A stretch of 27,814 bases of DNA, from positions 1 to 27,814 of IMG/VR virus record IMGVR_UViG_3300025103_000121; one strand, given 5' to 3'. The first letter of the stretch is position 1. Every line of letters starts with the position of its first letter. The position numbers and the translations under genes are program-made. Positions 1 through 27,814 of this stretch are shown here, piece by piece. Origin of the DNA: a virus. Its lineage: Duplodnaviria; Caudoviricetes. Below the pieces are notes generated by a model that did not search any database, was not told where the DNA came from, and worked only from the letters and a program-made list of their open reading frames with translations.

Positions 1-648
1 AGAGTTGAAAGAAGTACTGGAGGTAATACTGCTATTCACTATAAAAATACAAGTGATGATTGGTATGCGGGTATAACTTCCCAGCAAGATTTTTCAATAT
101 CTCAAAACGCTGATATAGCATCTGGTTCTGAATTTAGGATTCAAGATTCAACAGGCAACGTCGGCATCGGGACATCGAGTCCAAGTCAAGAACTTCATGT
201 GGATGGCGTAGGACAATTCGATAGTGGAGTCAAACTTAATTCATCGGCAACAACACTTGATGATTATGAAGAAGGTAGTTGGACTCCTACCATGAATTCA
301 TCATGGACACATAGTGGTACTTCCACAAATAATCGGTACACTAAAATCGGTAATGTGGTCACTTTATGGGGACACTTATCTAACGTGTCAAGCGGTACGT
401 CTTCAGGGAACATCACCATCACAAGCTTACCCTTTAGTGTGAGTCATTCAGCCGCAGGCGGCACAGCAATGCTTAACTATGTCAATTTTAATTCAAAAAC
501 AAGTAATGTGTCTCCATTCGTGAATACATCTGAAGAATTATATTTCTATGAGACTGCACCCGGTTATGCGTGGGCTAAAATGGGCAACGCAGACCTATCA
601 AGCGGTGATGACATCTACTTTCAAATCACTTACGAAACATCCGAATAA
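1..648 (+). CDS. Tail fibre / receptor-binding protein, C-terminal part (5' truncated by window)
   Basis: Frame is open from base 1, upstream of the GTG at 199. Contains the GNVGIGTSSPSQELHV fibre repeat and the LDDYEEGSWTP...YTKIGNVVTL C-terminal domain typical of phage tail fibres. Confidence 0.85.
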   Translation, partial: RVERSTGGNTAIHYKNTSDDWYAGITSQQDFSISQNADIASGSEFRIQDSTGNVGIGTSSPSQELHVDGVGQFDSGVKLNSSATTLDDYEEGSWTPTMNSSWTHSGTSTNNRYTKIGNVVTLWGHLSNVSSGTSSGNITITSLPFSVSHSAAGGTAMLNYVNFNSKTSNVSPFVNTSEELYFYETAPGYAWAKMGNADLSSGDDIYFQITYETSE

Positions 649-659
649 GGAAGGGCATT

Positions 660-938
660 ATGGCATTTAAAAAAGAAGTAACTAACGATAAATATGAGAT
701 AGTTACACCATTCAAACACATACAAATTCGAGAAGCTACCATCGTATCTGAAGGCACAGCAAGCAAGGGGTATACTGAGTTATCACGCTCATTCCACAGA
801 CGAACCCTGACTTCTGATATGGGCTTATCAGGCGAAAGTACAGAAATACAAGCACTAGCTGGTGTATTATGGACAGATGAAGTTAAGCAAGCATGGCTTG
901 ACCATGAAGCTGAAGAACCAAGTGGAGACGAGAATTGA
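660..938 (+). CDS. Tail fibre assembly/chaperone-like protein
   Basis: Directly follows the fibre gene; IQIREAT...ELSRSFHRRTL...LWTDEVKQAW pattern of small proteins that accompany LDDYEEG-type fibres; purine-rich SD (AAGGAAGG) upstream. Confidence 0.65.
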   Translation: MAFKKEVTNDKYEIVTPFKHIQIREATIVSEGTASKGYTELSRSFHRRTLTSDMGLSGESTEIQALAGVLWTDEVKQAWLDHEAEEPSGDEN

Positions 939-1261
939 AAATGGAAGGGTTTTTAGCTCTTTATTCGGAAGCGGGAATGATAGGTGTAGTCGGAGCTATG
1001 TTTATGTTTATGGTATATTCGATGAACAAACGAGGAAATGAGCAGGCGGATGCTATACAAAAATTACAGGTTGAGAACAAGGGTCAATCAGAAACGCTAG
1101 AGAATATGGAAGGTATGATAATAAAATTAATTGACAGATGGAATAAGTCTGACGAAACTAGAGATAGGCGTCACGAAAAGATGGTTGAAGAATTGAATGA
1201 TTTGAGCGATATTCTAATGGAAGTAAAAGGCAATTTAAGCCGAATTAATGGAAAGCACTAA
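935..1261 (+). CDS. Holin-like membrane protein (one N-terminal TM helix plus coiled coil)
   Basis: Hydrophobic segment AGMIGVVGAMFMFMVY followed by a charged coiled coil; lies upstream of the endolysin. Start is TTG 935 or ATG 941. Confidence 0.55.
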   Translation: MKMEGFLALYSEAGMIGVVGAMFMFMVYSMNKRGNEQADAIQKLQVENKGQSETLENMEGMIIKLIDRWNKSDETRDRRHEKMVEELNDLSDILMEVKGNLSRINGKH

Positions 1262-1290
1262 ATAAAGAGAAAATGGAGAGTTAGGTGATA

Positions 1291-1440
1291 ATGATGGATA
1301 GTCTTAAAGTTAGCGGAATCAGTACAAGTTTAGGTTTAGTATATTACACAGATTTAATCTCAGGGGTGTTAATGTGCATTATGTTTGCAATCAACATCTA
1401 CTACTTATTAATAAAAACAGAGAAAATGAAGGAGTCTTAA
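1291..1440 (+). CDS. Small membrane protein, putative holin (49 aa, absent from ORF track)
   Basis: Hand translation MMDSLKVSGISTSLGLVYYTDLISGVLMCIMFAINIYYLLIKTEKMKES; hydrophobic core and charged C-terminal tail; AGGTG upstream; stop codon abuts the next ATG at 1441. Confidence 0.7.
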   Translation: MMDSLKVSGISTSLGLVYYTDLISGVLMCIMFAINIYYLLIKTEKMKES

Positions 1441-1668
1441 ATGGACTTTAAGGAGATGTTAGTGGATATGGCAGAAGCCCAAGCTGACAAGATGAAAGAG
1501 GAAGTGATTGGGCATCTTGCAAGTGATGATATGGCTGATATGATAGCCACTAAAATAAACGAAAAGATTGACATACCTTTCGTATCAGAAGAGAAAGAAC
1601 AAATCTTTTTTGAAAAGTGTGTTGATATAGTAACTGATTTACTTGAAGGTATGTTTAAAGGGAAGTAG
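1441..1668 (+). CDS. Acidic hypothetical phage protein
   Basis: SD AAGGAG at 1429-1434; INEKIDIPFVSEEKE motif; packed without gaps between neighbours in the lysis block. Confidence 0.75.
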   Translation: MDFKEMLVDMAEAQADKMKEEVIGHLASDDMADMIATKINEKIDIPFVSEEKEQIFFEKCVDIVTDLLEGMFKGK

Positions 1669-2145
1669 TTGAACTTTCAAGAATCAATAAAGGTTATCCT
1701 TAAACACGAAGGAGGTTATGTAAATGACCCTGTTGACCCGGGTGGGGAGACAAATATGGGCATTTCTAAACGAGCATACCCTGACTTAGATATTAAGGGA
1801 TTAACAAAAGAAAAAGCTGAGGAAATATACTATAAAGATTACTGGCTTAAGAGCAAAGCACCACAGGTGCCTGATGAATTACGACTTATTTACTTCGATA
1901 TGGTAGTAAATATGGGTAAGAGTAGAGCAGTAAAGATACTCCAAACAGCAGTTAATGCTAAAGGAGTTAAGACGGATATTGATGGTGGTATAGGACCTCA
2001 AACAATTAATAACAGCCTGAAGTCTGGGTTAGAACCAGCAAGATTGCGTAGTTACAGAGTAAAGTATTACGCAGATTTAGTTAATCGCAGAACAAGTTTG
2101 GAGAGGTATTGGTACGGATGGTATCGAAGAGCAACGCAGGTCTAG
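1669..2145 (+). CDS. Endolysin, glycoside hydrolase family 108 with C-terminal peptidoglycan-binding domain
   Basis: HEGGYVNDPVDPGGETNMGIS is the GH108 signature; FDMVVNMG, DGGIGPQT and C-terminal GWYRR also match the family. TTG start. Confidence 0.92.
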   Translation: MNFQESIKVILKHEGGYVNDPVDPGGETNMGISKRAYPDLDIKGLTKEKAEEIYYKDYWLKSKAPQVPDELRLIYFDMVVNMGKSRAVKILQTAVNAKGVKTDIDGGIGPQTINNSLKSGLEPARLRSYRVKYYADLVNRRTSLERYWYGWYRRATQV

Positions 2146-2414
2146 AAATATTTGACGGCTTAGAGATTAGAGGGACAAAAAGGTGGAAAAAAGAACCACC
2201 TGATGTATGTCCTTATTGCTCTAAGGAGGATTGTATTTCTGGAGTCGAAGTTATAGCGGCTTATGACGGTGCTTTATTCTGGGAATGTGACGAATGTGGA
2301 GAGAAACTATTGCGATTTACTAAAGAAACAACTGCTAAATATTTAGCAAAGACTGATGGGCTGTATATAGATTTAGAGAGGATGAAGTATATATGCCAAG
2401 AGCCACCAAATTAG
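2109..2414 (+). CDS. Zinc-ribbon protein
   Basis: CPYC...WECDECG, two CxxC pairs. Exact start uncertain because of the overlap with the endolysin end. Confidence 0.7.
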   Translation: MVRMVSKSNAGLEIFDGLEIRGTKRWKKEPPDVCPYCSKEDCISGVEVIAAYDGALFWECDECGEKLLRFTKETTAKYLAKTDGLYIDLERMKYICQEPPN

Positions 2415-3187
2415 ATAAGGGAGTAGTTAAACGTGGAATCATTACACCAGACAAACATTTTCCATTGCACGATGCAAAGGCTATCGATGTGGTCTGCCAA
2501 GCGATTCGCATTATTAAGCCAGACTTTTACGTTGACCTCGGTGATAGCGGAGAATTTAGTTCGGTTTCCCATTGGCAGTGGAAAAAGAGGAAGCGTCCTC
2601 CGTTGGAGTATCAACTGCCGAGCGTATATGAGGACATCGGACACGTTAATGCGGGTATGGATATTCTGGACGAAGCTCTTGATAAGGTCAATGTTAAAGA
2701 AAAATACTTCTGTGAAGGAAATCACGAGCAATGGCTTAACAGTTTCTCTGAAGAAAATCCCTATTTACAGGGTCTTACAGTCAAGGACGCTCTCTTACTT
2801 AAACAACGTGGTTTCGAATACTTACCAAACGGGAAGTACCTTAAGTTAGGTCACCTATGGTTTTATCACGGAAATCATTTTGGAGGAATTGCACACGCAA
2901 GGAATCACTTATTAAGGCTAGGATGCAATATAATCTATGGACACCATCACGATTTGCAAATGCAATCAGTGACGCACATAGATGGACCAAAAAGTGCTTG
3001 GAGTATGGGATGTCTAAAGGATATGACAGATGAAGCTAATGGATGGCTTAATAATCGTAAGACTAACTGGGCACACGCTTTTGGTGTGGTTGACTTCTTT
3101 GCCGATGGAGATTTTACCGTGCACGTTGTCAATATTATTAATGGACGCACTTCATTATGGGGGAAGGAATTAAATGCCCAAGTCTAA
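2393..3187 (+). CDS. Calcineurin-like metallophosphoesterase
   Basis: All five motifs in order: PDKH (DxH), LGDSGE, GNHE, YHG, GHHH; SD GAGG upstream. Confidence 0.9.
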   Translation: MPRATKLDKGVVKRGIITPDKHFPLHDAKAIDVVCQAIRIIKPDFYVDLGDSGEFSSVSHWQWKKRKRPPLEYQLPSVYEDIGHVNAGMDILDEALDKVNVKEKYFCEGNHEQWLNSFSEENPYLQGLTVKDALLLKQRGFEYLPNGKYLKLGHLWFYHGNHFGGIAHARNHLLRLGCNIIYGHHHDLQMQSVTHIDGPKSAWSMGCLKDMTDEANGWLNNRKTNWAHAFGVVDFFADGDFTVHVVNIINGRTSLWGKELNAQV

Positions 3188-3434
3188 CTTCGAAATAAGA
3201 AACTTTAACGCTGGAATTATAGCTAAACCTGAAGATGAAAGAGATATACCTCAAGAAGCCGCATCTTATTCATTAAATATAGACCCTCAAGCAGAAGGTA
3301 ACTTACAAGGTATTCCAAGCGATAAGATTTTAAAGGATACTGGTTTCGAAGTATCTGTTAAATTAACTAGCTACACTCAAGGTGGGCTTACTCAACAAAC
3401 ACAGGGTCCAGAATTTGAACCACCTTCTGAATAG
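3174..3434 (+). CDS. N-terminal segment of tail nozzle/stabilisation protein, encoded as a separate ORF
   Basis: MPK...FNAGI...DERDIP...NID...GNL resembles the N-terminus of podovirus tail tubular B/stabilisation proteins; SD AAGGA upstream. Confidence 0.55.
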   Translation: MPKSNFEIRNFNAGIIAKPEDERDIPQEAASYSLNIDPQAEGNLQGIPSDKILKDTGFEVSVKLTSYTQGGLTQQTQGPEFEPPSE

Positions 3435-3436
3435 TT

Positions 3437-6400
3437 ATGGCTGTTTCTAATAAAAAATATGTACAATTATCTGGAGCCTTTACAGGTACATCTAGGATAA
3501 TATTTCAAATTAATATGTTAAGTGATGCTGGAACTTCTTGGAAGTGGAGAAAAAAACCATTAACCGCTGATGGAGCTTATACTGAATGGACAACAGTTAG
3601 CAGTTATAATTTAAATACATCTATATCATTATCTGATGGTATGAATATAAAATTTACAAGAACTAGTAAGTCAACTTATCATAATGGTGATAAATGGGTG
3701 TTCACTTGTTATCCCGATTTAAAATTAACTAGTGGTACTGATACAGGATATGACCATATAGATGTAATAGAAAGAGGTACAAAAAAAGATTTAGTTGCTT
3801 TAAATAGCAATAGTGGAGCAGTAACAGTTGTAGAGGATTATGAAAGTAACACTCCTGCTATAAGTGAAACTATGGGGTTATTGTCTCCTAATGTTGGTGG
3901 ATATGATATAGCTAGAAAGAATAAAGAATTATATGTTGCATGTGGAACAGATAATGACCCTAAGTGGATAGGTTATACAAAAAACGGAAATTGGGCTGGT
4001 GAGTTAGGTGATTATGCCTTTATAAATGAAAAAGCATATACAGAAGTTACAATGAGCTCTGTTGATAAAATGACATTTGATGACCACGTTCTTTTAGAAG
4101 GTGGAGCGGCTTCATTTAGTGCGGCTAAATTAGTTGTTGGAATAAATCACGGTTCTAATAAGTTGTATGTTCAAAACCTAACAGATAGTAAGATATATGT
4201 TTTTACCTTAGGTGGTAATGCACTTTGCATAAGAATTAATACAGCACAGTTTACTGGCACAGATTTAAGTAGTTATGAATGTAATGGCGTAGCAGTTCTG
4301 ACTCAAGCACAAGAAGAAGATGCGGCTAATGAACTTGAATTTTGGAGCATTCCTAATACTGGAAGTAATATAGGTCAATCTACAAATAGAGATAAAACAT
4401 TTTCTGTTCCAAGACCTATTACAGATAATGAATACATTACTGAATTTTCTGATTTCTTAATAGTATGCAGTAATTATGATTATTGGACTGGTACAAGAGA
4501 CCACCATCTAGTTTTTTCAGCAAAGGGCACCCTTGGTGAAATGCGGTGGAGTGGTACAAGCGAGACAAATGGTGGTTGTGTGTTTAAATATGATAATGGG
4601 GCAAAGGCTACAAGCTTAACTGAGTCAAACTATGTCAATATTACACCAATATATGGTGATTATTCTGTAGATGATAGTACTGGAGCTGGATTTGCTCATT
4701 TTTCATACGAGGATGATGGTGAAAATGATAGCCAAGAATATTTTACGGGGTCTGGTTTAGATGGACTTGTAGAACATAGAAGTATAGCATTAGTTCAGAA
4801 TTATAATCTTGCTTTCGCTGGTTATGATGGAGATGGAGCTAATCCACAAATAGCATTTACTTGTGAATTAAGACCACCAGAATATTATAGCAATAATTAT
4901 GTAAAAGGAATTGCTGGTTTATGGTATGATGGGGGTGGTTCTTCTGATATAGATAATGGTAATGCTTTTGTCTTAAGATGGGTTACATCAATTATTGGCT
5001 ATGGTAATAATGGTGCACAAAAAAATCCAATACTTGCTCATTCTATGGATTATGGAAATTCAGAAGACCAAAGAGAAGCGGCTTGGATTGCGATGTCCGA
5101 TAGGTTTGGTTTAACAGGTGTCCGCAGAATTTGCGAAGATAGTTTTTGGACTGGAACTGATAAGCAGGCAAGAGTTATAAAAGCGTTTGCACCAGCCACG
5201 CATCCTTATCATTGTGCAGGTAGCAATATTAACCAAGGTAAGAAATTACATTTCTATGGAGATAAAGATAATAATGGTTATAGAAGTGGTATAATAGCAA
5301 GTAGAATGGAAGATGAAGATTCTGTAAGAATCTTTGTAGTTCCTTATCAAGGTGGTAATTATACTTGGTCTAGTAATAGCTTATGGGTTTTTCCTAATAG
5401 CAATGAACAGCCATATACTGCTTTTAATACAAGTGCCTATACTAGAACTAAACCAGTTATGAAAGAAGTTAACTTACCATTAAGCGGTGATAGTGGCGAT
5501 GGTTATTTTAATATAGGCGATAGGGTATATTGGTGTGCTAATGCAAATAATCTACCAAGTACAAACGAAGACGAAGTATGGTCAGCTATGGTTCCAGTAG
5601 GTGGTGGTAATACAACCTATCACGGAAATTCTACAGAGGCTTTATATAAAGTACCTTGTGATGCAGATGATACAACTAGAGATATAGCAAATATACTTTC
5701 AGGTGGTACCGCTTGGTTAGAGACTAGCGCACTCGCAGAACACGGAGTAACAACTTGGACAGGTGCTACTGTTGAAAAAGTTTTTTATAAATTCTCTATT
5801 GTATATGACGGCTATCAAGAAAGTACATTATTAGACTTTACACCAACATTTAAAAAATCAGATGATAGTGAATTTGATAAGGCTGTAACTTTTGAAGTTA
5901 AGATTGGTCAGGGTGCAAATACACCCATAACACCAAGAGTGACTGCTATAGCTCTGTATAGAGCAGATGATAGTGAAGCTACTGCAAGTGACCCAGAGAA
6001 TTTATATAGGTTTGTAGAGGAGATTCCATTATATAAGTTTAGTAGTTCAAATGATTACTGGTCATATACTGTTGTAGACAATGGAGATGTTGAAGGTACA
6101 TATGGTGCTATAAATGGGATAGCAGAAACTATGCACTCTTTAGATATTAAGTATAGTTTAAATGCCACTTTAAATGGCTATATGTTTGTAGCAAATGCTA
6201 GTCACACTCAATTTGAAGACGCAGAAAATGTTATTTTTAGGTCTCAACCCGGTAAGTATTCTATCTTTGATTGGTCAAAAGATTTTCTACAAGTAGACTT
6301 TGTTCCTACTGCTATTGAAGGATATATGGGTAAGTTATATGTGTTTGGTGAAAGTCAAATGGCTATTATCAATCCAGAATCCCTTATTATTGAAGAAGAG

Positions 6401-7117
6401 ATAGCGGGCATAGGGTGTTTAAATAGAAAAGCCTTAAAGAAGACCTCTACTGGTTTATACTGGTTTGACGCATCAAATATATATCTTTCAAAACCTGCTA
6501 TAGAAAAAATAGGTTATAACATACTAGCTCAAGAAGACTATGGCTGGAATGCTGTATCTCTAGAGAATAAAAAGAATGCAGTTGCTGGATATGATATGAA
6601 TAGGCAAGCTTTCTTAGTCTTCTTTCAACACAATTCTACTAATAAGGTGTGGTCTTATTATTCAGCCGCTAGGAGATGGGACCTTTGGGAAACATCACAT
6701 CGAGTTTATGATACTACAATTTCTTCCGATGGTTATCCTATTTTATTAATGGATGAAGGAAGACTTTGTAAGTATACATCTGGACCGAATCATAGAGACT
6801 GGGAATGGAACTCTAAGAAATTAACATTCGGAACAGATACTAATTATAAAAAAGTAAGAGTTATTAAGATAGATGCAACATCTAGAGCTAGTACAGATAT
6901 AACCTATCAAACCAATGATGAAGGTTCTTATCAAGCTGGTACCGATGTTAGTAATAACTATGGAACAGGTTGGTTAGGTAATGCTAAAAAAATAAGTTCA
7001 GCTCATTCTAAATTAAGATGGTTGAGATTAAAAGCATCTGGAGATAATAATACAGATGGAAGTAACGTAAGAGGATACTCTTTAGGTGTTGTTTATAAAC
7101 CAAAGAAACCTAAGTAA
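3437..7117 (+). CDS. Large tail protein (nozzle/tubular B-like, beta-rich)
   Basis: 1226 aa, rich in G/S/T/N and aromatics; C-terminal third has the nozzle-like GKLYVFG, GIGC, GLYWFD, WEWNSKKLTFG and VVYKPKKPK pattern; precedes the ejection proteins. Confidence 0.7.
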   Translation: MAVSNKKYVQLSGAFTGTSRIIFQINMLSDAGTSWKWRKKPLTADGAYTEWTTVSSYNLNTSISLSDGMNIKFTRTSKSTYHNGDKWVFTCYPDLKLTSGTDTGYDHIDVIERGTKKDLVALNSNSGAVTVVEDYESNTPAISETMGLLSPNVGGYDIARKNKELYVACGTDNDPKWIGYTKNGNWAGELGDYAFINEKAYTEVTMSSVDKMTFDDHVLLEGGAASFSAAKLVVGINHGSNKLYVQNLTDSKIYVFTLGGNALCIRINTAQFTGTDLSSYECNGVAVLTQAQEEDAANELEFWSIPNTGSNIGQSTNRDKTFSVPRPITDNEYITEFSDFLIVCSNYDYWTGTRDHHLVFSAKGTLGEMRWSGTSETNGGCVFKYDNGAKATSLTESNYVNITPIYGDYSVDDSTGAGFAHFSYEDDGENDSQEYFTGSGLDGLVEHRSIALVQNYNLAFAGYDGDGANPQIAFTCELRPPEYYSNNYVKGIAGLWYDGGGSSDIDNGNAFVLRWVTSIIGYGNNGAQKNPILAHSMDYGNSEDQREAAWIAMSDRFGLTGVRRICEDSFWTGTDKQARVIKAFAPATHPYHCAGSNINQGKKLHFYGDKDNNGYRSGIIASRMEDEDSVRIFVVPYQGGNYTWSSNSLWVFPNSNEQPYTAFNTSAYTRTKPVMKEVNLPLSGDSGDGYFNIGDRVYWCANANNLPSTNEDEVWSAMVPVGGGNTTYHGNSTEALYKVPCDADDTTRDIANILSGGTAWLETSALAEHGVTTWTGATVEKVFYKFSIVYDGYQESTLLDFTPTFKKSDDSEFDKAVTFEVKIGQGANTPITPRVTAIALYRADDSEATASDPENLYRFVEEIPLYKFSSSNDYWSYTVVDNGDVEGTYGAINGIAETMHSLDIKYSLNATLNGYMFVANASHTQFEDAENVIFRSQPGKYSIFDWSKDFLQVDFVPTAIEGYMGKLYVFGESQMAIINPESLIIEEEIAGIGCLNRKALKKTSTGLYWFDASNIYLSKPAIEKIGYNILAQEDYGWNAVSLENKKNAVAGYDMNRQAFLVFFQHNSTNKVWSYYSAARRWDLWETSHRVYDTTISSDGYPILLMDEGRLCKYTSGPNHRDWEWNSKKLTFGTDTNYKKVRVIKIDATSRASTDITYQTNDEGSYQAGTDVSNNYGTGWLGNAKKISSAHSKLRWLRLKASGDNNTDGSNVRGYSLGVVYKPKKPK

Positions 7118-7404
7118 TGGCTAAGACGATAAAAAAGAATTTTAACAAGAAAGCGGCTAGGGCAGTAGGAAGACGCTTTAATTTATTTAGTGATGATGAT
7201 AGTACAAATGTTTCAGAGCTTCAAGATGTTATTGAGAAGTTGTCTGAAAAAGTTGATGAAAATAGAGGCTCCACATCTTCAGACAGAGGTCTTGAAGGCT
7301 CTATTAGAACTGTTAAGGCAAAAAACGAATGGTTTATTGAAATTAAATCAGAAGAAGGTTGGCTTAGAAGTAGTGCAGGTTCATTTGCATTGAAGGATAA
7401 GTAA
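7117..7404 (+). CDS. Small tail-associated protein
   Basis: Coupled to the nozzle gene by a TAATG overlap; short coiled coil followed by beta strands. Confidence 0.65.
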   Translation: MAKTIKKNFNKKAARAVGRRFNLFSDDDSTNVSELQDVIEKLSEKVDENRGSTSSDRGLEGSIRTVKAKNEWFIEIKSEEGWLRSSAGSFALKDK

Positions 7405-7407
7405 TAG

Positions 7408-7437
7408 TTGATAAAATGAACCATTAAAGAGTATATT
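7408..7437 (+). promoter_or_regulatory. Sigma70-type promoter candidate for the ejection-protein block
   Basis: TTGATA (7408-7413), 18-nt spacer, TATATT (7432-7437) in a 56-nt intergenic gap; SD AAGGTG before ATG 7461. Confidence 0.5.
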
Positions 7438-7460
7438 TAACAGAAGGAAAAGGTGAAATT

Positions 7461-8231
7461 ATGAGTAATTGGTTAAGTAGAAAATGGGACGAGATAACTG
7501 GTGCTAACCAAGAAGTCGATATAGGGACCGTTGAAAGCGAGTACGATACGGCATTTGGTACTTTTAACCCTGAAACGGGCAAAGGAACCGGTGCTATGGG
7601 TGCTTACAGTAATCTCCAGCAAACTGGCGAACAGATGATGGACGCTAATTCTCGGCTAAACCTTAATCGCAAATCACAAATGGAAGCAAGTGCGGCTGAC
7701 GCATCTGCTGAAGGTGCTAGACAAGCACAAAGATTAGCCGCTATGGGAGGCGGTGGAAATACAGCATCACTTACTGCTCAAACAATGGAGTCTGGTAATA
7801 AGGCTCAAGCAGGAGCTGTTGGTGCTTTTAATCAGTATTTAGCAGGAGCTATGGGTCAAGGTGCTGGATTGGTAAGTCAATCAGCTAATAATATGGCTCA
7901 AATGAACCAAACTAAAATGAACGCTATATCAAATCAAAGATTGGCTAATTCTAGACTACAAAGTCAAGCGACTGGTATGGGAGCTCAAATGTTAGGAAGT
8001 GTATTAGGGAATGTAGTTGCTCCGGGAATAGGTGGAAAGATAGGTAAGGGAATAGGGCAGTTATTTGCTCAAGAGGGTGATTACGTTGACCAAGTAGATT
8101 CATATATGCAAGATGGTGGTCCTGTTGAAAGTCCTTATGGTAATTCTGGAGGAATGCTATCTCAAGTTATGGGACCCGATGGCATACCGATGCAAGTACG
8201 GACCCGTATAGGAGGACAATACGTTGGCTAA
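7461..8231 (+). CDS. Internal virion / ejection protein (Gly-Ala-Gln-Met rich)
   Basis: Low-complexity helical composition with a glycine-zipper segment (GAQMLGSVLGNVVAPGIGGKIGKGIG); first gene after the tail block. Confidence 0.7.
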   Translation: MSNWLSRKWDEITGANQEVDIGTVESEYDTAFGTFNPETGKGTGAMGAYSNLQQTGEQMMDANSRLNLNRKSQMEASAADASAEGARQAQRLAAMGGGGNTASLTAQTMESGNKAQAGAVGAFNQYLAGAMGQGAGLVSQSANNMAQMNQTKMNAISNQRLANSRLQSQATGMGAQMLGSVLGNVVAPGIGGKIGKGIGQLFAQEGDYVDQVDSYMQDGGPVESPYGNSGGMLSQVMGPDGIPMQVRTRIGGQYVG

Positions 8232-11169
8232 TAAATACAGTCCTTACCCCGGTGACATTGTAGACGCTAAACTAGAGCCGGGTGAATTTGTACTAAATAG
8301 AAATGCAGTTGATGCTGTAGGCGTTGACCAATTAAAAAAATTAAATGATGAAGTAGCCCCTAGATTTGCGGCTCAAAGAGGTAAGTATGTCCCACCTAAA
8401 ATTATTCACAATGAGGAAGAAGGGTATAGTCTTGAAATGTATCCTGATACTGATAATAAAAAAGACAGGTATAATTTTAGCTCCTTTGGAGATAAGCACG
8501 TTAAAAGAATGACAGATTGGACAGATGAAGCCAATAAAAAATTCCCTATAACTGAAAAGAATAAGTTCGGATTTTTACCTTGGGTAGATAAAGAAAAATA
8601 TGTAGAGTATGAAGGGGGTACAGATGCTAATTATCATAGACAGAAGTATCTATACGATAATCAATTAGAACACTCTCGGATGATATATGATTTCCACAAA
8701 GGTCCAAAGCCGATGAAGTTAAGAAGAGGTCAGAAACCTTTGCATATAGACTTACAGAAGGCAGAAATACCTACTGGTGACCAGTTTAATACTGATGATT
8801 TCAACTCAATGCTTGGTGCAAAGAAAACAATGGACGACTTCTTTGTTAGGCAAGATATGGTTGATAGTAGCGGGCGAACTCCTATGGATGATGACTATGG
8901 AAAAGTAAAAGGGTTAGACCCAAGGGACTACATACAGAAGAAGAATCCAAATTCCCTTCAGAGATTTCTGCAGAAATTTGATACATCAAAGCAATTACTG
9001 ATGAAAATTCAAAACTCAACTAGTTCAACCGATAGATACTTAGATGAGAGTAATCCTGCTTTACAGAAAACATTTAAAGATAATCCTTGGTTGGCATTAG
9101 AAGCTCAAAACAAGAAGGATTCAAATAGAGCTCAAGAAGAAGCTTTGAAGTTGAAACAGGATACAGAGAAAAGACTTTATGAAAGTGATTTAAACTTAAC
9201 TCGTGCTGATAAACTACAAGCGTTTGATGAGCATTCAAAACATAACTCAAAAAATGTAGAAGAGTGGCTTAGTGCTATACCTGAAGGAGGTCCCAAAGCT
9301 CCAATAGACCCTTCAACTGGAAAAGCATTTGAAACAGAAGAAGTTTATAATAAAAGGATTGCAAGAGAGAATATAATAAAACAAGCAAAGGCGGCAAGCC
9401 GACAAGCTAAAGCGGACAAGGCATCCACTTATTCTAAATCAAAGAGGAAGAGACAGCAAATGGGTGCAGATAGAAAGTCTTGGGAATCCTACCTACAAGA
9501 TGGTGGTTTTATACCAAGACATTATAATAAGGGAGATGTAGTAGAAGAACCCGCTTACTGGTCGCAGGAAGCTGGTAAAAGACGTAGGGCTGTGGGAGAA
9601 TATGAAAGAAAAATGAAGATGATGAAGAGGAACCCTGCATCTTATAAAAGTAGATATGGTGATGAAGCTCCAGTAGACCCTAGATTAGAATGGAATAGTT
9701 CAGCTCAATTAGAAACTACCCAAGAACCTGCCCCAGTCGTTACCCAAGAACCTGCCCCAGTCGTTGCCCAAGAACCTGCCCCAGTCGTTGCCCAAAAACC
9801 TAAAAGACCGGGTGTATATCAAGGGGCTGGATTAACCGCACAAGCTAATGAACAGTTATACGCAGAAGACCCAAGTATGAGAGGGCAATCTCCTGAAGCT
9901 AGAATAGAGAGATATGAGGAATTATTTCCTTATCAACCCCAAGACGTTGACCAAAAAGAACCAAGTCTTAATTATGAATACCCTGAATTTGAGCCAAAAC
10001 TGCCTTTTAATAATTCAAGCGATGATAATTTCGAGACCACAACTGCAGAATCTGTGACAGAAGGAAAGCTTAAAAATGCTCCTACCCAAGTCGTTGCCCC
10101 AGTCGTTGCCGAGAATACTGACGGTGCTTCTAATCTAGTAGAATTATGGAAAAAAGGAAAGCTTACTACTGCTCCTACCCAAGTTCATGCCAAAAACGTT
10201 GCCAAAAACGTTGCCGAGAATACTCCTTCTAACATACTCCGTCACACTAGTCAAGGTGTTCACAAAGCAGATAATTGGGGTGACCTTCCTCTGGGAAGTG
10301 CTTCTGGAGAATCATCATCTGAAATAAAACAGAAAGCAGATAGTTTAGACCTTAAAAATGCTAAGCCAACACATACAGCAGATGCAAGTACATCAGCAGA
10401 AAGTGTGTCTGACTCAGCCGGTGCTCCTAAGTCAAAGTCTACTATACAAGAACTAGCAAGTCAAGCTGAGGGTATAGGAGAACAAACTGTAGATGCAGTA
10501 AAAGATTTTGGACAAAAAGCATATCAAGGTGCTGGAAACTTCTTAAAGAAAGCTCATGGAAGATTCGGTGGAGATGCTTGGAAAGCAAGTAAAGCTATGA
10601 ATATCGAAGCAGACCTGAACGCAGATGGCTATAAAGCATCTAATAAAGAGCTGGCTATGAAGATGAGAGATGAATTTGGTGAAGGTCAAGGTGATTGGGA
10701 AATGGCTAAAGGTCAAGGAAAACAAAGATTAAAGGATGACTTTGAAACCGTATTAGGAGCAGGAGTTGCAGGTGTGGGAGCGGCAGGTACTTATGCTTGG
10801 GATAAAGGCAAGAAAGCAGTTAGGGTTGGTAGAGACTGGATAAGTGACGAAGAAGGTTATGAGCAAGATTTTAGTAAAGTCCAATCAGGTGAAGCTCGAG
10901 GTTCTAATATGCAAAGAGTTGGTAAAGGTGTTGGAATGCTAGGAGAACTCTTTAAAGACGCTTCTCAATTTCATGGCTATGAAGGTGGAGATTGGGATAA
11001 ATATCAGAGACCCGACCCTAAGACAAAGACTGATGTAGATGAAATTGATTTGCTTACTGGTAAAAAGAAAGGGGTAGCGGCATCTTCTGAAGAATTAATT
11101 CAATTTAAACAAGATGGTGGACCGATTACCTTAGAAGGATTTATACAGCAATCTTGGAGGAATATGTAA
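8224..11169 (+). CDS. Internal virion / ejection protein with N-terminal tape-measure-type 'GEFV' module and repetitive disordered middle
   Basis: TTG start with GGAGG at 8211-8215; GDIVDAKLEPGEFVLNRNAVDAVGVDQLKKLN motif; QDGG motifs; QEPAPVV repeats. Confidence 0.7.
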   Translation: MANKYSPYPGDIVDAKLEPGEFVLNRNAVDAVGVDQLKKLNDEVAPRFAAQRGKYVPPKIIHNEEEGYSLEMYPDTDNKKDRYNFSSFGDKHVKRMTDWTDEANKKFPITEKNKFGFLPWVDKEKYVEYEGGTDANYHRQKYLYDNQLEHSRMIYDFHKGPKPMKLRRGQKPLHIDLQKAEIPTGDQFNTDDFNSMLGAKKTMDDFFVRQDMVDSSGRTPMDDDYGKVKGLDPRDYIQKKNPNSLQRFLQKFDTSKQLLMKIQNSTSSTDRYLDESNPALQKTFKDNPWLALEAQNKKDSNRAQEEALKLKQDTEKRLYESDLNLTRADKLQAFDEHSKHNSKNVEEWLSAIPEGGPKAPIDPSTGKAFETEEVYNKRIARENIIKQAKAASRQAKADKASTYSKSKRKRQQMGADRKSWESYLQDGGFIPRHYNKGDVVEEPAYWSQEAGKRRRAVGEYERKMKMMKRNPASYKSRYGDEAPVDPRLEWNSSAQLETTQEPAPVVTQEPAPVVAQEPAPVVAQKPKRPGVYQGAGLTAQANEQLYAEDPSMRGQSPEARIERYEELFPYQPQDVDQKEPSLNYEYPEFEPKLPFNNSSDDNFETTTAESVTEGKLKNAPTQVVAPVVAENTDGASNLVELWKKGKLTTAPTQVHAKNVAKNVAENTPSNILRHTSQGVHKADNWGDLPLGSASGESSSEIKQKADSLDLKNAKPTHTADASTSAESVSDSAGAPKSKSTIQELASQAEGIGEQTVDAVKDFGQKAYQGAGNFLKKAHGRFGGDAWKASKAMNIEADLNADGYKASNKELAMKMRDEFGEGQGDWEMAKGQGKQRLKDDFETVLGAGVAGVGAAGTYAWDKGKKAVRVGRDWISDEEGYEQDFSKVQSGEARGSNMQRVGKGVGMLGELFKDASQFHGYEGGDWDKYQRPDPKTKTDVDEIDLLTGKKKGVAASSEELIQFKQDGGPITLEGFIQQSWRNM
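9718..9801 (+). repeat. In-frame 24-bp tandem repeat, about 3.5 copies
   Basis: (A/G)CCCAAGAACCTGCCCCAGTCGTT at 9718, 9742 and 9766, partial copy at 9790; encodes (T/A)QEPAPVV. Confidence 0.95.
10061..10224 (+). repeat. Imperfect internal duplication with 12-bp sub-repeats
   Basis: AAGGAAAGCTTA...TGCTCCTACCCAAGT...CGTTGCCGAGAATACT occurs twice (about 10061-10119 and 10154-10224); encodes GKLxxAPTQV...VAENT. Confidence 0.85.
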
Positions 11170-12671
11170 TGGAAGTTAAACCGATGAATCTAACGGGAGT
11201 ATCCCACAATCCATTAACTGGGATGGCTAGAGAAGAAAGTCCTGCTGATAAGTATAGAAAAGCGGCTGAAGTTAAGTTTATGAAGAAGATGCAGTCTTAC
11301 CAAATAAAGGCGGCAGAAAGAAAAGAAAATGAATACTATATAAATAAAAGAGCAGAGAACTTTGTCTTCTCTCATTACCCAAGTTCTAAAGGATATGGAG
11401 ATTTTACAACTGCTTTTGATAGACAGAAATTTAATCCCGGTTCTAGAAGTAAGATGTTAAAGATATGGAAAGAACAAGTAGGCGGTGGACTACAACAATT
11501 TAATCAATGGTATGAAATGTCAAAGCAGGCTGAACAGAAAGCTTTGGTTAATTCACTTACTAGAGACCCTAGGAAATATTTAACTCAAGAATCTTATGAA
11601 AATGCTGTAAGTGATTGGTATAATGGACTTTCCGATGATACAAGAATGAATTTAATAAATAACTCTAGTCCAGAACTTATGAATATAATCAACTCTGTTG
11701 TTGACCCGAGTAAAGATATGAAGTGGGAGACAATAAAACAACAATTTGAAGATGATAAATGGGGTTACATAACTGGTGCCAGTGCATTAGCATTTGCTGG
11801 CTTTATGGCTTTAAGAAAGGGGAAATTCCCATCGTGGTTAAGTAAGTCTGGTATCATTAAATCAGGTGCGTTACTGGATGACAACTTCCTAAAGCAATCT
11901 ATGCTTGATGGAAGTAAAATTCCAGCTAAAAGAGTAGATGATATGCTTAAACGTAAGATGATTACTAAAGCACAAGCAGATGCACTTAAAGCGGGAGAAA
12001 GAGTTGTACCTGATGTTTATATGAAGAATATGCCTAAGCGCGGTCAGCAAATGAATATGTTTGATGATGTGGTACAGTCTACTAAAAATAACATTAGAAT
12101 GGCTCAGAGAGATATTAATAAGTATGTTAAAGATAAAATGCTTACCCAAGCACAAGGAGACCAATTAAAAGGTGTCTTAGATGATATGGTTAGAAACGGA
12201 GAAACAATTACTCCTAATAATCTATTGCGTAAATTACAAGCAGGTGGAAAGAAGTTTGAAGGATTGACTACTGCTCTTGATAAAGGACAGAAGGTTATGA
12301 AGGGCTTTGGTCCTATAAAGAATCCCGGTATAATATTAGGAATGGCTGTCGCTGGTACTGCTTATTTAGGGGTTAGTCAACTTGCAGAAATGGCAGGAAT
12401 GGATGAAAATGATGCTTCAGCCGCAGGCTTAACCGCCGCAATACCATCTCAAGCTTACCCAATCTACTATAGAAAGATTAAAGATGTGCTTCAGAAGAAG
12501 GGTAGTGCTTATGTGATGAAAAAGATTTTGGAGAAGGGGTCTTGGAAATTAGCCGCAAGAATTGCAGGTTCTACATTGCTGTCTGGCTCAGGAGTTGGGG
12601 CTGTTGTTGGATTCGGCTTACTCGGTTGGGAGTTAAAGAACATATACGATTTATTGACTGAAGAAGAATAA
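11169..12671 (+). CDS. Internal virion / ejection protein with membrane-inserting segments
   Basis: ATG 11169 (TAATG overlap, GGAGG at 11156-11160) preferred over TTG 11154; three Gly/Ala-rich hydrophobic helices. Confidence 0.7.
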   Translation: MEVKPMNLTGVSHNPLTGMAREESPADKYRKAAEVKFMKKMQSYQIKAAERKENEYYINKRAENFVFSHYPSSKGYGDFTTAFDRQKFNPGSRSKMLKIWKEQVGGGLQQFNQWYEMSKQAEQKALVNSLTRDPRKYLTQESYENAVSDWYNGLSDDTRMNLINNSSPELMNIINSVVDPSKDMKWETIKQQFEDDKWGYITGASALAFAGFMALRKGKFPSWLSKSGIIKSGALLDDNFLKQSMLDGSKIPAKRVDDMLKRKMITKAQADALKAGERVVPDVYMKNMPKRGQQMNMFDDVVQSTKNNIRMAQRDINKYVKDKMLTQAQGDQLKGVLDDMVRNGETITPNNLLRKLQAGGKKFEGLTTALDKGQKVMKGFGPIKNPGIILGMAVAGTAYLGVSQLAEMAGMDENDASAAGLTAAIPSQAYPIYYRKIKDVLQKKGSAYVMKKILEKGSWKLAARIAGSTLLSGSGVGAVVGFGLLGWELKNIYDLLTEEE

Positions 12672-12684
12672 TTAAGGAGGTCTT

Positions 12685-15600
12685 TTGGCTGAACCACAAC
12701 AATGGTCCCCTAAGATGGAAGAAGACCAGATTAGAGGGGTCATAGACCAATACAATAAGCAACCTCAGCTATTTGATGGCAGAGATGATGACCTTGAATC
12801 TCTAGAGGAACACGCACACTACTATAGAATACCTTTTACTCGTACTAAAGAGCATCAGGATAACTATGTGATGAGTATCCTTAAAAATGCTGGGCAAGGC
12901 TGGGCAGAAGGATTCTCTACACTTCCACTAGCTGGAAAAGCAGAACCAAAAGATACTTGGCAAGCAATAGCTAATAACCTAGGACACTTAGCAGGTTTTG
13001 TAGGATACTTACCCGGTGGAAGAGCATTAAAATCTTTAGGTGTACTAAAGTCATATACAAAATTAACAGATGGACTTCGTGGTGTATCTGTTCCAATGGC
13101 AGTTGCTAGTAAAGCACAAGGTGTAGTTGGAAAAGCTATTAGACCTATATTAAAAGACTTACCAGAATGGGCAACTTCAGGTATTGTTGGAGATATGGCA
13201 CAGGGTGCTTTCCATTTAGGTACTGCTAGTGCTGTGTCAAGTTGGACTCACGGCATAGATGAGATATTTCATTCAGCAGGATTTGGAGCTGTTGCAGGTA
13301 GTGCTTTTAGAGGCATTGGTAATATGAAAGGCTTTGGTCAAAGAATTAATATGAATCAGATGAAGCCTAATGGTAGTCCTGATTTTTCAAAAATAAGTGA
13401 TGGACAAAAGGCTGACTTGGCTTTAAGGACTATGGCAGGTGCCGCTTTTCAAGGGTTACCTTCTACCTTACAAGGAGCTACTACTGAAGAGCAAGTCTAC
13501 GCATATGCAATGGGTTCTTTCTTTGGATTTAAAGAAGTACCTTATCAAACTAGAACCGCCAGAGAATTTCTAGCAGAAAGTTTTAAAGAAAAATATGGTC
13601 CAGACCCAGAGATGAATCCAAAATGGGATTCTCTTACTTCTGAAATGAAAGAAATCGTGAAGATGGATTTCCAAGAAACATTTCAATACTCTGCTGAAGG
13701 ACCTAGCGAAACATCACACCTCTTATTTGATTTATTAAGTCATCCAGATAGAAAGATGGACTTAGATGCTATTGAAAAGATAGCTAGAGAGTATGGTGAA
13801 TCATATGAGGTTGACCCAGTTACAGGAGAGATTAACGCCAAAGCATTAAGTAAAAAGGAATTAGACGAATATAAAGAAGACTTTATAAAAGAAGGTAGAG
13901 CTGATAACCCAGAAGATTTAGATATGCACATTCAAGCTATCGCAGATATTCCCGGTAGGCTAGTAGGAAAAAATGGCTATGTAGAACAAGTGTTCCCCGA
14001 GTTATCAACTGTAGAAAGAATAGATATAGCTGACGCTATATTTAAAAAATGGAAAGGACTACAAAATGAAGACTCAAAACCAATCCCGGGAGCAGAGCAA
14101 AAAATCATTAGCTTTATTGAAGAAAATTATGGAAGGAAGCTCACGGACAATGAACAAGGATGGTGGAGACGTTGGGCTGAAACTAATAGAAAAAAACAAT
14201 GGGTGGAACAAGTTGAAATCAAAGATGAAGAAGTTGGAATACTTAATTCTAAAACCAACTCAGCAGGAAACAAAAAAGACCTCTCTCAAGAACCGCTTAT
14301 TATCCAAAGTCTGCACGATGCTGAATATAAGAGATTAAACGGTCAAGACCCTGACCCTCAAGACCATTTCTTTAGGGTATTAGACCACGTTATCTTTAGA
14401 GGTAAGGAACACGACTTAAAAAGAGCTGAGCAAAATATTGCTAGGCAGGAAATGGTTCGTATACAAAACTCTAAAGAAAGAGACCTATATGACTATGATA
14501 CATTAAGAGACCACGTTGAAGGTTATGCTAAGAATCATATGGAAAATGTGATGAAGAAACTTCACGAAAAGATGTGGGAAGATGGTTACTATTACTTTGG
14601 AGGTAAGGGTGATGCTAAGAAGATGTTCTTTGTTAAGATACATCCGGGTTTAAAGAAGCCACCTAAGTATGACCCCGTTACTAACAAGCCTTTGCCACAG
14701 GAATTTAAAAGAGGTATTGTTAAAAAGGTTCTTAGAAAGATAAGAAAAGTTCTTAGAGATAATGGTACTGAAAATGTTAGAAGAGCATATAGAGAGGGTA
14801 GAGATGAATGGAAGAAAATGTATCCGGGTATTGAGAATGCTAATGAGATGTATGATAGGATGTTTGTATCCAATGCCTTATATGATTTAACTAATAATGG
14901 TTACAGTACAAAGATTAAAGATTTAGATGCGGGTTTAAAAGATGTATTAGGACCGGGGTTTATTAATGACCCTAAAGCTTTTAATAAGAGGGCACAAATC
15001 TGGTTTAATTCAGGTTTATCAGCTAATCCAACTGAAATTTTCAAGCATATGAGGAAAGTTCTTGGAAATGATAATGATTTTATGGGTTCAGATTTCCGGG
15101 TAGGGATATTCTATGATGCCGATGGTAGACAAAGTATAAAATACTTTGACCAAAAGAAATTAACAACTGAATCTGAGGCACTAAAGTATACTGAAATAAC
15201 TGATGGTGCTATAGTAGCTAGAAGTGAAGTTGTTGATGCTTTAAATTTAGACAAAGGTCTGCCTACTGATGGTGGAATGAATAAATCATTTATTGTATCT
15301 CCAGATGCGGTTAATGGTGCTTTACTAGGTAAGTATGCTATACATAAAGCATCCCCAGAATTAGAAGCTTATATGAGAGAGAACAAGATTCATATGCTAA
15401 TGCCAGAGTCTGCTGTTAAGCAATCGGGTAAACGTAAAGATTCTGCTGGAGACTTGCAATCTCATATAGATTATGACACAGGAGAAGTATCTATCAGTTT
15501 TGATGGTACACCTTTTAGACTACCTGCGGCTCATTTTAGAACCGTTATGTCTGAAATCACTACAAAGAAGATGTTAAAACCATCTCAACTCCCAAAACAG

Positions 15601-18600
15601 ATGTACTCCGTATTGTCCTCATATGGCTTTAAAGGTATTGAAGCAGAGGCTATGAAGGATATGTATCAAACTCTCTCTGAGAAGGCTATTAAAGGGACTC
15701 CTGAAGGTCGTGAGAAGTTAGAAGAGTATATGAGGAAGCGGGATACTAAAAGTATTGAAGATGTGGTAGAAAATCTCGAAGAAATACCGATAAATAAACT
15801 CTTTGAATTAATAAGGGACCCTGAACATCCTAAACTATCACAGAAACTTTATGAAAAGATTTTAAAAGTTAATCACGAATACGTAGAAGCCTTAGCAGAA
15901 GAAGGTGAAGTATCTAGAGATGAATTGGAGATGTATAAAGAAAAGGTAGCTGATTACGAAAGCGTTATAGAAAGATTAAGTAAAGTCTTTCCAGATGGCT
16001 CCGTAGGTGCTTATATGCATAAGTTCTCTAGAGATTATCGTATGCAGGCTATGCGTAATTATGTGGTACAGAAATTAACTAGACCCAGAATTGATAATAG
16101 TGCGTCAGCTAGAATGAGACCTTATGAAGTAGGGTTCCATAATCATCCAGAAATGGCAAAGCTAAATACTAAAGAAGGACAAGATATGTTCTTTTTAGAT
16201 GAAGGATTCAGAGAGCTTGTTATTAAAGATGATATGTTTAGAGGTGGACGTATAAAGTTAGGTGAATTATGGGAGACTAGGGAAGAGTATACAGGGGTAC
16301 TTAAAGATAAGATAGACCAGATACTTCACGGATTAGTAATGCGTGTTCCTATGGACTCGATATCTGGAGCTCATAGTCTCAAATTTCAAGGGTTTACTGG
16401 AGTAGATGGGTTAGGAGCCTTATTACACCCAAGAACTATGAAAGCCCTAGGTGGTGCAGATTTAGATGGTGATAAAGCAACTATATTTTTTGGTGGAGAA
16501 AGTCACGGATTTAAACAGAAGTGGCGTGAAATGTATCACGGTGCTAAAGATGAGTATGTAGACCCTGTAACTAAAGCTGAAAAACATAATAAAGAAGCTA
16601 TAGACCCTAAGACAAAGCAGTCTTATAGAGATGATTTAGCTATTAGAGATGAAGATACATTAGAGAAATCCTATCACCCTACGGCACAATACTCTCCTTA
16701 CTGGAGAGAATTTATGAGTAGAGGTGCTTATGGTGGTCGTGATATGTTGGGAGTTGCAGTTACAAGAAGAATGGCTGTGCTTGGTGCTTATGACGCAATA
16801 AGGTCTTTTGATATTGATGGTAAGCAAGGATATGAAACTCAAGATATTGTTATCAAAGGCTCTGGTAATGTTGATTTACAGAAGGATGGGGAGATTTGGG
16901 TTGAACAAGTTATCTTAAGTAAGGATAAATACAGTGTCCCTTACTATGACAATAAGGATGGTGTTTTAAGAAGGCTTGAATTTGAGATAAGAAAAGGTGA
17001 TGTAGACCTACAAAGATTTAGAGAGCTATCTAGAGCCGCTATTGCACTAGGCTCTGACCCTATGGATGAAGTTGGTTTAAAAGGTGACCTATTTGAAACT
17101 AAGATTTTTGATACTCTTTTTAAAACAAGTGTATATGAGACCAATGAAAAAGGTGTAGCAACAGAGCGTAATGAGAGATTGTCTAGGTATATAAATGAAG
17201 AAGATAGTAAGATAGGTTATTTAAAAAAGAAAGGTTTACACGGGCAGTTCTTAGAGGCTAACTCTTTATTGTATGGTAAAAATCATAGAGATAATAGACG
17301 GTGGAGCTATGCAGAAATCCAAGCGGGTATCCATAAACTTAATTGGTTACCAGAGAGAACCAGAAATACGTTCCTCCCGCAATTAGCAGAATCTATGAAA
17401 GAAATTAATTGGTCTGATAATATCTTTAGACACATTAATGAAGGTGTATTAAATAAAATTTACTTTGACCATAATGAAGTTGTTAAGGGTGCAGATTGGT
17501 TAAAGAATATTATGGGTAGAGAATCTATGGCTACTCAAAAAGGTAGGTTCATCCAAGGTATACTTGATAAGAAACTATATGATGAAGCACAATTAAAGAA
17601 GCTTGCTATGGATGAAGAGGGTTTTATTAAGTTTATTACCTCTGAGTTTACTCGTAAGGATGGCTCTAAAGGTAAGGCTATGGGTCAAATACCTTGGGAA
17701 TTTAAACCATTAAACGCATCAGACTATTATACAAGAAGAGCATATCTAGAACACCTACTCCTTAAAGGTGAAGATTTTTTAGTAAATGATTTAAGTGATA
17801 TGGCATCCTTAAAATCAATAACTGATGTAATAAAGAAAAATAAAATAGGTGATGAGAGGATTGATTACATTCATAAGAAGTCTGATGAAATCAAATCTCA
17901 AGGAGTTCACTTAGCAAAACAAAGGAGAGCTCTAGATGATGCCCTTACTGAACATTATGAAGGTCGTGAAGGTCTTAAAGAAAGTGAAGAACTACGCAAA
18001 AGTTTTGGACTTGACGACAAAAGTACTCAAATCAGTGACCAAATTCAAACGGACAAAGCGATAAGAGATTTTAAAGTAGAATTGTCAGAAGGAGAACGAG
18101 ATTTATTTGATATGTTATTTATGGGAACTTATCAAAGAGCTGACAGAGAAAGAATGAAAGCTATTGAAGCTTATAAAAAGGTTAGACCTGAAGTTGTTAG
18201 AGAGCATAACTACTTATTTAAATCAATGAAGAACACTTCGCTGGTGCGTGCTGGACTAACTTCTAAAGAAATATCTGATAAGAATTTAAAAATCTTCTTT
18301 ACTAATTATGACCACATAATGAAGAAGGCTAAAGTAAATCTATCTAAAGAACAAGAAGAGTTGTTAATGAGAGAGGCTACAGAAAAAGAACCTGTAAAGT
18401 CTTTCTTTGATGAACACGGTAATAAAATTAAGGGAGAATTTGTAGATGCCAATTTAATAAATGATAAAGAACGACAATACCTAGATGAAGTTGGTCCCTT
18501 TACTGGGTTATATAAGGGTGAAATTAAAGACCCTGAGCTACTTAGACTGTATGATAGTTTAACTGAGCACTTATCTCACTATCATAACTTAGATACTGTT

Positions 18601-21486
18601 AATCTAAATGGTTTCTTTAGAGGATTATTTAAGAAAGATATAAATCAAGCTACTAAAGTAGACCTACAACAACTTGACGCCGTCTTTAAAGAGATGAGAG
18701 ATGGTACTTGGTGGCGTAATACTGTAGAATGGCTGACTGGTAAGGATAAGAATCCTGAGATAAAGAAAGCATACTACTGGATGTTCCCTAAAGCTATTGA
18801 TAGAGACTTAATGCGTAACCCTGCTATGATGGAATGGTTAGAGGATGTAGGACCCTTTAAAGATAAGATAGGTAATACTATTGAAAACGCTAGGACAATT
18901 AGACCTACATCAGTTATAGGAGAAATACAACAGTTATCTGCTAGAACTCAAGAGTTATCTATGCAGAAGTTTGAAGAAGAGACTGAATTGTTTAGAGAAG
19001 AGCTTAGACCTTATATTAACGCTGTTGAAGATGGTGACATCTTATTTAAAATAGCAGTTGCTGATAGGGAATTAGGCTATATGAAGGCTAAGTTAAGAAA
19101 AGAATATAAAGCTGATAGTCATAACCTTACAGCTAAGGAGATGGAGTATCAAAATAATTGGAATGAGACTAGAAAAGATTTCGATATGATAAAATATAAA
19201 ACCTATGTGATACCTACTAAAGATGGCAATGTTCAAATGACTGGTGAAGCTATTATAGGTAAAATAAATAATATCATAACTAAGACCAATATGAAGACTC
19301 ATAAATGGTTAAAAGGGGACCCTGAGAAGATTCAAGAATGGCTAAGTATATCTGAACCTAATGGAAGAATAAGCTGGAGTGGTTTAGATAAACTTAGAAG
19401 GAAATTTCACGAATACATTAAAGCTACTATAAAAGAAAATAAGAGTATTCCTATTGAAGATTTAGGGATAGACGGCTTAAGGCAGATTGTTAAAAGAGTT
19501 GCTCTAAGTCAAACCCCGTATGCACTTAGAAGTAATAGGACTTTAAATGAATCTCGTAAAAGATTAAGGATTGATAAGTTTGATGAGACAGGAGACCTTG
19601 GTGCTGAATACTACTTCCCTCATATGTCTTTTAATAGAAAGAAAGCAAAAAATAAATTAAAGGGTGCCGTTAAACATATAATGGAAAACCCTAATATGAC
19701 TCCTGAGCAAAAAGAAAAAGATATTCGTAAGGTTAATCATCAGTTTAAACAACTTACTGGTGACTTTATGGCTAAAGATGATATGGGTGAGAATTTTAAC
19801 CTTATGCAGGATGTGATGCGAGAGATGGCTTTAGGTAAGAAACAGAAAGCTCATAATATTTTAACTAATGATTTAAAAAGAGTTGGTAATCAATTTAGTA
19901 GAGACGCACATATAGGTGGATGGGAGATGACTCCTGAAGCATATGAAGCTTATATGAAAAATGCAATTAGCACTTTCTATAAACAAGCAATGCAATTATC
20001 TGCAAGAACTGCTATGTTTAACTTTAATAATACTTTCTTTAAACAGACTGGTGATGGAAAACTAACTAATAACTGGATGGATTTCTTTAGGTTGTATACT
20101 CAAAGTGCTATGGGTTATCCTACTCATATACCCGAAAGAATAGCGGAAGACCCCGCTATGAAGATAAAAGGTACTGCTTATAAGTGGCTTGCTGATTCTA
20201 CTGCAAAGAAAAGAATTGATTTTATAGGTAAAAAACTTGGGGTGGGTCGTAAAGAGCTTGAACGGATGAAGTTAGATGAGGAAACGATTGATGAATTAAG
20301 TGGAGTAGAGTATAAAACCCTTGAACGATGGGGAGCGAGAGAAGCAAAATGGCAGTTAGCATCCTTATTGGCTCACCCTAAGAGTTCTATTGCAAACCTT
20401 TATGGTGGTACTGTACATACTTGGATAAGTGCAGGCTATGATAACATTAAGAAGGCTAGAAACTTTGAATTTCTGAAGACTAATATTAATCCTAAGTGGA
20501 ATAGTATGAAGGATGTTGAGAAATGGATGCAAGAACTTGGTATCATTGAAGAATTTTTAGTTTATGAGGCTGGTCTTAATCCTAAACTTAAAGGTAAAAA
20601 GACTCAAGCCTTTATTAAAGAGGCTTCGCAACGCATAAGAAGAGACCCTAATATGCCTGATGAAGGCTTACTTGCCTTAAGTAAAAAACACGGTCTAACT
20701 GAAAGAGCTTTCCAAGCGGCGGCATCTTTTATGCGTATACCTGAGCGTATTCTTCGTAGAGATTCGTTTATGGCTCATTATATACAGGCAAAACAACAAT
20801 TTGGTGGAGCTATTAAAGATTATAATAGTCCATTCTTAATAAATTATGCTAAAAAGGGTGTAAAAGGAACTCAGTTCTTATATAGTGCACCTTTTCGTCC
20901 TTTATGGACCAACAGCACTCTGGGTAGGGTTATGTCTCGTTTCCAATTATGGAGTTGGAATAGTGTTCGCTTTAGAAATGACGTAATAAGGCGAGCAGAA
21001 ATTGCAGGTTATCGTCAGGGTACTCCTGAATTTGAAACCTTTAAACGTCTAGCAATGGCTGATTTGTTTATGTTAGGTTTATCTAATGTATTTGCTTACA
21101 GTTTATTTGAAAACGCACTTCCAGCTCCTTGGAATTGGTTCCAAGATACAGCAGATTGGATGTTTGGAGACGAAAAAGCAAAAGAAAGAGCTTTCTATGG
21201 TTCTGCTATTGGACCACTTCAAGCTGTTACACCACCGGCACTAAGGCTATTACCACCTATGTTTAAGTGGATGGTCAGTGGAGACGGAGAACAGCTCGCT
21301 GATTACTACCTTTGGACAATCCCTCCGTTCGGTAGATTAGCACGGGATATAGTAGGTCCCGGTGGAGCCATAGAAAATCCTTATTATGCTATTACAAAAT
21401 TTACTGGATTACCAGTAATGCAAATGGCTTCAGCAATAACTAGTGAGAAAAAAGGAAGAACTCGAGGTAAGTTTATATATGGATAA
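12685..21486 (+). CDS. Giant virion protein containing a single-chain two-barrel (DxDGD) RNA polymerase
   Basis: 2933 aa; ordered motifs TDG (aa 839-841), SAVK (909-912), RVP (1220-1222), GGADLDGDK (DLDGD aa 1259-1263, nt 16459-16473); TTG start with TAAGGAGG; lies in the ejection-protein block. Confidence 0.85.
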   Translation: MAEPQQWSPKMEEDQIRGVIDQYNKQPQLFDGRDDDLESLEEHAHYYRIPFTRTKEHQDNYVMSILKNAGQGWAEGFSTLPLAGKAEPKDTWQAIANNLGHLAGFVGYLPGGRALKSLGVLKSYTKLTDGLRGVSVPMAVASKAQGVVGKAIRPILKDLPEWATSGIVGDMAQGAFHLGTASAVSSWTHGIDEIFHSAGFGAVAGSAFRGIGNMKGFGQRINMNQMKPNGSPDFSKISDGQKADLALRTMAGAAFQGLPSTLQGATTEEQVYAYAMGSFFGFKEVPYQTRTAREFLAESFKEKYGPDPEMNPKWDSLTSEMKEIVKMDFQETFQYSAEGPSETSHLLFDLLSHPDRKMDLDAIEKIAREYGESYEVDPVTGEINAKALSKKELDEYKEDFIKEGRADNPEDLDMHIQAIADIPGRLVGKNGYVEQVFPELSTVERIDIADAIFKKWKGLQNEDSKPIPGAEQKIISFIEENYGRKLTDNEQGWWRRWAETNRKKQWVEQVEIKDEEVGILNSKTNSAGNKKDLSQEPLIIQSLHDAEYKRLNGQDPDPQDHFFRVLDHVIFRGKEHDLKRAEQNIARQEMVRIQNSKERDLYDYDTLRDHVEGYAKNHMENVMKKLHEKMWEDGYYYFGGKGDAKKMFFVKIHPGLKKPPKYDPVTNKPLPQEFKRGIVKKVLRKIRKVLRDNGTENVRRAYREGRDEWKKMYPGIENANEMYDRMFVSNALYDLTNNGYSTKIKDLDAGLKDVLGPGFINDPKAFNKRAQIWFNSGLSANPTEIFKHMRKVLGNDNDFMGSDFRVGIFYDADGRQSIKYFDQKKLTTESEALKYTEITDGAIVARSEVVDALNLDKGLPTDGGMNKSFIVSPDAVNGALLGKYAIHKASPELEAYMRENKIHMLMPESAVKQSGKRKDSAGDLQSHIDYDTGEVSISFDGTPFRLPAAHFRTVMSEITTKKMLKPSQLPKQMYSVLSSYGFKGIEAEAMKDMYQTLSEKAIKGTPEGREKLEEYMRKRDTKSIEDVVENLEEIPINKLFELIRDPEHPKLSQKLYEKILKVNHEYVEALAEEGEVSRDELEMYKEKVADYESVIERLSKVFPDGSVGAYMHKFSRDYRMQAMRNYVVQKLTRPRIDNSASARMRPYEVGFHNHPEMAKLNTKEGQDMFFLDEGFRELVIKDDMFRGGRIKLGELWETREEYTGVLKDKIDQILHGLVMRVPMDSISGAHSLKFQGFTGVDGLGALLHPRTMKALGGADLDGDKATIFFGGESHGFKQKWREMYHGAKDEYVDPVTKAEKHNKEAIDPKTKQSYRDDLAIRDEDTLEKSYHPTAQYSPYWREFMSRGAYGGRDMLGVAVTRRMAVLGAYDAIRSFDIDGKQGYETQDIVIKGSGNVDLQKDGEIWVEQVILSKDKYSVPYYDNKDGVLRRLEFEIRKGDVDLQRFRELSRAAIALGSDPMDEVGLKGDLFETKIFDTLFKTSVYETNEKGVATERNERLSRYINEEDSKIGYLKKKGLHGQFLEANSLLYGKNHRDNRRWSYAEIQAGIHKLNWLPERTRNTFLPQLAESMKEINWSDNIFRHINEGVLNKIYFDHNEVVKGADWLKNIMGRESMATQKGRFIQGILDKKLYDEAQLKKLAMDEEGFIKFITSEFTRKDGSKGKAMGQIPWEFKPLNASDYYTRRAYLEHLLLKGEDFLVNDLSDMASLKSITDVIKKNKIGDERIDYIHKKSDEIKSQGVHLAKQRRALDDALTEHYEGREGLKESEELRKSFGLDDKSTQISDQIQTDKAIRDFKVELSEGERDLFDMLFMGTYQRADRERMKAIEAYKKVRPEVVREHNYLFKSMKNTSLVRAGLTSKEISDKNLKIFFTNYDHIMKKAKVNLSKEQEELLMREATEKEPVKSFFDEHGNKIKGEFVDANLINDKERQYLDEVGPFTGLYKGEIKDPELLRLYDSLTEHLSHYHNLDTVNLNGFFRGLFKKDINQATKVDLQQLDAVFKEMRDGTWWRNTVEWLTGKDKNPEIKKAYYWMFPKAIDRDLMRNPAMMEWLEDVGPFKDKIGNTIENARTIRPTSVIGEIQQLSARTQELSMQKFEEETELFREELRPYINAVEDGDILFKIAVADRELGYMKAKLRKEYKADSHNLTAKEMEYQNNWNETRKDFDMIKYKTYVIPTKDGNVQMTGEAIIGKINNIITKTNMKTHKWLKGDPEKIQEWLSISEPNGRISWSGLDKLRRKFHEYIKATIKENKSIPIEDLGIDGLRQIVKRVALSQTPYALRSNRTLNESRKRLRIDKFDETGDLGAEYYFPHMSFNRKKAKNKLKGAVKHIMENPNMTPEQKEKDIRKVNHQFKQLTGDFMAKDDMGENFNLMQDVMREMALGKKQKAHNILTNDLKRVGNQFSRDAHIGGWEMTPEAYEAYMKNAISTFYKQAMQLSARTAMFNFNNTFFKQTGDGKLTNNWMDFFRLYTQSAMGYPTHIPERIAEDPAMKIKGTAYKWLADSTAKKRIDFIGKKLGVGRKELERMKLDEETIDELSGVEYKTLERWGAREAKWQLASLLAHPKSSIANLYGGTVHTWISAGYDNIKKARNFEFLKTNINPKWNSMKDVEKWMQELGIIEEFLVYEAGLNPKLKGKKTQAFIKEASQRIRRDPNMPDEGLLALSKKHGLTERAFQAAASFMRIPERILRRDSFMAHYIQAKQQFGGAIKDYNSPFLINYAKKGVKGTQFLYSAPFRPLWTNSTLGRVMSRFQLWSWNSVRFRNDVIRRAEIAGYRQGTPEFETFKRLAMADLFMLGLSNVFAYSLFENALPAPWNWFQDTADWMFGDEKAKERAFYGSAIGPLQAVTPPALRLLPPMFKWMVSGDGEQLADYYLWTIPPFGRLARDIVGPGGAIENPYYAITKFTGLPVMQMASAITSEKKGRTRGKFIYG

Positions 21487-21519
21487 TGTGCGAATTTTAA
21501 TACATTTGGAGGATAAATA

Positions 21520-21699
21520 ATGCCAATGCCTTTTCATTGTCAGTTATGTGACAAACCTGTACAACAAGCTTTAAGTGCTATTTGTGATGATTGTAGAGCA
21601 GATGAAGAAGAACGTAAGAAGAGAGAGAAGAATATGGTCTCTTCAAATAGCATAGGAGAAAAAGATGGTAAACCCGAAGACGTTAATCACCGCCGCTAG
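21520..21699 (+). CDS. Small zinc-finger protein (59 aa, absent from ORF track)
   Basis: MPMPFHCQLCDKPVQQALSAICDDCRADEEERKKRE...; CxxC-x11-CxxC; SD GGAGGA at 21508-21513. Confidence 0.75.
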   Translation: MPMPFHCQLCDKPVQQALSAICDDCRADEEERKKREKNMVSSNSIGEKDGKPEDVNHRR

Positions 21700-23320
21700 A
21701 AAGCTTTCAAATAACTCTAAGTCCTTTCTCCCTGATGTAAAGAAGGGCTATAATAAACACATTAAGACTGTAGCTAATGATGTTAGGCGGGATGTTTATG
21801 CTAAGAGCAAGGCTACTATGCAGGATGTCAGTGACTCCTTATTATCTAAAAACGGTTTAGCAACTACTGGTTTAGTAGGTAGTACTGGACTATTAGTAGC
21901 TGATAAAAAAGAATTAATAGACCTTGACTCTGACGGCGTTAAAACAGGTGCCGCTATTATAGGTACTATAAGTGGAGCTCTTCTTGCCGCAGGCTTAGGT
22001 GCTAGAGGTATGAAGACTGTAGTACAAAAGATTAGTAGAGGTAAAGCCTCTAAGGGAGACCTTAGAGGAGCAGGGGTTGGTTTGTGGAGGAATAACTTAC
22101 AACCTGATGCTTATCACGATGTTGCCATACCTTTTTATGGTGGAGGTCCCGCTACACAACTTATGTCTGTAGTAACAGAAATGGCTATGGCGTCTGGACG
22201 TGCTGGTAGGAGATTCTTTAATCCTAAAGAAAGTTATGCTAGTAAAATATCTGGATTACCACAGCATATGGCAAATGATATTACTACATATGAGAAAGCT
22301 GTTAAATCAGCTCAACAAAAGATTGCTGATATAGACCCCAATCTTTATATGGGAAAGGGTGCGGCTAAAGAAGCAGAATATTATAAAGCAATAAAAAATA
22401 TTACTAGACCAGTTACTCAAGCAGAGAAACCTTTACACGCTAAAATGATTAATGATTACATAAACCCCGCTATTTTTAGAGAAAAGCCTAGGCAAGCCCT
22501 AAGTAAATATGCAGAAAGGTTCGTAAAAGAGGTTAATTATAGAGATTTACAGAAAACACACAGAGCTACTATAGGTCCTAAAGCATTAGATAATTTAATT
22601 AAAGCACAAGGTTTGAAACCCGGAGCGGGTAACAAGTACTTTGAATTAACTGGTGCTGGTATGCGTATGGGTGGAGATGTATTAAGAGGTATACAATTTG
22701 ACGCTAGAGCTTATAACCTTTTTAAAAGAGCTCAAAATGCTGGTATGAGTAGGGCTGAATTTATTAAAGGTGCAAAAGAAGCCTTTGGTGATAATGCTGT
22801 GATTCCCCTTACTAATAATAAAGTGCAAATACTATTATCCCCTGCAAGAAAACCCAATATAGACTGGGGTGGTTATGCGGGAACTATAGTATGGGATAAA
22901 ACAAAGCCCGGTAAAGTGGCTTTTATGGCAGATGACTTAAGAGATTTGTTTGGAGTTAAATTAGGTGCTAATGTATTAAACACTTCTCAATCTAAGGTGA
23001 TTAAGATACCAGAGATACTTGAATCTGTTAAAGATAGAGTATTGAAGACTGGTAAGGGTGTTGCATCTGGAAATAAAAAAGAAATGGATGAGCTTGTAGG
23101 TGCTCTTAAAGAAAGTAAGAAAGCTTCAACCTTTGATGTTACTTTTATGACTAAAGGAGATTATAATAATTTATTAGCCATAAAAGATAAACACGTTAAA
23201 GCTTATGGAGATAAAATCCCACTTGAGGATAAGATTGAATTTACTGCTACTAGACTTGGAGCTATAGGTGCTAGTGGCGGCACTGTGGCAGGAGCCTACG
23301 CTTTGGCAACTGACGATTAG
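21665..23320 (+). CDS. Basic hypothetical protein, probable internal virion protein
   Basis: 551 aa, Lys-rich, with Gly/Ala hydrophobic segments near both ends; SD AGGAG upstream; last gene of the + strand arm. Confidence 0.7.
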   Translation: MVNPKTLITAARKLSNNSKSFLPDVKKGYNKHIKTVANDVRRDVYAKSKATMQDVSDSLLSKNGLATTGLVGSTGLLVADKKELIDLDSDGVKTGAAIIGTISGALLAAGLGARGMKTVVQKISRGKASKGDLRGAGVGLWRNNLQPDAYHDVAIPFYGGGPATQLMSVVTEMAMASGRAGRRFFNPKESYASKISGLPQHMANDITTYEKAVKSAQQKIADIDPNLYMGKGAAKEAEYYKAIKNITRPVTQAEKPLHAKMINDYINPAIFREKPRQALSKYAERFVKEVNYRDLQKTHRATIGPKALDNLIKAQGLKPGAGNKYFELTGAGMRMGGDVLRGIQFDARAYNLFKRAQNAGMSRAEFIKGAKEAFGDNAVIPLTNNKVQILLSPARKPNIDWGGYAGTIVWDKTKPGKVAFMADDLRDLFGVKLGANVLNTSQSKVIKIPEILESVKDRVLKTGKGVASGNKKEMDELVGALKESKKASTFDVTFMTKGDYNNLLAIKDKHVKAYGDKIPLEDKIEFTATRLGAIGASGGTVAGAYALATDD

Positions 23321-23370
23321 TCGCTTCCTGTCGTTACTCGTATTTTAATTTGTTACCTTGGACAGTAATT

Positions 23371-23399
23371 GGGGAGCTTGATTGCTCCCCTTTTACTTT
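23371..23399 (+). terminator. Intrinsic terminator at the convergence of the two arms
   Basis: GGGGAGC-TTGATT-GCTCCCC followed by TTTTACTTT. Confidence 0.85.
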
Positions 23400-23400
23400 A

Positions 23401-23589
23401 TTAGTTGTTTAGTCTTCCCATTGCTATCCAGAATAACTCTGGAGTAAGACGCTTTAAATTGCTTTCTCTACTCCTTGTAGCCATTCTCCCGACATATTGA
23501 GCGAGTTCATATTGTATCTGGTCCATTGTACCAGCACCTAGTTGAACTCCTTGCTCTTTAAACAACTCCTTTATTTGTGATTTCGTCAT
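23401..23589 (-). CDS. Small histone-fold-like protein (62 aa)
   Basis: SD AAGGAGG; short helix SQIKELFKEQG, long central helix, KRLTPELF L2-loop/alpha3-like end; resembles bacterial histones by eye. Confidence 0.65.
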   Translation of the reverse strand: MTKSQIKELFKEQGVQLGAGTMDQIQYELAQYVGRMATRSRESNLKRLTPELFWIAMGRLNN

Positions 23590-23612
23590 AAGTCCTCCTT
23601 GTTGTTATTAAA

Positions 23613-23676
23613 GACAGGAGCAGTCAAACCTAGTAGGTAAGGAAAGGACCCTTCTACATCAAAGACTGCTCCCATC
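23613..23676 (-). ncRNA. Stem-loop with pyrimidine-rich loop
   Basis: 13-bp stem GAUGGGAGCAGUC/GACUGCUCCUGUC with two G-U pairs that form only on the - strand; inner GUAG/CUAC helix around UCCUUUCCUU. Confidence 0.55.
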
Positions 23677-23690
23677 AGATTTAAATTTGT

Positions 23691-23729
23691 GGCAGGGGGG
23701 AAAGGTTTGGGAGGATATTACCCCCTGCC
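23691..23729. ncRNA. GC-rich hairpin with anti-SD (- strand) or SD-like (+ strand) loop
   Basis: GGCAGGGGG/CCCCCTGCC perfect 9-bp stem; the 21-nt loop reads UAAUAUCCUCCCAAACCUUUC on the - strand. Confidence 0.55.
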
Positions 23730-23759
23730 GTATGACCTACACAGTCATTAATCGAAAAA

Positions 23760-23932
23760 TAGTGAATGACCCGGTGTCCCCCGCAAACTTGAGCTAACAC
23801 GGTCTGTTTCTCATCGTTACGATATTAGCCGTAATCAATTTCAACGTCCTAACATCTTGCGTTCACTGTCCCTTGGGCGAAGCCCTTTGCAACAGGTCTG
23901 TGCCGGTTTTATGCACATCTTTGCATTCACTA
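23760..23932 (-). ncRNA. Candidate multi-helix, pseudoknotted ncRNA (~173 nt), family unrecognised
   Basis: Closing stem UAGUGAAUG/CAUUCACUA, several internal helices, an 8-bp loop-to-strand pairing, no ORF in the track, GC-richer than the flanking genes. Confidence 0.6.
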
Positions 23933-23944
23933 AGGTCTAATTCT

Positions 23945-24077
23945 TTGTGGTCTCATAGTTAGCCAACCATTCATTTGCCATCCTAATTTCTTTTGTTCAT
24001 AGATTTCTCAAGACCTAAGTCCATCTTTGTCCTCTAATCACTCACTCGAAACTACGAGAGTTAATGTGAGACCACAA
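23945..24077 (-). ncRNA. Candidate ncRNA (~133 nt) closed by an 11-bp stem around a purine-rich interior
   Basis: Perfect inverted repeat TTGTGGTCTCA (23945-23955) / TGAGACCACAA (24067-24077); internal CUCG-UAGUUU-CGAG hairpin. Confidence 0.5.
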
Positions 24078-24079
24078 TT

Positions 24080-24568
24080 CTAATCGCAGTTACTCCCCGG
24101 TATACACTTTGTAGGTGGTACCAATGGGCTGTCGTTTTCATCTCCGGGGTCGTGTGGACCTATGTTGTGGATTTTATTAATAGGATTATCTGTTTGACCT
24201 ATTCTTTTATCCTCTTCGTGTCCCCATTTACTCCCTTCTTTTAATGCTGATATTAAAGAATGTATCTCATTAGCTGTTACTAGTGAGTTTTCTTCATACG
24301 CATTAGTGTGGAGATTGTGTAACCCTTGTATTATGTACTCCATTTCCTGTACTTCTACCTTAAAGGGTTTATTTTGCTTATCTTGTTCCAGCTCTAATAA
24401 ATAAGCAGTTAAATATACTGTGAGGTCTAGTACCTCGTCTATCGCTTCTTCAAGGTTTGTTAAGCCTCTTTCACGCTGTATAGGTACTTCACGTTTATAT
24501 TCTTCCTGTCCTTTATCTAGTCGCTCTTTAATAAGAGTTATTATTTTCTTATTTACGCCGTCCATCAA
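24080..24568 (-). CDS. All-alpha NTP pyrophosphatase (MazG-like) domain protein
   Basis: ERLDKGQEEY...LEEAIDEVLDLTVYL gives the acidic ExxD helix pattern; SD AGGAGG; ATGA overlap with the HNH gene. Confidence 0.5.
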   Translation of the reverse strand: MMDGVNKKIITLIKERLDKGQEEYKREVPIQRERGLTNLEEAIDEVLDLTVYLTAYLLELEQDKQNKPFKVEVQEMEYIIQGLHNLHTNAYEENSLVTANEIHSLISALKEGSKWGHEEDKRIGQTDNPINKIHNIGPHDPGDENDSPLVPPTKCIPGSNCD

Positions 24569-25056
24569 TAGCGTCCTCCTTTTGCTAGTTTCTTCATTAC
24601 ATAGGCACTTAACTCTTCAGGTAAGTCTCCTACAAGTTGTATTAATAATTGAAAATCTTCCTCATTCAATGGACCTTTACGGGTATTGCAGGTCTTGCAG
24701 ATGAGTTGCAGGTTTTTAGTGGTAGATGGTCCACCCTTGGAAAGTGGTATAATATGGTCACAAGCAATAGTTCTAAATGTCAACTGCTTATTACAATATA
24801 TACACCCCTTTCCATAGGTGACATAGAACAATGTTCTTATCTCCCCAGAAGTTATGTCGAATTTGACTCCGTATTGTTCACTACGCCGCTTGAGAGAACT
24901 CTTAAGAGAACTCATTTTTGAGGCTAGTTTCTTGTATGCCTTTTGCCAATACGTTTTATGTATCGGTTCAAGGACCTTTTCAAACTCCTTCTTAGATGGG
25001 GGAGGTAATGTGGCGTCTCTTAGCATGAGGTAACTTAATCCATTTTCTATACGCAA
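24565..25056 (-). CDS. HNH endonuclease
   Basis: CIYC...CDHIIPLSKGG...NLQLICKTCNTRKG canonical motif; start may be ATG 25026. Confidence 0.92.
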   Translation of the reverse strand: MRIENGLSYLMLRDATLPPPSKKEFEKVLEPIHKTYWQKAYKKLASKMSSLKSSLKRRSEQYGVKFDITSGEIRTLFYVTYGKGCIYCNKQLTFRTIACDHIIPLSKGGPSTTKNLQLICKTCNTRKGPLNEEDFQLLIQLVGDLPEELSAYVMKKLAKGGRY

Positions 25057-25195
25057 ATAATCTGCGTTGTAGTTTTTCTAATCTCCGGGCTCCAGCACCA
25101 TTTTTCTTAATGCGACCCTCTTCTATTAACCTTTTGTACAAATCTATTGTACCTGTAAGGCTTATTGTACTGTCTGGGTTATTCTTTTTTACCAT
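24992..25195 (-). CDS. Small basic hypothetical protein
   Basis: 67 aa, K/R-rich; AGGGG SD-like site upstream; same orientation as neighbours. Confidence 0.65.
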   Translation of the reverse strand: MVKKNNPDSTISLTGTIDLYKRLIEEGRIKKNGAGARRLEKLQRRLFAYRKWIKLPHAKRRHITSPI

Positions 25196-25217
25196 TTCTA
25201 CCCCTATAGAAATTAAT

Positions 25218-25261
25218 GGGGAGCAAGAACGTGTAACTGGCTTAATTGCCTCTTACTCCCC
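25218..25261 (-). promoter_or_regulatory. Intergenic stem-loop (possible processing/attenuation site)
   Basis: GGGGAGUAAGA/UCUUGCUCCCC 11 bp with a U-G pair only on the - strand; nested GGC-AAUUAA-GCC hairpin; no clear U-tract. Confidence 0.55.
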
Positions 25262-25271
25262 GGTTATTAAT

Positions 25272-25487
25272 TTACGCTGATATCAACTGATATTCAGCAT
25301 ATTTGTTGCCTGTGTGAGACTTAACACGACTTGTAGCAATGTTATGTCCATCAGTTCGCAATGAATTTATGATAGCGGCTAATCTAAAGCAACCACATCT
25401 ATTCAAGGCTAACATAGGCGTTACCTTTACTCCTTGTTCTAAGAGCTCCAGTATTATAGTCTTTTGACTTCTTGCGTTTCTTGGCAT
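25272..25487 (-). CDS. Winged helix-turn-helix protein (HTH_39-like)
   Basis: SQKTIILELL...VTPMLAL...GCFRLAAIINSLRTDGHNIAT...YAEYQL; ATG 25487 preferred because GGAGG lies 8 nt upstream. Confidence 0.8.
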   Translation of the reverse strand: MPRNARSQKTIILELLEQGVKVTPMLALNRCGCFRLAAIINSLRTDGHNIATSRVKSHTGNKYAEYQLISA

Positions 25488-25651
25488 AGGTTTTCCTCCG
25501 ATGTTATGAAACTTGTTGTTATACCGTATTTCCATATACATAACTCGAATCGTATACTATCATTATGTATGCTTACCCCAAATCTAAAATGCTGGAATAA
25601 AATAATGATTATACCATTCTTTGGTATAAATATGTCTATTATCGGCGTCAC
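25454..25651 (-). CDS. Small hypothetical protein
   Basis: GTG start overlaps the upstream stop (GTGA) and the ORF fills the gap in the operon. Confidence 0.5.
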   Translation of the reverse strand: MTPIIDIFIPKNGIIIILFQHFRFGVSIHNDSIRFELCIWKYGITTSFITSEENLCQETQEVKRL

Positions 25652-26178
25652 GAACGTCTTACTCTTTTAACTTTTTGTATAAAGAACCCGGGAATGTCTA
25701 CACCTTGAGTTAACTCTTTACGAGCTTTTTTCTTATCAATGTGTGTTGTCATCTTTACCACCTTATAATCATCAGGGACATCATCTTCACGGGAAACTGC
25801 TACAGGTCCGTAGGTTTCGTATAGTTTGTATCTAGCGGTGTCTGTTTCATAAACACCATCTGTGCCAACTTCCTCTACTACCATAGGTATTAGAGTTTCA
25901 TTAAAGTACTTCTTTAAGCTTTCTGTTGCTCTTCTTCGTACTTTTAATCGCTGAATCTCCTTGGTTAACGCCTCAACTTCTGCGTCTACTAGGTGAATCT
26001 TTCTATCAATGTTTATCATAAAGTGGTCTATTCCATCGACTTTACGTCCGATGTCCTGCTTAGTCACAGTTAAGGCACTTTCAATGACACTAACTTCGTC
26101 TTGATTATCAGCATATTCTAATTGACACTCTAAGTCTATGAAATCTCCTACTAGTTCTCTAGTCGTTTTCTTTTCCAT
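25648..26178 (-). CDS. Siphovirus Gp157 / Gam-like coiled-coil protein
   Basis: KVDGI...EIQRLK...ESLKKY...VPDDY...IDKKKARKEL..GVDIPG pattern. Confidence 0.8.
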   Translation of the reverse strand: MEKKTTRELVGDFIDLECQLEYADNQDEVSVIESALTVTKQDIGRKVDGIDHFMINIDRKIHLVDAEVEALTKEIQRLKVRRRATESLKKYFNETLIPMVVEEVGTDGVYETDTARYKLYETYGPVAVSREDDVPDDYKVVKMTTHIDKKKARKELTQGVDIPGFFIQKVKRVRRS

Positions 26179-26326
26179 ATTCTTTCTCCAGAGCTTGTTC
26201 GATTATGTGTTCTAATTGCTTACGCATACTACGTTTATTCCGTTGTGCTAACTTCTGTAACTTTAGTTTTGTTTCTTGAGTTACTTCAGTCTTTACAACA
26301 GCTCTTTCTCCGAATGGTATAGGCAT
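26159..26326 (-). CDS. Ribbon-helix-helix (Arc/CopG-like) DNA-binding protein
   Basis: VVKTEV strand, then ETKLKLQKLAQRNKRSMRKQLEHIIEQAL; ATG 26326 with AGGAGG and TAATG coupling to the helicase stop. Confidence 0.75.
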   Translation of the reverse strand: MPIPFGERAVVKTEVTQETKLKLQKLAQRNKRSMRKQLEHIIEQALEKEYGKEND

Positions 26327-27813
26327 TATACCCTCCTTTTCAGTCTGAATGATGGAGTCCATTCAAGTTCAACATCGAATAAATCTCCATCGCTGTTTTT
26401 GAATAATGATACTGTCTTTTCAGTAGAGTCTTGCTTACCATTGATACCTATCACTTTTCTAGATGCGTTTTCTATCGCACCACTTCCTTTACCAGCATAT
26501 ATATCAAGAATCTGATTCCTGCTATATTCTCTGGCGACCTGACTAATCTGTATAATGATTATATCTAGGTTTACTGCAAGGTTTGATAAGAAATGTGATA
26601 CATATCTAACTTGTTCATATTCTCCTCTGATACCCCTTGGTGGTTCAATAAGGTCTATATAATCCACTATAACCAAGTTTGGTTGTAGGTCTCTTATAGT
26701 CTTTTGAATCATATCTGGGGTAGGTGCTACTGTCTGTATGTTTAGATGTTCTAAATACTGATTATAGTTATCTCCTACATACTTATAGTTAGCTGTAACA
26801 TCATCTTTACTCATTCCAGAAACTATCTGTTGGTTACGTCTGTGCATATACCAACCACTTAATTCTAAAGATAAGAACAAAGTAGGTATCTGCCACTCCT
26901 GTTTGATTTCGTCATTTCCGAAATCGTAACCTAATGCAATATTCTGGGCTAAAGCTGTCTTATTAGCACCAGTAGGACCGAATATCGTAACGAGTTCCCC
27001 CGGATAAATATTACAATCCCTATTGTTAATACCAAACATCTTTGCTAAAGGTATCATTTTTCCAGTAAAGTCTGATTCCAATCTTTCCTCTAGCTCTGAC
27101 TGTAAATCTCCTGATGTTTTAATATCAATAAGATAGTCTTTGTTTTTGTAGTATACGCACTTTGGTGAGCATACTTTTACTAGCAATTCGTCATTGCAAC
27201 CATACTTATACCCATAGTTATATGTACTTTCGACCTTGTCTATAACTATTTGCGGGTTTAATTGATTATCGTTCCAATGTAACAAGGATGCCTTAGTAGC
27301 ATCGCTTGGTATTCCATTACGTCTAAAATGAGAAGCTATTCTAAGTAACGTGTGATTCCTAGAACCTTGGTTAGGTCCATCATTGTATAGTTTTTGTATA
27401 CAAGGAACTACATTACTCGGTTCATTAACTTTCTGCATTGACCTGACTTTTGGTACTTCTCTTACAATATGCTTTTCAAGAGATAAATCTCCCCAGAGGT
27501 CTGATACTCCGTAGTCTAATCTCCTGTCTTGAGCAATACTGATGATGTTCGTATAGTCAGTATGAAGTTCTGCATATGTTAATGGAACTTTAAATAGTTC
27601 TGATTTTATGTTTAAGGTATGGGCTAACCTTATGATAGCTGTCCTCGTGTAGACTGCGGGGTCTGGCTTAAACTCTTCTAATAGATTAAGCATAGTCGCC
27701 TTAACGATAAAAGGCAGGTCTGGACTGGGCTGAAACCCAAAACATTCTGCACTTATATCAACGTGGTAACCTGTCCCACTAAAGTAGATTTGGAAGTTAC
27801 CTTCCTTTAAACC
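26326..27813 (-). CDS. AEP primase fused to PriL/PriCT-like domain and DnaB-like (SF4) helicase (5' truncated by window)
   Basis: Frame stays open beyond 27693 to the window end and adds YFSGTGYHV (AEP motif II); DPAVY..IIRL (motif III); PCI...GSRNHTL; helicase motifs GPTGANKT, FLSLE, VIVDYIDL, ISQVAR, GSGAIE. Confidence 0.88.
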   Translation of the reverse strand, partial: GLKEGNFQIYFSGTGYHVDISAECFGFQPSPDLPFIVKATMLNLLEEFKPDPAVYTRTAIIRLAHTLNIKSELFKVPLTYAELHTDYTNIISIAQDRRLDYGVSDLWGDLSLEKHIVREVPKVRSMQKVNEPSNVVPCIQKLYNDGPNQGSRNHTLLRIASHFRRNGIPSDATKASLLHWNDNQLNPQIVIDKVESTYNYGYKYGCNDELLVKVCSPKCVYYKNKDYLIDIKTSGDLQSELEERLESDFTGKMIPLAKMFGINNRDCNIYPGELVTIFGPTGANKTALAQNIALGYDFGNDEIKQEWQIPTLFLSLELSGWYMHRRNQQIVSGMSKDDVTANYKYVGDNYNQYLEHLNIQTVAPTPDMIQKTIRDLQPNLVIVDYIDLIEPPRGIRGEYEQVRYVSHFLSNLAVNLDIIIIQISQVAREYSRNQILDIYAGKGSGAIENASRKVIGINGKQDSTEKTVSLFKNSDGDLFDVELEWTPSFRLKRRV

Positions 27814-27814
27814 T

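What the first reader, a model, noticed from the sequence alone, without database searches (positions are those of the whole stretch)
23600..24079. About 490-nt gene-free island tiled with structured RNA domains: candidate phage ncRNA array
Seen: in an otherwise tightly packed genome this is the largest gap, and it is almost fully tiled by consecutive closed domains (23945-24077, 23760-23932, 23732-23748, 23691-23729, 23613-23676) with short linkers. Most wobble pairs work only on the - strand, the operon strand. It begins 3 nt after the upstream stop and ends just before the SD of the histone-like gene. Inference: a precursor processed into several small RNAs, or one large modular ncRNA. I recognise no tRNA, tmRNA or RNase P signature.
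Basis: partly seen in the sequence, partly recalled or inferred. Interest (0 to 1): 0.85.

Follow-up and report, generated by a model that had tools for sequence, protein, structure and literature searches.

The report
Swappable small-RNA cassettes in marine phage
A gene-free 490-base stretch of an uncultured marine phage holds a row of separately folding, likely RNA units that match no catalogued family and differ between related phages like swapped cassettes; they are likely cut into small RNAs predicted to interfere with host processes such as translation.

Summary
In detail: five stem-closed domains cover 426 of the 490 bases of the window's largest gap. It is not one large RNA. The same slot in relatives (37 distinct gaps, 78-967 nt) holds different combinations of unrelated units, and one unit is 72/72 identical between phages whose flanking proteins are 36% identical. 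The first unit (A) is a real structured family. Its closing stem changes sequence yet stays paired (cognate -19.3 vs non-cognate -9.1 kcal/mol), and a model built without the window finds it at E 5e-7. Unit E has one homologue. D and E expose a CCUUUC loop seen in six relatives' units. The 173-nt unit C lacks comparative support. Rfam gives no match. A 234-nt contig from one metatranscriptome sample lies on the array (weak evidence). Best reading: co-transcribed small RNAs, likely cut apart at AU-rich linkers, acting in trans; targets are unshown. Precedents are T4 band C/D RNAs, phi14:2 intergenic RNAs and CcsR clusters. This scan noted similar arrays on other phage genomes; none matched by sequence.

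The parts
24080..24568 (-). 162-aa gene of unknown function; unit A starts at the third base after its stop
   Evidence: ORF; no Pfam family, weak PHROG matches of unknown function; conserved in relatives
23945..24077 (-). Unit A, 133 nt: 11-bp closing stem, short hairpin, kink-turn-like arm, A-rich linker, conserved motifs GRCAAAUG and GGUUGGC
   Evidence: fold; model built from 16 relatives hits only here, 37.3 bits, E 4.9e-7; covariation
24008..24029 (-). Kink-turn-like motif: C, 3-nt bulge, tandem GA/AG, U-U; the canonical stem is only one Watson-Crick pair
   Evidence: read from the sequence against the recalled k-turn consensus; automated finder noisy in relatives
23962..23979 (-). Conserved bipartite motif of unit A (GGCAAAUG, 3-nt spacer, GGUUGGC)
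   Evidence: GGTTGGC within 230 nt of the stop in 37 of 41 distinct relatives; spacer 3-24 nt in 33 units
23760..23932 (-). Unit C, 173 nt: 9-bp closing stem, multi-branch; first hairpin loop AUAAAACCG is shared with a shorter family in relatives; membership unproven
   Evidence: fold z -1.5, not significant; short family; its model does not hit this unit; no other homologue
23732..23748 (-). 17-nt hairpin; may form one unit with D
   Evidence: fold; 2-nt linker to D; no homologue found
23691..23729 (-). Unit D: 9-bp GC-rich stem with a pyrimidine-rich loop holding CCUUUC
   Evidence: fold; motif mean P(unpaired) 0.79; no U-tail, not called as terminator
23613..23676 (-). Unit E: 13-bp stem, apical loop GUCCUUUCCUU
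   Evidence: z -5.0; homologue in L054/L055, 57 of 65 identical, closing stem kept; motif P(unpaired) 0.85
23401..23599 (-). SD (23594-23599) and 62-aa gene with a histone-fold-like lead; last gene of the minus-strand arm
   Evidence: ORF; Atlas rows at 0.87-0.90 with PF00808 on 12-57% of members
23371..23390 (.). Terminator-like hairpin between the convergent gene arms; likely ends the transcript that carries the array
   Evidence: called on the plus strand; use on the minus strand is inferred
23804..24036 (.). Stretch covered by a 234-nt contig (5 differences) in two RNA runs of one sample; bridges units A and C
   Evidence: contigs show neither strand, ends nor level

Best explanation
The gap is a cassette array of unrelated stem-closed units that vary between related phages; the units are likely RNAs, likely transcribed with the minus-strand replication operon, likely cut apart by a host single-strand endoribonuclease at the AU-rich linkers, and predicted to act in trans on the host. 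Each closing stem would protect both ends of the released RNA, while short conserved stretches would bind a partner. D and E would present anti-Shine-Dalgarno-like CCUUUC loops to ribosome-binding sites of host mRNAs. A would present GRCAAAUG and GGUUGGC to an unknown host RNA or protein, as a decoy or antisense RNA. Shown: the anatomy, covariation of A, and swapping of units. Weakly supported: transcription. Inferred: processing, trans action and targets.
For: Closing stem of A: cognate arms -19.3 +/- 2.9 (n=37) vs non-cognate -9.1 +/- 3.3 kcal/mol (n=768), with anchors set by stop codon and motif, not by structure; cognate beats all other-cluster arms in 33 of 37. Inner hairpin: 6 of 10 pairs compensatory on a plain alignment of 16. 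27 of 30 pairs change on both sides, 0 of 500 shuffles, on a model-fitted alignment of 31. A sequence drifts faster than the adjacent gene (88/153 vs 114/150) while the motifs stay. Eleven different A-containing unit orders among 37 gaps. Unit G is 72/72 identical across 36% protein identity; E is 57/65 across 42%. Unit B lacks A upstream in 14 of 33 cases. The short C-type family sits next to tmRNA and tRNA-Met in L478/L482. CCUUU(U)C is mostly unpaired (0.68-0.97) in 8 units with different scaffolds, picked by eye for the motif. Window linkers between units are 67-86% AU apart from the 2-nt hairpin-D link. An RNase E-like motif (recalled) follows A in 17 of 33 flanks vs 8.8 expected (kinship inflates this). 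One RNA-library contig lies on the array.
Against: No read-level ends. The only RNA contig joins A to C, comes from one sample and could be DNA. No target was found: no same-strand complement of A's two motifs in the window or in five 78-88% complete relatives, and the host is unknown. Unit C folds no better than chance and has no homologue; D and the small hairpin have none either. GGUUGGC is only about half unpaired in single-sequence ensembles (0.54). A follows the 162-aa gene's stop in nearly all relatives that have the gene, and E's loop can pair with the downstream gene's own RBS (-12.6 kcal/mol); both fit cis roles. In four distant relatives an open frame runs through a short A.
Confidence: 0.55

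Rival explanations
1. The units are cis-acting mRNA elements: A is a 3' UTR structure of the 162-aa gene (stabiliser, processing site or protein-binding regulator), and the last unit controls translation of the downstream gene.
For: A-like units follow the 162-aa gene in 35 of 37 HNH loci that carry it, against 7 of 18 that do not. E's loop can pair with the 62-aa gene's RBS. B and C-type units often sit just before an SD.
Against: Different units (B, H-type, or small genes) precede the same 62-aa gene. The E homologue in L055 lies inside a 967-nt array, far from any start codon. Long arrays of many units and the tRNA/tmRNA neighbourhood do not fit a UTR role.
Confidence: 0.2
2. The units are selfish or neutral mobile RNA elements, or undescribed self-cleaving ribozymes, that gather at a tolerant site at the end of an operon.
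For: Lateral spread of near-identical units. Invariant two-part cores with variable inserts in B, F and C-type units. A conserved HNH nuclease gene lies upstream.
Against: No Rfam ribozyme or intron match. No HDV-like, hammerhead, twister or pistol core by simple descriptors. No shared ends among units. A-like units were not found in 11 of 18 HNH loci without the 162-aa gene.
Confidence: 0.12
3. The whole 490 nt is one large modular non-coding RNA, like GOLLD or ROOL.
For: The RNA-library contig bridges A and C; tiling is dense.
Against: Length (78-967 nt) and content vary freely in the slot, and only A is shared. No helix joins different domains in the centroid fold. Units occur alone elsewhere.
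Confidence: 0.08
4. The inverted repeats work as DNA (replication origin, single-stranded DNA hairpins or recombination sites).
For: GC skew flips near 23.3-23.5 kb, and the replication genes are on this arm.
Against: The skew flip coincides with the change of coding strand. The gap is GC-richer than its surroundings (0.43) and has no iterons. Kink-turn-like and G-U features are RNA-type. Content is not conserved among close relatives.
Confidence: 0.05

Closest known systems
[quoted passage not shown]
   Same: About 100-nt non-coding RNAs of lytic phages with unknown function; sRNA2 lies between phage tRNAs, and a C-type unit lies beside tRNA and tmRNA in L478/L482.
   Different: Here several unrelated families sit back to back in one slot without tRNAs and are exchanged between phages. 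No sequence comparison with the T4 or PAK_P3 RNAs was run beyond a blastn of the gap against the phage collection (only a 38-nt match, E 0.01).
Abundant early intergenic RNAs of Cellulophaga crAss-like phage phi14:2 (10.1101/2020.03.07.982082, passages read)
   Same: Long intergenic regions of a phage, transcribed above most genes, stable through infection, function undetermined.
   Different: The passages read describe no modular structure or swapping. No blastn match to any cultured phage covers the gap. This phage has no close cultured relative.
CcsR1-4 / cuckoo RNAs of Rhodobacter (PMC8034643, passages read)
   Same: sRNA cluster cut by RNase E from the 3' UTR of a small-protein gene; hairpin loops carry an anti-Shine-Dalgarno sequence.
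   Different: CcsR are homologous repeats with a CCUCCUCCC loop beside a DUF1127 gene. Here the units are unrelated, the loop is CCUUUC, there is no DUF1127 gene and no Rfam match.
GOLLD / ROOL large orphan RNAs (Rfam RF02032; ROOL recalled)
   Same: Phage-linked structured RNAs found by comparative genomics; a GOLLD 5' part lies downstream of a C-type unit in L478.
   Different: Those are single large RNAs of fixed architecture; the array matches neither.
C4 / CI antisense RNAs of phages P1 and P4 (recalled)
   Same: Small processed RNA presenting two short recognition stretches; A's two motifs resemble the recalled arrangement.
   Different: No Rfam match, no matching target pair on the same strand, and no icd/ant-type gene recognised nearby.

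Membership tests
Any Rfam 15 family | Covariance-model score at the gathering threshold | tested here: not met
   0 hits in the window; 4 chance-level hits at E<=10 around the gap; 0 in 20 relatives; in 20 array loci only tRNA, tmRNA and GOLLD, none on the units
tRNA / tmRNA cluster | Cloverleaf or tmRNA ends within the array | tested here: not met
   ARAGORN 0; relaxed ARAGORN on the 101 loci then held called none in the gaps after the 162-aa gene
C4/CI antisense RNA | Complementary target pair on the same strand of the phage | tested here: not met
   Only the unit's own reverse strand matches, in the window and in 4 of 5 relatives; those records are 78-88% complete
C4/CI antisense RNA | Linked icd/ant/kil operon | tested here: not met
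   No such Pfam or PHROG family among 24 window proteins; the window is a partial genome
CcsR/cuckoo cluster | Homologous repeats with CCUCCUCCC loops next to a DUF1127 gene | tested here: not met
   No repeats; no DUF1127; loop differs
CcsR/cuckoo cluster (works like) | RNase E-dependent release from a 3' UTR | not testable with these tools
   Only motif-level support in linkers; contigs cannot show ends
T-box riboswitch | Stem I with specifier loop plus antiterminator/terminator upstream of an amino-acid gene | tested here: not met
   No Rfam hit; UGGCACC occurs in 11 of 33 A units, but the window has UGGCUAA and no terminator follows
CRISPR / solitary-repeat RNAs | Repeat-spacer units or a copy of a host repeat | tested here: inconclusive
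   No direct repeats; host repeats unknown, so a solitary mimic cannot be excluded
Known self-cleaving ribozymes | Conserved catalytic core | tested here: not met
   Rfam and simple recalled descriptors found none
Unit A family (defined here) | Hit by a model built from relatives only, with closing stem and both motifs | tested here: met
Short C-type family (defined here) | Invariant core UGAAGCC...AUAAAACCGAC...AAAGCCGGAC and a model hit | tested here: not met
   Window unit C shares only the 9-nt loop and a CCGG near the closing stem; model R2 gives 9 matches at E>=0.73, none on it
Orphan stable phage small RNAs (T4 C/D, phi14:2 type) | Abundant, discrete, stable transcript during infection | tested here: inconclusive
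   One 234-nt contig in two runs of one sample; no read-level data

The most novel reading that the evidence does not exclude
Marine phages trade a library of RNA-only effector cassettes, an RNA counterpart of anti-CRISPR or anti-defence gene islands. Each stem-closed unit is a decoy or antisense RNA against a different host factor: D and E mimic the 16S anti-Shine-Dalgarno tail to silence host mRNAs, and the leader unit A binds a conserved host RNA end or RNA-binding defence protein through GGUUGGC.
Probability: 0.22. Interest if true: 0.9.

Novelty: new variant of a known kind. Interest (0 to 1): 0.62.

Why it matters
The functions of T4 band C and D RNAs have been unknown since the 1970s (PMC4933390), and those of the phi14:2 intergenic RNAs are undetermined. 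This locus gives well-bounded families of 60-180 nt with invariant cores and natural variants (A: 33 units; B: 33; F: 26; short C-type: 15). They can be synthesised, probed, pulled down and expressed one at a time. The swapping pattern suggests selection on which RNAs a phage carries, as for accessory genes. If they act on the host, they are an overlooked layer of phage-host conflict in the ocean.

Tried and rejected
Single-sequence blastn/nhmmer finds only a near-identical copy, the E homologue and short pieces; the families appeared only by synteny. Hits of the A pattern with a long spacer in prophages (L106 group) lie antisense inside a long tail-type gene and have no closing stem: chance. 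The scan of bacterial and archaeal genomes for unit B gave 4 matches without the structure, so no host link. Host assignment by helicase homologues, cultured phages and cluster names failed. A pattern scan for window-type unit C gave 37 hits, only the near-identical copy real. A loop-to-3'-end pseudoknot in the short C-type family could not be tested: my columns were mis-set in both tries and the bases are invariant. In alignment A5, one row is a spurious match in a gene and three are mis-bounded; they were left in the counts. In one search, four of 37 gaps show no 'A' only because the pattern misses variants. The RNA runs show no long contig on the other 26 kb laid, but the runs were found with a query holding the island and a lack of contig cover proves nothing. 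An HNH-guided (omega-RNA-like) system was considered and dropped, since A is often not found next to the HNH gene. Recalled resemblances of A to RNase P conserved regions and of the C-type core to half an FMN riboswitch got no Rfam support. No sigma-70-like promoter above chance was found. Literature searches showed no paper on these motifs. For the IMG/VR structured-RNA catalogue (PMC10690425), motif and relative-contig searches of the supplements found nothing, but two zip archives and three further files could not be read, so overlap with its candidates is not excluded.

Full report
Context. The window is a 27.8-kb partial genome of an uncultured double-stranded DNA phage. The plus strand carries an endolysin, a spanin-like gene and very large proteins without family matches. 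The minus strand carries a primase-helicase, Gam-like, winged-helix and HNH genes, a 162-aa gene, the gap, and a 62-aa gene. Relatives are marine metagenomic contigs, several from Tara assemblies. No cultured phage is close and the host is unknown.

Observation. The gap 23590-24079 is the largest ORF-free stretch. Five stem-closed domains occupy 426 of 490 nt. The minus strand folds at z -2.80, better than all 100 shuffles; the plus strand folds at z -1.72. A, the small hairpin, D and E are individually significant; C is not (18 of 200 shuffles). D folds better on the plus strand. Other parts of the window give stronger local z-scores, so energy alone would not carry the claim. Rfam and ARAGORN find nothing.

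Comparative evidence. Direct DNA search nearly fails, so I fetched the slot by synteny with the 162-aa and HNH proteins. Of 41 distinct sequences after the 162-aa gene's stop, 37 carry GGTTGGC within 230 nt. The other four are two GGTATGGC variants, one GGTTGGA variant and one cut-off locus. With arms defined only by the stop codon and the motif, cognate arms pair at -19.3 +/- 2.9 kcal/mol and arms from other clusters at -9.1 +/- 3.3. The cognate pair is best in 33 of 37; the 37 fall into 10 clusters, one holding 24. On a plain alignment of 16 relatives, 6 of the 10 predicted pairs, all in the inner hairpin, show compensatory change. A covariance model built from those 16, without the window, gives a single hit in the window, exactly on unit A (37.3 bits, E 4.9e-7). 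On the model-fitted alignment of 31 matches, 95% of cells pair and 27 of 30 pairs change on both sides; that alignment leans to the structure and includes four poor rows. Unit A is therefore a real structured family of 131-182 nt in the 33 units listed, with shorter forms in distant relatives. Its two conserved motifs lie 3-24 nt apart. In the window it also shows a kink-turn-like arm (consensus recalled).

The array is modular. Among 37 distinct gaps of 78-967 nt there are eleven unit orders with A recognised, such as A alone, A-B, A-G-B, A-F-B, A-C and the window's A-C-H-H. B, F and G are further uncatalogued families with invariant two-part cores, variable inserts and pairing closing arms (33, 26 and 6 distinct units). 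Unit G is identical over 72 nt between phages whose 162-aa proteins share 36%. The window's E matches L055 at 57 of 65 while the proteins share 42%. Unit A of the closest distinct relative matches the window at only 88 of 153. This fits lateral exchange of cassettes; extreme constraint alone is less likely. B lacks A upstream in 14 of 33 cases. Marine contigs picked up by the F motif hold many units in a row over up to 1.6 kb.

Units C, D and E. A short family (15 distinct units, covarying closing stem) carries the loop AUAAAACCG that opens the window's unit C. In L478 and L482 it follows tmRNA and tRNA-Met, with a GOLLD 5' part further on in L478. Its model does not hit unit C, and no other homologue of C was found, so C remains a candidate only. 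D and E expose CCUUUC. The same or a one-base-longer motif is mostly unpaired in six relatives' units with different scaffolds (picked by eye). It resembles the 3' tail of 16S rRNA (recalled). The phages' own RBSs use AGGAG, and GAAAGGA occurs in 0 of 106 SD-bearing ORFs of five relatives (crude ORF filter, no host baseline). E's loop can also pair with the RBS of the 62-aa gene, which keeps a cis role open.

Expression. Two RNA runs of one hydrothermal-vent sample each give a 234-nt contig on 23804-24036 with five differences. Two of the three listed differences are unpaired in the predicted folds; the third turns A-U into G-U. Contigs show neither strand nor ends and may come from DNA. The piece bridges A and C, so at most it shows an uncut form.

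Mechanism. I commit, at 0.55, to a polycistronic small-RNA cassette: transcription with the replication operon, cutting at the AU-rich linkers by a host endoribonuclease, protection by the closing stems, and action in trans through short conserved stretches. Linker composition and an RNase E-like motif after A in 17 of 33 flanks against 8.8 expected are the only support for processing. No target was found for A in the phage. Rivals are cis-acting mRNA elements (0.2), selfish elements or unknown ribozymes (0.12), one large RNA (0.08) and DNA-level hairpins (0.05).

Comparison with what is known. It works most like the CcsR cluster (3' UTR-derived, RNase E-released, anti-SD loops; PMC8034643, passages) but fails its membership features. 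In kind it belongs with orphan phage RNAs: T4 band C/D and PAK_P3 sRNAs (PMC4933390, passages) and the phi14:2 intergenic RNAs (10.1101/2020.03.07.982082, passages). C4, T-box, tRNA, known ribozymes and GOLLD were tested and not met. Nine literature searches showed no description of these motifs (listings only unless stated). For PMC10690425 I saw passages and part of the supplements; two archives and three further files were unreadable. Earlier notes of this scan report similar arrays on other phage genomes. Look-ups by place and by two sequences found no look-alike. Those notes are unchecked and gave me the phi14:2 and T4 leads only.

Verdict. This is a real, conserved, uncatalogued array of likely RNA cassettes. 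It is a new variant of a known but unexplained kind, with function inferred rather than shown. Interest 0.62.

Noticed in passing
window 25218-25261 (minus): A solitary stem-closed unit with an 11-bp stem lies between the winged-helix gene and the HNH region; its homologue in L002 has a compensatory change.
   Followed up: partly
window 12685-21486, residues about 1257-1263: The 2933-aa protein holds GADLDGD, like the recalled catalytic motif of two-barrel RNA polymerases; it may be a virion RNA polymerase. No PDB sequence match for a 600-aa part.
   Followed up: partly
L052 4273-4497, L053 4547-4810, L059 4538-4789, L065 4517-4768: An open frame with an arginine run and a conserved C-terminal part overlaps the end of the 162-aa homologue and runs through a short unit A: dual coding.
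   Followed up: partly
L478 181-745 and 1287-1429; L482 690-1250: Phage RNA cluster of tmRNA, tRNA-Met, short C-type unit and, in L478, a GOLLD 5' part.
   Followed up: partly
L052 about 4330-4400; L087, L089, L090 downstream of HNH: Stem-closed units in which GGTTGGA comes before the ACAAAT/GACAGAAAT-like motif, the reverse of unit A's order.
   Followed up: no
L418, L430, L434, L439, L446, L456, L463: Long arrays of many further stem-closed units in marine phage contigs; most families were not catalogued here.
   Followed up: partly
L005-L009, L014, L178-L290 (unit B): Unit B has a loop-E-like GAAGUA/AGUA core and an invariant AGGAG inside its stem base, often just upstream of a real SD.
   Followed up: partly
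window 24080-24110 (minus): The 162-aa protein ends in a conserved KCIPGSNCD tail, absent in the relatives that carry the overlapping frame.
   Followed up: no
window 23281-23400: Strongest local fold of the window (z about -9.9 on plus, 15 shuffles), at the convergent terminator.
   Followed up: no

What the first reader, a model, noticed from the sequence alone, without database searches (positions are those of the whole stretch)
23760..23932. Pseudoknotted ~173-nt RNA domain, possible new ribozyme/riboswitch-like motif
Seen on the - strand: closing stem UAGUGAAUG/CAUUCACUA; hairpin UGUGC/GCACA; CUGUU/GACAG capped by GGGC-UUC-GCCC; CGCAA/UUGCG enclosing a UUACG/CGUAA hairpin whose 8-nt loop GCUAAUAU (23822-23829) can pair with GUGUUAGC (23793-23800) using two U-G pairs; a second possible long-range pair GACCUG/CGGGUC. 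Size and topology loosely recall compact motifs such as raiA or manA (from memory, not aligned). Short helices can arise by chance, so the fold is a hypothesis.
Basis: partly seen in the sequence, partly recalled or inferred. Interest (0 to 1): 0.8.

Follow-up and report, generated by a model that had tools for sequence, protein, structure and literature searches.

The report
Swappable RNA module in phage array
The 173-base stretch is likely one self-contained folded RNA module in a row of interchangeable non-coding RNA modules that a group of uncultured marine phages keeps at one fixed place; it matches no catalogued RNA family, its proposed pseudoknot is unproven, and it is predicted to act on the host as a stable RNA rather than as a switch or self-cutting enzyme.

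Summary
The 9-bp closing stem sits at the two ends of a slot between conserved neighbours (5 of 5000 shuffles), and the segment is predicted to fold on its own. The pseudoknot is not supported: similar loop complementarity is common in shuffles, it competes with two equally stable nested folds, and no homologue was found to test it. raiA, manA, c-di-GMP and known ribozyme models do not match. The larger finding lies around it: the window is a phage contig, and 23590-24079 is a gene-free row of four stem-closed modules. The first (module A, 23945-24077) is conserved and strongly covarying in related phages (19 of 26 pairs, 24 sequences). The slot after A holds different folded modules in different relatives, from none to about seven; the finding (module B) occurred in 0 of 33 other spacers. 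One metatranscriptome sample holds a 234-nt contig over A and B only, a weak hint of expression. Most likely B is an accessory, cassette-like stable RNA acting in trans during early infection; its target is not known.

The parts
23760..23932 (-). Module B, the finding: 173-nt stem-closed multi-branch RNA domain, GC 0.47 against 0.37 for the contig
23924..23932 (-). B closing stem, 5' arm (pairs with 23760-23768)
23899..23917 (-). B hairpin P2 with 9-nt loop; one loop change (23909) in the RNA-library contig
23866..23895 (-). B hairpin P3 with internal loop and GGGC-UUC-GCCC cap
23782..23861 (-).
23793..23800 (-). Proposed pseudoknot partner of loop 23822-23829; unproven
23945..24077 (-). Module A: conserved, covarying RNA domain that starts right after the upstream stop codon; 11-bp closing stem; invariant GGUUGGC near its 3' end
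23933..23944 (-). 12-nt linker between A and B
   Evidence: bridged by the RNA-library contig
23732..23749 (-). Small hairpin after B
23691..23729 (-). Module G1: G/C-rich stem with C/U-rich loop
23610..23678 (-). Module G2: long stem with C/U-rich loop; close homologue in L075/L203
23594..23600 (-). Shine-Dalgarno-like AAGGAGG of the downstream gene
23401..23589 (-). Downstream gene, 62 aa, conserved in the phage group; three-helix model, weak likeness to histone folds
24080..24568 (-). Upstream gene, 162 aa, unknown function; anchor of the array in relatives
23804..24036 (.). Stretch covered by one 234-nt contig in each of two RNA runs of one sample
23371..23390 (+). Terminator-like hairpin where the two gene blocks converge

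Best explanation
The stretch is likely one self-contained, exchangeable RNA module in a gene-free row of folded modules near the end of a phage's replication-gene block, likely co-transcribed with its neighbours and predicted to act in trans as a stable accessory RNA (a decoy or scaffold for a host factor), not as a riboswitch or a known ribozyme. Shown: the row, its fixed position, the covarying first module, the swapping of modules between relatives, and B's closing stem at the slot ends. Inferred: transcription on the - strand from upstream genes, folding of each module behind its own closing stem, trimming at the short linkers, and a trans role. Untested: B's inner fold, the pseudoknot and any binding partner.
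For: 23590-24079 is the largest gene-free gap of the contig (490 nt; next 179) and is tiled by four closing stems. Module A is found after the same gene in 32 other distinct sequences and covaries: 19 of 26 pairs change on both sides, 96.1% of cells pair, 0 of 500 shuffles reach this, slid controls 37-47% (24 of the 33 sequences aligned). One-sided changes such as G-C to G-U put A on the - strand. After A, relatives carry different modules: C in 19 of 33 spacers, D in 5, C/U-loop hairpins in 8, nothing in 4, about seven modules in L075/L203. C covaries at 13 of 29 pairs in 17 sequences; D at 8 of 20 pairs in 3 sequences although its folding z is -1.5, the same as B. The gene after the row differs between relatives, which argues against gene-specific cis control. 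B's closing stem: 5 of 5000 shuffles; B pairs internally. Two RNA runs of one sample hold a contig over A and B and nothing else like this phage in 22500-25500. Precedent: abundant, lasting early non-coding RNAs of unknown function in phage phi14:2 (10.1101/2020.03.07.982082, passages) and T4 RNAs C and D (PMC9697503, passages).
Against: No homologue of B was found, so there is no covariation for B itself. B's folding energy is not unusual. The RNA evidence is one sample, contigs only, without strand or ends, and may be DNA; the contig bridges the A-B linker, so it does not show release of B. No experiment or comparison points to a partner; the trans role rests on exclusion and analogy. The host is unknown.
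Confidence: 0.55

Rival explanations
1. B is a cis-acting sensor (riboswitch-like or protein-sensing leader) whose P4 domain switches between folds and so controls the small downstream gene.
For: The P4 domain has two nested folds of equal energy (-47.3 and -47.2) and two copies of UGUUAG that can each pair with one loop. manA and wcaG of cyanophages are proposed cis-regulators (PMC2864571, passages).
Against: B ends 160 nt before the ribosome site, with two stable modules between; it is predicted not to pair outside itself; no - strand terminator was found in 23200-24700; the gene after the row varies; no Rfam riboswitch matches.
Confidence: 0.12
2. B is a self-cleaving ribozyme of an undescribed class that cuts the row into separate RNAs.
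For: Size, multi-branch fold and a possible pseudoknot fit small ribozymes in general (own knowledge); a row of RNA modules needs processing.
Against: No Rfam ribozyme model matches; no hammerhead core with stem II and no HDV-like arrangement in a home-made scan that had no positive control; B is absent from 33 of 33 other rows, which do without it; the RNA-library contig runs across the A-B linker and three quarters of B.
Confidence: 0.1
3. B is a neutral or decaying insert, and its inner helices, including the pseudoknot, are chance.
For: No homologue; z -1.4 to -1.5; pseudoknot-like complementarity in 8-73% of shuffles.
Against: Closing stem at the slot ends (5 of 5000); the same design in the slot's other modules, two of which covary; raised GC; a 98% identical variant in an RNA library.
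Confidence: 0.13
4. B is a remote derivative of a known motif (raiA, c-di-GMP-I) or carries a solitary CRISPR repeat used as an RNA anti-CRISPR.
For: Scattered word likenesses: GGU just 5' of the closing arm as in raiA, a recalled likeness of P3 to c-di-GMP-I, and an 11.2-bit match of 23862-23893 to CRISPR-DR36 (E 4.9, cut-off 38).
Against: raiA, manA, c-di-GMP-I and -II models give no match at E 10 in the contig; the raiA linker word is 3 edits away, as in 1907 of 2000 shuffles, and P1c and PK1 partners are missing; the repeat-like hairpin would need a 2-nt loop and has no repeat-array match in plasmids or phages.
Confidence: 0.07

Closest known systems
Abundant early long non-coding RNAs of crAss-like phage phi14:2 (10.1101/2020.03.07.982082, passages read)
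   Same: Long gene-free stretches within the early, replication-gene block of a phage; function unknown. This phage also has a very large protein with a DxDGD motif that is likely a virion RNA polymerase.
   Different: Those RNAs were shown by RNA-seq; no modular, swappable make-up was described in the passages read; no sequence comparison with them was made beyond a phage-wide blastn without a match.
T4 RNAs C and D (PMC9697503, passages read)
   Same: Phage-encoded small RNAs of unknown function.
   Different: They are late RNAs; their place in a tRNA cluster is recalled, not read. The window has no tRNA gene.
manA, wcaG and abiF motifs of cyanophages (PMC2864571; PMC9964418, passages)
   Same: Structured motifs of 100-200 nt in marine phages; in S-CREM1 three of them lie within about 820 nt.
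   Different: No model match; those are tied to metabolic genes, whereas here the following gene varies and modules are exchanged at one slot.
raiA motif RNA (RF03072; PMC12968392 parts 2-4 of 6 read, PMC10861870 passages)
   Same: Similar size, ends joined by a closing stem, acts in trans, function unknown.
   Different: B lacks the three-part P1 with P1c, the PK1 partner and the linker word, and scores nothing with the model.

Membership tests
raiA motif (RF03072) | Covariance-model score at or above 101.3 bits | tested here: not met
   No match at E 10 in the contig or in 5 related records; none in cmscan
raiA motif (RF03072) | P1a-P1b-P1c with GU and GGU bulges | tested here: not met
   GGU precedes the closing arm, but the 4 nt before it have no partner after the 5' arm; the stem is 9 unbroken pairs (feature)
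raiA motif (RF03072) | 6-bp PK1 between an upstream hairpin loop and the strand before the UUAGACGUAA linker | tested here: not met
   Closest word 3 edits away (1907 of 2000 shuffles as close); no upstream 6-nt partner (feature)
manA motif (RF01745) | Covariance-model score at or above 55.2 bits | tested here: not met
manA motif (RF01745) | Position 5' of sugar, nucleotide, chaperone or photosynthesis genes | tested here: not met
   Downstream gene is a 62-aa protein without family match (feature)
c-di-GMP-I and -II riboswitches (RF01051, RF01786) | Covariance-model score at or above 35 / 53.5 bits | tested here: not met
c-di-GMP-I and -II riboswitches | Ligand binding | not testable with these tools
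   needs in-line probing
Known self-cleaving ribozymes (hammerhead, HDV-like, twister, pistol, hatchet, hairpin, glmS) | Class consensus core and fold | tested here: not met
   No Rfam match; recalled core words and an HDV descriptor without positive control found no complete core
Known self-cleaving ribozymes | Site-specific self-cleavage | not testable with these tools
   needs an in vitro assay
HEARO / omega RNA (RF02033) | Covariance-model match | tested here: not met
   0 of 5 records, among them the identical copy of this phage
Solitary CRISPR repeat (RNA anti-CRISPR) | Match to a CRISPR repeat with a foldable hairpin | tested here: not met
   11.2 bits against cut-off 38, 2-nt loop; no array match
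Phage stable non-coding RNAs of unknown function (phi14:2 early RNAs, T4 C/D) | Abundant, lasting transcript from a gene-free stretch | tested here: inconclusive
   One sample, contigs only, A and B covered and flanking genes not
   No homologue of B was found

The most novel reading that the evidence does not exclude
This phage group carries a plug-in library of RNA-only effectors at one genomic socket: a constant anchor RNA followed by exchangeable folds, traded between phages like anti-defence genes, and module B is a new bistable or pseudoknotted fold that binds a host defence factor or signal, or catalyses a reaction.
Probability: 0.2. Interest if true: 0.85.

Novelty: new variant of a known kind. 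Interest (0 to 1): 0.55.

Why it matters
Phage non-coding RNAs of unknown function are known one by one. Here one locus gives a conserved, covarying anchor RNA and at least eight different partner modules that come and go between relatives, none matching Rfam. If these are RNA effectors exchanged like accessory genes, the locus is a compact source of new RNA folds and a direct way to test what phages do with RNA-only tools. Modules A, C and D have alignments and can be probed now; B needs homologues first.

Tried and rejected
Rfam: no match at cut-off in the window; only chance-level matches at E 10 around the finding, in 20 related loci at E 1 and in the L203 row. tRNA/tmRNA: none. Protein coding: no frame without stops spans B; the 39- and 36-codon frames near its 3' end were not pursued. 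Homologues of B: blastn in phages and plasmids; blastn and nhmmer over fetched loci; single-sequence covariance model over 38 sources, 50 whole virus records of 62 intended (only the identical copy matched) and 15 loci without filters (best 11.5 bits, plain hairpins); guessed three-word patterns in viral contigs gave 32 and 19 stretches, each one self match and otherwise unrelated, mostly coding DNA, and 0 in genomes. The pattern used a gap range that excluded B's own spacing, so its 68 stretches are no test. These searches are weak for a diverged family. Host: no cultured relative, two chance hits in genomes, no organism names. Sigma-70 promoter scan: 2 sites, fewer than the shuffle mean of 2.9; uninformative if a phage polymerase transcribes the block. 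T-box reading of modules A and C (UGG bulge, loop-E motif; recalled): the window lacks UGGNACC and the implied tRNA identities disagree; dropped. Likenesses to RNase P, group II domain 1, hairpin ribozyme and rRNA loops were recalled, not aligned, and have no model support. A read control on the rest of the contig (2600-22500) was not obtained. Literature: 8 completed or attempted full-text searches (answered) found no description of this locus; in the viral structured-RNA catalogue PMC10690425, six contig names and six motif words gave no hit in the readable supplements, but two zip files and three large files, which may hold the alignments, could not be searched, so modules A or C may be listed there. 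The supplement of PMC12968392 could not be read.

Full report
Setting. The window is a 27.8-kb phage contig, about half complete. A + strand block carries an endolysin, a metallo-phosphoesterase and very large orphan proteins; a - strand block carries a primase-helicase, a Gp157/Gam-like protein and an HNH nuclease. The finding lies on the - strand in 23590-24079, the largest gene-free gap of the contig (490 nt; the next is 179 nt), between a 162-aa gene and a 62-aa gene close to where the two blocks meet. No tRNA and no Rfam family is found. Relatives come from contigs with ocean-survey names and from a hydrothermal-vent RNA sample; no cultured relative or host was found.

The observation. 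Their standing differs. The closing stem and hairpins P2 and P3 have pair probabilities of mostly 0.9-1.0, P4 about 0.7. A Watson-Crick helix of 9 pairs joining the two ends of the 195-nt slot between the neighbouring modules arose in 5 of 5000 shuffles. Folded with its neighbours, B is predicted to form 51.4 pairs inside itself and 0.23 outside. The total folding energy is unremarkable (z -1.37; -1.5, within the range of four coding controls). The pseudoknot is not beyond chance: 84 of 1000 shuffles offer a hairpin loop with an outside complement of 8 or more pairs and 726 of 1000 one of 6 or more, and by that rule B scores 6. Inside P4, two nested folds have equal energy, -47.3 and -47.2 kcal/mol; holding the loop and its partner free costs 5.3 kcal/mol, the extra helix returns 6 to 11, and a pseudoknot initiation cost of about 7 to 10 (recalled) leaves it a few kcal/mol behind. 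That does not exclude it, since tertiary contacts are not modelled. The word UGUUAG occurs twice, once on each side of the loop that it complements, which is either a switch or chance. The second long-range pair has probability 0.03 or less.

What surrounds it. Searching with the two flanking genes and with short patterns gave related phage loci. Directly after the stop codon of the upstream gene they carry a conserved domain, here called A (window 23945-24077): 33 distinct sequences including this one. In an alignment of 24 of these (one near-duplicate and eight divergent ones left out), 19 of 26 predicted pairs change on both sides, 96.1% of cells pair, 0 of 500 column shuffles reach that and slid controls give 37-47%. 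G-C to G-U changes place A on the - strand. The window's A is the most diverged member and lacks one helix. After A the content varies (34 distinct spacers, 33 other than this one, some near-duplicates): a rod-like module C in 19, a compact module D in 5, hairpins with C/U-rich loops in 8, nothing in 4, single examples of further folds (L003, L013, L085), and about seven modules in L075/L203. Each is closed by its own stem and parted from the next by a short A/U-rich linker. C covaries at 13 of 29 pairs in 17 sequences and D at 8 of 20 pairs in 3 sequences, although D's folding z is -1.5 like B's. The window's last module has a close homologue in L075. The first gene after the row differs among relatives. 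None of these modules matched Rfam.

Homologues of B. None was found except identical copies of this phage: blastn in phages and plasmids, blastn and nhmmer over fetched loci, a single-sequence covariance model over 38 sources, 50 whole virus records and 15 unfiltered loci, and guessed patterns in viral contigs and genomes. One pattern had a wrong gap and is no test. These searches would miss a diverged family, so B is rare in this phage group but need not be unique.

Expression. Two RNA runs of one sample each hold one 234-nt contig at 23804-24036 with 5 differences, and nothing else like this phage in 22500-25500. It covers most of A and three quarters of B and bridges the linker. Its one listed change within B lies in the P2 loop. 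This is a weak hint: one sample, contigs only, no strand, no ends, DNA not excluded, the runs were found with this stretch, and no control from the rest of the contig.

Mechanism. The best reading (0.55) is that the row is transcribed as part of the - strand block, that each module folds behind its own closing stem, and that the modules persist as stable RNA and act in trans on host factors, B being an accessory member of the set. Shown are the row, its position, the covariation of A, C and D, the exchange of modules and B's boundaries. Inferred are transcription, processing and the trans role. A cis switch (0.12) is weakened by the 160-nt distance to the ribosome site, two intervening modules, no - strand terminator and a varying downstream gene. 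A new ribozyme (0.10) is weakened by the absence of known cores and by rows that do without B. A neutral insert (0.13) is weakened by the closing stem and by the design shared with covarying modules. Descent from raiA, c-di-GMP-I or a CRISPR repeat (0.07) failed direct tests.

Known systems. The nearest precedents are the abundant, lasting early non-coding RNAs of phage phi14:2 (10.1101/2020.03.07.982082, passages), T4 RNAs C and D (PMC9697503, passages) and the manA/wcaG motifs of cyanophages, which can lie close together (PMC2864571, PMC9964418, PMC9602691, passages). The phi14:2 parallel gains some weight from a DxDGD motif at residue 1259 of the 2933-aa protein and a lead-level likeness to two-barrel RNA polymerases (no solved-structure match). 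B is not a member of raiA by the features given in PMC12968392 (parts 2-4 of 6 read) and PMC10861870 (passages). Seven answered full-text searches found no account of this locus. The catalogue PMC10690425 (passages and part of the supplements) gave no hit, but its largest files could not be searched. Earlier notes of this scan describe similar module rows in other marine phages; no shared sequence was found, and they are unchecked leads, not support.

Verdict. A real, discrete RNA module with an unproven pseudoknot and no family, in an undescribed row of exchangeable RNA modules. New variant of a known kind; interest 0.55, resting more on the row than on B's proposed fold.

Noticed in passing
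window 23945-24077 (-); L003-L019, L028, L033, L057, L071, L075, L085, L115, L119, L131, L204, L213, L215, L219, L221, L229: Module A, a conserved covarying RNA of 90-190 nt with invariant GGUUGGC near its 3' end; L213 has a minimal form. No Rfam match. A better target for probing than B.
   Followed up: yes
L007:3137-3246 and 18 other spacers: Module C, a rod of about 105 nt with two nearly invariant strands forming a loop-E-like motif (motif name recalled); always last before the ribosome site; carries a large insertion in L075.
   Followed up: partly
L004:3140-3228, L033:955-1043, L229:1243-1332 (-): Module D, about 85 nt, covarying, with an invariant 5' strand that could pair with a loop triplet; preceded in some loci by a short palindrome that changes but stays palindromic.
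   Followed up: partly
L203:1528-2480 (same as L075:374-1330): A row of about seven different stem-closed modules in 950 nt; none matches Rfam.
   Followed up: partly
L013:3184-3282: Module E, about 100 nt, shares a 9-nt loop word with B's P2; a recalled likeness to minimal raiA or HEARO was not supported by their models.
   Followed up: partly
window 23610-23729 (-); L003, L004, L005, L016, L018, L075, L131: Long stems ending in C/U-rich loops that resemble anti-Shine-Dalgarno sequences; could pair with host ribosome-binding sites.
   Followed up: no
window 23401-23589 (-): 62-aa protein with 95 relatives; three-helix model whose best, non-significant structural match is a bacterial histone (E 1.5), with many histone folds in the list.
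   Followed up: partly
window 12685-21486 (+): 2933-aa protein with a DLDGD motif at residue 1259 and a lead-level likeness to two-barrel RNA polymerases; likely a virion RNA polymerase.
   Followed up: partly
L099:1220-1470, L102, L104, L095:1240-1500: More distant phages with the same small gene also have non-coding, stem-rich stretches in front of it; L095 includes an A-like GGUUGGC segment.
   Followed up: no
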